This document shows, piece by piece, positions 1 through 64,000 of a stretch of DNA of 64,000 bases. Made by a program: the position numbers and the translations under genes. The stretch covers positions 3,618,106-3,682,105 of the forward strand of contig NZ_LR882967.1 in the NCBI RefSeq assembly GCF_904830925.1, in the 5' to 3' direction. Within the stretch, counting starts at the first letter, position 1. The number at the start of each line of letters is the position of its first letter. Source of the DNA: Planktothrix pseudagardhii. Its GTDB lineage: Bacteria; Cyanobacteriota; Cyanobacteriia; Cyanobacteriales; Microcoleaceae. The notes below the pieces were generated by a model. It was not told where the DNA came from and did not search any database. It worked only from the letters and a program-made list of their open reading frames with translations.

Positions 1-899
1 GTATCCTGATCCGGTTCCTGATTTAAACCTGATAATAGTAAAATAAAGCCCAAAAATGATAAAGGTACAAAAATCAATAATTCGTCTTTGATGTTGAACA
101 AGGTTTGAGCAGGACGATAAATCAACAGACTCAAACTTACAAAAGGCCCAATCACCATTTGACACAGGGGAGTCAAAATTAAGGTCAAAAAATCTAGCTG
201 ATTAATTCTAGCTTCACCCGTGAGCTTGCGCGCCACAAACACTAGAACTAACATAGTAGATAAAATTAATGTATTTCTCAGAATTTCCTTGAGCAAACTT
301 TTATTCCACTGATTTTTAAACAATGGCGCAGTCAGAAAAAGTGGAAACACTGTTTCATAAGAGAATAGAGTGGAAAAAATCAGGAGATAGGATAATATTT
401 TTTGGTTGTTAAAATAGCAGATAAAAGCTAGTAATAAAAAGGTTAAAGATGAATAAAGAGAAATATGGGTTAAATAAGCATGATTTGTATCGGCTGGAAA
501 CAAAGTAAAAGCTAGAGTTCCAGTGATGATAAAAATCGGTTGATTCCAAAGAGACTTTAGAAAGATATAGCACAAAATATTATTAATTAAAATAACTAAA
601 TAATTGATCAAATAAAGAAATTGAAAATCACCGATTAACTGTCCCAAAAATCCAACCGAAAACTCGATTAAATAAAGAAGCGGACGACCTTCTGTAACAT
701 TAAAATTTAGGATATGCCATTTCATGAAATCACCAAATTCGGTGATATCCATGGACATCGGTTGAGCGATCAAAAAATAATCATCTTCATATAAACCGAG
801 ATTTTTATAGTTCCAAAAGTGAGCTATAAACGTAATAATAGCTAGGATAAAAAAAGTTTTTAACCCTTGATTATTAAAAATCCTAGATAGATTACCCAT
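1..899 (-). CDS. Polytopic integral membrane protein, 5'-complete but running off the window start (partial). Candidate GtrC/ArnT-like lipid-linked-sugar glycosyltransferase.
   Basis: Reverse-complement translation from the ATG at 899-897 is open for 299 codons to position 1 with no stop (checked codon by codon). The product is very hydrophobic with many predicted TM helices. It is divergently adjacent to a GtrB-like GT2 gene. The ORF is absent from the supplied track because it has no stop inside the window. Confidence 0.45.
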   Translation of the reverse strand, partial: MGNLSRIFNNQGLKTFFILAIITFIAHFWNYKNLGLYEDDYFLIAQPMSMDITEFGDFMKWHILNFNVTEGRPLLYLIEFSVGFLGQLIGDFQFLYLINYLVILINNILCYIFLKSLWNQPIFIITGTLAFTLFPADTNHAYLTHISLYSSLTFLLLAFICYFNNQKILSYLLIFSTLFSYETVFPLFLTAPLFKNQWNKSLLKEILRNTLILSTMLVLVFVARKLTGEARINQLDFLTLILTPLCQMVIGPFVSLSLLIYRPAQTLFNIKDELLIFVPLSFLGFILLLSGLNQEPDQD

Positions 900-1030
900 T
901 ATTTTTAAAGTGTTTATGTTTAATATTGTTAATCATTATCAGATTCGAGTTTTTTTGTCAATGTGTAAGTCCTATGATATGCTTGATAAAATCAAAGTAC
1001 CTAAAAAGTGTAACCTAATTTTGAACGAAT

Positions 1031-2191
1031 GTGATGATCACGATTGAAGTAATCGCTACTGTGACAAAAGAATCTCAAGTAACCCTTAGTCTTCCCTCTG
1101 AAATTTCTCCAGGAGATCATAAAATGGTACTTACTGTTGATGAAAAATTAATAGCGGAGCCAACAATCCTATCACCCCATGAAACTGAAGAGTTGCTTCA
1201 ATCTTCAATGGAATCCCAGTTAGATGATCTTGAATTGTCTATTGTTATTCCTTGTCACAATGAAGAACCGAATCTTGATCACTTATTTGAGCGGCTCTCT
1301 TCGGTTTTGAATCAGTTAAACATGACCTACGAAATTATCTGTATTGATGATGGCAGTAGTGACCATACCCTTAAATGTTTAATCGATAATCGCTCCCGAA
1401 ATCCAGCTATCAAAATTGTGAGTTTATCGCGGAATTTTGGCAAAGAAATTGCCTTAACCGCAGGACTTGAACACGCACAAGGAAAAGCCATTATCCCCAT
1501 TGATGCTGATCTTCAAGACCCTCCAGAACTGATTGAACAACTGGTGAGTAAGTGGCGCGAAGGCTATGATATTGTTGATGCCAAGCGTCAATTTCGCATT
1601 GATGATAGCTGGCTAAAACGCTTAACAGCCAAAGGATTTTATTATACCATTGCTCAGTTAAGCCCGGTGGATATTCCGGCGAATGTAGGGGATTTTCGCT
1701 TATTAGACCGCCGAGTTGTAGAAGCCTTAAAAAAGATGCCTGAACGCACTCGCTTTATGAAAGGTTTATTTGCTTGGGTGGGTTTCAAACACTGTTCTGT
1801 TCTCTATGACCGACAACCCCGTTATCAAGGACAAACCAAATGGAATTACTGGAAACTCTGGAATTTTGCCTTAGATGGTATTACCTCTTTTAGTGTAATT
1901 CCCCTGAATATTTGGACTTATATTGGGTTTATTTTATCGTTTGTGGCGTTCTTGTATGCGGCCTATTTAATTGTTTTGACAATGATTCAGGGAATTACAG
2001 TACCCGGTTATATCTCCTTAATGGTGGTTGTCCTATTTTTAGGCGGTATTCAGTTAATGGGATTAGGAATAATTGGGGAATATTTGGGAAGAGTTTATGA
2101 GGAAGTTAAACAACGTCCTTTGTATTTAGTCCAAGACTCTCATGGTTTTACCCTGAACTCTCTCAATGTCGAACATAAAAAGGCAATGTAA
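1031..2191 (+). CDS. Family-2 glycosyltransferase, polyprenyl-phosphate sugar transferase type (GtrB/ArnC/DPM1-like) with two C-terminal TM helices.
   Basis: Motifs SIVIPCHNEE and ICIDDGSSD (DXD region) plus a C-terminal hydrophobic pair are typical of bactoprenol-glucose transferases. The 59-residue N-terminal extension is probably not translated. The true start is likely the ATG at 1208 (MESQLDDLELSIVIPC...). Confidence 0.8.
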   Translation: MMITIEVIATVTKESQVTLSLPSEISPGDHKMVLTVDEKLIAEPTILSPHETEELLQSSMESQLDDLELSIVIPCHNEEPNLDHLFERLSSVLNQLNMTYEIICIDDGSSDHTLKCLIDNRSRNPAIKIVSLSRNFGKEIALTAGLEHAQGKAIIPIDADLQDPPELIEQLVSKWREGYDIVDAKRQFRIDDSWLKRLTAKGFYYTIAQLSPVDIPANVGDFRLLDRRVVEALKKMPERTRFMKGLFAWVGFKHCSVLYDRQPRYQGQTKWNYWKLWNFALDGITSFSVIPLNIWTYIGFILSFVAFLYAAYLIVLTMIQGITVPGYISLMVVVLFLGGIQLMGLGIIGEYLGRVYEEVKQRPLYLVQDSHGFTLNSLNVEHKKAM

Positions 2192-2249
2192 TCAGATGCT
2201 ACATTTCTGTAGGATGGTTTTATTGAAGATTAAAAGTCTCTTGTAGGTG

Positions 2250-2702
2250 TCAGGAAATCCCCCTTTCTTCAGAATCAAATAATTCTGCTTGTTGATTATT
2301 CTTGTCCCCTTTAAATACCCAAAAATCATTCATAATATAGTTGAGGACTGCACCAAATAAACCTCCAGCTAATGTATTAATTTTAGGATCAATACTACCA
2401 TAGTCTAAGAGGGGAAATAAAAACACAATTCGAGCAATAACCACACTTCCGGCTGCTAAATGAAACAGAGGAAGTTGCTTCAAGAAAATTTCTTTGAATT
2501 CCCAGTTTCCCTCTGTCCATATCCAAAGACGATACAGAAAAAAACTAAATAAAACCGAGAGTTCAATAGAAATTACATTGGCTAAATTATGAAGCACAGG
2601 AGTATTCCAGCCCCACCTATCAATTAGCAGAAAAATTAAGAGGATATTAAAACAGGTTGTTAAACCTCCCCCAATTATAAATTTAAAAAATTTTTTTGCC
2701 AT
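2250..2702 (-). CDS. GtrA-family small membrane protein (putative lipid-linked sugar flippase)
   Basis: 150 aa with 4 predicted TM helices. The N-terminus FIIGGGLTTCFNILLIFLL matches the GtrA-family signature. It is adjacent to the GtrB-like gene. Confidence 0.7.
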   Translation of the reverse strand: MAKKFFKFIIGGGLTTCFNILLIFLLIDRWGWNTPVLHNLANVISIELSVLFSFFLYRLWIWTEGNWEFKEIFLKQLPLFHLAAGSVVIARIVFLFPLLDYGSIDPKINTLAGGLFGAVLNYIMNDFWVFKGDKNNQQAELFDSEERGIS

Positions 2703-2767
2703 TAGGATTCCAAAATTTTAATGTTAATCTGAGCATTGAACTAATCGGCGTTTTTTCCTCGTATAGT

Positions 2768-4375
2768 TTAAGAATTTTGTTCTGTCGTATAAACCACAAA
2801 ACCGGATAACTCTGGTACTTCAATTCTTCGAGTAAAATCGGGTAAATAATGAAGATAAAATTTGCCAAATTCCCCTCTTAAATCTGCCCAAGCGGGGATA
2901 GCAATTTGGGTAAAATTCTCTGGGAGGTAAGCCATAAACTCCTCTTTACTAATGGGAACTCCAGCTAAATAGCGATCAAAAGGGCCAGAATCAATATGAT
3001 ATAATTGATGCTCTGCCATCAGAACTGAAAAGGGATGCCAAGGAAAATAAACTTGACCCGGATTTTTTTTAGAATATTCATAGACCACTTGATGCACATT
3101 ATTGAAAAAACTAGGGAAGGTTTTATAAATATAAGGAATGGGCAGATTAATATTATAGATTGTTAGGATTATTACTAAAGATAATAACCCGGTTTGGCTG
3201 ATTTTTTGTAAAAGTTCTTGACCGGATTTGGGGGATAAATTTGTGGCTTGTTCTAACAACACTAAATGAGCAACCAAGGTTAAAAAGTAAACGGTATACA
3301 TTCCATTGGCATCTCCTCCAGCTTTGACTCTTCCTAATAAGGATGTAGGAATAAAAAATAAGCTAACAATGACAAATAAAAGCCAAGGATTTTCTTGAAT
3401 CCAAGTTTTTATTTTCTGAATGTCATTGGGGAGAGTCCCTAAAATCCAAAACCCGACTATCATCCCTTGTAAAAGACAATATCCGGCTAATTGCTGGGCT
3501 GCGGATAACAGCATTAATAATTTATCCCAAAACAGCGTAATCGTTTGATTATTTCCATCAAACCAAGGTTGATTCCCTGGAATTGTAATCAGATTAAACA
3601 ATAAAGCTTGGGGATTAAATGCTATTAACAAGACAGCCGAAATAACGACTCCACTCAGGGCTAAACAAGCTAAATACCGCTTGAAAACCTTGAAATCATA
3701 GGCTAAAAATAGATAGACAGGTAAAGAAATCAAAATAGGGGCGGCAATTTGTTTTGTCAATACCGCTAAAACGGCTAGAATTGAACTAATTAATAATTTT
3801 TTTAAGGGGATTTCAGGCTTGTTTTTTTCTTTGTAAAGGATGACGCAAGCTAAGGCTGAAAACCCTAAAGCGGGACAATCAGCACAAATTCTAAACGCAT
3901 CATAGGATAAGGTTCTAATTTGAGTTGTAAAAAAGATAAAAGCAATTAAAGCCAGTATCGATAAATAAAATCCTTTTTTGTTTTTCCAAGTTTCACCGCC
4001 ATATACCCAAATTACGGGGGTAAAAAAATAAACTAAAGACATTAATTTACCTAAAACCAGAGCAACTGTAGGAGAATTAACTAGGCTTGCGGGTAAATAC
4101 GCTAAAGCCAGTAATGGCCCATACATATCACTAATCAGTGGCCCTACAGGATCTTTTGGATAATACAAATTGAATTTATATTTCCAAAAAAATGCCATCA
4201 TTAAACGATCTGCATTCCACTCAGGAATTGATGATGGGTATTGACCGGGTGCAGCAAAGTTATCGAGCAGAAAATGATAGACTAAAAGGACAAGACAAAA
4301 TAATCCTGATAGGATAATCGTAGAGATAATTAATCGATCTTGAAAGAATTTTGTTTGTTTTAAGCTTGAGTCCAT
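2768..4375 (-). CDS. Large polytopic membrane protein, GtrC/ArnT (GT39/GT83)-like glycosyltransferase candidate
   Basis: 535 aa with more than 10 predicted TM helices. It sits directly downstream of gtrA-like on the same strand. The architecture is typical of serotype-specific or ArnT-type transferases that use undecaprenyl-phosphate sugars. Confidence 0.5.
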   Translation of the reverse strand: MDSSLKQTKFFQDRLIISTIILSGLFCLVLLVYHFLLDNFAAPGQYPSSIPEWNADRLMMAFFWKYKFNLYYPKDPVGPLISDMYGPLLALAYLPASLVNSPTVALVLGKLMSLVYFFTPVIWVYGGETWKNKKGFYLSILALIAFIFFTTQIRTLSYDAFRICADCPALGFSALACVILYKEKNKPEIPLKKLLISSILAVLAVLTKQIAAPILISLPVYLFLAYDFKVFKRYLACLALSGVVISAVLLIAFNPQALLFNLITIPGNQPWFDGNNQTITLFWDKLLMLLSAAQQLAGYCLLQGMIVGFWILGTLPNDIQKIKTWIQENPWLLFVIVSLFFIPTSLLGRVKAGGDANGMYTVYFLTLVAHLVLLEQATNLSPKSGQELLQKISQTGLLSLVIILTIYNINLPIPYIYKTFPSFFNNVHQVVYEYSKKNPGQVYFPWHPFSVLMAEHQLYHIDSGPFDRYLAGVPISKEEFMAYLPENFTQIAIPAWADLRGEFGKFYLHYLPDFTRRIEVPELSGFVVYTTEQNS

Positions 4376-4592
4376 AATCCATCAGTGGTTAACACTCATG
4401 TTGCTCATAAATCCTACACGGACTGCTAGATACACGTCAACTGTGATCAGGAATATTGCACTGGAATCTTAAATTAACCTTAAAAGTTAAGTAGATAAAA
4501 TACTCTAAAATTTGATTTTTATCAATGCTTGACGACAACTTGATCCTGTATTAACCTTTGTGTAGGATTGATTCAGGTTAAACTAAAATTCT

Positions 4593-5009
4593 ATGGATAC
4601 GCTGACCAATAAGGAAATTATTGCTGGCTTTTTTGAAATCTATAATAATAAAGATTATGAAGCGGTATATCGGTACTTTTCTCCCCACTATGTTGATCAT
4701 GGATTACCCCAAGTCAAGAGTTTAGAGCAGGTGATCGGCATCTTAAAACTGACTCATAAAAGCTTTCCCGATCTTCAAGTCATCATTAATGATTTGATAG
4801 AAGAAAATAATCAAGTTGTGTTTCGAGGTCGCTTTAGCGGGACACACTTGGGTGAGTTTGCCAATCTGCCTCCGGGTGGTGCAAAAGTCGAATTTGAAGC
4901 GTTAGAAATTTTTAAAATTGAAAATCAAAAGATCACAGAATCTTGGGGATATTGGCCCCTTTCAGAGATTATTAATCAGATAACAGCAGCAGCCAATCAA
5001 AAGCAATAA
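4593..5009 (+). CDS. SnoaL-like / ester-cyclase (NTF2-fold) family protein
   Basis: 138 aa. The N-terminal pattern NKEIIAGFFEIYNNKDYEAV...YFSPHYVDHG is characteristic of the ester cyclase / SnoaL_2 family. Confidence 0.55.
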   Translation: MDTLTNKEIIAGFFEIYNNKDYEAVYRYFSPHYVDHGLPQVKSLEQVIGILKLTHKSFPDLQVIINDLIEENNQVVFRGRFSGTHLGEFANLPPGGAKVEFEALEIFKIENQKITESWGYWPLSEIINQITAAANQKQ

Positions 5010-5593
5010 TCACCTGACTTAAAAATAAACAAGGTTGATATTTATAGACAACTTAATTCATGACCCTAACCGCGTCTTGGTTAAATTCCCAGAAACCGAA
5101 GCTGAAGAAATATCTCCTCTTTAACCATGAACCGACACCAGAATTATTTGCCATTCTCACCGTCTATTTTATCCAGGGGATATTAGGATTAGCACAGTTA
5201 GCTGTCAACTTTTTTCTAAAAGACAATTTGGGGCTGAGTCCATCTCAAATGGCAGCTTTGATGGGAATTGCTGCTGTCCCCTGGATTGTTAAACCATTGT
5301 TTGGATTTCTCTCCGATGGTCTTCCCATTGCCGGGTATCATCGTCGTCCTTATTTGATCGTATCAGGATTATTAGGAACCTTCGCCTGGATTGCCTTAGC
5401 CACCGTTGTTCATGATACCTGGACAGCCACCCTAGCCATCCTCTTAACCTCTGTGTCGGTCGCCATGAGTGATGTGATTATCGATTCCATTGTCGTAGAA
5501 CGTGCCCGCAAAGAATCCTTAATCCAGTCGGGCTCTATGCAATCGTTGATGTGGACGGTTTCAGGAATCGGAGGATTATTGACGGCCTATTTA

Positions 5594-7247
5594 GGGCTTG
5601 CTGAAAAAAGGCGAAAAGCCAGAACAGGCGGGAGGAGAAGACAAGAAAAAATGAATCAGGTGCAAGGGATGGGTGTAAAATAGCGCAAAAACCTGGCAGG
5701 AGTTGGGGAAAATGTACCGTAAAGACGAACAACAGAAAACACCACCCGAAGAGTTCAAACTGCCATTTGAGGGAAAACTCTCAGAAGAGAATCGCTGGGT
5801 AATCATGGCTCAATGGATACCGTGGGAAGAATTTGAAGTGGAATATGCAGAATTATTCTCATCTGTGATGGGAGCACCCGCCAAAACATTTAGAATGGCA
5901 TTAGGAGCCTTAATCATTAAAGAAAAATTAGGGATAAGCGACCGAGAAACAGTAGAACAAATCAAAGAAAATCCCTACTTGCAGTATTTTATCGGGTTGT
6001 CAGAATACAGGAACGAAGCTCCATTTGATGCCTCAATGTTAGTGCACTTTCGGACGAGAATCAATGTAAATTTAGTGAATAAAGTTAATCGGTTAATGGT
6101 CAAAAGAATGCGAGAGGCGAGTTCCGAGCCAGCCTCAGAAAATCAATCAGAAGCTGAAGAGGGAAGTGAGAGGAAAAACCGAGGAAAATTAATAGCTGAT
6201 GCGACTTGTGCACCTGCGGATATCACATATCCAACAGACTTAAAAATTTTAAATAAAGCCAGAGAACAGACAGAAAAAATCATTGATAGTTTGCATAAAA
6301 GTCGTCAGGATAAATCAGAAAAGAAACCAAGAACTTATCGAAAAACAGCCAGAAAAGACTACCTAGAAGTAGCCAAACAACGCCGACCTTCCCGACAAAA
6401 AAGACGAAAAGCAGTTAAAAAACAACTGCAATATATTAAACGAAACTTAGGACATATAGACCAACTCATCGACAATGGAGCAACGCTAGATTGCTTAAAT
6501 AACAAGCAATATAAGAGTTTATTAGTAATATCAGAAGTTTACCGTCAACAGCAATGGATGTATGAGAATAACAAACAGAGCATTTCCGATAGAATCGTCA
6601 GTTTGAGCCAACCTCATATTCGTCCGATTGTGCGAGGTAAAGCCGGAACGTCAGTAGAATTTGGTGCTAAATTGTCTGCGAGTTGTCTGGATGAATATGT
6701 ATTTCTTGACCGGATTAGTTGGGATAATTTTAACGAATCCTGTGATTTAAAAACACAAATAGAGGCTTTTAAAGAATACACGGGGCATTATCCTGAATCA
6801 GTCCATGTAGATAAAATTTACCGGACTAGAGACAACCGAGCTTGGTGTAAAGACAGAGGAATTAGAATCAGTGGCCTCCCATTAGGGAGACCGTCAGCAA
6901 ATCTTAGTAAAGCTACTAAGAAACAGGCGTTAGAGGATGAAAAAATTCGGAATTCCATTGAGGGGAAATTTGGCCAAGGGAAAAGAAGATTTAGCCTGAA
7001 TCGGATTATGAATAAACTAGCTCATACTTCCGAAACAGCAATTGCTATTACTTTTTTAGTCATGAATCTCTCTGTGATTCTTAGACGGATTTTTAGGTCA
7101 ATTTTTTTGTTCAATTACTTTTTTCGAGTTATTGATTACCAGAATTTATCTGTTAACTCCTTATCTCAAAAAAAACTTATTTATCCTTCTGACTCCATTT
7201 GCTAGTTAATCATTCTTTTGCTTTTCTGTTACTTTTTCAGCAAGCCC
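5594..7247 (+). mobile_element. IS element, IS5/IS1182-like, approximately 1654 bp, with 15-bp terminal inverted repeats and a 6-8 bp target-site duplication
   Basis: The left end is GGGCTTGCTGAAAAA at 5594. The right end 7233-7247 is TTTTTCAGCAAGCCC, its exact reverse complement. The flanking direct repeat is (CC)TATTTA at 5586-5593 and 7248-7253. One 500-aa transposase ORF lies inside. Confidence 0.75.
5703..7205 (+). CDS. DDE transposase (IS5/IS1182 superfamily, InsH-like N-terminal domain)
   Basis: 500 aa. The N-terminal segment (...FRMALGALIIKEKLGISDRETVEQIKENPYLQYFIGL...) resembles the IS5 InsH N-domain. LIADATCAPADITYPTDL is the first DDE block. The protein has a K/R-rich middle and a C-terminal catalytic region. 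Confidence 0.75.
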   Translation: MGKMYRKDEQQKTPPEEFKLPFEGKLSEENRWVIMAQWIPWEEFEVEYAELFSSVMGAPAKTFRMALGALIIKEKLGISDRETVEQIKENPYLQYFIGLSEYRNEAPFDASMLVHFRTRINVNLVNKVNRLMVKRMREASSEPASENQSEAEEGSERKNRGKLIADATCAPADITYPTDLKILNKAREQTEKIIDSLHKSRQDKSEKKPRTYRKTARKDYLEVAKQRRPSRQKRRKAVKKQLQYIKRNLGHIDQLIDNGATLDCLNNKQYKSLLVISEVYRQQQWMYENNKQSISDRIVSLSQPHIRPIVRGKAGTSVEFGAKLSASCLDEYVFLDRISWDNFNESCDLKTQIEAFKEYTGHYPESVHVDKIYRTRDNRAWCKDRGIRISGLPLGRPSANLSKATKKQALEDEKIRNSIEGKFGQGKRRFSLNRIMNKLAHTSETAIAITFLVMNLSVILRRIFRSIFLFNYFFRVIDYQNLSVNSLSQKKLIYPSDSIC

Positions 7248-8065
7248 TATTTAAGTGGTTGGTTGCTGGAGAATTTTACCAGCCAGACGGTTTTTGGGAT
7301 TACGGCTTTCTTTCCCTTAATCGTGTCGGGGGTTGCGGGTTTGATTGCGGAAAAATCCGTATCAGACCTCAAACCCCATCGAACTGACCCTAGCAACATC
7401 CACCAAAAAGTAACCTTGCTTTGGAATACCCTGCGCCAAAAATACATCTTGCTTCCTACCCTGTTTATTTGTATCTGGCAAGCAACGCCCAACACGGAAT
7501 CTGCCTTTTTCTATTTCACCACCAATGAGTTAGGCTTTAGCCCAGAATTTCTGGGGCGTGTGCGATTGGTAACCAGCCTTGCAACCTTGCTTGGGATTGG
7601 CATTTATCAACGCTATCTCAAAGCCGTTTCCTTTCGTAAAATCTTGGGTTGGAGTATTGTGCTTTCCTCCCTACTGGGGATGACGACTTTGATCCTGGTC
7701 ACCCATGCTAACCGAGCAATAGGCATTAATGATCACTGGTTTAGTTTGGGCGATAGTGCTGTGCTAACGGTGATGGGTCAGATTGCCTTTATGCCTGTGT
7801 TTGTGATGTCTGCTCGTCTCTGTCCGCCGGGAATTGAGGCTACTCTGTTTGCTTTTTTGTTGTCCGCCTTCGGCTTATCGGGAATGATTGCCTATGAGTT
7901 GGGAGCACTCCTCACCCACTGGTTAGGAATTAGCAATCTAAATTTTGAAAACCTCTGGATTTTGGTCGTTATTGCTAATCTTTCTACTTTGCTTCCCCTG
8001 CCTTTATTGGGATGGTTGCCTAACCAAAATTCTCAACAGGAATCTTGACTAGGTAATTGATAATT

Positions 8066-8722
8066 TTATTCTGAAGCAGCATAACCGTATTTTTCAAACC
8101 AATCTCGATATTTCATCTCGATTTGTTGAACTAAATCTGGATCTAAATAATTCACCCAATAACCATTCCTGCCATCGGTAATATGATTACTATGAAAGAG
8201 GTTAGTTTTGTGGTGAACCTCATCTCTATCTCCTTCACTTTCGTAAGATAAATTATCAATTTCATCAACAATAGCCGACGCATTCACAGAACCCACCGCG
8301 CAAAGTTGAGCTAATTCTTCAATAATACTATTCTTGCCAGTCAAAATTCTGTGGTAAGGGACAACTAAATCTGCCACATTAATCCATTGTTCGTGCATTT
8401 GGATCAGATAATCCGCAAATTCAACCGTCGGGGAATCTCCAAATGCTCTCCAATTACTCGCCATTGCATCTCGAATATCTCGATAGGAATATACGATTAA
8501 TGTAGCTTGATCGGCAATGGATTGAACAAAATCATGGATTTTGATCAGTGTATATTCTTTCTCTGGGATTTTTTTATACTTCCAATCTCCTGACCATCCA
8601 CAAGTTAAATTATTTTTAATGGTAGGCGAACTAGAAAGCACAAGGCGAGTCGCGTTATATAACCAAGTGCTTCCTGATCTCATCATTCCCGAAGCCACAA
8701 TCAACTTTGATTCCATTCCCAT
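8066..8722 (-). CDS. Sulfotransferase-family protein (PAPS-dependent type)
   Basis: 218 aa. The N-terminal P-loop-like 5'-PSB motif SGMMRSGSTWLYN is typical of the sulfotransferase fold. It lies in the glycan-modification neighbourhood. Confidence 0.55.
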   Translation of the reverse strand: MGMESKLIVASGMMRSGSTWLYNATRLVLSSSPTIKNNLTCGWSGDWKYKKIPEKEYTLIKIHDFVQSIADQATLIVYSYRDIRDAMASNWRAFGDSPTVEFADYLIQMHEQWINVADLVVPYHRILTGKNSIIEELAQLCAVGSVNASAIVDEIDNLSYESEGDRDEVHHKTNLFHSNHITDGRNGYWVNYLDPDLVQQIEMKYRDWFEKYGYAASE

Positions 8723-8978
8723 AAATCCTTTTTCTCTGGATGCAAGAATCTAAATCAACGGGCGTAAACTGTCGTCACTCCGTTTCTCAATACGCTTTTC
8801 TTGCTGTTATTGGTCAGTCAATTATACCAAAGTATTGTAACTCTTATTGATCATTTGAGAGGGATCCCAGAAAATGAGCAGGTATTTCATCTTTTGGGAT
8901 ATAATTCGATTCTCTATAAAATGACCCATACCTTGACTTTTGATAAAAAACCGCTAAGATAAATTTTGCCTAAATTTA

Positions 8979-10223
8979 TTGAATAAAGACAGATTTATGA
9001 GAATCCTTTTCGTGATTAACTTGCCTTATAGTAGTTTGGAAATATTAGCAGTAGAAGCCATTAAGGTTGTAGAACCTCAAGGCATTGAAGTTTTATGGGT
9101 TTATATGAATCAATATATCGAAATGATGGATACCTGTCCTGAAATGTTAGAATGTGTGGACTTGGTTCATTTTGTTCTGGATGTTCAATCCTTCTCCTAT
9201 GAACAGATTAAAAAAGCTGCTAATATTCGCCCCATTATTAGTAGCTATCACCATTGGAACTTTAAAGAAATACCCCAACATTTAGAGTTAGTTAGCCACT
9301 TATTTTATGTCGCTAGATTTTTAGAATCAGAGGTACAACAGATCACATCAGGAAAAACAACCACCAGTCTTTTATTGAATGGAGTAGATACAAACGTATT
9401 TTTTCCGATTCTCAATCAAAAGCCGCGTGATCATTTTGTAATTGGTTTTTTCGGAACTCAACGCCCGAATAGTCGAAGCGATCGCAAAGGCAGTAGACTC
9501 TTGTTAGAAGCGGCAAAAATTATGGTTGAGTCGGGATACAAACCCAGTTTTTTAATTATGGGTTATGGATGGAAAAATTTAGTCCCCGTGTTAAGAGATC
9601 TGGGTTGTCCCGTCACCTATAAAGTTAGTGTACCGCGAGAAGATGTGCCGAAATACTATCATCAACTCGATCTTTATTTGATCACCTCACGCATCGAAGG
9701 AGGGCCGTTAACCCTTCTGGAAGCGGGGGCTTGCGGAATTCCTGTTATCTCTACTCCCGTCGGTATTGCTCCAGAACTTTTAACCAAACCGGGCTGTGGT
9801 AAACTGTTGTCTGGATTCGAGAGTCAAGAAATAGCAGAAGCGATCATGGATAATATGGAAAATCCTCATATTGCCCAAGAGAGAGCCCAAGCTTTACTTC
9901 AAGAAATCCGCCAATATTGGACTTGGAAAGATACTTATAAAGACTTAGCTAAAATTTATTTTGATCTCTATCAAAAAACGGCTCAACTCTCACAAATTAA
10001 GTCGTCAATCTCTTCTAAAAATAATATTCCTCCCTACCTGAATTTACAACAGGATGCTGTTGTACAACGAAGCATTGCTAGGAATTATGCTTTATTTTAT
10101 TTTGCCTTCTGTCTATACGATCACGGTGAAAAACTAGCAGCTTTAAGGACAGCCTTACCAATTTTACATCAAATCAAACCGATCTATTTTTGGAAGGAAC
10201 TTCAACGGGAAGAACATTGGTAA
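8979..10223 (+). CDS. Glycosyltransferase family 4 (GT-B fold, GT1/GT4 clan)
   Basis: The EAGACGIPVISTPVG motif is the E-X7-E-containing C-terminal signature of GT4 enzymes. The start may be the internal MRILFVINL. Confidence 0.75.
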   Translation: MNKDRFMRILFVINLPYSSLEILAVEAIKVVEPQGIEVLWVYMNQYIEMMDTCPEMLECVDLVHFVLDVQSFSYEQIKKAANIRPIISSYHHWNFKEIPQHLELVSHLFYVARFLESEVQQITSGKTTTSLLLNGVDTNVFFPILNQKPRDHFVIGFFGTQRPNSRSDRKGSRLLLEAAKIMVESGYKPSFLIMGYGWKNLVPVLRDLGCPVTYKVSVPREDVPKYYHQLDLYLITSRIEGGPLTLLEAGACGIPVISTPVGIAPELLTKPGCGKLLSGFESQEIAEAIMDNMENPHIAQERAQALLQEIRQYWTWKDTYKDLAKIYFDLYQKTAQLSQIKSSISSKNNIPPYLNLQQDAVVQRSIARNYALFYFAFCLYDHGEKLAALRTALPILHQIKPIYFWKELQREEHW

Positions 10224-10300
10224 AACCGTGGGATTTGTAACTACTTTGCTAAATTTTATCCTAATTTTGGATACAACTTAAATAAGATTGCTATATCCAC

Positions 10301-11641
10301 TCAATACTTAACCGTAAAAAGACTCAATAAATAAAGGCTCACGCTTTGCTTTTTCTGAGATAGGATATTCGCTAATGTATACCTGTGCTTTTCTAAGGGA
10401 TTAATTAAAACATGAATGATAATAACTGAAGCTAAAAGACTCAGTAATATACTAATTGTTCCTAACCAAAGAATCGATATTTTAAAATGAGATACTATTA
10501 TTAGCCCAATATAAATTGATATTGTATGGGTCAAATAAATAGGATAGGAGAGATTTCCAATATATCTGTCTATTGAATTGTTAAGAGTTAAATGAAATAA
10601 TAGAGGAATGATTATCATCCAACCTAAATGAGAAATCAAATAAGCATAATTCATATTAGTCAGTTTTCCGATTTGCAAGATCCCTAAGTTTATCAGCCAA
10701 AGAATAAACCAAACGAACCCAAAATATAGAATGTAATATTGATTGCTAATTTGTAAGTTTTCAGGTAGAAAATTTTTTAATTTAATTAACCAGCTTGAAT
10801 ACAACCTAAAGCTAAAAATTCCTAGGGCAAACAATGAAAATGCAAACAGAAAAAAATGATGAAGCCAATTGTTAAATCCCATGTATTGATAGAAAAGAAT
10901 ACGGATTGTTAAAGAGAATAACAAATATAGAAATAGTTTTTTGTTACTGAATTTTACGATGCGTGGAGCTAAAAAATAAAATATTAATTCAATAGCCATT
11001 GACCAGGCAACAGGGTCAAGTAAATATTCAACCAGAGGATACTGAGTCTCGAAAATATTAGGACTAATACCGAATGATGAAGGTAAATCATAGTTTAAAA
11101 CAATAAACCAGTTCTGAAATAAAATGATTAAATTAGAAAAAGTTGCAAAACTTATTAATAATACATTAACTATACTATTGTCTGAAAAGGAAAAATTGAC
11201 AAATGGCTCTAATTCTAACCATTCTCCCCACACAATACCGAATATTAAACTAACGGTTATAATCAGGCTACCAATTAACCAATAGGGAATAAAAATCCGC
11301 AAAAATCTGCTCCAATAAAATTCGACTACATTAGAATATTTAGGTAAAATCATTGCCATATAAAAACCCGAAATCATAAAAAATATTTCTACGGCTTCAG
11401 CACCATCAAGCATAACCCACGGAAATACAAGATGGGATTGATTTTCTAAACCATTAGGATTAATATCCAATGATACATGAGCAGCTACAACGCATAACGC
11501 TAAATACAACCTTAATATTCCCATATTGACTGATCCTGAGAGAATTTTGTCTGGTTTAATCTTGATGCTATCATCTATAATATGATATATTAAGGTTACT
11601 GTAAAACAGTAAGCAATCTTGAAAAGCCAATGGAAAATCAA
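10301..11641 (-). CDS. Acyltransferase family 3 (OafA/YrhL-like) integral membrane O-acyltransferase
   Basis: 446 aa with approximately 10 predicted TM helices. The N-terminal MGILRLYLALCVVAAHV with a conserved His is typical of acyltransferase_3. Confidence 0.7.
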   Translation of the reverse strand: MIFHWLFKIAYCFTVTLIYHIIDDSIKIKPDKILSGSVNMGILRLYLALCVVAAHVSLDINPNGLENQSHLVFPWVMLDGAEAVEIFFMISGFYMAMILPKYSNVVEFYWSRFLRIFIPYWLIGSLIITVSLIFGIVWGEWLELEPFVNFSFSDNSIVNVLLISFATFSNLIILFQNWFIVLNYDLPSSFGISPNIFETQYPLVEYLLDPVAWSMAIELIFYFLAPRIVKFSNKKLFLYLLFSLTIRILFYQYMGFNNWLHHFFLFAFSLFALGIFSFRLYSSWLIKLKNFLPENLQISNQYYILYFGFVWFILWLINLGILQIGKLTNMNYAYLISHLGWMIIIPLLFHLTLNNSIDRYIGNLSYPIYLTHTISIYIGLIIVSHFKISILWLGTISILLSLLASVIIIHVLINPLEKHRYTLANILSQKKQSVSLYLLSLFTVKY

Positions 11642-13453
11642 CCTTTAAAATCTAGTTTTGTCTTAACTTTAAAGTTTATTTGGCGTTACTGTTCTGAATA
11701 TCGCTATGCTATTTTATTGTTGCTGTTTTTGATGACAGTTCAGACAATTTTACAAGCGTTAGTTCCGGTTTTGACGGGGAAGTTAGTTAATAGTTTTAGT
11801 TATTCCATAGAGACATGGACAGTACCCGTCTTTATTTGTGCGTATCTAGGTGCAGCTAAACTTACTTCTTATCTTTGCCGAATTGGTGCGGCTGCGGTGC
11901 TAAGTAATACGGCGACACAAGTGATGAAGAAAATTATCACTGAATCTTTTGATAAAGTCCAACATTTCAGTACAGAATGGCATATTGATAATTTTTCTGG
12001 GAGTGTGATTAGAAATATTAACCGAGGAATTTGGGGATTTGACCAGTTAAGTAATACCTTATCGATGTCAGTTTATCCCAGCCTCTTGATGATGGTTTCT
12101 TTAATTGTTATTTTTTTTATTAATGGTTTTTGGATTGGAGTAACTGGATTTGTAGGTTTCGGATTATTCTTGTTGGTCACTTATAATTTATCAACTCATT
12201 ATTTAGCTCAAGGTTTTGAAGAATTTAATCAAATAGATACGGATCTCAATGGTAGTTTATCGGATGTTGTTATCTGTAACAGTGTGGTTAAGTTTTTTGC
12301 TACCGAAGATTATGAAAGCCAAAAATTTGAAGAAATAGCAGAAACCTGGCGAGATAAAAGTCAACGAGTGTGGTGGCGAATTGAAACGGCTTTTTCAGCC
12401 CAAAATCTTTTACTTTGGGTGATGGAAGTGGTCATTATTGGTCTTTCCATTTGGTTATGGTTTAAAGGCATTCGCACCCCTGGGGATGTGATTACTATTC
12501 TCACCAGTTTTCAGATGGCGCAAGGTCAAATGACCACCGTTGGAAATGATCTTCGCTTGCTACAAAAATCCATGATTGATCTTCAAGGATTGATCAATTT
12601 GGATGAAGTCGATGCCCAAATTGTAGACAGTCCAGAAGCCGTTGCGTTAGAAATTAAGGACGGATCAATTGCGTTTGATCAGGTGACATTTCGGTATAAA
12701 AATCAAACCACACCCATCTATGAAAATTTGTCTGTCACCATTGCTGGGGGTGAAAAAGTGGCTTTGGTGGGACATTCAGGAAGTGGCAAAAGTACCTTTA
12801 TGAAATTACTTCAGCGCCTCTACGATATCGAAAATGGTCAGATCACCATTGATGGTCAGAATATTCAAAATATAACCAAGCAAAGTTTACGGTCTGCGAT
12901 CGCCGTTGTGCCCCAAGAGCCCATTCTATTCCATCGCTCGATTGCGGAAAATATTGGTTATGGTAAACCGGATGCGACACAAGATGAAATTGAACAAGCC
13001 GCCCGCCAAGCTTATGCTCATGACTTTATTATGGGCCTACCGGAGGGTTATGAAACCCAAGTGGGTGAGCGGGGAACTAAACTTTCCGGGGGTGAGCGCC
13101 AACGAATTGCGATCGCTCGCGCCATTTTGATCAATTCCCCTATTCTGATTCTGGATGAAGCCACCAGTAGTTTAGATTCTGTTTCCGAAATTCTGATTCA
13201 AAAAGCACTTAATAATCTGATGGCGGGGCGCACAACAATTATTATTGCCCATAGACTTTCTACGATCCAAGCCGTTGACCGTATTTTAGTTTTTTCTCAG
13301 GGTAAGATTATTGAGGAAGGAAGCCAAGAAACTTTATTAGCTAATTCTAATAGCCATTATCGCGTCCTCTATGCTTTACAATCTAATGGTTTTCTGCCAG
13401 AAACACCCGAAGATTCTAATAGCAAAGTTGAGCAACAAGTATTAGTACAATAA
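11630..13453 (+). CDS. ABC transporter, fused permease/ATP-binding exporter (MsbA/type-I exporter-like)
   Basis: Six N-terminal TM helices. Walker A GHSGSGKST, ABC signature LSGGERQRIAIARA and Walker B ILDEATSSLD are present. Confidence 0.85.
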   Translation: MENQPLKSSFVLTLKFIWRYCSEYRYAILLLLFLMTVQTILQALVPVLTGKLVNSFSYSIETWTVPVFICAYLGAAKLTSYLCRIGAAAVLSNTATQVMKKIITESFDKVQHFSTEWHIDNFSGSVIRNINRGIWGFDQLSNTLSMSVYPSLLMMVSLIVIFFINGFWIGVTGFVGFGLFLLVTYNLSTHYLAQGFEEFNQIDTDLNGSLSDVVICNSVVKFFATEDYESQKFEEIAETWRDKSQRVWWRIETAFSAQNLLLWVMEVVIIGLSIWLWFKGIRTPGDVITILTSFQMAQGQMTTVGNDLRLLQKSMIDLQGLINLDEVDAQIVDSPEAVALEIKDGSIAFDQVTFRYKNQTTPIYENLSVTIAGGEKVALVGHSGSGKSTFMKLLQRLYDIENGQITIDGQNIQNITKQSLRSAIAVVPQEPILFHRSIAENIGYGKPDATQDEIEQAARQAYAHDFIMGLPEGYETQVGERGTKLSGGERQRIAIARAILINSPILILDEATSSLDSVSEILIQKALNNLMAGRTTIIIAHRLSTIQAVDRILVFSQGKIIEEGSQETLLANSNSHYRVLYALQSNGFLPETPEDSNSKVEQQVLVQ

Positions 13454-13471
13454 GTACAAGTTTTAACCTCA

Positions 13472-14236
13472 ATGGGGGATGTAGAAATGGAATCTCAAAT
13501 GTATCAAGAAATGATGGAGGTCGAAGACAAACATTGGTGGTTTGTAGCCCGTCGCTCTATTATTGAACAAGTGCTGAAAAGATTAAATTTACCGAAAGAT
13601 GCCGAAATTTTTGAAGCGGGGTGTGGGACGGGCGGCAATTTAGCGTTACTCAGTCGTTATGGACAAGTTTATGGGATGGAATTAGATGAGGATGCCCGAA
13701 CTTTTGCCAGTACCCTTCAAATCGGAAAAATTGAACCCGGTTGTTTACCGAATCATCTTCCCTTTCCTGATCAAAAGTTTGATCTCATCGTGTTGTTAGA
13801 TGTTTTGGAACATTTGCAAGAAGATCAAGCTTCTTTACAAGCCTTATCGACAAAACTTAAACCCTCTGGCTATTTATTAATTACAGTTCCAGCCTTTCCT
13901 TGGCTGTGGACTAAACGAGATGAATTGCTTCATCATAAACGCAGATACACGTTAGAAAATTTACGTTTCATTGTCAGTTCTGCCGGATATAAAATTAATA
14001 CTGTTAATTATTTTAATTTTATCTTATTTCCTTTAATTGCTGGAGTCGGACGGCTGCAAAATTTATTGAATAAAGGCGGGAATGAACAAGCTTTACCTCC
14101 CCTATTGATTAATAAAATATTAACGTTATTATTTGGGTTTGAGCGTCATTTAATTAATCGGGTATCTCTTCCCTTTGGAGTATCAATCTTACTGTTGGCG
14201 ACAACAAACAAGATCAGGATTACTAACTCTCCCTAA
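13472..14236 (+). CDS. Class I SAM-dependent methyltransferase
   Basis: Motif I is EAGCGTGGNLALL. Post-I acidic residues are present and there is a short C-terminal hydrophobic tail. Confidence 0.7.
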   Translation: MGDVEMESQMYQEMMEVEDKHWWFVARRSIIEQVLKRLNLPKDAEIFEAGCGTGGNLALLSRYGQVYGMELDEDARTFASTLQIGKIEPGCLPNHLPFPDQKFDLIVLLDVLEHLQEDQASLQALSTKLKPSGYLLITVPAFPWLWTKRDELLHHKRRYTLENLRFIVSSAGYKINTVNYFNFILFPLIAGVGRLQNLLNKGGNEQALPPLLINKILTLLFGFERHLINRVSLPFGVSILLLATTNKIRITNSP

Positions 14237-14431
14237 AACCTAGATGGTGAGTGTTATCTCAGGGAGAGTTAACGGATTAGCCCTATTGAAACCGAACGGA
14301 AATAGCAGGAGGCAGCCCTAATTTGATATCAATAATGATATCTTTAAAAATCGAAATATAAACGCTTTCCAGCTTATCATTACATTTCTTCGCTAATAAA
14401 ATAGCGTTGAGAACAGCAACCAACAATTTAT

Positions 14432-15622
14432 TAAGCTGTTAAGCATCTAAATAGGGTATAATGAAAAACCAAGTTTAGAAAAATCAATCAAAAGATGCCT
14501 GCTAAAAATCATTTAAATGAAAAGCAAGTAGAGAAACTACAGAAAAGATTGAAAGAGGAAGAAAATGGACAAATCCGAGAAAGAATCTTGATTTTATTAT
14601 TGCTAAATGATGGTAAAAAGCAAAGTGAAATTGCCAAGTTTTTGGGCTGCTCATTAAACAAAGTATGTTATTGGTGTGTACATGGAGACCCTGACAAATT
14701 AGAAAGCCTAAAAGATGAAAGAATGAAAGGAAATTATAGAAAAGCCACAGACAAATATATAGAGATATTATTAGAAACAGTAGAAAAAGAACCGGAAGAA
14801 TTAGGATATGAATTTGGGAGATGGACAGGAGAAAGATTGGCAACTTATTTAGAACAAATCACAGGAATCAAATTAAGTAGTTCACAAGTGAGAAAGATAT
14901 TAAAGGAAAAAAAGTATGTTTATTTGTGGGCAAAGTATAGCTTAGAAGAGAAAAGAGATCCAGAAAAAAGAAAATTATTTAAAGATAAAATAGAAGAATA
15001 TTTGAAAATAGCAAAAGAAAGTCCAGAACAATTACAGGTATGGTTTTGGGATGAAAGTGGATTTAATTTAAGAGTGATAAAAAGAAAGAATTGGTGTAAA
15101 AAAGGGAAGAGGAAACAGATTAGAGGAGACAGGAGGAAAGGAAGAGTTAATGTGATGGGAGGATTGAGGTACTCGGATAAAAAAAGATTTGTAGAATTTC
15201 TGGATAAAGGAAATGCAGATAATTTTTATCAAGTGTTAAAAAGTTTTTATCAAGAGCTAATTTATGAATGGGTATTAGCGGGAAATCAAGCAGAAGAATT
15301 TGTAGAAAAAGGAGCTAAGATCCTGATTATTCTTGACAATGCAAGTTTTCACAAAAAAGAAGAGTACCTAGAAAAAATTAAAGCAGAAATGCCGAATGTC
15401 TATTTAGAATTTCTTCCAGCATATAGTCCAGATTATAATTTAATTGAATTAGTCTGGCATTCAGCTAAAGAATATATAGCTCATCGACTCTTTAAATCAG
15501 TTGATGAGCTAGAGTGTTTATTACATCAGCTTTTAAATGAAGGACAGTTATCTATTAAATGGGGACGTAAACTTAAAAACAAAGGTAATGCTATAATCAC
15601 AGTTTAAATACACAACAGCTTA
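14432..15622 (+). mobile_element. IS630-family (Tc1/mariner superfamily) insertion sequence, copy 1, approximately 1191 bp including flanking TA
   Basis: Sequence identity with the second copy at 35693-36883 starts at TAAGCTGTTAAGC and ends at ...ACACAACAGCTTA. The ends are imperfect inverted repeats (TAAGCTGTT / AACAGCTTA) flanked by TA, the classical IS630 target duplication. Confidence 0.8.
14495..15607 (+). CDS. IS630-family transposase (HTH + DDE/D)
   Basis: 370 aa with an N-terminal helix-turn-helix. The catalytic region contains WFWDESGF, ILDNASFH and YSPDYNLIE, which together resemble an IS630/Tc1 DD(34)E arrangement. It is identical to ORF 35756..36868. Confidence 0.85.
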   Translation: MPAKNHLNEKQVEKLQKRLKEEENGQIRERILILLLLNDGKKQSEIAKFLGCSLNKVCYWCVHGDPDKLESLKDERMKGNYRKATDKYIEILLETVEKEPEELGYEFGRWTGERLATYLEQITGIKLSSSQVRKILKEKKYVYLWAKYSLEEKRDPEKRKLFKDKIEEYLKIAKESPEQLQVWFWDESGFNLRVIKRKNWCKKGKRKQIRGDRRKGRVNVMGGLRYSDKKRFVEFLDKGNADNFYQVLKSFYQELIYEWVLAGNQAEEFVEKGAKILIILDNASFHKKEEYLEKIKAEMPNVYLEFLPAYSPDYNLIELVWHSAKEYIAHRLFKSVDELECLLHQLLNEGQLSIKWGRKLKNKGNAIITV

Positions 15623-15851
15623 GCCAGTTAGACGAGATAGAAGGTAAAGCATCTAATTGGCTTAAAAGGGGTAAGTTAGCAACGGAGAAGATGGGTGAGA
15701 GAAATTCAATAGATGTCATTGTCTTATCTTTAAGTCCCTATGGTTTAATGGTTGGATTGCTAAGAATAGAATTTTAGCATATAATGAAAAAAACGTAAAC
15801 TCGGTTATTTTCTGCTGATCGGAGTTAATCTTAATAAATCATGACAGAATC

Positions 15852-16106
15852 GTGATCTCAGCAGTCCTAGACGTTATTAACCCAGATTATGCCCATTTTC
15901 TCCTTTCCTCAAACTCTACTTTGATGACCACCAGCAAAATAATATTACTAGAACAAAAGCTGCCTAATGTTCTAACCAAACCCCTGAATTTAATTTTATT
16001 ATTTATTGCTTTATTTTGCCTATCTTTTGGATTTGTGACTGTATTTTTGCTCTTAGAACCTGTGATTACCGCGATTTTAGCTTGGATAATCTTTGCTGAA
16101 CATTAG
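15852..16106 (+). pseudogene. Remnant of an EamA/DMT-family transporter gene (C-terminal fragment)
   Basis: 84-aa ORF ending ...LEPVITAILAWIIFAEH, which looks like the last EamA helix. The surrounding sequence has no matching upstream half. The stop codon overlaps the inverted repeat of the adjacent IS. Confidence 0.4.
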
Positions 16107-17249
16107 ACATCTCCAAAATAGAAAAAAGGAGGGGTAAAAAGATGATAAAATTAAATTTTACCCCGGATTAGAGATGAGTAAATTAAGAGACTATCTGGAC
16201 AAGAATCCCCAGCAAGCAAAAAGGCTATTAGGGATGGAATATGAACAGATGATAGAACTCATTCAAGCTGCGGAGTTATTAGAAGAAGAAAAACGACAGG
16301 AAAAAGAAAAAACTAAAATCAGGTTGATTAAAGCAGGTGGGGGTCGTCGGCAGAAATTATCTGTGGAGGAACAAATCTTACTGACTCTAATTTATCTGCA
16401 TCAAATGCCCACATTTCAAATGTTAGGGTTACAGTTTGAAGTCAGTGAATCAACAGCGAATGATATTTTCCATAACTGGATAAAAATCTTGAGAGAATTA
16501 CTACCAGCGAGTTTGCTAGAGCAAGTAAAAAAAAACGAGAGTGATTGGGAGTGGGTAGAAAAAATTCTGGTGGAATTTGAGTTAGTAGTAGATAGCTATG
16601 AACAGCCCAGGGAAAGACCAACAGACAATGAAGAGCAGAAAAAATATTACTCAGGAAAGAAAAAGACACATACCTTTAAAAATCAAGTCATTGTCATGCC
16701 AAATGGAAAAGAAATAGTGGATGTAGCTGTGGGTTATACCGGAGCAACAAGTGATCTGAAATTGTGGAGAGAAAGAAGCCAGGAATTGGGGAATAATCAA
16801 AAATACAGAGGGGATAAAGCTTATGTAGGAGAAACAGCAATTAATACACCACATAAGAAACCGAGGAATCAAGAGATATCGGCTGAAAAGCAAGAAGAAA
16901 ATCGATTAAAAGCTAAACAAAGGATTGTAGTCGAACATTTAATAAGACTGATAAAAATTTATCGAGTTGCTTCAGAAAGATTTCGGTTAAAGAGGCAAAA
17001 TTATGAAGCAATAATCTTGACAGTATGTGGATTAATAAGATGGCGAATAGGAGCGATTGTATTACCATCTAAGAATTGCCCAGAATTCTTTTGAGAAATG
17101 ATTGCATATCAGAGATAAAATTCATTAGTTATTATTAATGTGACTGAAAAAGCCTATGAATCCGTTACTTTTGGAGAAGCCGGCACAGGAGTGCTAGAGA
17201 TTCCAAAAGTAGCGATAGAGGGCATTTGGAGATTTTCGGAGATGTCTAA
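16103..17249 (+). mobile_element. IS element (IS5-family / Harbinger-like, DDE_Tnp_4 transposase), approximately 1147 bp
   Basis: The left end is TTAGACATCTCCAAAAT at 16103. The right end GGAGATGTCTAA at 17238-17249 is preceded by TTTTCG, which is the imperfect reverse complement TTAGACATCTCCGAAAAT. A single transposase ORF lies inside. Confidence 0.6.
16174..17094 (+). CDS. DDE_Tnp_4-type transposase (IS5 family, PIF/Harbinger-like)
   Basis: 306 aa with an N-terminal HTH-like region. YYSGKKKTHTFKNQ and the downstream D/E blocks are typical of the DDE_Tnp_4 nuclease domain. Confidence 0.7.
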   Translation: MSKLRDYLDKNPQQAKRLLGMEYEQMIELIQAAELLEEEKRQEKEKTKIRLIKAGGGRRQKLSVEEQILLTLIYLHQMPTFQMLGLQFEVSESTANDIFHNWIKILRELLPASLLEQVKKNESDWEWVEKILVEFELVVDSYEQPRERPTDNEEQKKYYSGKKKTHTFKNQVIVMPNGKEIVDVAVGYTGATSDLKLWRERSQELGNNQKYRGDKAYVGETAINTPHKKPRNQEISAEKQEENRLKAKQRIVVEHLIRLIKIYRVASERFRLKRQNYEAIILTVCGLIRWRIGAIVLPSKNCPEFF

Positions 17250-17332
17250 TTAGGAATCGTTAACTGTCTAGCTTTTATCCTGATTCTCCTGGGAATTTAT
17301 ATTGCTAAAACGGGTCAAGGGGCTGAGAAAAG

Positions 17333-18280
17333 TTAAAAATGATCATCAATCAGATATTTCAAAGCGAAACGAGACGCATAAATTATTTCTTTTTTATCGT
17401 TTTGTCCGGGTAAAATTCCCTCATAGAGTAAATTTTCCGCCTCAGTTTTATTACTTAAACGAACAAAGCTTAAATGTTCTTCCCAACCCTGAGATTTAAA
17501 ATGATTTTCATCTATCCCCGTATTCACAGCAAAAACTAAATCGGTTTCGCTGGTAAATGGATTTCCCGCCATCCCAATTAAACGAGTATTACTTTTATCT
17601 AATGGCAAATCAATCCTGGCTTCTTCTTTTAATTCTCGTTGAGCATCTTGATAAAAATTAATCTGCTCAATTTGTTCGTTAAATGTCGCCAAACCTGCTA
17701 CAAAATTAAGGAACCCAGGACGATCAATATTGCCAACACGTTCCCCAATATAAACCGTACCTTGGGCGGTAATGGGAATCACAGTAACCGCTAAAGCCCT
17801 AGCAAAATAAACAAAGGGATCTTGATAAATTTGTAACCCCTTCAACATTAATTTTAACGCTTCTAGTTTAGACCGAGAACAATCTTGATGATAACGGGGA
17901 TAAGTCGTTGGCCCCACCTCTAAGATTAGCCGTTCTTCTTCTCGTTTCCAATAACCCGCAATCTCACCTCCTGACCAGCGAATTTTACGATCATCATAGT
18001 CGTTAGGATTAGTACCATCAGTGATGATCCCGTTGCTAATTTGAGGCTGAATTACCGTTTTTAAATAGGTGTCAAAATCCGTATCAATCAGTTCTCCCTC
18101 TAAATTTTGCGGGCCATAACCTGCTGTTACCTGAATTTGAGTAATATTTTCGACTTGTTGCGGTGTTACCCAATCAATCAAACTGTCATCCTTGATCAAG
18201 GCTTGAGCGAGTTTTTCCCCTTGAGAAATCCCAGTTAATTGATTAATAACCGCCTCTAAAGATTGAAGATAATCCTTCAT
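17333..18280 (-). CDS. Hypothetical protein, likely co-transcribed with the upstream sugar aminotransferase
   Basis: 315-aa ORF with good coding character. Its ATG overlaps the stop of the DegT gene (ATGA at 18277-18280). I recognise no family. Confidence 0.4.
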   Translation of the reverse strand: MKDYLQSLEAVINQLTGISQGEKLAQALIKDDSLIDWVTPQQVENITQIQVTAGYGPQNLEGELIDTDFDTYLKTVIQPQISNGIITDGTNPNDYDDRKIRWSGGEIAGYWKREEERLILEVGPTTYPRYHQDCSRSKLEALKLMLKGLQIYQDPFVYFARALAVTVIPITAQGTVYIGERVGNIDRPGFLNFVAGLATFNEQIEQINFYQDAQRELKEEARIDLPLDKSNTRLIGMAGNPFTSETDLVFAVNTGIDENHFKSQGWEEHLSFVRLSNKTEAENLLYEGILPGQNDKKEIIYASRFALKYLIDDHF

Positions 18281-19386
18281 GATCCCGAATAAAATTCACG
18301 GATCTTTTCAATCACATAATTTTGTTCTTCTGGTTTCAATCCATAAGATGAAGGTAAAGAAATGCCCCGTTCATAAGCTTGGGCACTAATAGGATAATTT
18401 CGCTCAGGATTCATCCATTCTTGATTTTGATAACAAGGTTGTAAATGTAATGGACAGAAAAATCGCCGCGTTTGAATGCCATTTTCCGCTAAATAATCGG
18501 CTAATTCAGCCCGTTGATTGGTATAACAGGAGGTAAACCAATGAACAGGTTCGCAACGCGAATCAATCGGCATAATTTGCAGTTCAGGAATATCTTTTAG
18601 TCCGGCTACATAGCGATCATAAATCTCTTGTTTGCGTTGAATAATGGCAGGTAATTTTTGTAACTGAGCAACTCCAATTGCAGATTGCATTTCCGTAATC
18701 GAAAAGTTAAACCCAATATGTTCATGTACAAAGGTTCCCCGATGATCTCGACCGTGATTTTTAAGACGACGACAGGATTGAGCAATAATATCACTATTGG
18801 TTAAAATAATGCCGCCTTCACCACAGGTAATGGTTTTATTCCCATAAAAAGAAATGGCACTCACATCTCCCCGAAGCCCAATATGCTCCCCTTTAAACTG
18901 TACCCCAATCGATTGAGCGGCATCTTCAATAACTTTTAAATGGTGACGAGTAGCAAACTCAATAATTTTTTCCATGTCTGCACTTTGTCCATATAAATGA
19001 ACAGGCATAATGGCTTTTGTTCGTTCAGTTATTAACGCTTCAGCTTCTCTAACATCTATACCCAAGTTATCTTTCTCAATATCACAAAATATCGGTGTTG
19101 CTCCGGTCATAATAATGGCATTAGAAGACGCAACAAAGGTTAAATCAGGAACCAAAACTTCGTCCCCAAAACCAATTCCTAATGCTTTTAATCCACAATA
19201 TAACGCGGTGGTTCCATTGGATGTAGCGATCGCATATTTTGCTCCCGTTAAACTTTTAATCCCTTCTTCAAATTCTTGGGTAATTTTATGCTCGGTCAGA
19301 TAAGTCGATTCAATCACTCGTTTAAGTTGCACCAGTTCACTTTCATCAATCCAGGGTTCAATTTGAATAATTTTGGGTTTCGACAT
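18277..19386 (-). CDS. DegT/DnrJ/EryC1/StrS-family PLP-dependent sugar aminotransferase
   Basis: 369 aa. The family fold runs throughout. The PLP lysine region is SFYGNKTITCGEGG, and DAAQSIG and HLYGQ motifs are present. Confidence 0.85.
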   Translation of the reverse strand: MSKPKIIQIEPWIDESELVQLKRVIESTYLTEHKITQEFEEGIKSLTGAKYAIATSNGTTALYCGLKALGIGFGDEVLVPDLTFVASSNAIIMTGATPIFCDIEKDNLGIDVREAEALITERTKAIMPVHLYGQSADMEKIIEFATRHHLKVIEDAAQSIGVQFKGEHIGLRGDVSAISFYGNKTITCGEGGIILTNSDIIAQSCRRLKNHGRDHRGTFVHEHIGFNFSITEMQSAIGVAQLQKLPAIIQRKQEIYDRYVAGLKDIPELQIMPIDSRCEPVHWFTSCYTNQRAELADYLAENGIQTRRFFCPLHLQPCYQNQEWMNPERNYPISAQAYERGISLPSSYGLKPEEQNYVIEKIREFYSGS

Positions 19387-19710
19387 GATCTCAATTCAAA
19401 ATATGAAAATGGGTATTCCTAGTTAGGAACGCACGGGATTTTAACCTTACTTAGCCTTTATACCACAAAAGTTAAACTCTCGTTAAAGTTTAAATTACTT
19501 TACTTTAACCCAATTTCGATAGGAAATAGGTAAAAGTAAAATACTACAAAAGAGGTTCTCCCGTACTTCAGATGATCCAGTGACGTTATCCTCTCACTCC
19601 ATAGGCTTTTTCAGCTTAGTGCTTCCAGAACTTTAGATTAAATTTTACTTCTTATATCGAGTATTGGGGACAGACCAAAGCCCAGTAAGAAACCCCCATT
19701 CTAAATTTTA

Positions 19711-20706
19711 TTAACCAAATAAAAATAACCACAGAGGTAAGGTTAATAATAAGAGTGTAGAACCCATCGCTAAATTTGTAACCGCTAATTCCCGATCTAA
19801 ATTAAAGGCTTCAGCTAAAACTAAGGTTGCAAAAGCGGGAGGAGTTGCCATTTGAAGCACTAAAACTAATAAAGGAGATCCGGTTAATCCCAATAGCATT
19901 AATCCATAGCCTAATGCCAAAGGTACAATTAACATTTTAATTCCTAAACTTACAGAGGCAGTTTGAAAATAGCGCCAAGAATGAAGCTGACTTAAACGCA
20001 TTCCCATCAAGACTAATGTTAACGCAACACTACCCCAAGCAATTCCCTTTAATCCCTGTTCAATCGGATCAGCTACCGGAATATTTCGTACCATTAAACC
20101 GATCACCATACTAATTAAAGCCGGGTTCGTTAATGATACTGCAACTAATTGCCAAGGGTCTTGTTTTCCCATTCCAAATCTTGCCGCTAAAGCCACGCCT
20201 AATCCATAGGCGCCAATGACCGTTCCTAGTCCATCATAAAACACCGCCCAACCGAAATATTGGGGGCCGACTAAGGCTAAACTAACCGGAAAACCAATAT
20301 ATCCCGTATTCCCCACCATTGAAGCTAATAAAAAACTGCCTTGAGCAGGTAAAGATTGGGGTAAAATATTGAATTTAGGAATACGGCTTTGCCAATGTAA
20401 CCCCATCCAAGCTAATCCAGCACCGAGGAAAATAGCAGCCCAAGCCACTAAGGGAGCAATCCAAATCGAACCGGATAAATCCGCTTTTCTTAAAAATGCC
20501 ATAATTGCGATCGGAACAATTGCCCAATATAAAATTTTTCCTAAATAATAGGGAACAATAGCGGGTAATTTCCGACCTAAAATCCATCCGATTAAAACGC
20601 CACCTATTAGCCATTCATAAAGTGTTAGAAGTTGAGTTACAGAATGAGACATAAAGATTAGGTGTTGACTGTTGAGCATGAACGGTTGACGGTTAGCCGT
20701 CAACAT
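19711..20706 (-). CDS. AEC-family (auxin efflux carrier / malate permease-like) membrane transporter
   Basis: Approximately 310 aa with 10 predicted TM helices in two 5-TM halves separated by a short loop. The start is probably the internal MSHSVTQLL... Confidence 0.55.
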   Translation of the reverse strand: MLTANRQPFMLNSQHLIFMSHSVTQLLTLYEWLIGGVLIGWILGRKLPAIVPYYLGKILYWAIVPIAIMAFLRKADLSGSIWIAPLVAWAAIFLGAGLAWMGLHWQSRIPKFNILPQSLPAQGSFLLASMVGNTGYIGFPVSLALVGPQYFGWAVFYDGLGTVIGAYGLGVALAARFGMGKQDPWQLVAVSLTNPALISMVIGLMVRNIPVADPIEQGLKGIAWGSVALTLVLMGMRLSQLHSWRYFQTASVSLGIKMLIVPLALGYGLMLLGLTGSPLLVLVLQMATPPAFATLVLAEAFNLDRELAVTNLAMGSTLLLLTLPLWLFLFG

Positions 20707-20745
20707 GAAGTATTATAAAATTCAGCCTTTAATGGATGTGCAGGA

Positions 20746-21618
20746 GTGAAGCCGTTGAAGAATTCTAGTCTGCCTAAACAAGCCGAAACTGTCGTGGATG
20801 GATCAACAGAAGAGATTCCAGAGGCGATACGAGATCTCCCCGTTGTGACCGTGGCTTCCTCCCGACCGTCCCCCAGACCCGGACTCTTCTGGAAAATGTT
20901 GGGGTTAGCCGTCGTTGCATTCTGTACGGCTTTAGCCATTAATTATCAATTTGGAATTCTCTCTCCTAAAGCTTATATTCCTCTGTTAGAACCCACCCCA
21001 GAACCCAAGAGTTCTACGGCTTCTTCCCCTTCACCTACTCCCAGTGCTTCAGCAACTCCAAGCGCCGCCGCGTCCCCAACAGCCTCCCCAAGCTTACCGG
21101 ACAATTTATTGGGCCATCTCCCCTACGAAGAAGCTCCCGCCGCAGAGTTAGAAAGTATTACCCCCGATGGGAGTCATCGGTTACGCAAAGCAGCCGCCCA
21201 AGCTTATCAGCAAATGGAGCAAGCGGCTTTAGCCAGTGGGGTGAGTTTAGTTCCGATTTCCAGTTTTCGCACGGTTAAAGAACAGGAAGGAATCTTTTTT
21301 GAAGTCAAAGCGCAACGGGGACAAGTCGCAACCAAACGCGCAGAGGTAAGCGCGCCTCCGGGATATAGTGAACATCATACGGGTTATGCCATTGATATTG
21401 GCGATGGAAATATGCCCTCAACGAACTTAAATGTCAGTTTTGAACAAACTCAAGCTTTTCAATGGTTAAAAGATAATGCCGCTTTTTATAGTTTTGAGTT
21501 ATCCTTTCCTAAAGATAATCCCCAAGGGGTGAGTTATGAACCTTGGCATTGGCGGTTTGTCGGAGATCGCCAGAGTTTGGAAACGTTTTATAAAGCCAGA
21601 AAGCTGAAGAAAAGCTGA
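20746..21618 (+). CDS. VanY / peptidase M15B-family D-alanyl-D-alanine carboxypeptidase-like protein
   Basis: N-terminal TM/signal segment followed by a Pro/Ser/Ala/Thr-rich linker. The catalytic region SAPPGYSEHHTGYAIDIGD (SxHxxGxAxD) and a C-terminal EPWHWR are characteristic of M15B. Confidence 0.7.
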   Translation: MKPLKNSSLPKQAETVVDGSTEEIPEAIRDLPVVTVASSRPSPRPGLFWKMLGLAVVAFCTALAINYQFGILSPKAYIPLLEPTPEPKSSTASSPSPTPSASATPSAAASPTASPSLPDNLLGHLPYEEAPAAELESITPDGSHRLRKAAAQAYQQMEQAALASGVSLVPISSFRTVKEQEGIFFEVKAQRGQVATKRAEVSAPPGYSEHHTGYAIDIGDGNMPSTNLNVSFEQTQAFQWLKDNAAFYSFELSFPKDNPQGVSYEPWHWRFVGDRQSLETFYKARKLKKS

Positions 21619-22295
21619 TGAGAACGACCAGTTTAAACTTGATTGCAATTAGTGTTTTCTGCATAACCCTATCGGCGTTATTGAGTCCGGTTTTCAATAT
21701 TTCGCCTTTTATTCCGGCGAGTGTAACTTGTTTTTTATTAGGGGTTGCGACATTAGATGTTTTTCAATTTCAAGGTCAAGGTGCTAATTTATTAGTAGAT
21801 TGGTTAGCGGGAACTTCGGCTTCCACTCGGGAACGAATTTTACACCATGAAGCCGGACATTTTTTAGTCGCCTATTTGATGGAAATTCCCATTCAGGGAT
21901 ATGCGTTAAATGGTTGGGAAGCTTTCAAACAGGGATTAAAGGCTCAAGGCGGGGTGCAGTTTGCTGATCAACGGTTATGGGAACAATTGCAGCAAGGTCA
22001 ACTTTCATCACGGGTTTTAGATCGTTATTGTACGGTTTGGATGGCGGGAATCGCCGCAGAAACGTTAGTATTTCAAAAGGCGGAGGGAGGACAGGAAGAC
22101 CGAGAAAAAATTACCGCAATTTGGACTCAGTTAAACCGTCCGATGAGTGAAGCCAAAGTTAAAGAACGTTGGGCTATTTTACAAGCTAAAACCTTAATTC
22201 AAAATCACGAAACGACCTATTATCGCTTGGTAGAAGCCATGAAAAATCGGGCTTCTGTTGAAGAGTGTTATCAAATTATTAAGGTTGAGGATTAA
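21618..22295 (+). CDS. Membrane-anchored protein with an FtsH-like (M41) HEXXH peptidase-domain motif and no AAA module
   Basis: Two N-terminal TM helices, then ILHHEAGHFLVAYL, which resembles the FtsH zinc-binding HEAGHA motif. The start overlaps the VanY-like stop (ATGA), suggesting translational coupling. Confidence 0.4.
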   Translation: MRTTSLNLIAISVFCITLSALLSPVFNISPFIPASVTCFLLGVATLDVFQFQGQGANLLVDWLAGTSASTRERILHHEAGHFLVAYLMEIPIQGYALNGWEAFKQGLKAQGGVQFADQRLWEQLQQGQLSSRVLDRYCTVWMAGIAAETLVFQKAEGGQEDREKITAIWTQLNRPMSEAKVKERWAILQAKTLIQNHETTYYRLVEAMKNRASVEECYQIIKVED

Positions 22296-22314
22296 GGTTT
22301 AACTCTAAGATAAA

Positions 22315-23469
22315 GTGTTGATTTTATTGTGTTTTTTTGAAAACAAAAATTTTATTAAAATCATGATAAAATTTATTAACATAAATCCCTATAAAATAGC
22401 ACTCAATTTTTTAATATTTTTATTACCCCTAAATCCTGCTTTAGCTTCAGAGAATGCTGTACAACCTTTAAATAATTTTGAAACGATTTGTTTAAATCAA
22501 AATAATTTAAACTTAGAAACACAAAAAACACTAGATTTATTATTAGAAATTTCTCAAACCAAAGACTGTAAAATAGCAAATAAAATTCTATCTCAACTGA
22601 TTCAATTAAATTTGAGTGGGTATCAAATCAAAGATTTAAGCCTCTTAAGTTCTTTTTCTCAACTACAATTTTTGTATTTAAGTGGAAATCAAATCTCTGA
22701 TTTAACGCCATTGGCTAATCTCAAAAATTTAAAAGTCTTAGCACTAGATGTCAATCAAATTCATGATTTGACCCCTCTTTCTTCCTTAATAGCGCTAGAA
22801 ACCTTAATTTTAGATACGAATAAAATTACGGATTTAACCTCGCTTAAAAATTTGACCCGATTAAAAAGTTTAGTATTATTTGATAATCAAATTCAAGATA
22901 TTACGCCGTTGCAATCTTTAGTAACCTTAAAAAAATTATCCTTACAGGGAAACCAAATTTCTGATATTACACCGCTACACCCCTTAACGAAACTCAGCTA
23001 TTTAGCCCTTTATGATAATCAAATTGCTGATTTAACTCCCCTTAGCTCTTTAACTCATCTAAAACAACTGCTACTTTTTAACAATCAAATTGCAGATTTA
23101 ACGCCCCTGGCTTCTTTAACCGATCTCAACCAATTAACTTTATTTGATAATCAAATTTCCGATCTGCGTCCTTTAGCAACCCTGACCAATCTAACCGAAC
23201 TTTACATTGGAAATAATCCCATTTCCGATTTAACCCCCTTACAAGCATTGACCAACCTCAAAATCCTCAGCTTGTTTAATACCTCGGTTTCAAATCTTGC
23301 ACCCTTGCAATCGTTAACTCAATTAATCACGTTAGATTTGTATAATACTAAAGTTTCCGATAGTCGTCCATTGCAAAGCTTGACCAACCTAACCGGATTA
23401 GACCTTAGAGGGAATCCCTTGACAGAACGAGCCTGTCCCGTTAAAACCACCTTAACCTGTCGTTTTTAG
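22315..23469 (+). CDS. Leucine-rich-repeat (internalin-like 22-residue LRR) secreted protein
   Basis: Approximately 12 tandem 22-aa repeats of the form LxxLxxLxxLxLxxNQIxDLTPL. An N-terminal signal peptide is present if translation starts at MIKFININ (22363). Confidence 0.75.
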   Translation: MLILLCFFENKNFIKIMIKFININPYKIALNFLIFLLPLNPALASENAVQPLNNFETICLNQNNLNLETQKTLDLLLEISQTKDCKIANKILSQLIQLNLSGYQIKDLSLLSSFSQLQFLYLSGNQISDLTPLANLKNLKVLALDVNQIHDLTPLSSLIALETLILDTNKITDLTSLKNLTRLKSLVLFDNQIQDITPLQSLVTLKKLSLQGNQISDITPLHPLTKLSYLALYDNQIADLTPLSSLTHLKQLLLFNNQIADLTPLASLTDLNQLTLFDNQISDLRPLATLTNLTELYIGNNPISDLTPLQALTNLKILSLFNTSVSNLAPLQSLTQLITLDLYNTKVSDSRPLQSLTNLTGLDLRGNPLTERACPVKTTLTCRF

Positions 23470-23629
23470 TTAACCTATAGGGAATAACCGTGATTGATTT
23501 TCTCCAATATCCCTAAAAATAGTGACCACATTGACTAAATCCCGAATCACGGCGCGATAAATTATATAAATAGAGTCAGGCTAGAAGTCAAAAATTTTCA
23601 TCCTTATCTAAAATTTAGGTGAATCAATC

Positions 23630-24010
23630 ATGCTTCAGAGTAAGCGGGAGAATCTTATGACCTTTGAAGAGATCTATCAATTTTTCCAAGAACCCCCGCC
23701 TATCTATCTCAATAAAGAACTGGCGGTTTGCTACATCTTATCTGTCTTTCTGCGAGGGGACTCCTATGGAACCGAACTGATTGAACGACTAGAACAAGAG
23801 TATTCTGCTTATCGATTATCGGATACGGTTCTCTATAGTGCCTTGAAGTTCCTAGAAAAACAAGGAACGATTACGGGATACTGGCAGAAGGTAGAAGGTA
23901 GAGGTCGCCCTCGTAGGATGTACCAAATCATACCTGAATACAAAACCCAGGCGCAAGAGTTAGCCAGACTTTGGCATGAATATACAACTCGTCGAGATAA
24001 ATTTGTGTAA
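23630..24010 (+). CDS. PadR-family winged-helix transcriptional regulator
   Basis: 126 aa. YGTELIERLEQ...LYSALKFLEKQGTITGYWQ...GRGRPRRMYQI matches the PadR recognition helix and wing pattern. Confidence 0.6.
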   Translation: MLQSKRENLMTFEEIYQFFQEPPPIYLNKELAVCYILSVFLRGDSYGTELIERLEQEYSAYRLSDTVLYSALKFLEKQGTITGYWQKVEGRGRPRRMYQIIPEYKTQAQELARLWHEYTTRRDKFV

Positions 24011-24056
24011 ACTACACATCGACGAGTGACCGTTTAAAACTAGACTAATTTAATCT

Positions 24057-24590
24057 ATGATGATTCCCGTAATTCCTTCCACGTTTGTGTTGACCTTGTT
24101 ACTGGCGATTGGCTTATTCTTCTTTGTGCGGGCTTCGACCAAAGATCGAACACAGCAGGAAAAGCTAATGGCTGAACAAGAAGCAGACTCTTTGCTTACG
24201 CAAATTCAACAGTATTTCGCAGCACGAGCTTATCGTGTGACGAAATTAAATCGGGAAGACAATCAAATCACCTTTGAGGGGTTAGTTCGTCCCAGTTGGT
24301 TTCTAGCCATCTTCTTAACCCTATTAACGGCCGTTGGGCTGTTATGTTTAGGATTAGTTCTATCGATGGCTATTCCCAACCTTGGCGAACTGTTTTGGGG
24401 ACTGGTGTTGCTTTCGCCCCTGGCGGGGTGGTTTTATTGGAAAGGTGCCAAGCGGCCAGAAAAAGTCTCTCTTAAGCTGGATGCTGTTCTCGGTCAGGGA
24501 AACCAAACTCAAAGTTTAATTACTGTAACCGCTCACCGAGACGAACTGGCAACGCTCAAACAAGCACTGCACCTCAAACCTTGCGAATAA
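24057..24590 (+). CDS. Conserved cyanobacterial-type membrane protein (3 predicted TM helices), possibly a DUF3529 / cytochrome b6f assembly CCB-like protein
   Basis: 177 aa. The hydrophobic N-terminal helix, soluble middle and two further TM helices fit this topology. The family assignment is tentative. Confidence 0.35.
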   Translation: MMIPVIPSTFVLTLLLAIGLFFFVRASTKDRTQQEKLMAEQEADSLLTQIQQYFAARAYRVTKLNREDNQITFEGLVRPSWFLAIFLTLLTAVGLLCLGLVLSMAIPNLGELFWGLVLLSPLAGWFYWKGAKRPEKVSLKLDAVLGQGNQTQSLITVTAHRDELATLKQALHLKPCE

Positions 24591-24869
24591 TTTCATCTGA
24601 TCCTTGCTAGAAGCAGGGACTCCTGGGCTAGTTGGGTTAAAAGAAATTCAACAACCTTTTAACCGACTAAACCCCCAGAGATAGATTGCCTCCATTGACG
24701 GTTCACCACCAGACCTATCCGGTTTTTCTGTCGTGCTGGCTTAATCTGAGTTAAGGAAGAAGCTCATGTTGATGATAGCTATCACTCGGTTTCAGGACGC
24801 CAGAAAAGTTCCGCATTTAGAAAACCCTTTACTTTAAGCATTAAGAATATTCAACACAGGATCTAGACT

Positions 24870-25193
24870 TCAAACGCTTTTGATGGCGGAAGCAGAAGAT
24901 AGGGGTGTTGCTTTTTCCACAAGCTGCTTTAAACTGGGGAATAAAAAATGATTTTCTTCAACATACTGAGCGCCAAACAGACCCTTTTCAGCCCAGAAAT
25001 ACCGATCTGTTGTATGCTCATTGCGTTTGACAAGAAGCACAGCAGGGGGAATAATTCCCTCGGCATGGATAAACTTGCGAGCCGCTGTTACGGGTTTATC
25101 TTCGCCACTGGAAATGCTATATTGAGGCACACATTCTAAAATTCTTCGTCCTTCTTGTCTACGACGGCTTTTACGCTTACGTCTTCTAGCCAA
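24870..25193 (-). CDS. Small basic hypothetical protein
   Basis: 107-aa ORF with an Arg/Lys-rich N-terminus (MARRRKRKSRRRQEGRR). I chose it over the overlapping 63-aa plus-strand ORF on length and composition. Confidence 0.3.
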   Translation of the reverse strand: MARRRKRKSRRRQEGRRILECVPQYSISSGEDKPVTAARKFIHAEGIIPPAVLLVKRNEHTTDRYFWAEKGLFGAQYVEENHFLFPSLKQLVEKATPLSSASAIKSV

Positions 25194-25294
25194 CTTGTTG
25201 ACCTCCTTTTTAAGCAGGCGGGTTGTAAATATAGCTACAAAATCCGAAAGAAGTATATCTGTTTTAGTTCAAAATTTCAAGATGTTTTAATAGA

Positions 25295-26740
25295 TTGATA
25301 CAAAATCAGTACACTGATCCCCCGGCTCCTCCTCCTATGCTTACAGCTAGTTCTGAATTTGTCCAACTCTGTCGCACGCAATTGTCATTGACGGCGAGTT
25401 TAGGTGCGTCCTTGAGTGTGGTGTATTTGGCTGAGGCTTGGGTGGATGAGGAACATCAGAAATTAATTCCGATCGCCACTTATCCTGAAACCTCCCTGGA
25501 AGATTTGGATATTCCGGGTTTGATGCGCTTTCCGACCCTGTTAACTCCAACTCTACCTCGTTTGTTAACAACAGAAGAAATTACCAAAACCTGGATTTTG
25601 TTACCTGCGGTGGATATCAATGATTTTATAGAAGCCGAAGCACAGGGAGAGCAACCCCTAGAAGAAGAGGAAAGTTGGCAACAACGCAGTCAAACGGTGT
25701 TACCTTTAATTCAAGAAGAGGTGGTCTTAGGCTTTTTAGTAACGGGACGCAATGATCGTTCCTGGAACCCAGAGGAATATGGCCAATTGCAAGGAATTGC
25801 CCATACCTTAGCCCTGGGTTGTATTTTAGATCAACGCTCCCAATGGTTCCAACAACAATTAAGCCGACAACAACACCTACAGGCGCAACAAGCCGATGCC
25901 CTTCATAATATCTTTCATCAACTCAAAAGTCCCCTCACGGCGGTGCGTACCTTTGGAAAATTATTATTAAAGCGGTTACTACCGGAAGATAAAAACTATC
26001 CAATTGCCAATAGTATTTTACGAGAAAGCGATCGCATTCAAGAGTTGTTACAACAAGCTGATCAAACTTTAGACCGCACAGAACCTGCTGTAAGCTTACC
26101 CCTAACCGTTGATTCTGTCTTAATTTCCATGCCGCCTAGGGAAGAAGCCACGTCTGCGTCCTCAATGTTAACCTTGTTACCCGCTTGGGATCAACTCGAA
26201 TTCCTAGAATTGTCTGAGGTCTTACAACCGTTAATTTTATCAACCCAAGCGATCGCCGAAGAACGACAGCTTCAATGTTTTGTTGACCTTCCCCCTAAAT
26301 TACCCGTGATCCAAGGGAATCATAAAGCCTTGCGAGAAGTCTTGAGTAACCTCCTCGATAATGCCTTAAAATATACCCCACCAGGCGGAAAACTTTGTAT
26401 TCGAGTGCAACTGACTCAAAAACGGAAATCTCAACCCCTGCAAGTAGGAATTGGCATTAGTGATACTGGCCCCGGTATTCCACCCGAAGATTTAACTCAT
26501 TTATTTGAACGTCACTATCGAGGTGTCCAAGGACGTTCTGAAATTCCGGGGACAGGGTTAGGGTTAGCGATCGCAAAAACCTTAGTCGAACAAATGCAGG
26601 GAAAGATTGAAGTGTTCTCTCCTGTTAATTCGGTTTGGGTCTCCAAGGAGATGCTTTCTCGGGGGAATATTCCTAGAGGAACTACATTTATCGTTTGGTT
26701 AAAGGGTGTTACTCCTGATCAAGAATTGAACAGAAGTTGA
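25295..26740 (+). CDS. Sensor histidine kinase with an N-terminal GAF-like domain
   Basis: The H-box is LHNIFHQLKSPLTAVRTFGKLL. The HATPase_c region contains LSNLLDNALKYT, ISDTGPGIP and GTGLGLAIAKTLVE. Confidence 0.8.
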   Translation: MIQNQYTDPPAPPPMLTASSEFVQLCRTQLSLTASLGASLSVVYLAEAWVDEEHQKLIPIATYPETSLEDLDIPGLMRFPTLLTPTLPRLLTTEEITKTWILLPAVDINDFIEAEAQGEQPLEEEESWQQRSQTVLPLIQEEVVLGFLVTGRNDRSWNPEEYGQLQGIAHTLALGCILDQRSQWFQQQLSRQQHLQAQQADALHNIFHQLKSPLTAVRTFGKLLLKRLLPEDKNYPIANSILRESDRIQELLQQADQTLDRTEPAVSLPLTVDSVLISMPPREEATSASSMLTLLPAWDQLEFLELSEVLQPLILSTQAIAEERQLQCFVDLPPKLPVIQGNHKALREVLSNLLDNALKYTPPGGKLCIRVQLTQKRKSQPLQVGIGISDTGPGIPPEDLTHLFERHYRGVQGRSEIPGTGLGLAIAKTLVEQMQGKIEVFSPVNSVWVSKEMLSRGNIPRGTTFIVWLKGVTPDQELNRS

Positions 26741-26862
26741 TAGAATTATTTTTTCTCAACTGATGTTGTCTCCATCCCCAAGCCAATATTAAGCTTAGGA
26801 GTCCCAACAAACTGGTCTGAAGATTCATTTTTTACACCTTTATTGTACCCGGTTTAAAGCCT

Positions 26863-27501
26863 ATGAGTGCATCCAGTAACCCTGATAATCTGATTAATAA
26901 CCCAGTGAGTTCCTCTGTTCCTTTAGAAGAAAATTCAGGTAAACCACTTTCTTATGTTGCCCAGGAAGATATCATTTATCGTGCTTTTGATCGCAAAACC
27001 GTCTGTCGGGTTTTAAGCCAAGCTCATATTTATGTTTCCATTCGCTGGACAAGAACTCATCTTTATATTGGCATTCCCAGCACCGTTTTAGCGGCTGTTG
27101 CTGGTGTGCAAGCCATCTCCAGTTTAGGCGGAAATTATCAATTAGTGGCGGTGATTATTCCCGTTTTAGTCGCTATTCTTGCACCGTTATTAACCTTTTT
27201 AGATCCCAATGGTAAAGCGAATACCCATTTAGTCGCCTCCAGGGTTTATGAACAAATGGCCGATCAATATGATTCATTTTTACTCAAATGTCGTTTAGAA
27301 CCCCGACCCATCGAGGAAGAACTGAATGATTTAGTTCAGATAAATTCTGTGTATAGTGAAAGTAAAAAATCCCTTCCGGCTTGTCCTGAATGGGCGTATC
27401 AAAAAGCCCTCCGCACCGAAAATGACATCCAAAAACTGATTCCTGATGAGATCAAGAAAGCTGGAGGGTATGACAAATATATTGCCGATGCGCCCTCTTG
27501 A
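26863..27501 (+). CDS. Small 2-TM protein with SLATT-like organisation (soluble N-region, two adjacent TM helices, helical C-region)
   Basis: 212 aa. The TM helices IGIPSTVLAAVAGVQAISSL and LVAVIIPVLVAILAPLLTFL are separated by a short loop. The post-TM ...NTHLVASRVYEQMADQYDSFL resembles the conserved H...Y...L helix of SLATT domains. This is my recollection of the family pattern, not a database hit. Confidence 0.35.
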   Translation: MSASSNPDNLINNPVSSSVPLEENSGKPLSYVAQEDIIYRAFDRKTVCRVLSQAHIYVSIRWTRTHLYIGIPSTVLAAVAGVQAISSLGGNYQLVAVIIPVLVAILAPLLTFLDPNGKANTHLVASRVYEQMADQYDSFLLKCRLEPRPIEEELNDLVQINSVYSESKKSLPACPEWAYQKALRTENDIQKLIPDEIKKAGGYDKYIADAPS

Positions 27502-27622
27502 AAGGAGAATAAATTTTATCCCCTTAAACACCTTTTAATTTCTGTAGAGGCAGGTTTGAGTTCAGTTTTGAATCAGCACCTAAAACCAACCCAAAGCTAC
27601 TTCTACGGGATGGAGATCTTCA

Positions 27623-28315
27623 ATGGGTAACACACAATCTGATTTAGAAGGATTAGAAATTACACCAGGGGAAATCAAACATTGGAGTGGTATTAATCAG
27701 AAGTTACTCTACCGACCAGCTACCGTTAAAAAATTATTAGGGGAAGGTTTAAAAACCTTTTTTATCTTTTTATTATTATTAATGAGTTATTGGATTTGGA
27801 GTTTAATTTTTCCAGAACTCTCTTTAATTTTAATCATAATTTATTTAACCATTGGGGGACTATTAATTCTTGAGGATAGTGTAAAACTGTGGAATACCTT
27901 AACCCGTCCCCAATTCGTTAAACTGTGTCATCAAGTGGAGCGTTATAACGCCATTGTTAAAGCCTTAAAAATTTATGATCAACTCGATGCAATAGCCCAT
28001 CCCCCTGGAAAATTAAACAATCGAGAAGCTATTATTGCAGCTTTAAACTTAATTAGAACAGAATTAATTAAAGGATTAAAAATAGAACGAACCTTGAAAA
28101 AACATCAAAAATTTATTCAGCAATATTCCGAACTTTTTGATCCAAATTTCACCGCCTTAACGGTCTTACAAACAGAAAAACCCACAACAGAACAAGGAAG
28201 ACTCCTGTATCAAGCCTTTGAAATTGCTTCAGACGTTCATCAACAATTAAAACAACTTCAGGAACAACAGATTTCCCCTAATCGCAAGCAACAGACAATC
28301 AGAAACAAGGAATAG
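27623..28315 (+). CDS. Small 2-TM hypothetical protein with a C-terminal helical / coiled-coil region
   Basis: 230 aa. TM helices FFIFLLLLMSYWIWSLIF and LILIIIYLTIGGLLIL. It is co-directional with the upstream SLATT-like gene and the downstream module. Confidence 0.35.
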   Translation: MGNTQSDLEGLEITPGEIKHWSGINQKLLYRPATVKKLLGEGLKTFFIFLLLLMSYWIWSLIFPELSLILIIIYLTIGGLLILEDSVKLWNTLTRPQFVKLCHQVERYNAIVKALKIYDQLDAIAHPPGKLNNREAIIAALNLIRTELIKGLKIERTLKKHQKFIQQYSELFDPNFTALTVLQTEKPTTEQGRLLYQAFEIASDVHQQLKQLQEQQISPNRKQQTIRNKE

Positions 28316-28567
28316 GAAAAAAATCAATCTAAGCTGCTATTACATTTAAAGTGTATATTCTAGGGAGCGGGGACGCTCCAACTACAAGGAATTGGCAATT
28401 TCCCCATCACCATTAGAGACTGAATAGCTTATATTAATCACTATTCTGGCGACTTATTGTCAACCCTTGTCCAATAAACGGGTAAAAAAAGTTTCACCCC
28501 AACCCCTTCTGGATAACCTGGTTTTACGATATGATAAGGAACTGTATAAGTTTCTAAGTAAACTATC

Positions 28568-29716
28568 TTGAGTGAGATTTGTACCCCAGTCGCACCAGGT
28601 CAACCGTTGACACCTTACCAGAAAATTGGTTTGGAATCAGTCACTCGTCTACATGGCGGACGGGATGTGGTACTGGCGATTGACCTAACGGAAAGCGTCG
28701 GTTTGAATGATGAAGGTCATTTGCGTTTACGTCAAATTGTTGAAGATAGCTTAAAATCAGGAGACACCGTTTATGTTGTGCCTTTTGCTACAAAAACTAA
28801 CCCTTCAACACCTGAGATCAACCCTTTAACTTTAGAAACTGCAATTCAGTTTAAAGGGAAAGCCGATGTAGAAAAGATTTTACAATTAATTCCCTTTCAG
28901 CCTGACCTGAGATTACAAAATACCGATATTCAACAAGCTGAGTTAACGATTTATCAGGGTTTAGCAGATCTCAATCAATGTCGTTTAACCCAGAATCAAC
29001 CGATTAAACCGCAATCGATTGTTTGGATTACCGATGCACCGTTATTTACAAAATCCCCTGCTACCTCTGAAGAATGGACGGAAACCCCAGCAGACAGTCC
29101 TTTCCGAATAGCAACTTCTCCAGAAACACAACAGCGCCAAGAGTGGTTAAATCAATTACCTTTAAATCAGCGATCGCTTCCGATTAAAACTCAAGAACAG
29201 CGACAATATAACCTAACAATTGTTGATATTCCTCCGAATGTTCAAGAGTTCTGTACTCCTACCCCCGGACAGAAAGAAACTTGTTTAGTTTCTCCTTATT
29301 TATGGAAACAGTTATGGCTACCCGGATTAATTTTAGGAATTTTAATTCTTGCTAGTGTCGGGATGGGAATTAAAATTTATCGTTTGAATAAAAAATGGAA
29401 ACTGATGGTTAATTTTGATGATGATGATCAGGTAGCAGATCAAACCTGCTCTCTCGGTAATCATCAAAGAATTGCCATTGGTGAATATGAATCTGGTTGT
29501 CAGGATACCATTGATTTACCTGGAGCAGAAGTTCGGGCTTATTTAGTCAGAAAAGGAGAAAAACTTTATTTAGAACCGACGAACAATAGCCGGATTGAAT
29601 ATCAAGACAAAATTGTCGATCAAAAAATCCAAATAACCAGAAGTAGGATAAATTTTAATTGCCCTAATCCTAAACCTCCCAAAAACTACAGATTAACCAT
29701 TAAAATTCAAAAATAA
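28568..29716 (+). CDS. vWA-domain (MIDAS DxTxS) protein with a single TM helix and a C-terminal FHA-like domain
   Basis: The N-terminal ...DVVLAIDLTESVGLND... fits the vWA MIDAS motif (DxS/TxS). A Pro/Thr/Gln-rich linker follows, then the TM helix LWLPGLILGILILASVGMGI. The C-terminal approximately 100 aa (...RIAIGEYESGCQDTIDLPGAEVRAYLVRKGEKLYLEPTNNSRIEYQDKIV) follows the FHA pattern. The ORF begins with a non-ATG (TTG) start in the track. Confidence 0.5.
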   Translation: MSEICTPVAPGQPLTPYQKIGLESVTRLHGGRDVVLAIDLTESVGLNDEGHLRLRQIVEDSLKSGDTVYVVPFATKTNPSTPEINPLTLETAIQFKGKADVEKILQLIPFQPDLRLQNTDIQQAELTIYQGLADLNQCRLTQNQPIKPQSIVWITDAPLFTKSPATSEEWTETPADSPFRIATSPETQQRQEWLNQLPLNQRSLPIKTQEQRQYNLTIVDIPPNVQEFCTPTPGQKETCLVSPYLWKQLWLPGLILGILILASVGMGIKIYRLNKKWKLMVNFDDDDQVADQTCSLGNHQRIAIGEYESGCQDTIDLPGAEVRAYLVRKGEKLYLEPTNNSRIEYQDKIVDQKIQITRSRINFNCPNPKPPKNYRLTIKIQK

Positions 29717-29737
29717 ACTAACCAAAAGGGATTTATC

Positions 29738-32700
29738 ATGCAAGCTAATGATTATCAACTGCAAGGAGTTCAACGCACAATTTGTATCGGATTAGGAGGA
29801 ACAGGACGAGATGTTTTAATGCGAATTCGGCGGTTAATTGTAGAAAAATATGGAGATTTAACAGAACTACCAATTGTTAGTTTTGTTCATATTGACACAG
29901 ATAAAACTGCCACTCAGTCCGCCAGTTTAAAAACAGGTAATACCTATCGGGGTGTTGATTTAAGTTTTCGAGATTCTGAAAAAGTAAATGCCATTTTAAC
30001 TTCCGCAGAAGTAACCAATTTTGTGCGAGGTGTAGAACAGCGTTCTAAATCCAATCGTTCTGGGCCGTTTGATCATATTTCTCGCTGGTTTCCGCCTCAA
30101 TTACTTCGTAATATTAGAGCCGTTGAAGAAGGAGCAAAAGGAATTCGACCTGTGGGAAGATTAGCGTTTTTTCATAATTATCAAAAGATCAAAACTGTCA
30201 TTGAAACCGCAGCAAAACGGACAATGGGTCATGAAGCAACCTTACTGAAAGCCAGATTAAAACTTGAACCCGGATTAAATATTTTTGTGATTGGTTCCCT
30301 CTGTGGCGGTACAGGAAGCGGAATGTTTTTAGATGTTGCTTATAGTTTAAGGAAATCCTATGGAGATAAAGGCACGCAATTACTCGGATATTTAGTGGTA
30401 AGTCCACAGTTATACAGCAATGCGTCCTATATGAATGCTAATACTTATGCAGCCTTAAAAGAACTCAATTATTATAGCAGTGCGGGGACTCGATTTGAAG
30501 CTTGTTATGATATGCAAAATTTGGTAATTGTTCAGGAACCTCGCGCCCCATTTGATTATACTTATTTAATTTCTAATGAAACGAACGGTGAATATACAAT
30601 CTTAGAACAACAAAAATTATGTAATGTAATTGCCCATAAAATCGCGTTAGATTTTATCGGAGAATTAGCCCCTGTTGCTAAAGGAATGCGGGATAATTTA
30701 CTAAACCATTTAATTCAATCGGATAATCATCCCCGTCCTAATACTCAAGGATATTTAACCTTTGGCTTGGCTGCGATTTATTTTCCTCGTGAAATTATCG
30801 TAAAAATTGCCTTAAATCGAATTAGTTTAAAATTGGTTAATTTTTGGTTAAATGGAGAAGGTCAAAGTCCCGATCCTCAATTAATTATTGAACAATTTTT
30901 GATTAAATATAATTGGTATAGCGATTTAATCCAACGGGATGGGTTTAAAGAACGACTTGCTGGAGGCGTTCAAGAAGGGAGCAAAAACTTTTCTACGACC
31001 TTAACTAAATTCAGAGAGAAATTAATTCAAAAAATTAATGAGTGTAGAAATAGTGAAGATCGGCTCAGTTTAAAAAACAACTTATTACGAGAATTACGAG
31101 AACAGTTCAGAAAAGTTCTGCCGGGAGAAACGGAAACAACAAGAGGAATTTGGTTAACTCGGTTAATGCAGGTACAACCGCTCATCGCTCAACAATTGAA
31201 AAATCATATTAATGAATTTATTGAGGAATTAATGACCCCTAGCAATCCCAAATTTTCGACTAAAAGTGTTCGTGATTGGTTAGAGGCGATGCAAACAGAA
31301 TTAAACACCTATCAACGTCAGTTAGAGGAAGAAATTAGTCAAGGGGAAGGAATGAAAAAAAATGAAGACTTAGAGAAAAAATTGCGAGATTTAGAACAGA
31401 ACATGGATGAGATAGAGCAAAGAATTGAACTCCCCATACTGAATCGTAAAAATGCCGATATTCAGAGATTAGCGAGAAACGTTGTTCAAAGTATTATGCA
31501 GTTAATTCAGCATAATTTCAAATTAGCAGTAACTCAAGAAACATTAAAAATCGTCAATGATTTGCAAAAGTATGTTAGAGATTGTTCGACTGAAGTTGCC
31601 ACCTTTAGCCGGATGATCGAAAATTTAAAAACGAATTATGAGAAAGAACAAAATGATCTGATAAATTCTAATTTTAATGAAATGAGTGGAGAAGCTATTT
31701 TTGCTCAAGAAGATATTGAAGAATGTTATCAAACCTTATTACCTGATTTAGAGTTTCGCTCTGCATTGGTGTTAGTGAGTAAAGATATTACAGAGGCATC
31801 TGGGGTAGGAGAATCGATCTGCTATTTAATTAATCGTACCACTGGAGAGCAACTGAAAACAGAAATTGATCAAAAAATAGATGGTGAATTTGGTTCTCGG
31901 AGTAACCAAATTGTTAAATCTGTGATTAAGCGTTTTATTCAAAAATATTCTGGGTCAATTCGTCCTACCCGTTTAGGACAAATTATTGAGCAGGCAGAAC
32001 CTTTATTACGTTTAAATGTGAGTGATCCTTATTTTTCTAATCTTTCGGATAAACGAAAAGAATTTATTGGATTTAAAGATACCGATGAGGTAGAAGTAAA
32101 TCAGTTTAAAATGACTCTGACTCGTGATTTGGGAATCGACCCAACGGCTTTAAAACCGACTCAAGCTGAAGATCAAATTTTAATTGTTCGGGAATATGGT
32201 GGGTTTCCTTTACGGTTGATTAATGGTTTAGAAGAAATCAGAAATCATTATATCCGAGAACAAAATAAAGATGGCTCAACTTGTCATTCTGATTATCAGA
32301 TCCCCTTTACTGATATTATCCCCCCAGATGCTAGACTCATGGAAGAATTGGAAGATGTTTTCTATCCTTGTTTAGCATTTCAGTTAATTGTTAAAAATCC
32401 TAAAAATCAAGGCTTAGAGTTTCAATATTACGATAATTTACGAGACTATTATTATACAGCAGAACTGAACCCAATTTGGAATCAAGCGTTAGAAGAACTA
32501 GCGAATCACCGAGAAATGACGAAAACGTTAAACGAGTTATTAGAGGAGGAAATTAATCAGATTCGTCAAAATCCTGATCTCTGGAAAAGTCAATATTTAC
32601 CCAGATTACAGCAATTTGTGGATTATGTGGATAATTTACCTGAATCTAATCCTAATTATCTTTATAAATCAACGGTTGTGGGGACTCCGGGTACAATTAA

Positions 32701-32965
32701 TAATTTAGGACATGAAGGAGTTATTAATCGTTTTCGTCGAAAAATTCAGGAAAGTCTAACTAAGACTGGAAGTTTACCAACATCGGTTAATGACGATTCT
32801 GCCGCTTTAGTAAAGCGTGGAGAAAATTCCAGAGATTTTAACCAAAGTGATGACAGTTTAGAGGCAAAATTAAGGCAGCTAAAACAAAAATTAGATCAGG
32901 GGTTCATTACTCAAAAAGGATATGAATTTGAGAAAGAAGAAATTCTACGGAAATATGGTTGTTAA
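29738..32965 (+). CDS. Giant tubulin/FtsZ-superfamily GTPase (FtsZl1-like) with a long alpha-helical extension and a C-terminal SHOCT-like motif
   Basis: 1075 aa. The N-terminal glycine loop RTICIGLGGTGRDVLMRI is T1/phosphate-binding-like. GSLCGGTGSGMFLDVAY contains the tubulin/FtsZ signature GGTGSG. NYQK is followed by a T7-like region. The remaining approximately 650 aa are Glu/Lys/Gln-rich helical. The C-terminal ...LRQLKQKLDQGFITQKGYEFEKEEILRKYGC matches the SHOCT short C-terminal domain pattern. Confidence 0.7.
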   Translation: MQANDYQLQGVQRTICIGLGGTGRDVLMRIRRLIVEKYGDLTELPIVSFVHIDTDKTATQSASLKTGNTYRGVDLSFRDSEKVNAILTSAEVTNFVRGVEQRSKSNRSGPFDHISRWFPPQLLRNIRAVEEGAKGIRPVGRLAFFHNYQKIKTVIETAAKRTMGHEATLLKARLKLEPGLNIFVIGSLCGGTGSGMFLDVAYSLRKSYGDKGTQLLGYLVVSPQLYSNASYMNANTYAALKELNYYSSAGTRFEACYDMQNLVIVQEPRAPFDYTYLISNETNGEYTILEQQKLCNVIAHKIALDFIGELAPVAKGMRDNLLNHLIQSDNHPRPNTQGYLTFGLAAIYFPREIIVKIALNRISLKLVNFWLNGEGQSPDPQLIIEQFLIKYNWYSDLIQRDGFKERLAGGVQEGSKNFSTTLTKFREKLIQKINECRNSEDRLSLKNNLLRELREQFRKVLPGETETTRGIWLTRLMQVQPLIAQQLKNHINEFIEELMTPSNPKFSTKSVRDWLEAMQTELNTYQRQLEEEISQGEGMKKNEDLEKKLRDLEQNMDEIEQRIELPILNRKNADIQRLARNVVQSIMQLIQHNFKLAVTQETLKIVNDLQKYVRDCSTEVATFSRMIENLKTNYEKEQNDLINSNFNEMSGEAIFAQEDIEECYQTLLPDLEFRSALVLVSKDITEASGVGESICYLINRTTGEQLKTEIDQKIDGEFGSRSNQIVKSVIKRFIQKYSGSIRPTRLGQIIEQAEPLLRLNVSDPYFSNLSDKRKEFIGFKDTDEVEVNQFKMTLTRDLGIDPTALKPTQAEDQILIVREYGGFPLRLINGLEEIRNHYIREQNKDGSTCHSDYQIPFTDIIPPDARLMEELEDVFYPCLAFQLIVKNPKNQGLEFQYYDNLRDYYYTAELNPIWNQALEELANHREMTKTLNELLEEEINQIRQNPDLWKSQYLPRLQQFVDYVDNLPESNPNYLYKSTVVGTPGTINNLGHEGVINRFRRKIQESLTKTGSLPTSVNDDSAALVKRGENSRDFNQSDDSLEAKLRQLKQKLDQGFITQKGYEFEKEEILRKYGC

Positions 32966-33027
32966 CTCATTTTAATTTAGTTACATTGATTTGAATCTAA
33001 GCTCATGTTCAATCTTGAGGATATTTT

Positions 33028-34599
33028 ATGTTGTTTCCTTCTTTTCCTCCTTTACCGCCTTTGTTAATCATTTTGATCGGGATATTTGTGTTTATTCCCT
33101 CGATCATTACCCTCTATTATCGCTGGAATCTTTATCAACATTTAACCACTCAAGCGAATAAAATTTATCAGATTATCAATAAACGGGAGCTTGAACTCCC
33201 GCCTGCGATTGTACAAGTTTTAGAACAGAGTTTTGCAGAATCCAGCCAAAATTTAGAACAAGTGAACACGGCGGCTTTGATTGATCAAGCCTACAGCCAA
33301 GAAAAGGTTTTAGGGAAATCCTGCGAACAAATTGAATATTGGTGTCGAATTATTCCGAATTTACTCCTGGCTTTTGGATTAATTGGAACCTTTATTGGAA
33401 TTACGGTCAATTTGGGTTCTTTGAGTCAAACTATTAGTCAAAGTCAAGCAACGGATGTTAGTCAGTTAGTAGAGGAATTAAAACAACCCCTAGAAGGAAT
33501 GGCGATCGCTTTTATTACCAGTTTAGCTGGGTTATTGTGTAGTGCATTATTAACTGTTTTAAACTTTTTATGGAATACGAGTCTAGCGAAATATCGTTTA
33601 ACGGTTTCTTTAGAACATTACCTCGATAATATTTATTATTCATCCTTAAATGGTCAAACTCGGTTGGATAAAGTTGTTAAAGGAATGTCGAGTGAATTTA
33701 AAGATTTTTTAGATCGATTTGGTATTACTGTTAGAGATGCGGTGGAATCTGCCATGAGAGATAATATTCATCAAATTACAAAAGCGAATGTAGAAGCGAG
33801 TGAATTAGCTCTAAAAGTCTATAGTCAATTATCCAATGCTACAGGAACGTTAGAAAGGGGAGCTAGAGAGTTTCAAACCGCCACAGAAAGTTTTACAAAT
33901 GCGGTACAAGTGAGTAACACAACGGCTGATAAATTAGAACAAGTTGCTCAAGGTTTTGAACAAAGTGAATTTCCTAAACAATTATCAATAATCGCTACTG
34001 ATTTTGGAGAGAATCAAAAGAATTTTTCTGACTCAGCATTCGGTTTATTTCAAACGGTTAAATCTTTGGAAACAATATTAAATCAACTTCAGATCTTTAC
34101 AGAGCAGTTATTAAAAACGGAAACAAAATTAAGTGAACTTAATCAAAGTTCCTTACAAGTTTTAGAGTTAAATCAAATTAATCAACAATCCCTAGTTGAA
34201 ATTATTCCTCAACTGCAACAAGGAGGAAAAAGCTTGGAGTTAAGTTCTCAAACGTTAGAGAATATCCAAAACAAACTTATTGATAAATCCGATCATTTAG
34301 AAGGTATTCATAAACAATTAGAAACCTTAGTTAAAACCCTTAATAGTTATACAAATACAGTGAATTTTGAACTAGAATCTTTAAGTAAAATGATGAATAA
34401 GCTCATTAAAGAACAAACAAATAGTAGTCAGTCCTATTCACAAGTCTTAGCGGATAAATTAGAAGCAGCAATTAAACCTAATATTAAGTATATTATTGAG
34501 ATGAAATCTGATTTATCTCAGGTACTTAAACTCTTAAAAGAACAAAGCGGTAATCCGGGAATTAAGAAAAATAAACCAAAATTTTGGGAAAGTAAATAA
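33028..34599 (+). CDS. MotA/TolQ/ExbB-family proton-channel protein with a long C-terminal coiled-coil tail (ZorA-like architecture)
   Basis: 523 aa. The TM core has the family motif LLLAFGLIGTFIGITVNLG and LEGMAIAFITSLAGLLCSALLTVLN (compare LGLLGTVIGI / A..TT.GL of MotA/ExbB). Approximately 330 C-terminal residues are Gln/Ser/Asn/Glu/Leu-rich and predicted helical. Confidence 0.65.
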   Translation: MLFPSFPPLPPLLIILIGIFVFIPSIITLYYRWNLYQHLTTQANKIYQIINKRELELPPAIVQVLEQSFAESSQNLEQVNTAALIDQAYSQEKVLGKSCEQIEYWCRIIPNLLLAFGLIGTFIGITVNLGSLSQTISQSQATDVSQLVEELKQPLEGMAIAFITSLAGLLCSALLTVLNFLWNTSLAKYRLTVSLEHYLDNIYYSSLNGQTRLDKVVKGMSSEFKDFLDRFGITVRDAVESAMRDNIHQITKANVEASELALKVYSQLSNATGTLERGAREFQTATESFTNAVQVSNTTADKLEQVAQGFEQSEFPKQLSIIATDFGENQKNFSDSAFGLFQTVKSLETILNQLQIFTEQLLKTETKLSELNQSSLQVLELNQINQQSLVEIIPQLQQGGKSLELSSQTLENIQNKLIDKSDHLEGIHKQLETLVKTLNSYTNTVNFELESLSKMMNKLIKEQTNSSQSYSQVLADKLEAAIKPNIKYIIEMKSDLSQVLKLLKEQSGNPGIKKNKPKFWESK

Positions 34600-34733
34600 A
34601 TTTAGGACTGATGCTGGAGATTCTCGGCTAGATCAGGAGATTGATCCTGAGTTCAGGTTTTCATATTAGTTACCCGGTTTCTTGGGTACAAGTTGGTAAG
34701 TTTTGTAATTATTATTATTAAAGGTTTAAAATT

Positions 34734-35456
34734 ATGCGTCGTCCGACTCAAATTAAAAATTCATCGGAAGATTTGAATGTCTGGCAAGCATTTACAGATT
34801 TAATGTCTAATGCTTTTTTAATTATGAGCTTGTTTTTATTGTTAGCCATTGTTAAATCATCGTTATTAACTTCTAATTCAAAAGAAAAAGATCAGAAAAT
34901 TAAAGGCTTAGAATTAACAGTTGGTTCATTAAAAAACGAAATTGAACGATTAAAAGCTCCACCAGTCATTGTGATTAAAGATTCTGATCGAGATGCACAG
35001 GGGCGATCTTTAAAATTTGAGACAGGTAAGGCAGATTTACCGGAAGGGTTGCGAATTTTTATTGAAGGGAATGTGGTGGAAAAATTAGAGGAATTTTCTA
35101 AAGTTTATCAAGGTTATGTAGTGGATGTAATTGGACATACTGATGGTCAAGAAACCTTTAATCCTGCTAGTAATTTAGATCAAATCTTAGAACAAGTTGC
35201 ACAGGGGAACCAACCTGTTAAAAATCTCAAACCCGGTTCCAATGCTGATTTAGGATTAATGCGCTCTTTAGCAGTTGTTAAAAAACTCCAAGCTATTCAA
35301 GAACAAGGTCGTTTAAAGGGGTTAAAATTTAGAGCTTATTCAGCCGCACAATTATTTTTACCTTCAGGACAATATGCGTCGCAAAATCGTGCTTCTGATG
35401 AAACAAGAAGACGTATCGAAATTCGCTTTACTCCCCCAGGAGTTGAACAATATTAA
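34734..35456 (+). CDS. MotB/OmpA-family partner: single TM with conserved Asp, C-terminal OmpA-like peptidoglycan-binding domain
   Basis: 240 aa. The N-terminal WQAFTDLMSNAFLIMSLFLLLAIV resembles the MotB/ExbD plug-TM segment (Asp in FTDLMS). The C-terminal VIGHTDGQE...NADLGLMRSLAVVKKLQ...RRRIEIRF matches the OmpA_C consensus. Confidence 0.65.
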   Translation: MRRPTQIKNSSEDLNVWQAFTDLMSNAFLIMSLFLLLAIVKSSLLTSNSKEKDQKIKGLELTVGSLKNEIERLKAPPVIVIKDSDRDAQGRSLKFETGKADLPEGLRIFIEGNVVEKLEEFSKVYQGYVVDVIGHTDGQETFNPASNLDQILEQVAQGNQPVKNLKPGSNADLGLMRSLAVVKKLQAIQEQGRLKGLKFRAYSAAQLFLPSGQYASQNRASDETRRRIEIRFTPPGVEQY

Positions 35457-35692
35457 TAGGGTGATACCAAAGTAATCTGGAACTGTCGCCGGCGGGATGC
35501 ACGGAGACTCTAAACGGACGTGGAGGAAACGTAAGACTATCTCAAGATAGCAGCACCCAAAGAAGCGTCAACCCGCCAAAATTTAAGCAGTTGTCAATTT
35601 TTGTAACTTAAATAGATGGAATCTCTGTCCGTTCACGGCGGAGAGGATGTCAACAATGGTAGGCTTTTCTTAATATCCAAAAAATCCTCCAA

Positions 35693-36883
35693 TAAGCTGT
35701 TAAGCATCTAAATAGGGTATAATGAAAAACCAAGTTTAGAAAAATCAATCAAAAGATGCCTGCTAAAAATCATTTAAATGAAAAGCAAGTAGAGAAACTA
35801 CAGAAAAGATTGAAAGAGGAAGAAAATGGACAAATCCGAGAAAGAATCTTGATTTTATTATTGCTAAATGATGGTAAAAAGCAAAGTGAAATTGCCAAGT
35901 TTTTGGGCTGCTCATTAAACAAAGTATGTTATTGGTGTGTACATGGAGACCCTGACAAATTAGAAAGCCTAAAAGATGAAAGAATGAAAGGAAATTATAG
36001 AAAAGCCACAGACAAATATATAGAGATATTATTAGAAACAGTAGAAAAAGAACCGGAAGAATTAGGATATGAATTTGGGAGATGGACAGGAGAAAGATTG
36101 GCAACTTATTTAGAACAAATCACAGGAATCAAATTAAGTAGTTCACAAGTGAGAAAGATATTAAAGGAAAAAAAGTATGTTTATTTGTGGGCAAAGTATA
36201 GCTTAGAAGAGAAAAGAGATCCAGAAAAAAGAAAATTATTTAAAGATAAAATAGAAGAATATTTGAAAATAGCAAAAGAAAGTCCAGAACAATTACAGGT
36301 ATGGTTTTGGGATGAAAGTGGATTTAATTTAAGAGTGATAAAAAGAAAGAATTGGTGTAAAAAAGGGAAGAGGAAACAGATTAGAGGAGACAGGAGGAAA
36401 GGAAGAGTTAATGTGATGGGAGGATTGAGGTACTCGGATAAAAAAAGATTTGTAGAATTTCTGGATAAAGGAAATGCAGATAATTTTTATCAAGTGTTAA
36501 AAAGTTTTTATCAAGAGCTAATTTATGAATGGGTATTAGCGGGAAATCAAGCAGAAGAATTTGTAGAAAAAGGAGCTAAGATCCTGATTATTCTTGACAA
36601 TGCAAGTTTTCACAAAAAAGAAGAGTACCTAGAAAAAATTAAAGCAGAAATGCCGAATGTCTATTTAGAATTTCTTCCAGCATATAGTCCAGATTATAAT
36701 TTAATTGAATTAGTCTGGCATTCAGCTAAAGAATATATAGCTCATCGACTCTTTAAATCAGTTGATGAGCTAGAGTGTTTATTACATCAGCTTTTAAATG
36801 AAGGACAGTTATCTATTAAATGGGGACGTAAACTTAAAAACAAAGGTAATGCTATAATCACAGTTTAAATACACAACAGCTTA
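35693..36883 (+). mobile_element. IS630-family insertion sequence, copy 2, identical to copy 1 and in the same orientation
   Basis: 35693-36883 matches 14432-15622 base for base across the compared sequence and carries the same TA-flanked imperfect inverted repeats. The flanking sequences differ on both sides. Confidence 0.8.
35756..36868 (+). CDS. IS630-family transposase (identical to 14495..15607)
   Basis: The 370-aa translation is identical to copy 1. Confidence 0.85.
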   Translation: MPAKNHLNEKQVEKLQKRLKEEENGQIRERILILLLLNDGKKQSEIAKFLGCSLNKVCYWCVHGDPDKLESLKDERMKGNYRKATDKYIEILLETVEKEPEELGYEFGRWTGERLATYLEQITGIKLSSSQVRKILKEKKYVYLWAKYSLEEKRDPEKRKLFKDKIEEYLKIAKESPEQLQVWFWDESGFNLRVIKRKNWCKKGKRKQIRGDRRKGRVNVMGGLRYSDKKRFVEFLDKGNADNFYQVLKSFYQELIYEWVLAGNQAEEFVEKGAKILIILDNASFHKKEEYLEKIKAEMPNVYLEFLPAYSPDYNLIELVWHSAKEYIAHRLFKSVDELECLLHQLLNEGQLSIKWGRKLKNKGNAIITV

Positions 36884-36897
36884 ACCTCAACACAATT

Positions 36898-38235
36898 TTG
36901 ATGGGAACTCCAATGCGACCTAAAATTATTGTTCTCGATGATGACCCCACAGGTTCTCAAACCGTTCATAGTTGCTTATTGCTGACTCAGTGGGATGTGG
37001 ATACTCTGCGAATTGGACTGGCTGACCAATCTCCGATTTCCTTTATTCTCACCAATACTAGAGCTTTAACACCCGAACAAGCCGCTTCTGTTACCCGTGA
37101 AGTCACCCAAAATTTAAAATTAGCCCTCGCCGCCGAATCCATTACGGATTTTATGGTGGTGAGTCGTTCTGATTCAACTCTCCGGGGTCACTATCCTGTC
37201 GAAACCGATGTTATCGCCGAGGAACTTGGCCCCTTTGATGCTCATTTTCTAGTTCCTGCGTTTTTTGAAGGGGGAAGAATTACCCGCAATAGTATTCATT
37301 ATTTAATCGTTGATGGTGTAGAAACCCCCGTTCATTTAACGGAATTTGCTAAGGATTCGGTCTTTGCTTATCAACATAGTTATTTACCCGATTATGTCAC
37401 CGAAAAAACCAAAGGTTTGATTCCATCGGAAAAAGTAGAACGATTTTCTTTATCCGATATTCGGGTAGGAACCTTACCTCGGTTAATGCGTTTAACAGAC
37501 AATCAATGTGTGGTTGTCGATGGTGAAACTCAAGCCGATTTTGATCAATTCGCCTCGGATATTATTACCGCCGCTAGTCAAGGAAAACGCTTTTTATTCC
37601 GCAGCGCGGCGAGTATTTTAACGTCTTTAGCTGCATTGGGAAATCAACCCATTCCCGCAGAAGAAATGGCAAAATATACCCGAAATGGAAAACCGGGTGT
37701 AGTGATTATGGGTTCTCATGTTAAAAAATCAACTCAACAATTAGAACGATTATTACAAGAACCTGGAGTTGTGGGGATTGAAGTGGATGTTTCCCATTTA
37801 TTAGAAGAAAGTGAGACTCAAAGACAGGAACTCTTACAGCAAATTTTAGACCAAATCAAGGCTATTCATGAAGCGGGTCAAACCCCAGTCATTTATACCA
37901 GTCGTCAAGAATTACAATTTGACACGGTAGAAACTCGGTTAGCCTTTGGAATTAAAGTCTCTGATTTACTCATGGATATTGTTCGAGGTTTACCGAAAGA
38001 TATTGGATTTTTAATTAGTAAAGGTGGGATTACTTCTAATGATGTTTTAAGTAAAGGATTAGCGTTAAAAACAGCACGGTTACTCGGTCAAGTGTTAGCA
38101 GGTTGTTCAATGGTGAAAACCTCTTCTAACCATCCTTTATACCCCAATTTACCCGTTGTTTTATTCCCTGGAAATGTGGGAGACTCCGATGGTTTAGCAA
38201 CGGTTTATCGACGTTTAACCCAACCCCCAACCTAA
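36898..38235 (+). CDS. Four-carbon acid sugar kinase family protein (OtnK/YgbK-like; DUF1537 + DUF1357 domains)
   Basis: 445 aa. The N-terminal KIIVLDDDPTGSQTV is the hallmark of this kinase family (3-oxo-tetronate kinase type). Confidence 0.7.
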   Translation: MMGTPMRPKIIVLDDDPTGSQTVHSCLLLTQWDVDTLRIGLADQSPISFILTNTRALTPEQAASVTREVTQNLKLALAAESITDFMVVSRSDSTLRGHYPVETDVIAEELGPFDAHFLVPAFFEGGRITRNSIHYLIVDGVETPVHLTEFAKDSVFAYQHSYLPDYVTEKTKGLIPSEKVERFSLSDIRVGTLPRLMRLTDNQCVVVDGETQADFDQFASDIITAASQGKRFLFRSAASILTSLAALGNQPIPAEEMAKYTRNGKPGVVIMGSHVKKSTQQLERLLQEPGVVGIEVDVSHLLEESETQRQELLQQILDQIKAIHEAGQTPVIYTSRQELQFDTVETRLAFGIKVSDLLMDIVRGLPKDIGFLISKGGITSNDVLSKGLALKTARLLGQVLAGCSMVKTSSNHPLYPNLPVVLFPGNVGDSDGLATVYRRLTQPPT

Positions 38236-38674
38236 CAACCGTAGGGTGCGTAAGCTCCGCGCACGCACCACTCCCTAATTAAACTTAATTAATCTACCAA
38301 TAATCATAAACCCCTACTAACAAGCCTATGGTTTTTTCTTCTTAAAAATCCAAGCCAGTCCCAGAATTCCGACATAAAAATTTTAGCAACGAAACTGAAT
38401 CTTTCTCGATCAATTCAGCTTAAAATAGCGGATAAAGTCGATTAATTCAACTATCTTTAGAAAGAGATTGATACATCTTTAAATCTTAAAAATTCATCAA
38501 ATATCTTGCTGAAATCGTTTATTTTTAGGCTATTCCTTGATGTTCTATCTATAGATAGAACATGGAAGAACTGAAACTTGATTATAGTGAGATGAGCTAA
38601 CGAAACAAATCTTAATACTTGGCTCAGGTCAGAATTAATCGTTAGGAAATAATCTTGAATTTAGGAATTATCGT

Positions 38675-39796
38675 ATGACAGCAACTTTGAGTCCCGATCA
38701 AGTGATTAAAGGGATATCAACCCATCTGCCTTCACTTTCTCAATCCGTTAATTTTATTGAGGCAGAAGAACACTTTATTCAACTGCTAAATTTAGAAAAT
38801 CTCGATCAAAAAATCAGTATTAAGCCAGAATTAGTACAACCTTTTGAAGTCACACTCAATACCGCTTTATTAAGGGCTTATACCGAAAAAGTTAACAATA
38901 ATGAGATTGATTTAGCCCATTTATTTTTACAACGCATTCTTTATCGAATTAATCGGCTGAATTTGTTTTGGTATGATGATTTAAAGCACTATAGCAACGA
39001 ACGGTCTTATTATTTAAACTGGGTGCGCGATCGCATTGAGGAAGTTTGGCAAACGTGGGAAAATGCCCAATTTGATTTGGAAGAATACAAACAACAAGAT
39101 ATTAAACAAGCGTTAAATGAACGCAGCGAGGTTGATCTCAATCCAGCGATTACTGAAAATAAATATTATTTGCGGCACGAAATGACCCTGGAAGGGTATA
39201 AACATTTATTAGCGATCGCTTCTTTAGATGGATTAGTAGAAGCCAGTCGAATGTCGCGGATTTTGGGCGGTGCGAGTAACGAAGTTCAAGCCACATTAAT
39301 CTTAGTATTACTCGAAGAATATGGCAATGGTCGTCTCAATCGAAAACATTCAACCTTTTTTGCTCAAATGATGGCAGAATTGGGGTTAGAGACGGAGCCA
39401 GAAGCTTATTTTAACATTGTTCCTTGGGAAGTTTTAGCCTCAATTAATCATAATTTTCTCCTAACAGAATGCAAGCGTTATTTCTTACGTTATAACGGGG
39501 GCTTAACTTATTTTGAAATTGCTGGCCCTGCCATTTATACCGATTATAAATTAGCCGCAGAACGACTCAAACTTTCAGATACGGCAATGGGGTATTGGGC
39601 ATTACATATCCGCGAAGATGAACGTCATGGTCGCTGGATGTTAGACAAAGTGGCATTACCGTTAGTGGATCGATATCCGAATGATGCTTGGCAAATTCTA
39701 CTCGGTTATGACCAAGAAAAATGGATGGGCGATCGGGCTGGGGATGCCGTGATTAAAGCGGTTAAACAAGCAGAAAAATCGGTTAGCAATTCCTAA
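38675..39796 (+). CDS. Heme-oxygenase-like fold protein (iron-containing redox enzyme / HDO-type diiron oxidase candidate)
   Basis: 373 aa, all-helical. Paired E...H-containing helices (LLEEYGNG...HSTFF; ...HIREDERHGRW) fit the heme-oxygenase-like diiron oxidase / TenA-PqqC-like superfamily. The assignment is tentative. Confidence 0.4.
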   Translation: MTATLSPDQVIKGISTHLPSLSQSVNFIEAEEHFIQLLNLENLDQKISIKPELVQPFEVTLNTALLRAYTEKVNNNEIDLAHLFLQRILYRINRLNLFWYDDLKHYSNERSYYLNWVRDRIEEVWQTWENAQFDLEEYKQQDIKQALNERSEVDLNPAITENKYYLRHEMTLEGYKHLLAIASLDGLVEASRMSRILGGASNEVQATLILVLLEEYGNGRLNRKHSTFFAQMMAELGLETEPEAYFNIVPWEVLASINHNFLLTECKRYFLRYNGGLTYFEIAGPAIYTDYKLAAERLKLSDTAMGYWALHIREDERHGRWMLDKVALPLVDRYPNDAWQILLGYDQEKWMGDRAGDAVIKAVKQAEKSVSNS

Positions 39797-39844
39797 TTCA
39801 ATTTTCAACAATTTCCAATTAACATTTATCTCTAAATATTCATC

Positions 39845-40588
39845 ATGCAAAGCGGATTATTACCTTCTAATCAAGTTACAGAATCTTATTCTCCTGATCA
39901 AGTATTCTTCTGTCCTGAAGAATCTCAATTTTACTCTCAATGTATTGAGAAAATGGTATTAAATCAATGTACACCCTTTGACTCAATTATTGAATTTGGG
40001 ACGGGTGAAGGAAGTCCTGTCATTAATTGTTTACTTAAAACTCGATTTAAAGGCTGTATTCATGGCTATGAATTAAACAGTGATGCTTGTAAATTAGCTC
40101 GGTCTACTATTGAGCAATATCAGCTTAGAAACAAGTATATTATTCATAATGAATGTTTTTTTAGTGCTTCCCCTGGTTCCGCGAGTTATTTAATTGCAAA
40201 TCCTCCTTATCTTCCGGCACCTGATAATGATTTATATATGCCTGCTTTGTATGGAGGAATTGATGGAGCTACGATTACAAAGAAGCTGTTTACAGTGGGT
40301 TGTAAGAATGTTTTATTAATGATTGCAGCTTATTCTAATCCGGTAGAAACTATTGAGTATGCTCAAGCACAGGGTTATCAAGTGGTTGATTTTATGATTT
40401 CACCGTTAAAGTTTGGTTACTATAGTTGCGAACCAAAAGTTAAACAAACCATTGAAAACCTTCAGAAAAAACAGAAAGCCTTTTATTCTGAAAATATCTA
40501 CTTTTTAGCCGGGGTTCTGTTTAAAAAAGAAGATCCTTTAAATGTTGATTTATCAGCAGAATTGTTGAAGGTTATGACCGCGTTATAA
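39845..40588 (+). CDS. SAM-dependent methyltransferase with an NPPY motif (HemK/PrmC-like N-methyltransferase class)
   Basis: Motif I is IIEFGTGEGSPVI. LIANPPYLPAPDN is the (D/N)PPY motif of amino-methyltransferases. Confidence 0.6.
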   Translation: MQSGLLPSNQVTESYSPDQVFFCPEESQFYSQCIEKMVLNQCTPFDSIIEFGTGEGSPVINCLLKTRFKGCIHGYELNSDACKLARSTIEQYQLRNKYIIHNECFFSASPGSASYLIANPPYLPAPDNDLYMPALYGGIDGATITKKLFTVGCKNVLLMIAAYSNPVETIEYAQAQGYQVVDFMISPLKFGYYSCEPKVKQTIENLQKKQKAFYSENIYFLAGVLFKKEDPLNVDLSAELLKVMTAL

Positions 40589-40739
40589 CAGAAGGCAGGA
40601 GTAGAATGCTTTCCCCCATTCCTCAAGCATAACTAATATTTTGTTGTGTCGCCTCAGACCCCCATAATTCCGCCAAACGATTATTATTTTATTGTTAAAA
40701 ATTTTAGGGTGCGTGCGCGTTGCTTACACACCCTACGGG

Positions 40740-41732
40740 TTATATTTTTAAGTTTTGACGGGGTTTAAAGGTTTCAATTTGACGTAATTTTTCATATAAT
40801 TCTCGTTCTTCGGGAGTAATATTTTTAGGAATAACCACTTGAATTTCAATTAATTGATCGCCCCGTTCTCCTTCAAGATTCGGATAACCTTTATTGGCTA
40901 ATCGTAACCGTTGACCCGATACCACCCCCGCAGGTAAACGCATTTTAACCAAACCATCTAACGTAGGAACATCAATTTCTCCCCCTAATACTGCTTCTGT
41001 GGGAGTGACAGGAATTTGACAATAAATTTCTGATTTTTCTATTCTAAAAAAGGGATGGGGAGTAATATTAATTTTTAAAAATAAGTCTCCCCCATTAATT
41101 CCTTGATTTCTCAAACGGATTTGTTGACCCTTCACCATTCCTGGGGGTAAATCCACTTCTAAAGACCGTCCATCTTCTAAACGGATGCGTTCTGTTCCTC
41201 CGGTATAAGCTTTTTCTAACGGTAAGGTTAATCGCGCCTCAATATCCCGTTTTGTTTCGCGGGGAGTGGGTTTATAAACTGCTTTTGTTCGAGGAGAATC
41301 ATAGGGGTCAGTGGAGGTCATTTGAGGGGAGTTTTTCGGGTCAACGGTTCGCACTTCCCGCCGCCGTCCTAATAATTGATCAATGAAGGTATCAAAATCA
41401 GAATAATCTCCATAATCTACATCTTCAGTTTGAGAAATTGTCCGACGACTTCCCCAGTTTTTAATTCCTGAAAACGCATTTTTTTGCCAATCTTGAAACC
41501 CTTTTTGTTTCCAAAATTGACTATAATTATCATATTCTAATCGTTTTTCAGGATCAGATAAAATATTATAAGCTTCTCCAATATCTTTAAATTTTTCTTC
41601 TGCTTCCTTATCCCCAGGATTTAAGTCCGGGTGATATTGTCTGGCTAGTCTGCGATACACTTTCTTAATTTCATCAACAGATGCTTCGCGCGAAACCCCT
41701 AAAATTTGATAATAATTCCGAAAATTTTGCAT
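40740..41732 (-). CDS. DnaJ-family co-chaperone (J domain + DnaJ C-terminal domains, no zinc-finger region); DnaJ3-like
   Basis: J domain [33 protein letters not shown]. The C-terminal beta-sandwich CTD has the motifs [16 protein letters not shown] and [16 protein letters not shown]. It is immediately downstream of dnaK. Confidence 0.8.
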
Positions 41733-41771
41733 AGGTTAAATTTAGGTTAACGAGTTCATAATTAAGTGGTC

Positions 41772-41804
41772 AGAAACCCGGTTTCTTTTAGAAACCGGGT
41801 TTCT
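41772..41804. terminator. Pair of palindromic hairpins AGAAACCCGGTTTCT / AGAAACCGGGTTTCT between dnaK and dnaJ
   Basis: Two 15-nt near-perfect palindromes separated by TTT, located in the 76-bp dnaK-dnaJ spacer. A related motif recurs at 55315-55362. Confidence 0.5.
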
Positions 41805-41808
41805 AAGG

Positions 41809-43836
41809 TTACAACCAATCATCATCATCATCATCCCAATTATCACTAGGAGAATAGCGACGAGAACGTGATACACCTCCACCTAAACTACCGCCATTGC
41901 TGCTCCGTTGTTCATAACGGGAATAACTACGAGTCGGAGGTTCATAGGGATCAACTCGACGTTTTTCACCGGAAAAAGTTCGACGAATAGAACCAAATAA
42001 ATCATCTTCATCGTCCTCCGTCGCAAAAATCGAAACTTCCCGACTTAACTCATATAAAGCATCTTGTAAATCTACACTAATTTGATCAATTCCTCGTTCA
42101 TCATCTCGCTCTAAACTATCTCTTAAAGACCGAATTAAGGTTTCAATTCTTGACCGTTGACGTTGAGCAAATTGCATTCCATAATCTAAAGCAACTTCTC
42201 TTAATTGTCGTTCAGCTTGATAAGTTAACGCTTGGGCGCGGTTGCGTTTTTCGACTCGTTCTCGTTGTAAACGGTCAACTTCTGCATATTTTTCCGCATC
42301 TCGAATCATGCGATTAACTTCATCTTGAGATAAGGTAGAAGCACCTTGAATTACAACACTTTGTTCTCGTCCGGTGGTTTTATCTAAGGCGGTAACTTGT
42401 AAAATACCATTCGCATCAATATCAAGAGCGACTTGAATTTGTGGAACTCCTCGCGGTGCGGGCGGAATTCCAGTTAACTTAAACCGACCTAAAGATTTAT
42501 TATCAACGGCTAATTCCCGTTCTCCTTGTAAGATATGAACTTCTACCAAAGTTTGGTTATTTTCTGAAGTTGAAAAAATATCAGAACGACGCACTGGAAT
42601 AGTTGTATTACGGGGAATTAATTTTTTCATGACTCCCCCAATGGTTTCTAATCCTAACGATAAGGGAGTAACATCTAATAATAATACATCTCGTACATCT
42701 CCGGCTAAAATTCCCGCTTGAATTGCCGCACCAACCGCCACTACTTCATCAGGATTCACCCCTTGATTCGGTTCTAAATCAATTAACGTTCTAACTAATT
42801 GTTGCACCATTGGCATTCGAGTAGAACCACCGACTAAAATCACATCATCAATATCATTAGAAGTTAATCCCGCATCCGCTAACGCTTGTTTCACCGGACG
42901 ACGTAACCGTTGAATTAAATCCCCACATAATCCCTCAAATTCTCCTCTGGTTAAGCGGGTTTCTAAATGTTTTGGGCCGTCTTCTGTAGCAGCAATAAAG
43001 GGTAAATTAATATCCGTAACTCCAACGCCAGAAAGCTCAATTTTTGCTTTTTCAGCCGCTTCTGTTAACCGTTGTAACGATTGGCGATCGCGTCTTAAAT
43101 CTACTCCTTCTTCTGATAGAAATTGTTCTGCTAACCAATCGACAATTTTCTGATCAAAATCCGTTCCTCCCAGTTGCGTATCTCCACTGGTAGACTTGAC
43201 TTCAAATACCCCTTCTCCCACCTCTAAAACCGAGACATCAAAGGTTCCGCCCCCCAAATCAAACACTAAAATTGTGCCATAATCTCTGCGTTCTAAACCA
43301 TAAGCTAAAGAAGCCGCAGTCGGTTCATTTAAAATGCGTTTAACCTCTAATCCGGCAATGCGTCCGGCATCTCTAGTGGCTTGTCTTTGAGAATCATTAA
43401 AATAGGCAGGAACCGTAATCACAGCCCCGGTAATTTCTTCTCCTAAATACCGAGTCGCTTCTTCAACTAATTTTTTTAATATCATTGCCGAAATTTCTTC
43501 CGGCGCAAAATCTTTATTAACTCTGGGACATTTGATTCTAATATTATCCGTTTCATCCCGTCGCATCGTGTAGGGAACCCGTTTGGAGGCGGGAGACAGG
43601 TCAGAATAGCGACAACCCATCAGCCGTTTGACCCCATAAAAGGTGTTTTGGGGGTTCAAAACCGCCTGACGTCTAGCCATCTGTCCCACGATGCGTTCTC
43701 CTTCCTTGGTAAACCCAACGACGGAGGGGGTGGTTCGCATCCCTTCAGAGTTAGCAATCACAACGGGTTTACCGCCCTCCATGACCGCAACCACAGAGTT
43801 CGTTGTCCCCAAGTCAATGCCGACTACTTTGCCCAT
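41809..43836 (-). CDS. dnaK: Hsp70 chaperone DnaK (cyanobacterial DnaK3-type with extended acidic C-terminus)
   Basis: [28 protein letters not shown] and the full Hsp70 NBD and SBD are present. The C-terminal tail ends ...[11 protein letters not shown]. Confidence 0.95.
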
Positions 43837-44084
43837 GCGTTGGTTATCTCCTTGTCAATATGGTTTCTGGCTAGATCACCTTATATTCTATCGTGTTGTA
43901 ACGCAGTGTAACGTCTACTGGTTCCCTGACCTATAATTTAAGTTTGGGGCTATTCTTAATCTTGAAGACTACCGATCCTAATGATTTACAAATTTTGGCA
44001 CAAAATTAGGGCAGGTGTTAATCAATGATTTTTGAGGATCAAAAGTTAACTTTAACCCGCCCCTATCAACCCTAAAAATAGGTT

Positions 44085-45122
44085 TTAATTCCCTAAAACG
44101 GCATTTTTAATTTCAGAAGCTTGTAAATTTTCCCCAATAAATACTAATTGGGTTTGACGAGATTCTGTTGGTTTCCAGAGACGATCATAAAAGGTTTCAA
44201 TGCGATCGCCAACTCCTTGTAAAACTAACCGCATCGGTTTATGGGGAACCGAAACAAACCCTTTAATCCGGTAAATTTCCTGTTGTTTAACTATTGTTTT
44301 TAACCGTTCAATTAAGTCTTGAGGTTCAAAGTCTTGGGTTAAAATCACAGGAACTGAATTAATATTATCATCATGTTCGTGTTCTTCTTCAGTGTCATGA
44401 TGACTGGGACGGGCTTCTAAATTATCCTCAACGGCTGAATTAAACCCTAAAATCACATCAGGATGAATATTTCCCTGTTGACAAGAAACAATTTTAACGC
44501 CCTCACGCAATTCTTGTTTTAACCAGGTTTCAACTTTCTGTTGAGTTTCGGCATCAACATGATCGGTTTTTGTTAATAAAATTAAATCCGCACAGGCGAG
44601 TTGATCTTCAAATAATTCTTCAATAGGGGTTTCATGATCTAAATTAGGATCAGCTTGACGTTGGGCTTCAACTGCTTCAATATCCCCCACTAACGTCCCC
44701 TTAGCAATGGCTTCACAGTCTACTACGGTTATAACACCATCAACTGTTGCACCCGTGCGAATTTCCGGCCATCGGAAGGCTTGAACTAAGGGTTTTGGTA
44801 ATGCTAACCCAGAGGTTTCAATCACAATATGATCGATTTTATCTCGTCGTTTTAGAAGTTCTTGCATAGCGGGAAAAAACTCTTCCTGCACGGTACAACA
44901 TAAACAACCATTGGTGAGTTCTACTAAGTTGACTTCTGGGGTTTCATCATCGCAAACTTGACAAGAACGGATCAATTCTCCATCAATACCGACTTCTCCA
45001 AATTCATTCACTAAAACGGCTATGCGACGACCTTGATTATTTTGTAATAAATGACGAATGGTGGTGGTTTTTCCACTTCCTAAAAATCCAGTAATGACGG
45101 TAACAGGAATTTTGGCAGACAT
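44085..45122 (-). CDS. CobW/COG0523-family G3E GTPase (putative metal chaperone)
   Basis: P-loop GFLGSGKTT, the metal-binding motif GCLCCT, and the CobW C-terminal domain. Confidence 0.85.
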   Translation of the reverse strand: MSAKIPVTVITGFLGSGKTTTIRHLLQNNQGRRIAVLVNEFGEVGIDGELIRSCQVCDDETPEVNLVELTNGCLCCTVQEEFFPAMQELLKRRDKIDHIVIETSGLALPKPLVQAFRWPEIRTGATVDGVITVVDCEAIAKGTLVGDIEAVEAQRQADPNLDHETPIEELFEDQLACADLILLTKTDHVDAETQQKVETWLKQELREGVKIVSCQQGNIHPDVILGFNSAVEDNLEARPSHHDTEEEHEHDDNINSVPVILTQDFEPQDLIERLKTIVKQQEIYRIKGFVSVPHKPMRLVLQGVGDRIETFYDRLWKPTESRQTQLVFIGENLQASEIKNAVLGN

Positions 45123-45210
45123 AAGATTGAGTTAAAGATTAAAGGTAAAAAGTAGAGATGTTCTCTTCAACATCTCTACAGCAGTAAAACTGAAATATAC
45201 TTAAGGGAAA

Positions 45211-45891
45211 TTAGCCTGTAATTGCACTAGATAAAGCAATTACCCCAATCGCTACAACAGCAAAACCTGAATATTTGATCAGGGAATATTTGCTAGTTTC
45301 TAAGGTTTGTTGGAAGGATTGAGCGAGTTTCATCGTCGCTCCCGCTATTCCCAATTGAATCAAAGTAAATCCTGCCAAATAGGAGATTAAAGGCATCATT
45401 CCTGCCCCCATAATTGATTCTCCATAGGCATAGCCATGAAATAAACCCGCTACGCTTGCTAAACTGATTAATACGGCTAGGGGTAATTGTTTTTTCAGCA
45501 CTAATAAAATGCCAATGGTAATCACCGATAGGGCGATCGCCACTTCAGGAACCGGCAAATTAAAACTCATTAAATGGATTGCTGTCCCTAACATAGCAGC
45601 CCCTAGAAACCCGACAATTATCCAAATTCCACCCACAATACTAGCTGCAATTAAACCAATGGAAAGAATAAAGGCAAAGTGATCAATTCCAATGATGGGA
45701 TGAGCGAGTCCTGATAAAAATCCTTCAAAAAAATTCTTCGGAATTCGACCGCCAAAGGCATGATGGGCTGTGGCAGGTTGCGCCATCAACAGTAATAATA
45801 AACTGATGCCTAAAAAAAAGACTCGATTATTATTTTGTAGCGAGAAATCCTGACAAAAACGCTGAAATGATTTGAACATCATAAACATCAT
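45211..45891 (-). CDS. HupE/UreJ-family metal (Ni/Co) transporter
   Basis: 226 aa. Signal/TM segment, then the His-rich motif TAHHAFGG and GIDHFAFIL. There are six predicted TM helices. Confidence 0.7.
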   Translation of the reverse strand: MMFMMFKSFQRFCQDFSLQNNNRVFFLGISLLLLLMAQPATAHHAFGGRIPKNFFEGFLSGLAHPIIGIDHFAFILSIGLIAASIVGGIWIIVGFLGAAMLGTAIHLMSFNLPVPEVAIALSVITIGILLVLKKQLPLAVLISLASVAGLFHGYAYGESIMGAGMMPLISYLAGFTLIQLGIAGATMKLAQSFQQTLETSKYSLIKYSGFAVVAIGVIALSSAITG

Positions 45892-46132
45892 CTGTACCGC
45901 GCAGATGTGTGAAAGAATAATCTGATTTCGGTGGGTATTCTGACTTAGAGATCAAGACTCTCATCACAGTTGCGGGACAGTGTTGGATTTGCGCCAAACT
46001 TTCCCCTTACTTCTAGCGACTGTTCCCCGCTAGAACCGACTCAGATCCTTGACTGTATCATAGGATTACATTTTAGTCAAAAATTTCTCCCAGTATTTAA
46101 CTAGGAGAAATCTCAGAGATCCATTCAAAAAA

Positions 46133-46576
46133 TTACCATTTTTTATACGGTAAGAATTTTCCATTCATCGTGACTTTAACCCGATCACCATTTGGATCTT
46201 CAATTTTATCCACATCTAAGGTAAAATCAATAGCGCTCATAATACCATCTCCAAATTTTTCATGAATGACACTTTTGAGGGGCATTCCATAGACTTGCAT
46301 AATTTCATAAAATCGATAAATTAAGGGATCAGTTGGAATCACAGGCTCCAGTGATCCTTTTACTGGATAATCAGTCAAGGCTTCAATATATTCTGAACTT
46401 AAACCTAACGCTTCAATCAGTTTTTTGGCTTCTTCATAAGAAGCACTAGCTTGCCGATAGATAACAGCAGCAATCCAAACTTCATCGCGTCCCAATAGTT
46501 GTTCTAAATCAGAAAATGTGACTCCTTTATGTTTTTTTGCGGCTAACAATTTTTCAGTGATTTCTGAAACAGCCAT
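46133..46576 (-). CDS. cynS: Cyanate hydratase (cyanase)
   Basis: 147 aa. The N-terminal HTH-like region ...[29 protein letters not shown]... and the C-terminal catalytic motif ...[17 protein letters not shown] are typical of CynS. Confidence 0.85.
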
Positions 46577-46683
46577 GTAATCTTCCTCGTAGAATTTATA
46601 GCGTGTAGAATCATCTCAGATTATAAAATAGTTTGGGTCAATATTAACAAAAGTTTTTGATTTTTAGAAAAGGTAGGTTATCC

Positions 46684-47586
46684 TTATTGGGTGGGATGTT
46701 TGGGCAGGGGTTTAGGAGGAACGGGCAAGGGTCGAGTCTGAGTGGTTTGTAATTGTTTAACAACGGACAATAAACGTCTCAGATGGGGTTTAATCACCTC
46801 TTTATGTTCTTGGGTTAGTGCATCTAATCTCGTTTGAATTTGGGATAAATCTACCGAGGAAGAAGGTTGTACAGATTTTTCTTGTTGTAATTGATGAATG
46901 ACATCTTGAATTTCTACAAATCGGCCTTGAAAATCCTGTTGAGTTACAGCATTATTTCTTAATTCGTAGGTAATATCCTGTAATTGTTTCAAATTTTCTT
47001 GTAACGATTCTAAATGGACAAATTCTGTTGAGGAAAAATTGTGTAATTCTTGACGAAACTGCTCCCGAACTTCTTCTAAAGCTCCAGCAATATGTTCCTG
47101 CATGGATGTTACTGACTGTCCTAAAGCGGCAACTTGTTTAGCCCGATAAACCGATTCTAAAGCGTCTGTGTTCGGATATTCTTCTAATTTTTGCTGGAGG
47201 GATTCAATTTCATTGAGGAGTTGTTGTCTCAACCCCATAACCACTTTAACCGTATTTTTTTCTAACTTTTCAACGGAATTTTGAACCTGTACAATTTCCA
47301 TTTGACTTTGATGGGTTTGTTGTTCTAAACGATAGCGGTTAGCAACATTTAATGAAACTGCTAAGGTTAAGGGGGCAACGCCATAAAAGGCTTGACCGGA
47401 AAGGGCAACAACTCCAGAACCGATGGCTGAACTTGCTAGGGAGAGATACTCTAACCACTCTAACCAATGCCGTTGTTTCAACGTTGAAAAAACCGTTCTA
47501 GGAAAGATAGAGTTAGGCATTGGCATAGCGCTAGGAGTTATAGCATGGGGTCGAGAAGGATGGGCAGAAGAGGCTGGAGGAAACAT
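46684..47586 (-). CDS. Hypothetical coiled-coil protein with an N-terminal hydrophobic segment
   Basis: The track ORF is 300 aa; the true start is probably an internal Met. The product is Gln/Glu/Leu-rich helical, and I recognise no family. Confidence 0.3.
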   Translation of the reverse strand: MFPPASSAHPSRPHAITPSAMPMPNSIFPRTVFSTLKQRHWLEWLEYLSLASSAIGSGVVALSGQAFYGVAPLTLAVSLNVANRYRLEQQTHQSQMEIVQVQNSVEKLEKNTVKVVMGLRQQLLNEIESLQQKLEEYPNTDALESVYRAKQVAALGQSVTSMQEHIAGALEEVREQFRQELHNFSSTEFVHLESLQENLKQLQDITYELRNNAVTQQDFQGRFVEIQDVIHQLQQEKSVQPSSSVDLSQIQTRLDALTQEHKEVIKPHLRRLLSVVKQLQTTQTRPLPVPPKPLPKHPTQ

Positions 47587-48025
47587 AATAATCTATTTTA
47601 CTGGCTAGAGTAGGACAGAGTGGCTAACTCCAGAATACAGAAATTAATCGATCAACGCACGCAAAATTTACTAAGTGATACTCGCTTCCTGAGTGCTTAA
47701 CTGTTAAGATGTTGGGGTCGGACAGAATCAGTTTAACTTCTGCCGTGATTGTCTTGACTGGTCTGGATTTTAACACCTTTAACTCTTGTTTTCAATCCTC
47801 ATCCCTAGAAAATGGGGTTTGTAAAAGGGTAACAAAAGACTCAAAAAACGATAATTCCTAGGAGATGAATGACCATGAAACCTAATGAACCCTTAAAATC
47901 CGATAGGTTGCGCTCAATATTGAGTCTTACAACTTTTGTGATTTTAGTGATTGGGGTTGGGTTTCTAAGTGTGAATTTTATTCTGGCTTTAATTCACAAA
48001 TTATCATCAATAATTTAACGGATTT

Positions 48026-48319
48026 TTAGGGAATCAATTTCGACATTTGATAAGCTCGACTTTCTACAATAGGCATTTGTAATTCGCCCATTGCTTCGTC
48101 GAGTTGTTGGATTTTAGATTCGGGAACAGCATCCCATTGGGTCTGAGACTCCCAACGAATCACTAAAACAATTTCCTGTTGTTCAGCATTAACCCAAATT
48201 TCTTTTCCTAAAAACCCAGGAAACTCTTGAAGTCCGGCTGTCCAAACTTCTTCATCCCGTTGAATAAAGGCTTCCCATTTTTCAGGGGGAACTTGAAATT
48301 TTAACCACTCAATAACCAT
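48026..48319 (-). CDS. Small conserved hypothetical protein
   Basis: 97-aa ORF (MVIEWLKFQVPPEKWEAF...), compact with good coding character. The family is not confidently recognised. Confidence 0.3.
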   Translation of the reverse strand: MVIEWLKFQVPPEKWEAFIQRDEEVWTAGLQEFPGFLGKEIWVNAEQQEIVLVIRWESQTQWDAVPESKIQQLDEAMGELQMPIVESRAYQMSKLIP

Positions 48320-48373
48320 AATTTTTGGTGCTAATTTCCGATTTGGTATTCCCTCTCCTTCTCCCTATTTCCT

Positions 48374-48898
48374 TTAACTTTGAAAATATTGTCCTGCTAA
48401 ACGCATCGCATCCGCAACATCAACATCTCCATCGCCATCTGCATCTAAAAAACTATTCAAAACTTGATTAGAACCTCCTTGAGGTTGTTGTTGATTTGTT
48501 CCGGTTTTTAGAAGGTTTAAAACTAAAGGAACAACCACTGGTAAAAGGGATTGAAGGGTTTGGGAACTAACACCCGTATGTTGAGAAATAGTTTGAATTA
48601 ATTGTTGTTGCTGAGTGGGAGAAAATAACATTTGAACCGCCTGGGTACTCGGTGTTGTTCCTCCAAATTCATTGACGATATTTTGAGTCGCCTCATTTCC
48701 AAGTTGGGTTCGTTTTTCTTGTAAAGAAGACCGAACAGAACTCCCCACCATTGACATCACCATTTGACTGGTTTGAGGAGAAATACCTAATTGGTTCCCA
48801 AGCTGTTGAGCCGTATTGAGAATATTACTCATCTGAGTGCTGTTTCCGGCTTGGTTTGGATCATTGAGAGCCGTTATAATTTGATCGAATAGTCCCAT
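48374..48898 (-). CDS. DUF937 (YidB-like) family protein
   Basis: The N-terminal MGLFDQIITALNDPNQ and the C-terminal DADGDGDVDVADAMRLAGQYF match the YidB/DUF937 layout. Confidence 0.5.
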   Translation of the reverse strand: MGLFDQIITALNDPNQAGNSTQMSNILNTAQQLGNQLGISPQTSQMVMSMVGSSVRSSLQEKRTQLGNEATQNIVNEFGGTTPSTQAVQMLFSPTQQQQLIQTISQHTGVSSQTLQSLLPVVVPLVLNLLKTGTNQQQPQGGSNQVLNSFLDADGDGDVDVADAMRLAGQYFQS

Positions 48899-48978
48899 AG
48901 TGTTCCTAAAGTCCTAATACAAATAAACTATCTTGAAGTTTAACTCTATTTTAACTGATCTTTCGTCAACTGCTTAAA

Positions 48979-49793
48979 TTAAATCGATAAAAAATTTGTT
49001 ATTCCTGTCCAATTTAAGGGCGGTGAAAACCAATATCCTTGTCCGGCTTCGCAACCCAAGGATTGTAAAATTTCTTTTTGAACTGGGGTTTCTATCCCTT
49101 CAGCAATAATATCTAAATTCAGGCATTTGGCTAAATTAACAATGGTTTTTGTGATTTCCAAATCTTTCCCTGGAGATTCTAAATTTTTGACAAAACTCCT
49201 ATCAATTTTTAGGGTATCAATGGGTAAATTCTGTAAATAACTTAAAGAAGAATATCCGGTTCCAAAATCATCTGTAATTGATGAGAAAGAATTTCAACAT
49301 CAATTAACATTCCATCTTTCTTGCGATGTTTAGATAGATTTTTTTGATCACTACTTTTAGCATTTGATGTCATCAAAAGTTTAAACGATTCAGACTCTTC
49401 AGGAGAACACAGATCTAAAATTGTCATCTTCAGAAATTCTGATTCTGAATAACCATAATGAGCGATCGCAGCTTCATTAACAGCCAAAAATTTTAACGTT
49501 TTTAGATCATAAACCCCAATAGGTTGAGGATGATTCAAAAATAAATCTCGATACCGTTTTTCGGAAAGTTGCAAACGCTGGGTTTCTTGACGAATTAAAT
49601 AATAGAGGAGGAGACTGGTAATTAAGATAAAAAACCAGCCTTTAATCGTTTGAAAAACCGTAATAGAATAGGGATAATGGGCTAATAGGGCTAATAGATG
49701 ATCAGAAAAAGCAATCCAAAGACCACCCGTTATTGCATAAATTAAAGTAATTTGATAGCATGGATCAATCAGTAATTTTTTCCAGAATTTCAT
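48979..49793 (-). pseudogene. Decayed c-di-GMP signalling gene: membrane-anchored PAS domain (49793-49242) abutting only the last approximately 85 residues of an EAL domain (49238-48979). The GGDEF domain and most of the EAL domain are missing.
   Basis: The N-terminal ORF has 2 TM helices and a PAS domain (...IGVYDLKTLKFLAVNEAAIAHYGY...) and ends at a TAA. Reading on without a Met, the next frame gives ...LQNLPIDTLKIDRSFVKNL...TIVNLAKCLNLDIIAEGIETPVQKEILQSLGCEAGQGYWFSPP, which is the C-terminal block of an EAL phosphodiesterase. Confidence 0.55.
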
Positions 49794-49968
49794 ATAAAAA
49801 ACTATGCCTAAAGAGGTTGTTTATAGTTTAACCGAGTCTCCCTGAATATTTCCTGAGTCATTCCAATGAGCTAGCAGAAAACTAGAATGAATCTGAATGC
49901 TACACTGATGCAATAATTAGGAGATTACAGGTCAGGTTAACGTATTTTATAGACGAGGAAAAACATAA

Positions 49969-50772
49969 ATGTCACGTCATCCATTCCATTTCGCTTTCCT
50001 CAGTATGACCTTAGCCACGGGGCTAGGTTTTAACTTTTCTATATTCCAACAATCTCCACAACCTCAAACCTCTCCCATTCAAGTCAGTGAAGATGTAACA
50101 CCCCCACCCGATACCGACAAACCTGCCACAGAACCGAATATCACGCGAGGATATTGTTTTGATATTCCATTAATTGCCATTAAACCCAAACAGGGGACAC
50201 CAACGACCTTAGCAGATACTCCTACTTTTTTATTTTATATTCCCCCTTTGAAATCCGATCAGATTTTATCTGTTCCTGAACAATCACCCTTCCTAGGAGA
50301 ATTCATCATTACAGATCAAAATAAAAACACAATCTATGAAGGGAAATTGAATTTAGAAGCTCAATCTGGTTTATTGCGTATCAGTTTACCCAAATCCGTT
50401 GCTGAGTTATTTGTAGAAACGGGTAATCCTTATTCTTGGTCTTTTCAAATCACTTGTGACACGACAGGAGATTTTAGTGGAAGCACTATGATTAAAGGAA
50501 AAATCCAACGGCTTTCCACTAATCGAGAAATACAAACAAAACTTCTACAACAGATGACCGCTTATGATCGTTTTAAACTGTATCAATCCCTGGGATTAGA
50601 ATATGATGCCCTGATTTTATTAGATGAATTACGTCATCAAAATCCTAATGATGCGACTTTAACAGCTACTTGGGACAATCTTTTAAAAGCGAACGGACTA
50701 GAAAGGTTAATTGGAGTTCCTTGGATTAACGTTGAAATTAATTCGATGCCAACTCAACCCCAAAATCATTAA
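49969..50772 (+). CDS. Secreted hypothetical protein (signal peptide; DUF928-like, tentative)
   Basis: 267 aa with an N-terminal hydrophobic signal segment and a Pro/Thr-rich linker. The family assignment comes from general resemblance only. Confidence 0.35.
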   Translation: MSRHPFHFAFLSMTLATGLGFNFSIFQQSPQPQTSPIQVSEDVTPPPDTDKPATEPNITRGYCFDIPLIAIKPKQGTPTTLADTPTFLFYIPPLKSDQILSVPEQSPFLGEFIITDQNKNTIYEGKLNLEAQSGLLRISLPKSVAELFVETGNPYSWSFQITCDTTGDFSGSTMIKGKIQRLSTNREIQTKLLQQMTAYDRFKLYQSLGLEYDALILLDELRHQNPNDATLTATWDNLLKANGLERLIGVPWINVEINSMPTQPQNH

Positions 50773-50789
50773 ACCCTGACTTTGAATAT

Positions 50790-51305
50790 TTAAGGATAAG
50801 GAGATTCTGTTAACTCGATTAATCGTTGAAGAGTAGTTACTGTCTCCCGATGAATGGGTGCGAACCATTCTACATTGACAATCATGACATCGAGAGTATA
50901 AGCATCTGGATTTAAGTAAACTCCAGCCGCACGGTTTTGATCTAATTCCACCATCCAATACTCTACCCCATCCACCAGATGTAATTTCCCGCGTTTATCT
51001 AACTCTAAAAGAGCATAATCCTTGGGAGTCGCCCAATTCGCATCCACCATCAACCGAGCTTGAGCAATTCGATGTTCGAGATCTTCGGTTTTCCATTGAT
51101 TTTGTTGAGCAATTCTACAAAGTTGTTCCAACTCAATCTCACCAAATTTAGTGGATAAGGGAATGGGTTTGAGTGAACCCGTCGCGCTCACAAAGGTTTG
51201 ACTAGATTTGACAACCACGATCATTCTTGTGTTTCTCTCTAAGGGACTATCCTGATTTGTATTGTTAATAATCGCGGTATTATCCCCAACTGTCAGTGAT
51301 ACCAC
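50790..51305 (-). CDS. Uma2-family (DUF820) putative restriction-endonuclease-like protein
   Basis: ...LELDKRGKLHLVDGVEYWMVELDQN...AYTLD follows the Uma2 pattern (E...D...EYW.VD). Confidence 0.45.
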   Translation of the reverse strand: MVSLTVGDNTAIINNTNQDSPLERNTRMIVVVKSSQTFVSATGSLKPIPLSTKFGEIELEQLCRIAQQNQWKTEDLEHRIAQARLMVDANWATPKDYALLELDKRGKLHLVDGVEYWMVELDQNRAAGVYLNPDAYTLDVMIVNVEWFAPIHRETVTTLQRLIELTESPYP

Positions 51306-51646
51306 TAGGGTTTCCCCGTGATGCTCTTATCGTCATCTCCGTGAGAATACGCACGATGGCGTTTGACTGAATTAACATCTCAAAAGTGATATGGATCACA
51401 ACTAGCCCGGTCAGAAGATAAGGGGTTTGACAAGACTAAACCTTATAACAAGAGTCATAACCGACTGTTCTCTTTTAAATTATTACAATCTATTTGGGAT
51501 TGCTATATGATCAAAAATAATTACCTATAAATTTAAAAATATAGAAAAATTAATTAATCTTAATAAAAAAATGATAATAATATTCCAGGAAAATAATAAA
51601 AGTTTAAAAATGAGTTCTTCGGTGCTTCCTATCCGCAAGTTTAAGT

Positions 51647-51913
51647 TTAAAACTGTTGCATAATCGCCAATTGATATAATTCCCGCGACTCCTGCTTAAC
51701 CTTCCCTGACATTGCTGCTAACTGCAAATTGGCAAAGGCATTAATATCATCTGTACCATAATGGGTAGTTTGTAGCATTTGTCTTAATTTGTTTTCGGTA
51801 TGAAGGCTAAGATAGCCGGTAGACATCACTTCTTGAACAACATCACGAATACAAGTCATTGCAATATTCTCCTGGTAAAAGCCATCACAATATTTAGTAT
51901 CAGGGATTTCCAC
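51647..51913 (-). CDS. Small hypothetical protein
   Basis: 88-aa ORF preceded by a very AT-rich spacer. I recognise no family. Confidence 0.25.
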   Translation of the reverse strand: MEIPDTKYCDGFYQENIAMTCIRDVVQEVMSTGYLSLHTENKLRQMLQTTHYGTDDINAFANLQLAAMSGKVKQESRELYQLAIMQQF

Positions 51914-52036
51914 AAAACCTGGGGTGATCCTGATACCTTTACTGTACTGATTTCTACGGAAACAATAGGGTGATGAGGAACAAAGGTTAATTGTGATCTA
52001 CATCATCTTAGGAATGTGATCTCTCACAACTTAACG

Positions 52037-52624
52037 CTACAGCCACTCCATACTCGATACCGCATTGTTAGACTGAGGTTGGCGTCCCCCAACTCCTAAT
52101 TGTTCTTCAGACCAATGGGAATAATCCGATAATAAATTATGAACTAATCGGTGCCTAACCGTCATCAGCACGCTTTTTAATAATCCATTTCCGGTTGTTT
52201 CTAAAATAGGTTGGGGCGTTAACCATAAAGGGGGAGGAAGTTCAACTTTTACTTCTAAATCCGCTTGGCCTTTTAAATGGGTAATTCCTTGTAATTCAAC
52301 CGGATAGAGTTTCCCGACTAAATTCAGGGAAAACCGTTGATTAATATACTCAATTCCTCGAATTTCACAGCCAACGGATTTTAAGTTAAGAATTCCATCG
52401 GACTGTATCCAGACTTTCAAGTCTACCGTCGGTTGTAAACTGAACATCATGAACTGCAAAGGACGCATTTTTAAGCGGTAAATCTCCTCTCCCAAGTGAT
52501 CCAAACGAGTCGGATCAACTAACGCCTTCACCAAACGTTTCGGTTGACGTAGATAATGGTGAATCAAATTGGGCTTGGGTACAGCCATTTCAACAGTTTG
52601 AGAAGCTTGAAAGTGGGTATACAT
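52037..52624 (-). CDS. DUF1997-family protein (cyanobacteria/plastid lineage)
   Basis: 195 aa. The overall pattern (...RLDHLGEEIYRLKMRPLQFMMFSLQPTVDLKV...) resembles DUF1997 proteins. This is a tentative call. Confidence 0.35.
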   Translation of the reverse strand: MYTHFQASQTVEMAVPKPNLIHHYLRQPKRLVKALVDPTRLDHLGEEIYRLKMRPLQFMMFSLQPTVDLKVWIQSDGILNLKSVGCEIRGIEYINQRFSLNLVGKLYPVELQGITHLKGQADLEVKVELPPPLWLTPQPILETTGNGLLKSVLMTVRHRLVHNLLSDYSHWSEEQLGVGGRQPQSNNAVSSMEWL

Positions 52625-52951
52625 AAAAAATTATTAAAGTCTACAAATTTTGAAATTTATCTTAATAAAATTTAAGAAATTTTCAAACAATTTTCATCCA
52701 TCGCAAGTCAGGATCAAACCGGGTCGCTGATGATTCACGAAAGCCATGAAATCGGTAAACCTCATGAAATCGGTGAAATCCCTAAAATCCGTAATCTTTT
52801 CATGATAAGGGTAACATTGATGAGATTAATGTAAATAATTGTAACGTAATCTAGCAAAATGTAACTGAAGTGGAGGAACCCTCAAAACAATTTCTATCTT
52901 GGGGGTTAATTCCATCCTTGGCGATTAATTTATATCTACGGAAGTGAAATT

Positions 52952-53794
52952 ATGACCGTTTCCATTGCCCATCTTGGCCCATCGGGGACTTATGCGGAAG
53001 CCGCAGCCTTAGCTTATGCCCAATCTCTGACCCAAAATACCGGGGAAGAGGTGATGTTATGTCCCTGTTCGAGTATTAGTCAAACCCTATGGACAGTTGC
53101 CAAAGGAGATGCCCAAATTGGGGTTGTTCCGGTGGAGAATTCCATTGAAGGCAGTGTGAGTATGACTCTGGATACATTATGGCAAATTGGTTCTCTACAA
53201 ATTCAACAGGCGTTAATTCTTCCCATCGCCCATGCGTTGATTTCCCAAGCCCAAAACTTTGAGCAAATTCAAGTGGTTTATTCCCATCCCCAAGCCTTAG
53301 CCCAGTGTCAAGGATGGTTAGAAAAATCCCTCCCCGATGTGCCATTAATTGCTAAAAATTCAACAACAGAAGCCTTACAATTGGTCAGGGATGAAACTCA
53401 TGTCGCTGCGATCGCGTCTTTACGAGCAGCAGAATTATATCAACTTCCCGTTCTTGCCCATCCTATTAACGATTATTCCGATAATTGTACCCGTTTTTGG
53501 GTCGTCAGTTTACAACCTTCAGGGCCGGGAAAATATACGTCTTTAGGCTTTAGTGTTCCGGCGAATGTTCCGGGTGCATTAGCTAAACCCTTAACTATTT
53601 TTGCGGAACGAGGTATTAATTTAAGCCGAATAGAATCCCGTCCTAGTAAGCGTTCCCTAGGAGATTATCTATTTTTTATGGATTTAGAAGCGGATAGCCA
53701 TGAGCAATCCGTACAATCCGCTTTAGCAGAATTAAGATCCTTCACAGAAACCCTCAAAATTTTTGGAAGTTATACCCTATTAAACCTGAATTAA
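52952..53794 (+). CDS. pheA: Prephenate dehydratase
   Basis: The PDT domain has HLGPSGTYAEAAA and TRF motifs. The C-terminal ACT domain contains the ESRPS motif. Confidence 0.85.
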   Translation: MTVSIAHLGPSGTYAEAAALAYAQSLTQNTGEEVMLCPCSSISQTLWTVAKGDAQIGVVPVENSIEGSVSMTLDTLWQIGSLQIQQALILPIAHALISQAQNFEQIQVVYSHPQALAQCQGWLEKSLPDVPLIAKNSTTEALQLVRDETHVAAIASLRAAELYQLPVLAHPINDYSDNCTRFWVVSLQPSGPGKYTSLGFSVPANVPGALAKPLTIFAERGINLSRIESRPSKRSLGDYLFFMDLEADSHEQSVQSALAELRSFTETLKIFGSYTLLNLN

Positions 53795-53916
53795 TCTCGA
53801 TTCGGAAACGGGTCAATTTCTCTTGTAGGATGGGTGAGAATCCAGGTTGAGGGGAGAAAAAATTTCCCCCTGTTCTCCGCCACCCTACTGACACCCTACT
53901 GAGTTTTTAAGGTTCT

Positions 53917-55305
53917 ATGGATATTTTTTTGAGTAGCATTCCCAGTATTCCTGATTTGACCCATCCGAATGAATTAATTGAATTGGCATCAGGAATAATG
54001 AAAGGATTAACCCACTTTGCCATTTTTTTAACAGCAATGGGTGTGATTTTATCTTTGATGAATTGGTCAGTCAAGAAACGAGGGGAGGGGATTTCAGTTC
54101 CTCTTCTGAGAACCGCCTTAGAACAATATGTGAAATGGCTGCAAATGTTACCCCATTTTATTTTAATTGTTCTGGTGATCACCAGTGGATTTTTTCTCTG
54201 TTCTACCTTAGCCAATCGTTATCATAATTGGGAACAACAACAGATTACTCAAATTGCCACTACCGTTGCGGGAGAACGTTTAGAACAAACCGCACCTCGC
54301 ATTCGCTATGACATTGAAGAACCCTTCACCGATTATCGATATGTTGAGGGTAAAACCATTGAACTTAAAAGTACCCGTATTGTATCTCGTTGGATGACCT
54401 TAGCGGGATCAAAAATTGAGGTTAAAATCAATCAAACGACCAGTCCCGATACCAAACAATGGATTTATAGTGTGGATTTCGTGGGAAACTATGAAGTTAA
54501 AAATCAACTCAAAGGCATCTCAGAATTTTTCTTTGAAGTTCCGCCTCCCTATGGTTATTTATTATTACAGGATTTTCAAGTTGAACAAAATGGCAAACCC
54601 TTAGTTCAAGTCAACCCTGGAGATTATGGATTTCCGTTTAAATTAGCACCGGGAGAAACCACAAATTTTAAAGTTAGCTATCAAGCTCAAGGCGCTCCCC
54701 GATGGGTTTATCAACCGGGGGATCAATTATTATCGAATTTTCAGTTAAATGTTTTAGCCCAGTTTGCGAATGCTGAATTTGCAGGCGCAGTCCCAACTGT
54801 TACAAAAGAAGCAGGAGAAAATCGACAACTTTCTTGGGTTTATGAAGGCAATATTTCTGTTAAAAATCCATTAGGGGTCTTTACGGCAACTTCCCCAGTT
54901 CGGAATACAGGCGTGATCCCACGATTATTATTATTAGCACCAGGAATATTTTTATGGTGGATTATTTTACTGTATCTCTCTTTACCCTTAACCTTGCGAG
55001 ATATTATGATCATTGCAGGCTTGTTTTTTGCCTGTTTATTAACTTTAACCTATAGCAGTCGCTTCATTGATGCGAAACTGGCGTGGATGTTGATATCTCC
55101 CTTATTACTTTTTGCAGTTTGGGGACTCGGAAAAAACCGTCAAGCCGCTTGGGTGACAATGATTTGTACCATTTCTGGGGCTATATTACCGATTTTTGGT
55201 TTATTAGTTCCCTATAGTGGGATAACGTTAAGTCTAGCGGGATTATTATCAGGAATTTGGTTAGCGGTACAACATTGGTATAAGTTAGGGCCAGGGAAAT
55301 CTTAA
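53917..55305 (+). CDS. Hypothetical polytopic membrane protein
   Basis: 462 aa with two N-terminal TM helices, a large central soluble domain and a 4-5 TM C-terminal bundle. I recognise no family. Confidence 0.4.
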   Translation: MDIFLSSIPSIPDLTHPNELIELASGIMKGLTHFAIFLTAMGVILSLMNWSVKKRGEGISVPLLRTALEQYVKWLQMLPHFILIVLVITSGFFLCSTLANRYHNWEQQQITQIATTVAGERLEQTAPRIRYDIEEPFTDYRYVEGKTIELKSTRIVSRWMTLAGSKIEVKINQTTSPDTKQWIYSVDFVGNYEVKNQLKGISEFFFEVPPPYGYLLLQDFQVEQNGKPLVQVNPGDYGFPFKLAPGETTNFKVSYQAQGAPRWVYQPGDQLLSNFQLNVLAQFANAEFAGAVPTVTKEAGENRQLSWVYEGNISVKNPLGVFTATSPVRNTGVIPRLLLLAPGIFLWWIILLYLSLPLTLRDIMIIAGLFFACLLTLTYSSRFIDAKLAWMLISPLLLFAVWGLGKNRQAAWVTMICTISGAILPIFGLLVPYSGITLSLAGLLSGIWLAVQHWYKLGPGKS

Positions 55306-55314
55306 CGGTTACTC

Positions 55315-55362
55315 AGAAACCGGGTTTCTTGCTATTATCTCTGGCTGAGAAACCTGGTTTCT
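55315..55362. terminator. Two copies of the same AGAAACC(G/T)GGTTTCT palindrome between convergent genes
   Basis: AGAAACCGGGTTTCT at 55315-55329 and AGAAACCTGGTTTCT at 55348-55362. They lie between the stop of 53917..55305 (+) and the stop of 55367..56413 (-). Confidence 0.5.
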
Positions 55363-55366
55363 TGGA

Positions 55367-56413
55367 TTAGATCGGTTGCACTACTCGATCAGAAAAGATT
55401 TCTGCTAATACCTGAAGATAGGGACAAAAGACGGCGAAATTTTGAGGAAGCAAACGTTTTTCTAATTCCTCGGATAGCTCACTCAACATATCCTGAATTA
55501 ACTTCCAACTAATATGGAGTCTAGGATATAAAATTACACACATGGGAAATAATTCCTGTTGGATTGGGTATAAACTATTCTGTAAGACGCACCAGCATAA
55601 ATAAATTTGGAATAACTCAATATCGCGAGTAGCAGAGTATTGAAGGAGATGATTTTTCAGATCCCCGCTAATACTGCGATACCCTAGATTCAAATCATAC
55701 ACTTTATGATAAGTATGATGAGCAACGGTTGTGAAGATGGAAAGTAACTGTTGAACCGCAATTAAAGCGGGAGAATCTGGTTGATGTTGGGCGGCTAAAT
55801 CATTCACTTCCCCTAACGGAGAATATAAATAATCCTCCAACGTTTTAAAGTAGAGAAAGAAAACTGTTCTTTCTTTCATTGACATCCACTCCAACAACAT
55901 TCGCCCCATATAATGAAACTGCAATTGGAGTAAAACTAACATCAAGGGTTCTGCTTGAGAGTATTTACGACGCAGTTTGATCGTCTCTCGCCCTAGGGAT
56001 ACCGATAGGCGGAAGGGGTATTCATATTGAGCAAAAACTTCCAAGGCTTGATGATACAGTTTAGATACATCTTGAATCAGGGTAGCTGCCTGTTTTAATT
56101 CTAGTTTATTGACCGGATAGCGATTCCAGTCAATTCCTAAAATGGCTCCAACTTTATTCCATGCTAATGTTCCTAAAAGGCTCAAGTTTTTCATGATCTC
56201 TGCCACGATGCGAGAACGATCCTCATCAAATTCAGTAACATCAACTTCCTGATCGTCTAAAAAAAGATGAGTTGAACTGCGATGGCTATGAGCAGCAGCT
56301 TTTGCATAATATTTCTGCGCCCATCGAACAGCCCTCAATATCATTTCAGTTCTATCTACGGAATTAGATATAGATAGAGGGTTGAGTTGTTCTGGAGATT
56401 GGGAGAACATCAT
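55367..56413 (-). CDS. Conserved hypothetical protein
   Basis: 348-aa ORF, helical and cyanobacteria-like. I recognise no family. Confidence 0.35.
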   Translation of the reverse strand: MMFSQSPEQLNPLSISNSVDRTEMILRAVRWAQKYYAKAAAHSHRSSTHLFLDDQEVDVTEFDEDRSRIVAEIMKNLSLLGTLAWNKVGAILGIDWNRYPVNKLELKQAATLIQDVSKLYHQALEVFAQYEYPFRLSVSLGRETIKLRRKYSQAEPLMLVLLQLQFHYMGRMLLEWMSMKERTVFFLYFKTLEDYLYSPLGEVNDLAAQHQPDSPALIAVQQLLSIFTTVAHHTYHKVYDLNLGYRSISGDLKNHLLQYSATRDIELFQIYLCWCVLQNSLYPIQQELFPMCVILYPRLHISWKLIQDMLSELSEELEKRLLPQNFAVFCPYLQVLAEIFSDRVVQPI

Positions 56414-56718
56414 AAAAGTTTGCGTCCTTGGTAGTCAGGTTCAGTGGAGGATTTAGCAATACATCAGCAAAAGTAGAATTCAGAAAACTGTTCGTTACTA
56501 AAATTCTACAGTCTGTTTCAAGTCTAGTCGAATTAATTGATAATTTTAGGCAATTTTTCTAAAGACATTCTATACTTTTTGGAAATTTTTAACTCTGTCA
56601 ACTTTTTAGTACAATACTTGTAGTTTGGGATACAAAAATCAATAATAGCATGAATAAACTTTAACCAAAACTTAATATAAATGTAGTTTTTTTATAGGAA
56701 TTGTAAAGGTTTTCCTCC

Positions 56719-56777
56719 AAAAGAGGGAACAAACAATAAAAAAGAGGGAACAAACAATAAAAAAGAGGCAACAATCG
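56719..56777. repeat. Tandem direct repeat, 21-bp unit AAAAGAGGGAACAAACAATAA x2 plus a diverged third copy
   Basis: 56719-56739 and 56740-56760 are identical. 56761-56777 is a degenerate partial unit. On the minus strand the repeat sits inside a 61-aa ORF that is probably spurious (LLFVPSFLLFVPSF). Confidence 0.8.
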
Positions 56778-56896
56778 ATATCAGAGTGATATATTTCCCT
56801 TGATCATCGGCAGTAACGCAGACACTCAGTTTCCTGAATTGTCTGTGTTCCCCTGATTTTAGTAAAACTGAATACATTAAAACAGGAATATTATTC

Positions 56897-57904
56897 TTAA
56901 ATCACAGCATTTTCTAACATTGCAATTGTGCCTTGTGTAGTATCAATTTCTACCTTTATTCCTAAAGGAACCGTAAACTGATCTCGAATATGACCGATCA
57001 TCGAACCATACCAGGCGGGAATCTCTAAGGGTTGAATTAAATTCGTTAAAACTTGCCATAAGGTTAAAGAGGGTTCATTTCCCTCCCCCGGAGTGCAGGA
57101 TGTACATTGGCTAAAAATAAACCCTGAAATCTGATCTAAAATTCCAGCTAATTTTAAATGAGTTAACATTCGATCAATTCGGTATATATCCTCACCTACA
57201 TCTTCCACAAATAAGATTTTGCCCTGCCAATTCGGTAAATAGTCTGAACCGACTAAAGTTGATAAAACAGATAAATTGCCTCCTATTAACTGTCCTTGGG
57301 CTTGACCTGGATAAAGGGTTTCAACTCGAATATTGGCAGGATTTTGAAAGGTAATAATTTGGGCATCAAATAAGAGTTTTTGTAACCAACTGACTGAATA
57401 AGGAGTCCATAATGAAGTGCCTAATAATCCATGAAAGGTAACTAATCCCGTTTGGCTATATAATCCTAATAGCAAGGCTGTGATATCACTATAACCGAGA
57501 AAAATTTTAGGATATTGGCGAATTAAATCATAATCTAATAACGATAAAATTCGACTACTTCCCCAACCCCCTCCTGTGGCAATAATTCCCTTAACCATTG
57601 GGTCAGCAAACATTTGATTAATATCAGCCGCCCGTTGTTGATCGGTTCCCGCCAAATAGCCGTATTCACTCAGCACATGAGGGGCAACTTTAACGGTTAA
57701 TTCCTGTTGTCCTAATTGCAGTTGAATCCATTTTAAATGTTCTTTTAAAATGGGGCTGGCTGGAGTTACTAACCCCACTGTATCTCCTGGGTTTAAACGG
57801 GACGGTTTGAGTAACCGAGGAACAGATACAGACTGAGCTAAAACGGGCAACTGAGTCGCAATTCCCGTTAAGGTTAATCCTGCTAAAAAATCACGACGAT
57901 TCAT
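56897..57904 (-). CDS. LD-carboxypeptidase (peptidase S66; LdcA/MccF-like) with a Tat-type signal
   Basis: The N-terminal MNRRDFLAGLTL is a twin-arginine signal. LKPGDTVGLVTPASP and GYSDITALL are S66 signatures. Confidence 0.75.
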   Translation of the reverse strand: MNRRDFLAGLTLTGIATQLPVLAQSVSVPRLLKPSRLNPGDTVGLVTPASPILKEHLKWIQLQLGQQELTVKVAPHVLSEYGYLAGTDQQRAADINQMFADPMVKGIIATGGGWGSSRILSLLDYDLIRQYPKIFLGYSDITALLLGLYSQTGLVTFHGLLGTSLWTPYSVSWLQKLLFDAQIITFQNPANIRVETLYPGQAQGQLIGGNLSVLSTLVGSDYLPNWQGKILFVEDVGEDIYRIDRMLTHLKLAGILDQISGFIFSQCTSCTPGEGNEPSLTLWQVLTNLIQPLEIPAWYGSMIGHIRDQFTVPLGIKVEIDTTQGTIAMLENAVI

Positions 57905-57908
57905 GTAA

Positions 57909-57943
57909 TCAGTTATCAGTTGTCAGTTATCAGTTATCAAGTA
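57909..57943. repeat. Five tandem CAGTTAT-like heptamers (short tandem repeat) immediately upstream of the LD-carboxypeptidase start codon
   Basis: CAGTTAT CAGTTGT CAGTTAT CAGTTAT CAAGTAT at 57909-57943. The gene's ATG is at 57904-57902 on the minus strand. Confidence 0.8.
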
Positions 57944-57956
57944 TCCGCATCATCAG

Positions 57957-58745
57957 TTATAGAAGGTGATTAATTAATTCTATTACCCCTGCTCCTCGGC
58001 TGTTTTTTGTGACCCAATTAACTTTTTCTTTGACTTGGGGTAAGGCATTAGCAACAGCTACGGAATAACCACATTGTTCTAAAAAGTCACAATCGTTTTC
58101 TGCATCCCCAACACCTACAATTTGTTGTAGAGGGAGGTTGATTAATTGGGAAAGAGCGTTTAATCCAAAGGCTTTATTAATGCCTTCGGGTAATACCATC
58201 ACTGCTCCTTTATTGCAAATAATTTGGAGATTAACGCCTAACTCTTGAATCGTTTTCTGGGTAATTTCTAAATAGGGTTCCCAAGTGGCAATAATCACTC
58301 GACCCACCCCCAACGCTTCAAATAATTGAGCTTGAGCAATCTGAGAAAATTCCTCTGGAACCGCTTGATTTTTTAAAGATTGTTGTTTTTGGTCAATGCG
58401 ATCGCGTAAGAGGCTTATAAAGTCTTCAGACGGGCGTTCTGCCAATAATTTTTCGAGCTTTGTAGGGGGTTGATATAATACAGCACCATTTTCTGCAATC
58501 ACCCAATCAAACACATTAATAACCGGAATATGAGCAATTAAATTATCGAGTTGTCTGCCCGTAATCAGAATTAACTTTCGCCCTGACTGTTGCCACCGTT
58601 CTAAAGCATTTAAAGTAGACTCCTCCACCATTCCATCGGTCGCTAAGGTTCCATCAAAATCCGTTGCTAAAGCTAAATAGTTCATGATGATCAGAAAAAA
58701 AACTGTTGAGGAAGGGGTAGATTTAGATTGAATTAATTCTACCAC
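57957..58745 (-). CDS. HAD-superfamily hydrolase, subfamily IIB (Cof-like sugar-phosphatase type)
   Basis: Motif I is LALATDFDGTL. The true start is probably MNYLALATD. GDAENDCDFLE is motif IV. Confidence 0.7.
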   Translation of the reverse strand: MVELIQSKSTPSSTVFFLIIMNYLALATDFDGTLATDGMVEESTLNALERWQQSGRKLILITGRQLDNLIAHIPVINVFDWVIAENGAVLYQPPTKLEKLLAERPSEDFISLLRDRIDQKQQSLKNQAVPEEFSQIAQAQLFEALGVGRVIIATWEPYLEITQKTIQELGVNLQIICNKGAVMVLPEGINKAFGLNALSQLINLPLQQIVGVGDAENDCDFLEQCGYSVAVANALPQVKEKVNWVTKNSRGAGVIELINHLL

Positions 58746-58764
58746 TCATCCGTTGAATTAACCT

Positions 58765-59307
58765 TTAACTTTCTGATTCATCATCTTCATACTCAACCCA
58801 AGAATTAGAGGTTTCTGAAACCCTAACTTTTAATCGGACTCCTTCAGGGACTCGTTTTTTGGTGACATCATAAATATATTTGGCAATCATTTCGGCTGTT
58901 GTTTCATATTCCGGGGGTAAAATTTCATTTAACACCCCATGATCTAACCCTCCTTTGGTAACATCTTTTTTTGCCCATCGTAAACTTCTAAAATCTGCGA
59001 CCATCACGGGATGGGGGCAATATTCCGAGGAATGGAGTTGGTTAGATGTTGCTTCCACTTGCACACGATAACTATGACCGTGCATTCGTCCACAGGGGCC
59101 ATCATAATCTTTAATATAATGGGCGCTATCAAAGGTAAATTCTGTTGTTAATTTCCATTTCGGCATAGGTACGGGCTTCAACTCAACATCTGATCTTATT
59201 TTGACGCCACCGTGAACTTTCCATCCATTCAAGAACTTTGAAACATAAATTAAACAGATAAGTTCACTCTTTACGATCCCTAATTGAGTCCGAATACTCA
59301 ACATCAA
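58765..59307 (-). CDS. 6-pyruvoyl-tetrahydropterin / 6-carboxytetrahydropterin synthase (PTPS/QueD family)
   Basis: FTFDSAHYIKDYDGPCGRMHGHSY carries the C-x5-HGH zinc motif of PTPS/QueD. The N-terminal approximately 45 residues are probably an over-call; the likely start is MPKWKL. Confidence 0.8.
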   Translation of the reverse strand: MMLSIRTQLGIVKSELICLIYVSKFLNGWKVHGGVKIRSDVELKPVPMPKWKLTTEFTFDSAHYIKDYDGPCGRMHGHSYRVQVEATSNQLHSSEYCPHPVMVADFRSLRWAKKDVTKGGLDHGVLNEILPPEYETTAEMIAKYIYDVTKKRVPEGVRLKVRVSETSNSWVEYEDDESES

Positions 59308-59689
59308 TTAACTTTGTTAAACGCTAAAAACCATAAGCAGGCAACTTTTCCTTTATCCTTTTTACTTTTTCCTTGTGCGTAGTGCTATAATGTCGGGCTA
59401 ACACGCCATTTGGGTCATTAGGCAGAATTTTTCTGTATAACATCCCGTATAGGGTGATTAGCCAGAACCTTGACATTGAAATTAGGCTGAGTCTTTTGCT
59501 AGTTTACTTTTTCCTGCATGAGTGAAACTGTTTTCCAAGCTGGACGACTTAACATTAATCGAGGAATACCACACTCTGAGGCAGCTTGAGCCGCGATTTC
59601 ATTCACCTTATCCCCTCTCAGGGGATTGTAATTAAAAACCAATCTGCTATAAGGTTTATTGACTCCAAAGCAATCAGATTTTAAATAAT

Positions 59690-60457
59690 ATGACTCAAAA
59701 ACAATGGTACGAATCCCTGTTCGAGAATTACGGAGAAAAATATGATTCTGAGAATTTTACAAAAGGGACAATGGGTGAATGTGATTTCATAGAAAAAGAA
59801 TTAGGATTTAATAAATCCTTAAACATATTAGACGTAGGTTGCGGGACAGGAAGACATACAATTGAACTGACCAAGCGGGGATATTCTGTTACGGGAATTG
59901 ATTTATCCGAATCTCAGCTTAAAAGGGCAAAGGATAAAGCAAAAATTGAAAATTTGATGATTGATTTTCAGCAGCAGGATGCCAGAAATTTGCTATTTAA
60001 TCATGAATTTGATGCCGCGATCATGCTTTGCGAGGGAGGATTTTCCATCATGGAAACTGATGAAATGAACTTTGAAATCCTGAAAAATGTCACCCAATCA
60101 TTAAAGACGAATGCTAAACTTATATTCACAACTTTAAATGGATTGTTCCCCTTATATCATTCGGTTGAGCAATTCTATGAATCAACAACAGAAGCCGGAA
60201 ATTCTACCTGCAAAAGCAATAGTTTTGACTTGATGACCTTCCGGGATCATAACATAACGGAATTTGAAGATGACCTGGGAAACAAGAAATCTCTTGCCTG
60301 TAATGAAAGGTATTATGTGCCGAGTGAAATTACCTGGCTCCTGAAATCTCTGGGTTACAGCAGCATAGATATTTATAGCGCTAAGTTGGGGGCATTTTCC
60401 AGACATGACAGATTAACAACTGAAGATTTTGAGATGCTTGTTATTGCTGAAAAATGA
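59690..60457 (+). CDS. Class I SAM-dependent methyltransferase
   Basis: Motif I is ILDVGCGTGRHTIELTKRGYSVTGIDLS. Confidence 0.7.
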   Translation: MTQKQWYESLFENYGEKYDSENFTKGTMGECDFIEKELGFNKSLNILDVGCGTGRHTIELTKRGYSVTGIDLSESQLKRAKDKAKIENLMIDFQQQDARNLLFNHEFDAAIMLCEGGFSIMETDEMNFEILKNVTQSLKTNAKLIFTTLNGLFPLYHSVEQFYESTTEAGNSTCKSNSFDLMTFRDHNITEFEDDLGNKKSLACNERYYVPSEITWLLKSLGYSSIDIYSAKLGAFSRHDRLTTEDFEMLVIAEK

Positions 60458-60496
60458 TTGTGTAACTTGTCCCAACTCGCTCAATAAGAACTGAAC

Positions 60497-62906
60497 TTAA
60501 CAGGGAAACTCAATGATAAAAGTTGTTAAAGTTTGGTCACTTTCAACTTGAATTGTTCCGCCTAATTGTTCAACTAATTTTTGGACTAATGCTAATCCTA
60601 ACCCGGTTCCTCCTTGCTTCCAGGGGTCTGCATTGGGAACCCGATAAAACTTCTCAAAAATGCGAGGAAGTTCTTTAGCCGGAATTTCTGCTGGGTTACG
60701 AATGACAATTTGTAAGGAGTCGGAAATTGAGGGAGAAGGGAGAGGTTTATCTTGTTTTTTACCTTTGCGTTTGGTTTTAGGGGTTGATATTAATTCCAAC
60801 CAATTTGATAAAGAACGATAATGAATTTCTAGAAAAATTTCTCCCCCATTTGGACTATATTTACAGGCATTATTTAACAGTTCTGCCAAAATCCGCTCTA
60901 AACTATTGGCATTTGTTCTAATGGGTTGTAAATGGGGATAATAAGATACAGTGAGCAACTGCTGGCGTTCTTGAGTGCGGGAATAAAAAGGATTTATAAT
61001 ATTGGGCAACCATTCCAATAAATCTAAACTTTCGAGAGCAATGGGGGTAGAGGAGGATTCCAACCGTTGTAAATCCAATAAATCATTAATTAAATTTGTT
61101 TCTCGCAGACATTCAGATCCTAGGATCTCCAAATACTTTTGACCTCGCTCAGAATTGGGGGCAATTTTTAACATATGAATCGCCATTTTCATATTCGCTA
61201 AAGGAGTCCGCAGTTCATGAGAAACGGTACTCAAAAAATCATCCTTGAGAATATTTAACTGTTGCAATTCTTGAACTTTTTGCTGGAGTTCGGCGGTTCG
61301 ATCTTGAACTTGACGTTCTAAATCAGTATTTAACGCTTGAACTTGTTGATATAATTGAGCTTGTTGAATGGCGATCGCTAATTGAGTGGCAAGCTGTTGT
61401 AATAATAGGGTTTCTGAGGGTTGCCAATGGCGAGAACCTGAACACTGATGGGCTGTAATAATTCCCCACAGTTGCCCATCTTGTAAAATAGGAACCACGA
61501 GATAAGCCGTCACTTCCTGTTGATTTAATTGATTAATTTCTTCAGGACTTAAGGAAGATTTTTGAATATCAGAAACGGCATAAATATTATCATGTTCAAA
61601 GACCGTTAAGTAACATTTAACTGATTCTTTAAAAAGCTGATCATTAGCCAGGGATTTACATCCAATAGCAACGGATTTCAGCCACTAATTTTCCGGTTTG
61701 GTCGGATTCAATATGATAAATAAACACCCGATCAGCTTGTAAAAATTGTCGAACTTCCGCCACTGTTGCATTGAGAATTTCATCTAAATTTAAGGATTGA
61801 TGAATTCTCATGGAAATTTTAGCTAACAGTCTTTCCCGTTGTAACTGTTCATGAATTTTAGAGGTGCGTTCTTGAACTTGTTTTTCCAGTTCCGCATTGC
61901 GACTTTTTAACAGTTCTAATTTTTCCGTTTGCAGTTGATTAATTGATTGCTGTAATTGTTTAACAACCCGATACATTTCCGTCGGATCAAGCATTCTTAA
62001 TAAACTAACTTGTGTAATTATTCCTAATAATTCTCCTTCATCTCCACAAACGACTAACCATTGTGCCTGTTGCTTTTGCATTTCTTGATGAGCCAGCCAT
62101 AAAGAATCATTGGGTTTTAAAGAAAAGGATAAAGTTCCCATTACCGTTGTTGCAGGTGTTAAGGTTAAATCTAATTCTAAAAATTGTGCCTCCACAATAT
62201 CTTGTTCTGTAACTAATCCAACGGGAGTTAATTTTTTTCGAGTTCCCGATTGAAAAATGACAACACAACTGGCTTGATGTGCCGCCATCATTTGAGCTAA
62301 ACTTAATACAGATGTTGTTACCGGAGCCGTCACAACTTGGGTTAACATTTCATCTCCGACTCTTCGCAATCTTAAAATATTAGACGGTTGTAAAACCCGA
62401 CGAATTCGTTCTGGGGTAATCACTCCCACTAACTGCCCTCGACTATCTAAAACCGGTAAATGGAGAATTTGATGTTGTCGAAATAAGGATAAAGCGGTAA
62501 AAATATCTTGATCATCGGATTCAGTTAAACTAACTGTAACCGGAGACATAATTTCAGCGACACGAATTTTATGAAGCGGTGCTTCCTTTAAATTATCTAA
62601 AATTCCCGCCGCAATTAACTGAACAATATCTCGTTCTGTTACAATCCCTAAAAGAGAGGAAAATTGAGGGTGTTCATCAGGAAGAACATGAACAAATTCT
62701 TCTGGATCTTGATGAATCACTAACACACAACTTGCCCTAGAATCTTCTACTGAAGAATGGCTAGGGTTTAACAGACAATGATTTTGAGAGAGTCCCAATA
62801 CCTTGATCACATCGGCTAAAGAAGTTTCGGGCGTAACGATAAATGGATTTCGATCAATGGCTTGTTCTAAGGCTGATGAATACCGCACAGACTGATAAAA
62901 TTCCAT
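60497..62906 (-). pseudogene. CBS-CBS-coiled-coil-GAF-HisKA-HATPase sensor histidine kinase split by a +1 frameshift inside the GAF domain (ORFs 61656..62906 and 60497..61513)
   Basis: The upstream ORF ends ...GKLVAEIRCYWM* inside a GAF domain. The adjacent frame reads ...SVAIGCKSLANDQLFKESVKCYLTVFEHDNIYAVSDIQ...EVTAYLVVPILQDGQLWGIITAHQ... with no break, that is, the rest of the GAF domain followed by HisKA (STVSHELRTPL) and HATPase (GGTGLGLALVQKLVE). Deleting one A from the run at approximately 61676-61678 (GAAATCC to GAATCC) fuses them. Confidence 0.6.
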
Positions 62907-63037
62907 AGTGATACTCTAAAAAAAGTTCGTGGCAAAAGACACGAGGTTTTTAATCTTGAAATGTCAACACAAACTCACTCAGCATTTATCGGAGACTCAT
63001 CGCTAATGAGTTTAACACAATTTCACAATAAATAGTT

Positions 63038-63688
63038 ATGATTTTATCAGTTAATGAACCCAATTTTTGGGAAGAACACTATCAACAGGGAACCCCAGGA
63101 TGGGACTTAGGAGAACCAGCACCCCCCTTTATTGATTTTTTGCAATCTTCTCACACCCTACCACCGGGAAAAACTGCGGTTTTAGGCTGTGGACGGGGTT
63201 ATGAGGCTCTGTTGTTTGCTAGTTATGGATTTGATGTGGTTGGGATTGATTTTGCGCCTTCTGCCATTGAAGAAGCCTTAAAATGGCAACAATTATTGAT
63301 AGCTCAACCGTCTCTTTTAACAGGGTCAGGACAAGATTTACCCACCTCAGCAACATTCTTACAACGGGATATTTTTGAATTATCGGAAGAGTTTTCAGGA
63401 CAATTTGATTATGTGATTGAACATACTTGTTTTTGTGCTATTTCGCCCGAAAAACGAGGAAATTATGTGCAGTTAGTTGAGTCTATTCTTAAACCCAATG
63501 GGCAATTATTGGGGTTGTTTTTTACTCATTCCCGCCCCGGAGGGCCACCCTTTGGGATCATACCTGGGGAAATTCAACAGTATTTTCAAGAGAAATTTCA
63601 CATTCTTGATCTCCATCCCGTGACAAACTCAACCTCTAAGCGTCAAGGTGAAGAACATTGGGGACAGTTTAGGGTCAAAAAAAAATAA
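63038..63688 (+). CDS. TPMT-family (thiopurine/halide S-methyltransferase-like) SAM-dependent methyltransferase
   Basis: The N-terminal WEEHYQQGTPGWDLGEPAP, followed by VLGCGRGYEALLFASYGFDVVGIDFAP, is typical of the TPMT fold. Confidence 0.55.
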   Translation: MILSVNEPNFWEEHYQQGTPGWDLGEPAPPFIDFLQSSHTLPPGKTAVLGCGRGYEALLFASYGFDVVGIDFAPSAIEEALKWQQLLIAQPSLLTGSGQDLPTSATFLQRDIFELSEEFSGQFDYVIEHTCFCAISPEKRGNYVQLVESILKPNGQLLGLFFTHSRPGGPPFGIIPGEIQQYFQEKFHILDLHPVTNSTSKRQGEEHWGQFRVKKK

Positions 63689-63840
63689 GAGAAATTTAGG
63701 GGTTTTAGGCTAAAGTTGATCTGTCTAACTCCCCTTGATAGAGGAATTCAGAATCCAGTTACCTTTAGGGGACTTTGTGTTCTGCAAATTTTAGTCTGCC
63801 TTATTATAATAAATAAAGATTAAATTGAACCTGATTTACG

Positions 63841-64000
63841 AATGAGTCAACCGTTGAACTTAGAAAATATTTCAAATCAGTTAGAGAGCGACAACTTACG
63901 CGATCGCTTATTGGCGTTAGTTTCTTTGCGGGGAGTTCCCCCAGAAGATGCTGTTCCTTTGATTAAAAAAGTTCTTAATGATCCCAGTTTACAAGTCCGG
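63841..64000 (+). CDS. HEAT/PBS-lyase-like repeat protein, 5' part only (runs off the window end)
   Basis: ...LRDRLLALVSLRGVPPEDAVPLIKKVLNDPSLQV matches the HEAT-like repeat pattern. The ORF is open to the window edge. Confidence 0.4.

Follow-up and report, generated by a model that had tools for sequence, protein, structure and literature searches.

FtsZl1, a divergent tubulin/FtsZ relative, is encoded beside a ZorA/ZorB-like stator pair in Planktothrix pseudagardhii

Results

The window analyzed here, a stretch of 64,000 nucleotides from contig NZ_LR882967.1 of Planktothrix pseudagardhii, contains a cassette of four consecutive genes on the forward strand, which encode, in this order, a vWA-like membrane protein, an FtsZl1 protein, a ZorA-like protein and a ZorB/MotB-like protein. 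The second of the four (29738..32965) runs from ATG to stop without interruption and encodes 1075 amino acids. It was assigned to the FtsZl1 / Tubulin_2 family on the basis of this open reading frame, its homologues and the Pfam profile PF13809 (Tubulin_2), which matches residues 15-367 over profile positions 1-355 of 356 (E=3.2e-109; 365.9 bits, cut-off 27). The FtsZl1 family was described in 2010 by Makarova and Koonin (Biol Direct 5:33; PMC2875224) as a divergent relative of tubulin and FtsZ. [quoted passage not shown] The window protein has the same architecture and aligns with distant members.

We matched 688 homologues, the majority of them full length, and clustering at 50% identity gave 4599 representatives in a library of 1.84 billion proteins, mostly of 1000-1200 amino acids. 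Sequence identity follows taxonomy (75-97% in Planktothrix, ~65% in Kamptonema and 54-60% in Nostocales), genomes of P. agardhii are among the homologue matches, and conservation is high over the entire 1075 amino acids, with a mean column identity of 82% in the N-terminal domain. The gene is a cyanobacterial orthologue within FtsZl1 (Pfam Tubulin_2), a branch of the tubulin/FtsZ superfamily, and its product is the orthologue of Ava_1848 and Tery_1707. A sequence-only reading of this DNA had presented the protein as an undescribed tubulin-SHOCT fusion. This did not hold, since the protein belongs to FtsZl1 of Makarova and Koonin (2010), i.e., PF13809, and some homologues already carry precomputed matches to both PF13809 and PF09851; homologues are also named 'tubulin-like domain-containing protein' at NCBI. 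The same reading had set the protein apart from FtsZ, BtubA/B, TubZ and CetZ, and it is indeed none of these. The protein itself is not new and its family is known, while its link to a stator is under-appreciated. No experiments on any FtsZl1 protein were found in the literature searched, 16 years after the description of the family.

As judged from the PF13809 match, residues 1-367 (29738..30838) make up the tubulin/FtsZ-type nucleotide-binding domain, which contains inserts specific to the family and a helical extension. A T1-type glycine loop, GLGGTG (residues 18-23; 29789..29806), lies between strand S1 and helix H1 according to the sequence and the secondary structure of the model, and sequence and alignment place the T4 signature GGTGSG (residues 190-195; 30305..30322) between S4 and H4. 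Across 53 diverse family members, G18, G20, G21 and G23 of T1 and G190, G191, T192 and G193 of T4 are invariant, and the glycines of the GTP loops are unchanged among members with just 27-58% identity. GGTGSG is carried by 119 of the 120 homologues. It is flanked by a strand (174-187) and a helix (191-208) in a confident structure model, the T4 loop GGGTGSG of beta-tubulin aligns with it, and positions 112-175 of PF00091 align with this region as well. The tubulin GGTGSG motif in an FtsZ-like N-terminal GTPase core, proposed from the letters of the DNA, is thus present with a profile match far above chance, and it coincides with the T4 loop. A Rossmann-like GTP-binding domain, the T1 glycine loop and the T4 signature (GGGTG(S/T)G in the superfamily), which are hallmarks of tubulin and FtsZ relatives, are all present in this protein.

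The model of FtsZl1 superposes on tubulins over only 209-234 residues, which suggests that its tubulin likeness is limited to the nucleotide-binding half of the fold; the structural similarity expected for the N-terminal domain was found for this half and not for the remainder. Among the GTP-binding loops, T1 and T4 could be mapped, while no T7 loop or activation domain was found by structure superposition with a model that did not contain residues 655-1005. The protein has no Pfam match to FtsZ_C or Tubulin_C, and it differs from canonical FtsZ in its sub-threshold PF00091 score (18 bits, cut-off 33), in the lack of FtsZ_C and in its GGTGSG motif; canonical FtsZ has GGGTGTG and ends in a peptide that binds FtsA/ZipA. 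In the activation domain of tubulin and FtsZ, the T7 loop of one subunit contributes an acidic residue to catalysis in the adjoining one. Because no such domain was found and only 209-234 residues superpose, polymerization-coupled GTP hydrolysis in the style of tubulin is unsupported for FtsZl1, whose assembly might depend on the coiled coil alone. Makarova and Koonin did not achieve an alignment past H5, T6-H7 and any C-terminal domain included, and allowed for a possible absence of filaments in the FtsZl1 family (PMC2875224).

The part of the protein behind the GTPase core had been described as a helical region of ~650 amino acids. This had to be revised, as a heptad-periodicity scan against shuffles, a crude custom procedure, found coiled-coil-like segments solely at residues 505-565 and 600-647 (coiled-coil-like region at residues ~505-647; 31250..31678), and residues ~655-1005 (31700..32752) are conserved in their own right as a globular domain, whose signature is ExGGFPLR...Y...H...FxDIxPxD. 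The length and the motifs of this domain are kept among distant family members, and no relatives of it were found in PDB sequences or Pfam. A coiled coil has also been described for the FtsZl1 family (PMC2875224). The region following the tubulin-type domain is accordingly composed of helical extensions, a coiled coil of ~150 amino acids and a conserved globular domain of ~350 amino acids.

This is followed by a poorly conserved and probably flexible linker (residues ~1006-1040; 32753..32857), which has the lowest mean column conservation in the protein (0.39) and varies in length and sequence between orthologues, and by a SHOCT-like two-helix tail at the extreme C-terminus (residues 1041-1075; 32858..32962), recognized from its sequence and from the Pfam matches of orthologues. 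The last 35 amino acids align with positions 2-28 of the 28 positions of the SHOCT profile. The window protein scores 11.1 bits at full length and 17 bits as the isolated tail, below the cut-off of 27, whereas PF09851 matched 21 of 38 in-register orthologue tails (best E=4.7e-10) and SHOCT_2 matched nine of them; the window tail reached 29.8 bits against the SHOCT-like N-terminal motif of DMAP_binding. Since the orthologue tails match and its own tail is sub-threshold, 'SHOCT-like' is valid at the family level and not for the window sequence alone. The C-terminal sequence previously fitted to SHOCT is present, and the name stands through the orthologues and not through its own score. That SHOCT is an oligomerization motif, as had been assumed, is not established; its describers tested this idea and found no support (PMC3581485). 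SHOCT-like domains have been predicted as anchors to the inner membrane leaflet (PMC11237479).

The upstream gene (28568..29716; 382 amino acids) ends 22 nt before the start of FtsZl1 and was annotated as a vWA-like membrane protein from its motifs, its position and the COG2304 assignment of an orthologue. Its product carries the N-terminal motifs DxTxS (residues 39-43), GDxVYVVPF, TDIQ and VWITDAP, a single hydrophobic segment (residues 250-268) and a beta-rich C-terminal part of ~110 amino acids. It is 57% identical to its Nostoc orthologue, and the gene was found upstream of FtsZl1 in 79 of 84 loci. VWA_2 matched just 5 of 29 orthologues, weakly (E at least 0.075), a comparison by hhalign with the Pfam-positive vWA neighbor of a distant FtsZl1 was likewise weak (E=1e-3), and no match was found among PDB sequences. 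In the supplement of Makarova and Koonin (2010), the orthologue Ava_1847 is listed under COG2304 (vWA), and most predicted FtsZl1 operons have an adjacent vWA gene (PMC2875224). Mainly from this COG2304 assignment and the gene position, we tentatively regard the upstream gene product as a vWA protein.

Downstream of FtsZl1, a ZorA-like membrane protein of the MotA/ExbB family (33028..34599; 523 amino acids) was identified by PADLOC, PDB and NCBIfam comparisons; its gene follows FtsZl1 in 76 of the 84 loci. It has three hydrophobic segments followed by a long, heptad-rich cytoplasmic tail (heptads at residues 237-476) and the conserved motifs PNLLxxFGLxGTF and GMxIAFxTSL. It matched ZorA models of PADLOC with E values of up to 1.4e-12, its top PDB sequence match was E. 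coli ZorA (8qyk, E=9.7e-5), and it scored 30.9 bits against NCBIfam ZorA_2 (E=1.5e-7; cut-off 100) and 17.9 bits against Pfam MotA_ExbB (cut-off 22.9). The last gene, present in 73 of the 84 loci, encodes a ZorB/MotB-like protein (34734..35456; 240 amino acids), as indicated by PADLOC (ZorB, E=5e-9), PDB (MotB-related 8vvn_B, E=1.2e-3) and orthologue conservation; its score for NCBIfam ZorB1 was 15.3 bits (cut-off 400). In 70 orthologues, an invariant FTDLMSNAF with Asp22 precedes the single transmembrane segment, and the C-terminal OmpA-like peptidoglycan-binding domain has the invariant motifs IGHTD, GSNADLGLMR and RRRIEIRF. The orthologue Ava_1850 is listed as COG1360 in the supplement of Makarova and Koonin. 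PADLOC detected no Zor effector (ZorC/D/E/F/G) in the vWA-like gene, the FtsZl1 gene or the two genes upstream. Compared with the 2010 description, 'B7' appears to be ZorA-like, to belong to the MotA family and to carry a coiled-coil tail, and the 'OmpA-like' partner is probably an inner-membrane plug of the MotB/ZorB type with a conserved Asp rather than an outer-membrane barrel. Also new are the linker and SHOCT-like tail of FtsZl1 and a confident model, in which the tubulin fold is confirmed for its nucleotide-binding half only.

The three partner genes keep their order and strand in 73-79 of the 84 cyanobacterial loci; missing partners are accounted for by short contigs, and no contig of sufficient length lacked any of the four genes. 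Gaps within the cassette measure 22-135 nt, and the three partners share 46-57% identity with their orthologues. The genes flanking the cassette differ among Nostoc, P. agardhii and the window. In Nostoc and P. agardhii they are ordinary metabolic and photosynthesis genes, and no obvious defence island surrounds the cassette there; in the window, an IS element and a SLATT gene are found near it. Cyanobacteria with the cassette are mostly filamentous, and the arrangement of FtsZl1 with MotA-like and OmpA-like genes also occurs in Deinococcus. The 2010 supplement lists the operons Ava_1847-1850 and Tery_1705-1709, with COG2304 vWA, family 'B7' and COG1360, and reports the cassette in A. variabilis and only another FtsZl1 subtype in PCC 7120, while the census of that year found none for Synechocystis or Synechococcus (Makarova and Koonin, 2010). 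Across subtypes, the partners of FtsZl1 are swapped (HSP70/GrpE/TPR; a solute-binding protein and a kinase; the stator). Relatives on mobile elements amount to 12 plasmid records and one phage record. BrxL adjoins the FtsZl1 copy of Thermus, and CHAT and caspase genes lie close to the plasmid copy of N. punctiforme.

Discussion

The best overall explanation of these findings, and on balance a probable one, is an assembly module that binds GTP and is coupled to an ion-driven stator anchored in peptidoglycan. The near-complete PF13809 match with invariant GTP loops, the constant gene order of the cassette amid differing flanking genes, the ZorA/ZorB- or MotB-like features of the stator pair, the similar arrangement in Deinococcus and the linker with its SHOCT-like tail speak for it. 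FtsZl1 would be cytoplasmic and bind GTP through its intact tubulin-type pocket (T1 GLGGTG, T4 GGTGSG), the central coiled coil would bring about self-association, and the flexible linker with the SHOCT-like tail may tether the protein to the inner membrane surface or to one of its partners. A linker with a C-terminal peptide is a device used by FtsZ and TubZ, which the proposed tether would resemble. One candidate partner is the stator of the MotAB/ZorAB type, driven by ions and anchored to peptidoglycan, with a long cytoplasmic coiled-coil tail on its MotA-like subunit; the other would be a putative membrane-anchored vWA adaptor. For Zorya, it has been proposed that the condition of the cell wall gates the stator. 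Ion flow or rotation of the stator, gated likewise, could be relayed through the tail to FtsZl1, which would, as the output, assemble or disassemble in a GTP-dependent manner at the same envelope site.

The role of such a module is the least certain part of our proposal. We favor a response to local envelope perturbation, either defence against phages or in other conflicts, or repair, over a constitutive cytoskeleton. In a more specific and doubtful version, a ZorAB-type envelope sensor of a kind not recognized before would elicit GTP-dependent assembly of FtsZl1, with the vWA adaptor, at the site of damage instead of a nuclease output, so that a 5:2 rotary motor would be coupled directly, mechanically or by a signal, to a tubulin-like cytoskeletal element. 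This might provide cyanophage defence or local repair, would be common to Deinococcus and related to the Gram-positive tubulin-vWA conflict systems. Systems of tubulin, coiled coil and vWA have been classed as conflict systems (PMC7159879). A conflict context is also suggested by BrxL beside the Thermus copy, by the CHAT and caspase genes close to the N. punctiforme plasmid copy, and by the listing of the cassette for A. variabilis and of only another subtype for PCC 7120. The strong conservation of FtsZl1 and its presence in P. agardhii genomes look more like housekeeping and count against our preferred explanation, as do the missing T7/activation domain and the weak profile matches and ambiguous topology of the vWA-like protein. 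Scores of the ZorA- and ZorB-like proteins far under the curated Zorya cut-offs, the lack of a Zor effector and the lack of an obvious defence island count against a defence role.

The housekeeping alternative, originally put forward by Makarova and Koonin (PMC2875224), is a membrane- or envelope-remodelling cytoskeleton, in which non-canonical FtsZl1 filaments with vWA, MotA-like and OmpA-like proteins shape or maintain membranes (e.g., thylakoid, cytoplasmic membrane, septa or vesicles) in normal growth rather than as a reaction to invaders. The high conservation along all 1075 amino acids, identities that follow taxonomy, a cassette that in Nostoc and P. agardhii has ordinary genes of metabolism and photosynthesis around it, and the rarity of relatives on plasmids (12 records) and phages (one record) speak for it. 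Yet the cassette is patchy in cyanobacteria (none for Synechocystis/Synechococcus in the 2010 census; the subtype in A. variabilis and not in PCC 7120), partner modules are swapped among subtypes, which is typical of accessory systems, the stator pair has its nearest characterized relative in a defence system, and the canonical polymerization domain was not found. We consider this cytoskeleton a minority possibility.

FtsZl1 could also be a non-polymerizing GTP-binding switch or scaffold, in which the tubulin-like domain would have lost cooperative assembly and serve only for nucleotide-dependent regulation. The main work would then fall to the C-terminal domain together with the coiled coil, and the stator link might reflect only co-transcription. 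A tubulin fold detected just in its nucleotide-binding half, a conserved C-terminal domain that has an invariant GGFPLR/Y/H and no known relative, and the report of Makarova and Koonin, who could not align T6-H7 or the C-terminal domain and allowed for absent filaments (PMC2875224), are in line with such a switch. The invariance of T1 and T4 across very long evolutionary distances weighs against it, although this places nucleotide binding under selection and fits a polymer as well as a switch; the tight synteny with the stator genes (gaps of 22-135 nt) also speaks against it. We regard a switch or scaffold as improbable. Far less likely still is a conventional role as a division FtsZ paralogue or a TubZ/PhuZ-like segregation motor of a mobile element. 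The fold groups with FtsZ, TubZ and PhuZ in one superfamily, and an IS element and a SLATT gene are nearby, but the protein lacks FtsZ_C/Tubulin_C and scores only 18 of the 33 bits needed for PF00091, the cassette lies outside the dcw cluster with no TubR- or centromere-like partner among its neighbors, the gene is chromosomal in many species and nearly absent from phages and plasmids, and genomes with FtsZl1 also have canonical FtsZ (Makarova and Koonin, PMC2875224). Domain content and gene context effectively rule out both conventional roles.

The window adds no new family, and the analysis sharpens what a study of FtsZl1, a large family that has diverged further than any other branch of the tubulin/FtsZ superfamily, should address. 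In the cyanobacterial and Deinococcus operons, FtsZl1 is paired with a ZorA/ZorB-like stator and not with an outer-membrane protein, and its linker and SHOCT-like tail could serve as a tether. If the coupling is true, it would join ion-driven 5:2 motors and tubulin-like GTPases, two well-studied bacterial machines which are not known to cooperate, and would help to decide between defence and membrane remodelling for FtsZl1 systems.

Comparison with known systems

Compared with FtsZ, CetZ, tubulin/BtubAB and TubZ/PhuZ, FtsZl1 stands in another gene context and carries large inserts of its own family between T1 and T4. A T7 loop/activation domain, FtsZ_C and Tubulin_C were not detected in it, and it is longer by ~700 residues, which comprise the coiled coil, a novel globular domain and the SHOCT-like tail. 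Zorya comprises anti-phage systems, whose types combine ZorAB with ZorCD, ZorE or ZorFG effectors. The cassette shares with it a MotA-like subunit with a long coiled-coil tail, a MotB-like subunit with a transmembrane Asp and a peptidoglycan-binding domain, and the co-transcription of stator genes with genes for soluble cytoplasmic partners; ZorA and ZorB are the top matches of the stator pair in PADLOC, NCBIfam and PDB (in PDB, the match of the ZorB-like protein is MotB-related). Unlike Zorya, its scores remain at 30.9 of 100 bits (ZorA) and 15.3 of 400 bits (ZorB), the partners lie upstream of the stator, and a vWA-like protein and a tubulin-like GTPase replace ZorC/D/E/F/G.

The tubulin-vWA conflict systems of the GAP1-N2 type (Kaur, Burroughs, Iyer and Aravind, 2020, eLife 9:e52696) also have a tubulin domain with C-terminal coiled-coil/alpha-helical domains, encoded beside a membrane-bound vWA protein comparable to the putative one here, and are enriched in multicellular prokaryotes, much as the cassette occurs mostly in filamentous cyanobacteria. 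They differ in their GAP1-type GTPases and FNIII-repeat proteins (HSP70 in a related class) and occur in Firmicutes and Actinobacteria, whereas the window cassette has a MotAB/ZorAB-like pair and none of GAP1 GTPase, FNIII or HSP70. A membrane-anchored vWA protein, comparable to the putative one of the cassette, is encoded with a motor of the MotA/TolQ family in the systems of TMH-tethered vWA and TolQ/ExbB-like 5:2 motors (Mol Biol Evol 2025, msaf138). There, the vWA domains are periplasmic force transducers on TolA/TonB-like or TolR-like helices, while the vWA-like protein of the cassette has its vWA-like domain at the N-terminus without a signal peptide and is encoded with a MotB-like partner. 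From the FtsZl1 family itself (Ava_1848, Tery_1707, Huta_2051), the FtsZl1 protein of the window shows no essential difference in kinship or architecture, and its operon partners are the same as those of Ava_1847-1850 and Tery_1705-1709.

FtsZl1 belongs to a described family

Positions 29738..32965 of the forward strand form an uninterrupted open reading frame of 1075 aa with an ATG start, and the opposite strand is packed with stop codons; the window stems from a cyanobacterium of low GC content (~37%). The sequence-only reading had taken this protein, FtsZl1, for an undescribed fusion of a tubulin-type GTPase with a SHOCT-like motif. The elements it quoted are present: the GGTGSG motif lies at 30305-30322 (aa 190-195), and the tail LEAKLRQLKQKLDQGFITQKGYEFEKEEILRKYGC makes up the last 35 codons of the frame. 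A second glycine loop, GLGGTG, is found at 29789-29806 (aa 18-23). However, the Pfam model PF13809 (Tubulin_2, "Tubulin like") matches aa 15-367 over the whole profile (E=3.2e-109), and this model represents the FtsZ-like sequences of Makarova and Koonin, 2010 (PMC9871819), whose FtsZl1 prototype is 1051 aa long and whose family already included cyanobacterial members (PMC2875224). This places the protein in a family already described, and since the protein, the family, the Pfam model and the operon are all on record, the claim of novelty fails.

With the general Tubulin/FtsZ model PF00091 there is only a weak match, at aa 182-248 around the T4 loop (18 bits against a cut-off of 33), and FtsZl1 itself had no meaningful match in PADLOC or NCBIfam. 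Among 5.8 billion proteins searched, 688 homologues were retrieved, the nearest being from Planktothrix (91-97% identity). The best 120 of the 688 are nearly all full-length (~1020-1116 aa), come from Planktothrix, Kamptonema, Nostoc, Anabaena, Fischerella and other cyanobacteria, and in many cases already bear the name "tubulin-like domain-containing protein". When aa 1-400 were used in an exhaustive search, 4599 cluster representatives, mostly of 1000-1200 aa, were obtained at E<=1e-3. Literature searches for DR_0538, Ava_1848, Tery_1707, alr2043, tubulin-like defence and Zorya together with tubulin retrieved no functional study of any orthologue.

The N-terminal domain has a tubulin-type fold

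PDB sequence searches with full-length FtsZl1 and with a profile of its N-terminal domain yielded nothing significant, and the relationship to tubulins became visible by fold search only. An initial AlphaFold run on 26 cyanobacterial sequences, all close homologues, gave a poor model (pLDDT 44), with which the top 50 Foldseek matches were nevertheless all tubulins (TM≈0.3). It was replaced by a model of aa 1-430 built with 52 diverse family members (27-58% identity; 53 sequences), which reached a pLDDT of 88.4 and a pTM of 0.82. Foldseek placed CetZ2, CetZ and CetZ1 at the top of the PDB matches to this second model, followed by tubulins, BtubA, gamma-tubulin and FtsZ, with E-values down to 2.9e-8 and 886 matches at E<=1e-3. 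The GLGGTG loop lies between strand 9-19 and helix 20-38 (S1-T1-H1) and the GGTGSG loop between strand 174-187 and helix 191-208 (S4-T4-H4). In the profile alignment, slcGGtGsGm of FtsZl1 falls on slGGGTGSGm of beta-tubulin, and the alignment runs on through tubulin T5/H5. G18, G20, G21 and G23 as well as G190-G191-T192-G193 are invariant among the 53 sequences. The proposed N-terminal similarity to tubulin and FtsZ thus holds, with GGTGSG aligned at T4, and the fold matches, the placement of T1 and T4 and the invariant loop residues identify the modelled domain as a genuine tubulin/FtsZ-type nucleotide-binding domain.

In tubulin and FtsZ, the activation domain and the T7 loop make for polymerisation-dependent GTPases. 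Neither was found in FtsZl1 by structure superposition or Pfam, no FtsZ_C or Tubulin_C domain was detected by Pfam, and of the loops T1 to T7 that the sequence-only reading had proposed to map, T1 and T4 could be placed but T7 could not. Only 209-234 residues superpose between the model and structures of the tubulin superfamily, in agreement with the earlier failure to align FtsZl1 past helix H5 (PMC2875224). In the helical extension that follows the GTPase core, R318, which has no assigned role, is near-invariant family-wide, and D319 and N320 are invariant among the cyanobacterial orthologues.

Coiled coil, C-domain and tail

Among cyanobacteria, block conservation of FtsZl1 ranges from 0.64 to 0.91 over the whole length, with the exception of aa ~1001-1050 (0.39). 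A crude self-written heptad scan against shuffled controls marked aa 505-565 and 600-647 as coiled-coil-like, while aa ~655-1005 can be aligned with distant family members and carry a near-invariant, family-wide signature (E819-x-G-G-F-P-L-R826, Y838, H850 and F-x-D859-I-x-P-x-D864). A profile of aa 655-1005 drew nothing but spurious matches from PDB sequences, to TALE repeats and apolipoproteins, and no consistent Pfam family. On the strength of the heptad scan, the conservation of aa ~655-1005 and the low-conservation linker, what had been described as one helical region of ~650 aa resolves into several parts, namely helical extensions of the GTPase domain, a coiled coil of ~150 aa, a globular domain of ~350 aa and a variable linker. 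The R318 region and the C-domain signature (aa 819-864) might form a non-canonical interface for catalysis or assembly. A hydropathy scan revealed no transmembrane segment in FtsZl1.

Scored against SHOCT (cut-off 27), the tail of the window protein reached 11.1 bits as part of the whole sequence and 17 bits by itself; against the SHOCT-like N-terminal motif of DMAP_binding it reached 29.8 bits, above threshold. A set of 38 orthologous tails, none identical to another, was aligned in register; 21 of them matched PF09851 (best E=4.7e-10), 9 matched SHOCT_2 and 22 matched the C-terminal helix pair of GvpG. The SHOCT-like assignment is thus borne out for the orthologues but not by the window's own tail. 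Since distant FtsZl1 proteins carry at the same place either SHOCT-like tails (P0156, P0157 and P0173, with a precomputed Pfam match for P0157) or zinc ribbons (P0142, P0144, P0155, P0166 and P0179), the tail comes out of the sequence comparison as an exchangeable end module attached by a flexible linker. FtsZ and TubZ use linker-plus-peptide tethers, and by analogy with these the tail of FtsZl1 is a likely tether. A comparative study predicted for SHOCT-like two-helix domains a role as protein anchors at the inner membrane leaflet (PMC11237479). The suggestion that SHOCT is an oligomerisation motif goes back to its describers, whose own experiment did not support it (PMC3581485).

FtsZl1 lies in a conserved four-gene cassette

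Four genes stand close together on the forward strand, and FtsZl1 is the second of them. It starts 22 nt after a gene for a vWA-like protein of 382 aa (28568-29716) and is followed after 62 nt by a gene for a ZorA-like protein of 523 aa (33028-34599) and, after a further 134 nt, by one for a ZorB-like protein of 240 aa (34734-35456). At 84 loci from Nostocales, Oscillatoriales, Trichodesmium, Halothece, Cyanosarcina and others, tblastn detected the 382-aa gene in 79, the 523-aa gene in 76 and the 240-aa gene in 73; order and strand were kept with very few exceptions, and missing partners reflected short contigs. Identities to the Nostoc orthologues are 57, 48 and 46%, respectively, and the genes flanking the cassette are not alike in Nostoc, P. 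agardhii and the window. Promoter and terminator scans found fewer sites than in shuffled sequence and were uninformative.

Just upstream lie a gene for a SLATT_4 two-TM effector-like protein (26863-27501, +; NF033632, 94 bits against a cut-off of 55; PADLOC "2TM effector", E=1.8e-20) and, next to it, one for a membrane protein of 230 aa with no family match (27623-28315, +). Both were rejected as parts of the cassette, being conserved only in the nearest Planktothrix relatives; the pair is probably a separate module, possibly a conflict-related one. A CCB1 gene, an indication of the cyanobacterial source, is located at 24057-24590. On the other side, an IS630-like insertion sequence (35693-36883) separates the ZorB-like gene from the SBD_N/NBD_C kinase-like gene. 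It contains a DDE_3 transposase reading frame (35756-36868, +), is bounded by 20-nt imperfect inverted repeats (35693-35712 and 36864-36883), and is missing from the same position in the closest related contig.

The 523-aa protein has three hydrophobic segments with the conserved motifs PNLLxxFGLxGTF and GMxIAFxTSL, followed by a long heptad-rich tail. Whichever library was searched, ZorA came out as its best match (PADLOC, E=1.4e-12; E. coli ZorA structures 8qyk, 8qyy, 8qyh and 8qyd, E=9.7e-5), although the matches to NCBIfam ZorA_2 (E=1.5e-7, 30.9 bits) and Pfam MotA_ExbB (17.9 bits) stayed below their cut-offs of 100 and 22.9, respectively. In the 240-aa protein the only TM helix carries at its start an aspartate of the MotB/ZorB type, which is part of an invariant FTDLMSNAF motif. 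Its OmpA-like motifs for peptidoglycan binding (IGHTD, GSNADLGLMR and RRRIEIRF) are invariant as well, and it matches PADLOC ZorB (E=5e-9) and the MotB-related chain 8vvn_B. By sequence, we assign the two proteins to the MotA/MotB family as a putative stator pair, with ZorA and ZorB as their closest characterised relatives.

Among the listed cyanobacterial homologues the ZorA-like protein varies from ~440 to 678 aa, being longest in Dolichospermum/Anabaena, and comparison with its orthologues (P0271-P0390) shows conservation of the cytoplasmic tail up to residue ~400 and variation from there on. The length of the ZorA tail is functionally important in Zorya, and the variation seen here may therefore matter.

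In the 382-aa protein, motifs of the vWA type follow one another in the expected order, and there is one TM segment. Its profile matches to vWA are weak, and searched alone it had no match in Pfam, NCBIfam, PADLOC or PDB. Conserved cysteines flank the hydrophobic segment (C229 and C239 on one side, C294, C311 and C365 on the other), and the C-terminal ~110 aa look FHA-like by eye. With K/R-rich residues after the segment and no signal peptide, the protein has an ambiguous topology.

Other subtypes and possible function

The 2010 supplement tabulates exactly the operon of the window, shows Trichodesmium, Microcystis, Cyanothece PCC 8802 and Nodularia to share its arrangement, and lists for Deinococcus DR_0538 (FtsZl1), DR_0537 ("MotA/TolQ/ExbB") and DR_0536 (OmpA family); the main text mentions neither MotA nor ExbB and regards the OmpA-like partner as a membrane protein of the beta-barrel type (PMC2875224). 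The neighbouring protein in D. deserti shares homology with the ZorA-like protein of the window (E=9e-10), and its own best match is likewise ZorA. The stator pair also accompanies one distant FtsZl1 member (L090). It is absent from six more distant members (L085-L089, L091-L092), which rules out a partnership general to all FtsZl1.

Other subtypes keep the adjacent vWA gene and exchange the remaining partners, which are HSP70/GrpE/TPR proteins or, elsewhere, solute-binding proteins and Ser/Thr kinases. In a second subtype, partly cyanobacterial (L086, L087 and L092), periplasmic solute-binding proteins (Peripla_BP_6 or PBP_like_2) take the place of the stator pair, with a Ser/Thr kinase in one locus; the one member checked, P0142 of L086, ends in a zinc ribbon. 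A Thermus plasmid copy of FtsZl1 adjoins BrxL, and CHAT and caspase genes are found close to the N. punctiforme plasmid copy.

We are inclined, with moderate confidence, to read the cassette as a stator-coupled, envelope-linked GTPase module. FtsZl1 would bind GTP, self-associate and be tethered at the membrane. On the model of MotAB and ZorAB (see PMC12204202 and PMC12422006 for summaries), the ZorA/ZorB-like pair would form a peptidoglycan-anchored, ion-driven 5:2 stator, whose cytoplasmic tail may communicate with FtsZl1 and the vWA adaptor.

What such a module serves can be argued in two directions. The idea of 2010, housekeeping membrane remodelling, agrees with the strong conservation of FtsZl1, its rarity on mobile elements and the ordinary genes flanking the cassette. 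The swapping of partners between subtypes, the similarity of the stator pair to Zorya, the strain-level patchiness of the cassette and the conflict genes beside other FtsZl1 subtypes speak for an accessory, conflict-type function. Within the reading as a stator-coupled module, we rate defence or repair somewhat above constitutive remodelling.

Systems of Firmicutes and Actinobacteria that combine tubulin, coiled coil and vWA have been described as conflict systems (Kaur et al., 2020), and no paper linking FtsZl1 to Zorya-like stators was found in the literature. That the tubulin-like GTPase acts as the output of a Zorya-type envelope sensor is a tentative and rather doubtful proposal. Compared with the literature found, the new elements are the structural model, which confirms that FtsZl1 keeps just half of the tubulin fold, the probable tether made up of the linker and the SHOCT-like tail, and the reading of the "B7" (ZorA-like) and COG1360 genes as a putative ZorAB-like stator.

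What the first reader, a model, noticed from the sequence alone, without database searches (positions are those of the whole stretch)
33028..35456. ZorA/ZorB-like stator pair (MotA with long C-terminal tail + MotB/OmpA) without ZorC/D/E partners
The MotA-family TM core motifs and the MotB plug/Asp plus OmpA_C domain are both readable in the sequence. The long tail on the MotA-like subunit is the defining feature of Zorya ZorA. Here the downstream Zorya effector genes are replaced by an upstream tubulin-like GTPase and a vWA-FHA protein, which suggests a variant or hybrid system.
Basis: partly seen in the sequence, partly recalled or inferred. Interest (0 to 1): 0.75.

Follow-up and report, generated by a model that had tools for sequence, protein, structure and literature searches.

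The report
Zorya-like membrane motor beside tubulin-like GTPase
Two adjacent genes encode a membrane ion-motor pair most similar to the ZorA/ZorB sensor of the Zorya anti-phage system, but in cyanobacteria this pair is inherited together with a tubulin-like GTPase and a probable vWA membrane protein, in an operon listed in 2010 whose function is still unknown.

Summary
ORF 33028-34599 (523 aa) has three transmembrane helices and a ~340-residue helical tail. ORF 34734-35456 (240 aa) has one TM helix with the invariant Asp22 and an OmpA-like peptidoglycan-binding domain. By sequence profile, fold search and curated family models, the closest known relatives are ZorA and ZorB, not ExbBD, TolQR or MotAB. 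This remains true when the tail is removed. All scores lie far below the curated ZorA/ZorB cut-offs, and no ZorC/D/E gene is present.

The pair is the last half of a four-gene cassette: a probable vWA-TM protein, a Tubulin_2/FtsZl1 protein, the ZorA-like gene and the ZorB-like gene. This cassette is kept in order in about 65 of 83 cyanobacterial loci and in a distant unicellular thermophile. The four genes diverge congruently. A tubulin-like gene with a ZorA-like/OmpA pair also occurs on Deinococcus plasmids.

The operon is not new. Makarova & Koonin (2010) tabulated it (Ava_1847-1850) but left the ZorA-like gene as uncharacterised family 'B7'. I found no paper linking it to Zorya. The FHA domain is unsupported. 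A defence role is unproven, and vertical inheritance among housekeeping genes argues against a typical defence island.

Best reading: a ZorAB-type envelope-anchored motor that couples to the tubulin-like GTPase.

The parts
28568..29716 (+). Gene 1 of the cassette: a 382-aa membrane protein. It has an N-terminal probable vWA domain, one TM helix (aa 250-272, nt 29315-29383) and a C-terminal domain of about 105 aa with conserved Cys residues and unknown fold.
   Evidence: It is 57% identical to Ava_1847, which was assigned to COG2304/vWA in PMC2875224. D39-x-T41-x-S43, T119 and D156 are invariant or nearly so and resemble a MIDAS motif. NCBI names many orthologues 'VWA domain-containing protein'. 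The window protein has no Pfam hit, and VWA_2 appears in only 4 of 23 orthologues at E about 0.1. There is no PDB hit. No search gave FHA.
29738..32965 (+). Gene 2: a 1075-aa tubulin-like GTPase of the FtsZl1/Tubulin_2 family. The Tubulin_2 domain covers aa 15-367 (nt 29780-30838). A C-terminal extension of about 700 aa follows.
   Evidence: PF13809 matches at E=3.2e-109. It is 59% identical to Ava_1848, an FtsZl1 protein. GLGGTGRD and GSLCGGTGSGMFLD are invariant across 54 orthologues. No solved structure is related by sequence.
33028..34599 (+). Gene 3: the 523-aa ZorA-like subunit. TM1 is aa 10-32 (nt 33055-33123), TM2 is aa 108-130 (33349-33417) and TM3 is aa 155-182 (33490-33573). The helical cytoplasmic tail is aa 184-523 (33577-34596).
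   Evidence: P110, T121 and S165 align with E. coli ZorA P136, T147 and S184 (alignment; residue roles from PMC11946911). These residues are invariant or nearly invariant in the family. It is the orthologue of Ava_1849, family 'B7'.
34734..35456 (+). Gene 4: the 240-aa ZorB/MotB-like subunit. The TM helix is aa 17-43 (nt 34782-34862) and carries Asp22 (34797-34799). A periplasmic helical stalk follows. The OmpA-like peptidoglycan-binding domain covers about aa 76-235 (34959-35438).
   Evidence: It is 100% identical to PCC9214_02581 of Planktothrix tepida. It is the orthologue of Ava_1850, assigned to COG1360.

Best explanation
The two genes encode a ZorAB-type complex. By homology this is a ZorA5:ZorB2 ion-driven rotary unit in the inner membrane. 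ZorB's OmpA-like domain anchors it to peptidoglycan. ZorA's C-terminal helices form a long cytoplasmic bundle; about 340 residues per chain would reach up to about 50 nm if fully extended.

The pair is not a canonical Zorya system. It is the membrane and envelope module of the conserved cyanobacterial FtsZl1 operon. My inferred mechanism is this: proton flow through the Asp22 / Thr121 / Ser165 pathway turns ZorA around the peptidoglycan-fixed ZorB when the envelope changes. The tail then passes that signal or torque to the tubulin-like GTPase, which the probable vWA protein holds at the membrane. This would control GTP-dependent filament assembly for a membrane or envelope remodelling task.

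Shown: the domain anatomy, the specific similarity to ZorA/ZorB, the conserved ion-path residues, and the conserved co-inherited four-gene cassette. Inferred: the 5:2 stoichiometry, rotation, a tail-FtsZl1 contact and the cellular output.
For: ZorA/ZorB are the nearest known relatives at every level:
- PADLOC: ZorA1 E=1.4e-12 and ZorB1 E=5e-9.
- NCBIfam on 37 diverse family members: 9-19 members hit each of the four ZorA subfamily models (ZorA_1 to ZorA_4). No MotA, ExbB or TolQ model is in the top 25.
- Family profiles against PDB: Shewanella ZorA 8vvn_C is top at 8.9e-11 and ZorB 8vvn_B is top at 8.9e-5.
- Foldseek: the top hits are ZorA 8vvn_D and 8qyd_A.
- With the tail removed, a true type I ZorA scores 23.7-28.5 bits. 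E. coli ExbB, TolQ and MotA score 4-12 bits. hhalign gives 89-94% against 9-69%.

Functional residues are kept. ZorB-like D22 corresponds to ZorB D26. ZorA-like T121, S165 and P110 correspond to T147, S184 and P136.

The tail is amphipathic, with a 3.63-residue period. A real ZorA tail gives 3.60, and E. coli ZorA forms a right-handed bundle.

The B subunit has an OmpA-like fold with the conserved D172/R177 pair.

Module conservation:
- ZorB-like follows ZorA-like in 82 of 83 loci.
- Tub lies directly upstream in 68 of 83 loci and the vWA-like gene in 65.
- The same four genes occur in unicellular Parathermosynechococcus at about 30% ZorA identity.
- Pairwise divergences of the four proteins correlate at Spearman 0.72-0.91, and median gaps are 17, 71 and 54 nt.
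- Tubulin-like, ZorA-like and OmpA genes also sit together on Deinococcus plasmids.
- Arthrospira keeps both the FtsZl1 orthologue and the ZorAB-like pair (L077), although they are unlinked.
Against: No direct evidence shows any contact between the tail and FtsZl1 or the vWA-like protein.

The tail model has low confidence as a monomer, with helix breaks near residues 272-278, 312-314 and 418-423. It may therefore fold back rather than extend.

In Moorena, Limnospira/Arthrospira, Lyngbya, Limnoraphis and some Hormoscilla the pair is not within 10 kb of Tub. Orphan ZorAB-like paralogue pairs also exist. The pair can thus be encoded, and perhaps act, apart from Tub.

Lengths of the ZorA tail, the ZorB stalk and Tub do not co-vary.

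The topology of the vWA-like protein is unresolved. It has no signal peptide, yet a strongly positive stretch (RLNKKWK) follows the TM helix.

Similarity to ZorA is modest in absolute terms and lies below the curated cut-offs.
Confidence: 0.5

Rival explanations
1. It is an anti-phage Zorya variant. ZorAB-like senses phage attack on the envelope, as in Zorya. Its tail then activates FtsZl1 with the vWA-like protein as the effector in place of ZorC/ZorD, for example by forming filaments that block infection or arrest the cell.
For: All the closest characterised relatives are anti-phage ZorA and ZorB.

Outside cyanobacteria FtsZl1 is patchy. It is linked to vWA, Ser/Thr kinases, GTPases and LRR/TPR proteins. 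It sits on plasmids in Deinococcus, Thermus, Meiothermus and Nostoc punctiforme.

In this window a SLATT_4 2TM gene (NCBIfam 94 bits; PADLOC '2TM effector') and an active IS flank the cassette.
Against: The cassette is inherited vertically. It is found in at least 240 species-level genomes, and the 80 best are all cyanobacteria. Identity tracks taxonomy and the four genes diverge congruently.

The flanks are housekeeping genes both here and in Anabaena (psbEFLJ, ndhCKJ).

The family is absent from PLSDB plasmids.

No nuclease or other known effector domain is present.

The SLATT gene occurs in 0 of 83 related loci.
Confidence: 0.25
2. The ZorAB-like pair works on its own as an envelope motor, for example in peptidoglycan and outer-membrane homeostasis or surface motility. 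It is merely syntenic with the FtsZl1-vWA pair.
For: The pair is unlinked from Tub and the vWA-like gene in several Oscillatoriales lineages, where it sits beside hisS or an rRNA methyltransferase.

A second, orphan ZorAB-like pair lies among housekeeping genes in Sphaerospermopsis.

Many FtsZl1 operons in other phyla have no MotA/MotB-like genes.
Against: The gene order is fixed, with short gaps, in about 65 of 83 loci. It is kept at about 30% identity in a unicellular thermophile.

The same Tub, ZorA-like, OmpA adjacency recurs in a different phylum, Deinococcota. Mere synteny would not be expected to survive that distance.
Confidence: 0.15
3. It is an ordinary ExbBD, TolQR or MotAB pair that was misread as Zorya-like.
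For: The Pfam MotA_ExbB domain is the only Pfam hit to the TM core, and it is sub-threshold. ExbB and TolQ structures appear lower in the Foldseek list.
Against: The C-terminus is about 340 residues long, whereas ExbB and TolQ have short ones. The B subunit has an OmpA-like domain that TolR and ExbD lack, and TolR and ExbD score negative bits.

No NCBIfam ExbB, TolQ or MotA model is hit. No TonB, TolA or flagellar gene was seen among the ORFs examined around the pair.

With the tail removed, the profile still prefers ZorA by more than 15 bits.
Confidence: 0.02

Closest known systems
Zorya ZorA/ZorB (type I: E. coli 8QYD, Shewanella 8VVN; type II: Sulfuricurvum 8VVI)
   Same: The A subunit has three TM helices with the TM2 Thr and TM3 Ser filter and the kink Pro. 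It also has a long C-terminal amphipathic helical tail with a period of about 3.6 residues. The B subunit has a TM Asp and a dimer-type OmpA-like peptidoglycan-binding domain. The genes are adjacent in A-then-B order. These are the top hits by sequence profile and by fold.
   Different: Scores lie far below the curated ZorA/ZorB cut-offs. The tail is shorter, at about 340 residues; the E. coli ZorA tail begins near residue 223 of 729 (deletion boundaries). There is no ZorC/D, ZorE or ZorF/G. The conserved partners are instead a tubulin-like GTPase and a probable vWA-TM protein encoded upstream. The family is inherited vertically across cyanobacteria rather than scattered in defence islands. 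Anti-phage activity has not been tested.
FtsZl1 (Tubulin_2) operon of Makarova & Koonin 2010 (Ava_1847-Ava_1850; Tery_1709-1705; MAE_58760-58800; Cyan8802_4287-4290; DR_0538-0536)
   Same: It is the same four genes in the same order, and they are orthologous (57, 59, 47 and 49% identity to Ava_1847-1850). P0071 is Ava_1849 itself.
   Different: That paper classed the ZorA-like gene as uncharacterised family 'B7, membrane-associated protein'. It discussed the OmpA-like proteins as beta-barrel or transport proteins and proposed 'membrane remodelling'. It predates Zorya and the 5:2 motor structures. Reading the pair as a ZorAB-type motor is new relative to that paper.
ExbB-ExbD / TolQ-TolR
   Same: They belong to the same superfamily of TM cores and share the 3-TM topology and the G-x-x-G-T motif in TM2. 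They are lower-ranked structural matches.
   Different: They have no long tail and no OmpA-like domain on the B subunit. No TonB or TolA partner is present here. Their profile scores are much weaker.
Flagellar stator MotA-MotB / PomA-PomB
   Same: The B subunit has the same architecture: a TM Asp plus an OmpA-like peptidoglycan-binding domain.
   Different: The A subunit here has three predicted TM helices and a tail. It lacks the four-TM MotA layout with the FliG-contacting loop, which I state from established knowledge. MotA is the weakest of the four comparisons (hhalign 9-11%). No flagellar genes are present.

Membership tests
Zorya ZorA | MotA/ExbB/TolQ-type TM core with the ion-path residues (TM2 Thr147, TM3 Ser184, Pro136 in E. 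coli ZorA) | tested here: met
   T121, S165 and P110 align to these positions and are invariant or at least 90% conserved in the family. Residue roles come from PMC11946911.
Zorya ZorA | Long C-terminal alpha-helical cytoplasmic tail | tested here: met
   The tail is 340 residues, all helical in the AF2 model although at low pLDDT. The family range is 300-580 residues among full-length close relatives. The periodicity of 3.63 is above shuffles, and a true ZorA gives 3.60.
Zorya ZorA | Score above the curated family thresholds (NCBIfam ZorA models) | tested here: not met
   ZorA_2 scores 30.9 bits against a cut-off of 100. ZorA_1 scores 23.4 against 190. ZorA models are nevertheless the commonest curated hits across 37 members.
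Zorya ZorB | N-terminal TM helix with the essential Asp, and a C-terminal peptidoglycan-binding domain | tested here: met
   D22 is invariant. The fold is OmpA-like at Foldseek probability 1.0, with type II ZorB 8vvi_B at rank 2. ZorB 8vvn_B is the top hit by profile. It falls below the NCBIfam ZorB1 cut-off (15.3 against 400 bits).
Zorya system (types I-III) | Linked soluble effectors: ZorC (EH signature) plus ZorD (helicase/nuclease), or ZorE, or ZorF/G | tested here: not met
   PADLOC on seven cluster ORFs gives only ZorA and ZorB hits. Pfam on eight flanking ORFs gives housekeeping families. Related loci were scanned only for the cassette genes and three Anabaena neighbours, and six flanking ORFs in two unlinked loci gave no helicase or EH-signature hit. 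For contrast, the true type I locus on the Zymomonas plasmid has both.
Zorya system | Protects against phage | not testable with these tools
   This needs phage challenge experiments.
5:2 ion-driven rotary motors | A5:B2 stoichiometry with the B dimer inside the A pentamer | not testable with these tools
   Only monomer predictions were available. The stoichiometry is inferred from homology to ZorAB, MotAB and ExbBD.
FtsZl1 operon (Makarova & Koonin 2010) | A Tubulin_2/FtsZl1 gene with the tubulin GTP-binding signature | tested here: met
   PF13809 matches at E=3.2e-109. GGTGSG is invariant.
FtsZl1 operon (Makarova & Koonin 2010) | An adjacent vWA-domain gene (COG2304) | tested here: inconclusive
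   The gene is orthologous to Ava_1847, assigned to COG2304 in the paper. A MIDAS-like DxTxS...T...D motif is conserved. PGAP names orthologues VWA.
FtsZl1 operon (Makarova & Koonin 2010) | The cyanobacterial form: family 'B7' followed by a COG1360 gene downstream of FtsZl1 | tested here: met
   The genes are orthologous to Ava_1849 and Ava_1850. The order is conserved in 65-68 of 83 loci.
ExbBD / TolQR | A short A-subunit C-terminus, a B subunit without an OmpA-like domain, and a TonB or TolA partner | tested here: not met
   

The most novel reading that the evidence does not exclude
ZorAB-type complexes may be general transducers of envelope state whose long tails plug into different cytoplasmic machines. 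In cyanobacteria and on Deinococcus plasmids the output would be a tubulin-superfamily GTPase polymer (FtsZl1). In cyanobacteria a vWA protein would anchor it to the membrane. This would be the first case of a proton-driven 5:2 rotary motor coupled to a cytoskeletal filament. It might also be the older context from which the Zorya defence system borrowed its sensor.
Probability: 0.3. Interest if true: 0.85.

Novelty: new variant of a known kind. Interest (0 to 1): 0.62.

Why it matters
FtsZl1/Tubulin_2 proteins have had no known function since they were described in 2010, and a 2023 survey still treats them as uncharacterised. ZorAB is so far known only as the sensor of one anti-phage system.

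Family 'B7' plus COG1360 in the FtsZl1 operon turns out to be a ZorAB-like motor. That gives the tubulin-like protein a concrete, testable partner: the tail, the Asp22 proton path and peptidoglycan anchoring. It also suggests that long-tailed 5:2 motors have roles beyond recruiting the ZorC and ZorD effectors (ZorD is the nuclease).

The cassette is present in cyanobacteria that I believe to be genetically tractable (my own knowledge, not checked here), such as Anabaena variabilis ATCC 29413. It also occurs in bloom-formers such as Planktothrix, Microcystis, Dolichospermum and Trichodesmium, so the experiments are feasible.

Tried and rejected
- A genome scan with the most diverse ZorA-like alignment (A2) failed because no stretch was conserved enough. 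I used the closer alignment A3 instead. As a result the 80 loci returned are all cyanobacterial and the scan could not reach other phyla.
- Pfam, NCBIfam and PDB searches of the vWA-like protein and of its family profile gave nothing usable. The FHA idea could not be supported, and both structure-prediction jobs had gone to the ZorA-like and ZorB-like proteins.
- The tubulin-like protein has no PDB relative by sequence.
- I considered the upstream SLATT_4 gene and the 2TM ORF as part of the system. I rejected this because they occur in 0 and 1 of 83 related loci.
- I considered the downstream 868-aa protein and the 281-aa and 82-aa ORFs of Anabaena as system members. They are absent from this window and present in only 19-26 of 83 loci.
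- Length co-variation between the ZorA tail, the ZorB stalk and Tub showed no correlation.
- The plasmid search for the ZorA-like family found only two weak hits, one of them a genuine type I Zorya.
- Literature searches for Zorya with tubulin-like or FtsZ, for ZorAB with cyanobacteria, for PF13809 and for six locus tags found no paper linking the two systems. Two searches were swamped by unrelated matches.
Full report
**1. What is at the coordinates**

The + strand carries four closely spaced ORFs:
- 28568-29716 (382 aa)
- 29738-32965 (1075 aa)
- 33028-34599 (523 aa)
- 34734-35456 (240 aa)

The gaps between them are 21, 62 and 134 nt. The finding covers the last two. The 240-aa protein is 100% identical to PCC9214_02581 of Planktothrix tepida, so the window comes from that organism or a very close relative.

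**2. The A subunit (523 aa)**

Hydropathy gives three TM helices at about residues 10-32, 108-130 and 155-182. An AF2 model built on 31 homologues is confident for residues 1-200 (pLDDT about 80-90). It predicts helix throughout residues 184-506, at low confidence as expected for a monomer.

- Pfam sees only a sub-threshold MotA_ExbB match (17.9 bits against 22.9).
- PADLOC gives 14 ZorA models, the best being ZorA1 at E=1.4e-12 over residues 95-415.
- NCBIfam gives only ZorA subfamily models, far below their cut-offs (30.9 against 100 bits; 23.4 against 190 bits).
- Against PDB sequences the best single-sequence hits are E. coli ZorA constructs.
- A family profile puts Shewanella type I ZorA (8vvn_C) first at 8.9e-11. 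The rest of the list is coiled-coil noise and further ZorA entries.
- Foldseek on the model ranks ZorA 8vvn_D and 8qyd_A first, then ExbB, TolQ and PomA.
- Across 37 diverse members of the family, the commonest curated hits are four ZorA families (19, 18, 13 and 9 members). No MotA, ExbB or TolQ model appears in the top 25.

**3.

I removed the tail by using profiles of residues 1-210 only. I then scored one genuine type I ZorA against E. coli ExbB, TolQ and MotA. The ZorA came from a Zymomonas plasmid locus that also has an EH-signature ZorC and a helicase ZorD.

- ZorA scored 23.7-28.5 bits. The other three scored 4-12 bits.
- hhalign gave 89-94% against 9-69%.
- For the B subunit, ZorB scored 10.7 bits and MotB 5.4. 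TolR and ExbD were negative.

The pair is therefore not a canonical ExbBD or TolQR.

**4. Functional residues**

In the alignment to E. coli ZorA, P110, T121 and S165 fall on P136, T147 and S184. The Zorya structure paper describes Thr147 and Ser184 as the ion-selectivity filter next to ZorB Asp26. It describes Pro136 as a kink residue whose mutation changes activity (PMC11946911). G117 and T121 are invariant even in the most diverse alignment. P110 and S165 are conserved in at least 90% of sequences.

**5. The tail**

- Tail length is 303-464 residues in close relatives. It is 208-582 in the diverse set, which may include truncated sequences.
- In 31 family members the strongest hydrophobic periodicity always exceeds the 95th percentile of shuffles. 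It lies at 3.63 residues in most.
- The Zymomonas ZorA tail gives 3.60.
- A period above 3.6 fits the right-handed bundle reported for E. coli ZorA.
- The membrane-proximal 80 residues of the tail are highly conserved (LEDYLDNIY...TRLDK...FL-RFG-TVRDAVES). A S313-x-F-P-x-x-L-S motif sits mid-tail.
- The AF2 model breaks the helix near residues 272-278, 312-314 and 418-423. A fully extended 50-nm rod is therefore only an upper bound.

**6. The B subunit (240 aa)**

W17, F20, D22 and L23 are invariant, and T21 is nearly so, in 28 homologues. D22 is the counterpart of the essential Asp of MotB and ZorB.

Pfam does not detect OmpA. However, the AF2 model has mean pLDDT 81.5. Foldseek returns only OmpA-like peptidoglycan-binding domains at probability 1.0. 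These include PA0833, type II ZorB 8vvi_B, MotS, PomB, MotB, TagL, Pal and OmpA.

The GHTD, N-A-D172-L-G-L-M-R177 and RRRIEIRF motifs are invariant. By profile, ZorB 8vvn_B is the top PDB hit.

Between the TM helix and the domain lies a helical stalk. Its length varies by about 100 residues across the family. I could not confirm a MotB-type plug, and the Zorya paper notes that ZorB lacks one.

**7. The partners**

The 1075-aa protein is a Tubulin_2 protein (PF13809, E=3.2e-109, residues 15-367). Its GLGGTGRD and GGTGSG signatures are invariant. No solved relative exists by sequence.

The 382-aa protein has one TM helix (residues 250-272). It has a conserved D39-x-T-x-S43 ... T119 ... D156 pattern like a MIDAS site. 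NCBI names many orthologues 'VWA domain-containing protein', and the 2010 paper assigns Ava_1847 to COG2304. Pfam and PDB searches do not confirm the domain. Nothing supports FHA for the C-terminal 105 residues.

The topology is unclear. There is no signal peptide, yet a positive cluster follows the TM helix.

**8. Is the linkage real?**

- Homologues of the A subunit are all cyanobacterial. There are 463 hits. At 50% clustering there are 591 representatives at E<1e-3. Relatives occur in 240 species-level genomes, and the best 80 are all cyanobacteria.
- In 83 loci the ZorB-like gene follows the ZorA-like gene in 82. The tubulin-like gene lies immediately upstream in 68 and the vWA-like gene in 65.
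- The same four genes occur in Anabaena variabilis next to psbEFLJ and ndhCKJ. They also occur in the unicellular thermophile Parathermosynechococcus lividus, where ZorA identity is only about 30%.
- Pairwise divergences of the four proteins across 54 loci correlate at Spearman 0.72-0.91. Median gaps are 17, 71 and 54 nt. The cassette is inherited as a unit.
- On Deinococcus plasmids a tubulin-like gene is followed by a 411-aa protein that matches the cyanobacterial family profile (hhalign 96.4%). That protein also matches PADLOC ZorA1 at 1.6e-7. An OmpA/ZorB-like gene comes next. There is no recognisable vWA gene there.

Exceptions:
- In Moorena, Limnospira/Arthrospira, Lyngbya, Limnoraphis and some Hormoscilla the pair is more than 10 kb from any Tub gene. 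There it sits by housekeeping genes.
- Arthrospira does have the orthologous FtsZl1 elsewhere in its genome.
- Sphaerospermopsis has an extra orphan ZorAB-like pair.

**9. What is already known**

Makarova & Koonin (2010, PMC2875224) defined the FtsZl1 family. They noted operons with vWA proteins, GTPases, kinases and 'OmpA family' proteins, and proposed membrane remodelling.

Their Additional file 5 lists exactly this operon in Anabaena variabilis:
- Ava_1847: COG2304
- Ava_1848: FtsZl1
- Ava_1849: 'B7'

The same operon is listed for Cyanothece 8802, Microcystis and Trichodesmium. For Deinococcus the file lists FtsZl1, 'MotA/TolQ/ExbB membrane protein' and an OmpA family protein. Additional file 6 describes B7 only as 'membrane-associated protein'. 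The main text never mentions MotA.

A 2023 study of the FtsZ/tubulin family still sets these Tubulin_2 proteins aside as divergent and uncharacterised.

In the searchable library no paper contains both 'Zorya' and 'tubulin-like'. The six papers that contain both 'Zorya' and 'FtsZ' show no such link in their titles or abstracts. I opened only the most likely one, where FtsZ occurs only in the reference list. No paper cites the locus tags.

The gene neighbourhood is therefore known. Its reading as a ZorAB-type long-tailed motor appears not to be.

**10. Defence or housekeeping?**

For defence:
- All the characterised relatives are anti-phage.
- Outside cyanobacteria FtsZl1 is patchy, often plasmid-borne, and linked to signalling and conflict-type genes.

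Against defence:
- Inheritance is vertical and divergence is congruent.
- The neighbours are housekeeping genes. Here they are PadR, CCB1, a histidine kinase, a sugar-kinase-like protein, DnaJ and DnaK.
- The family is absent from plasmids.
- No recognisable effector is present.
- The adjacent SLATT_4 gene is not conserved in related loci.

I rate a cell-biological role coupled to FtsZl1 as most likely (0.5). A defence variant is the main rival (0.25). An independent function is next (0.15).

**11. Verdict**

This is a new variant of a known kind: a ZorAB-like motor family whose conserved partner is a tubulin-like GTPase, sitting in an operon catalogued but not understood since 2010. Interest is 0.62.

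Noticed in passing
window 35693-36883 and 14432-15622: An IS630-family element of 1191 bp carries a DDE_3 transposase ORF (35756-36868) and has imperfect terminal inverted repeats. It lies 240 bp downstream of the ZorB-like stop. A 100% identical second copy is at 14432-15622. The element is absent from the same site in a related Planktothrix MAG (L004), so the insertion is recent. It does not interrupt the cassette.
   Followed up: yes
window 26863-27501 and 27623-28315: A SLATT_4 protein lies just upstream of the cassette (NCBIfam 94 bits against a cut-off of 55; PADLOC '2TM effector' 1.8e-20). It is followed by a 230-aa ORF with two hydrophobic segments and no family match. Neither is conserved next to the cassette elsewhere (0 and 1 of 83 loci). 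No SMODS or other partner gene was seen nearby.
   Followed up: partly
L090 10001-12308 (Sphaerospermopsis kisseleviana NIES-73): A second, divergent ZorAB-like pair (482 aa plus 244 aa) sits among housekeeping genes. It has no tubulin-like, vWA-like or Zorya effector gene nearby. The same genome also has the full four-gene cassette (L041). Cyanobacteria therefore carry orphan long-tailed ZorAB-like pairs.
   Followed up: partly
window 34860-34960 (ZorB-like aa 44-75) and alignment A4: The periplasmic helical stalk between the TM helix and the OmpA-like domain ranges from almost nothing to about 100 extra coiled-coil residues among homologues. This may reflect different distances from the membrane to the peptidoglycan layer. 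It does not co-vary with ZorA tail length.
   Followed up: partly
window 32861-32956 (Tub aa 1042-1073): The extreme C-terminus of the tubulin-like protein (LEAKLRQLKQKLDQGFITQKGYEFEKEEILRKY) gives weak Pfam matches to DMAP_binding (E=4.5e-4) and GvpG. From my own knowledge it resembles a SHOCT-type short oligomerisation motif. This part is poorly conserved among orthologues.
   Followed up: no
window 28568-29716 (alignment A5): The vWA-like protein has invariant Cys pairs on both sides of its single TM helix: C229 and C239 before it, and C294, C311 and C365 after it. A strongly basic stretch follows the TM helix, and there is no signal peptide. It is therefore unclear which domain faces the periplasm.
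   Followed up: no
L001 4708-4956 and L051, L053, L076 upstream of the ZorA-like gene: A small ORF of about 82 aa (Anabaena 'A82') recurs upstream of the cassette in 26 of 83 loci. This includes Moorena and Hormoscilla loci where the tubulin-like and vWA-like genes are not adjacent. It is absent from this window and has no family match.
   Followed up: partly
L092 (Deinococcus deserti plasmid 2) 6393-17125: The Deinococcus version of the module lies on a mobilizable plasmid. Two hypothetical genes (418 and 108 aa) replace the vWA gene upstream. An 859-aa protein (LRR, according to the 2010 paper) and a beta-helix repeat protein lie downstream. The accessory genes thus differ between phyla, while the tubulin-like, ZorA-like and OmpA core is kept.
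   Followed up: partly
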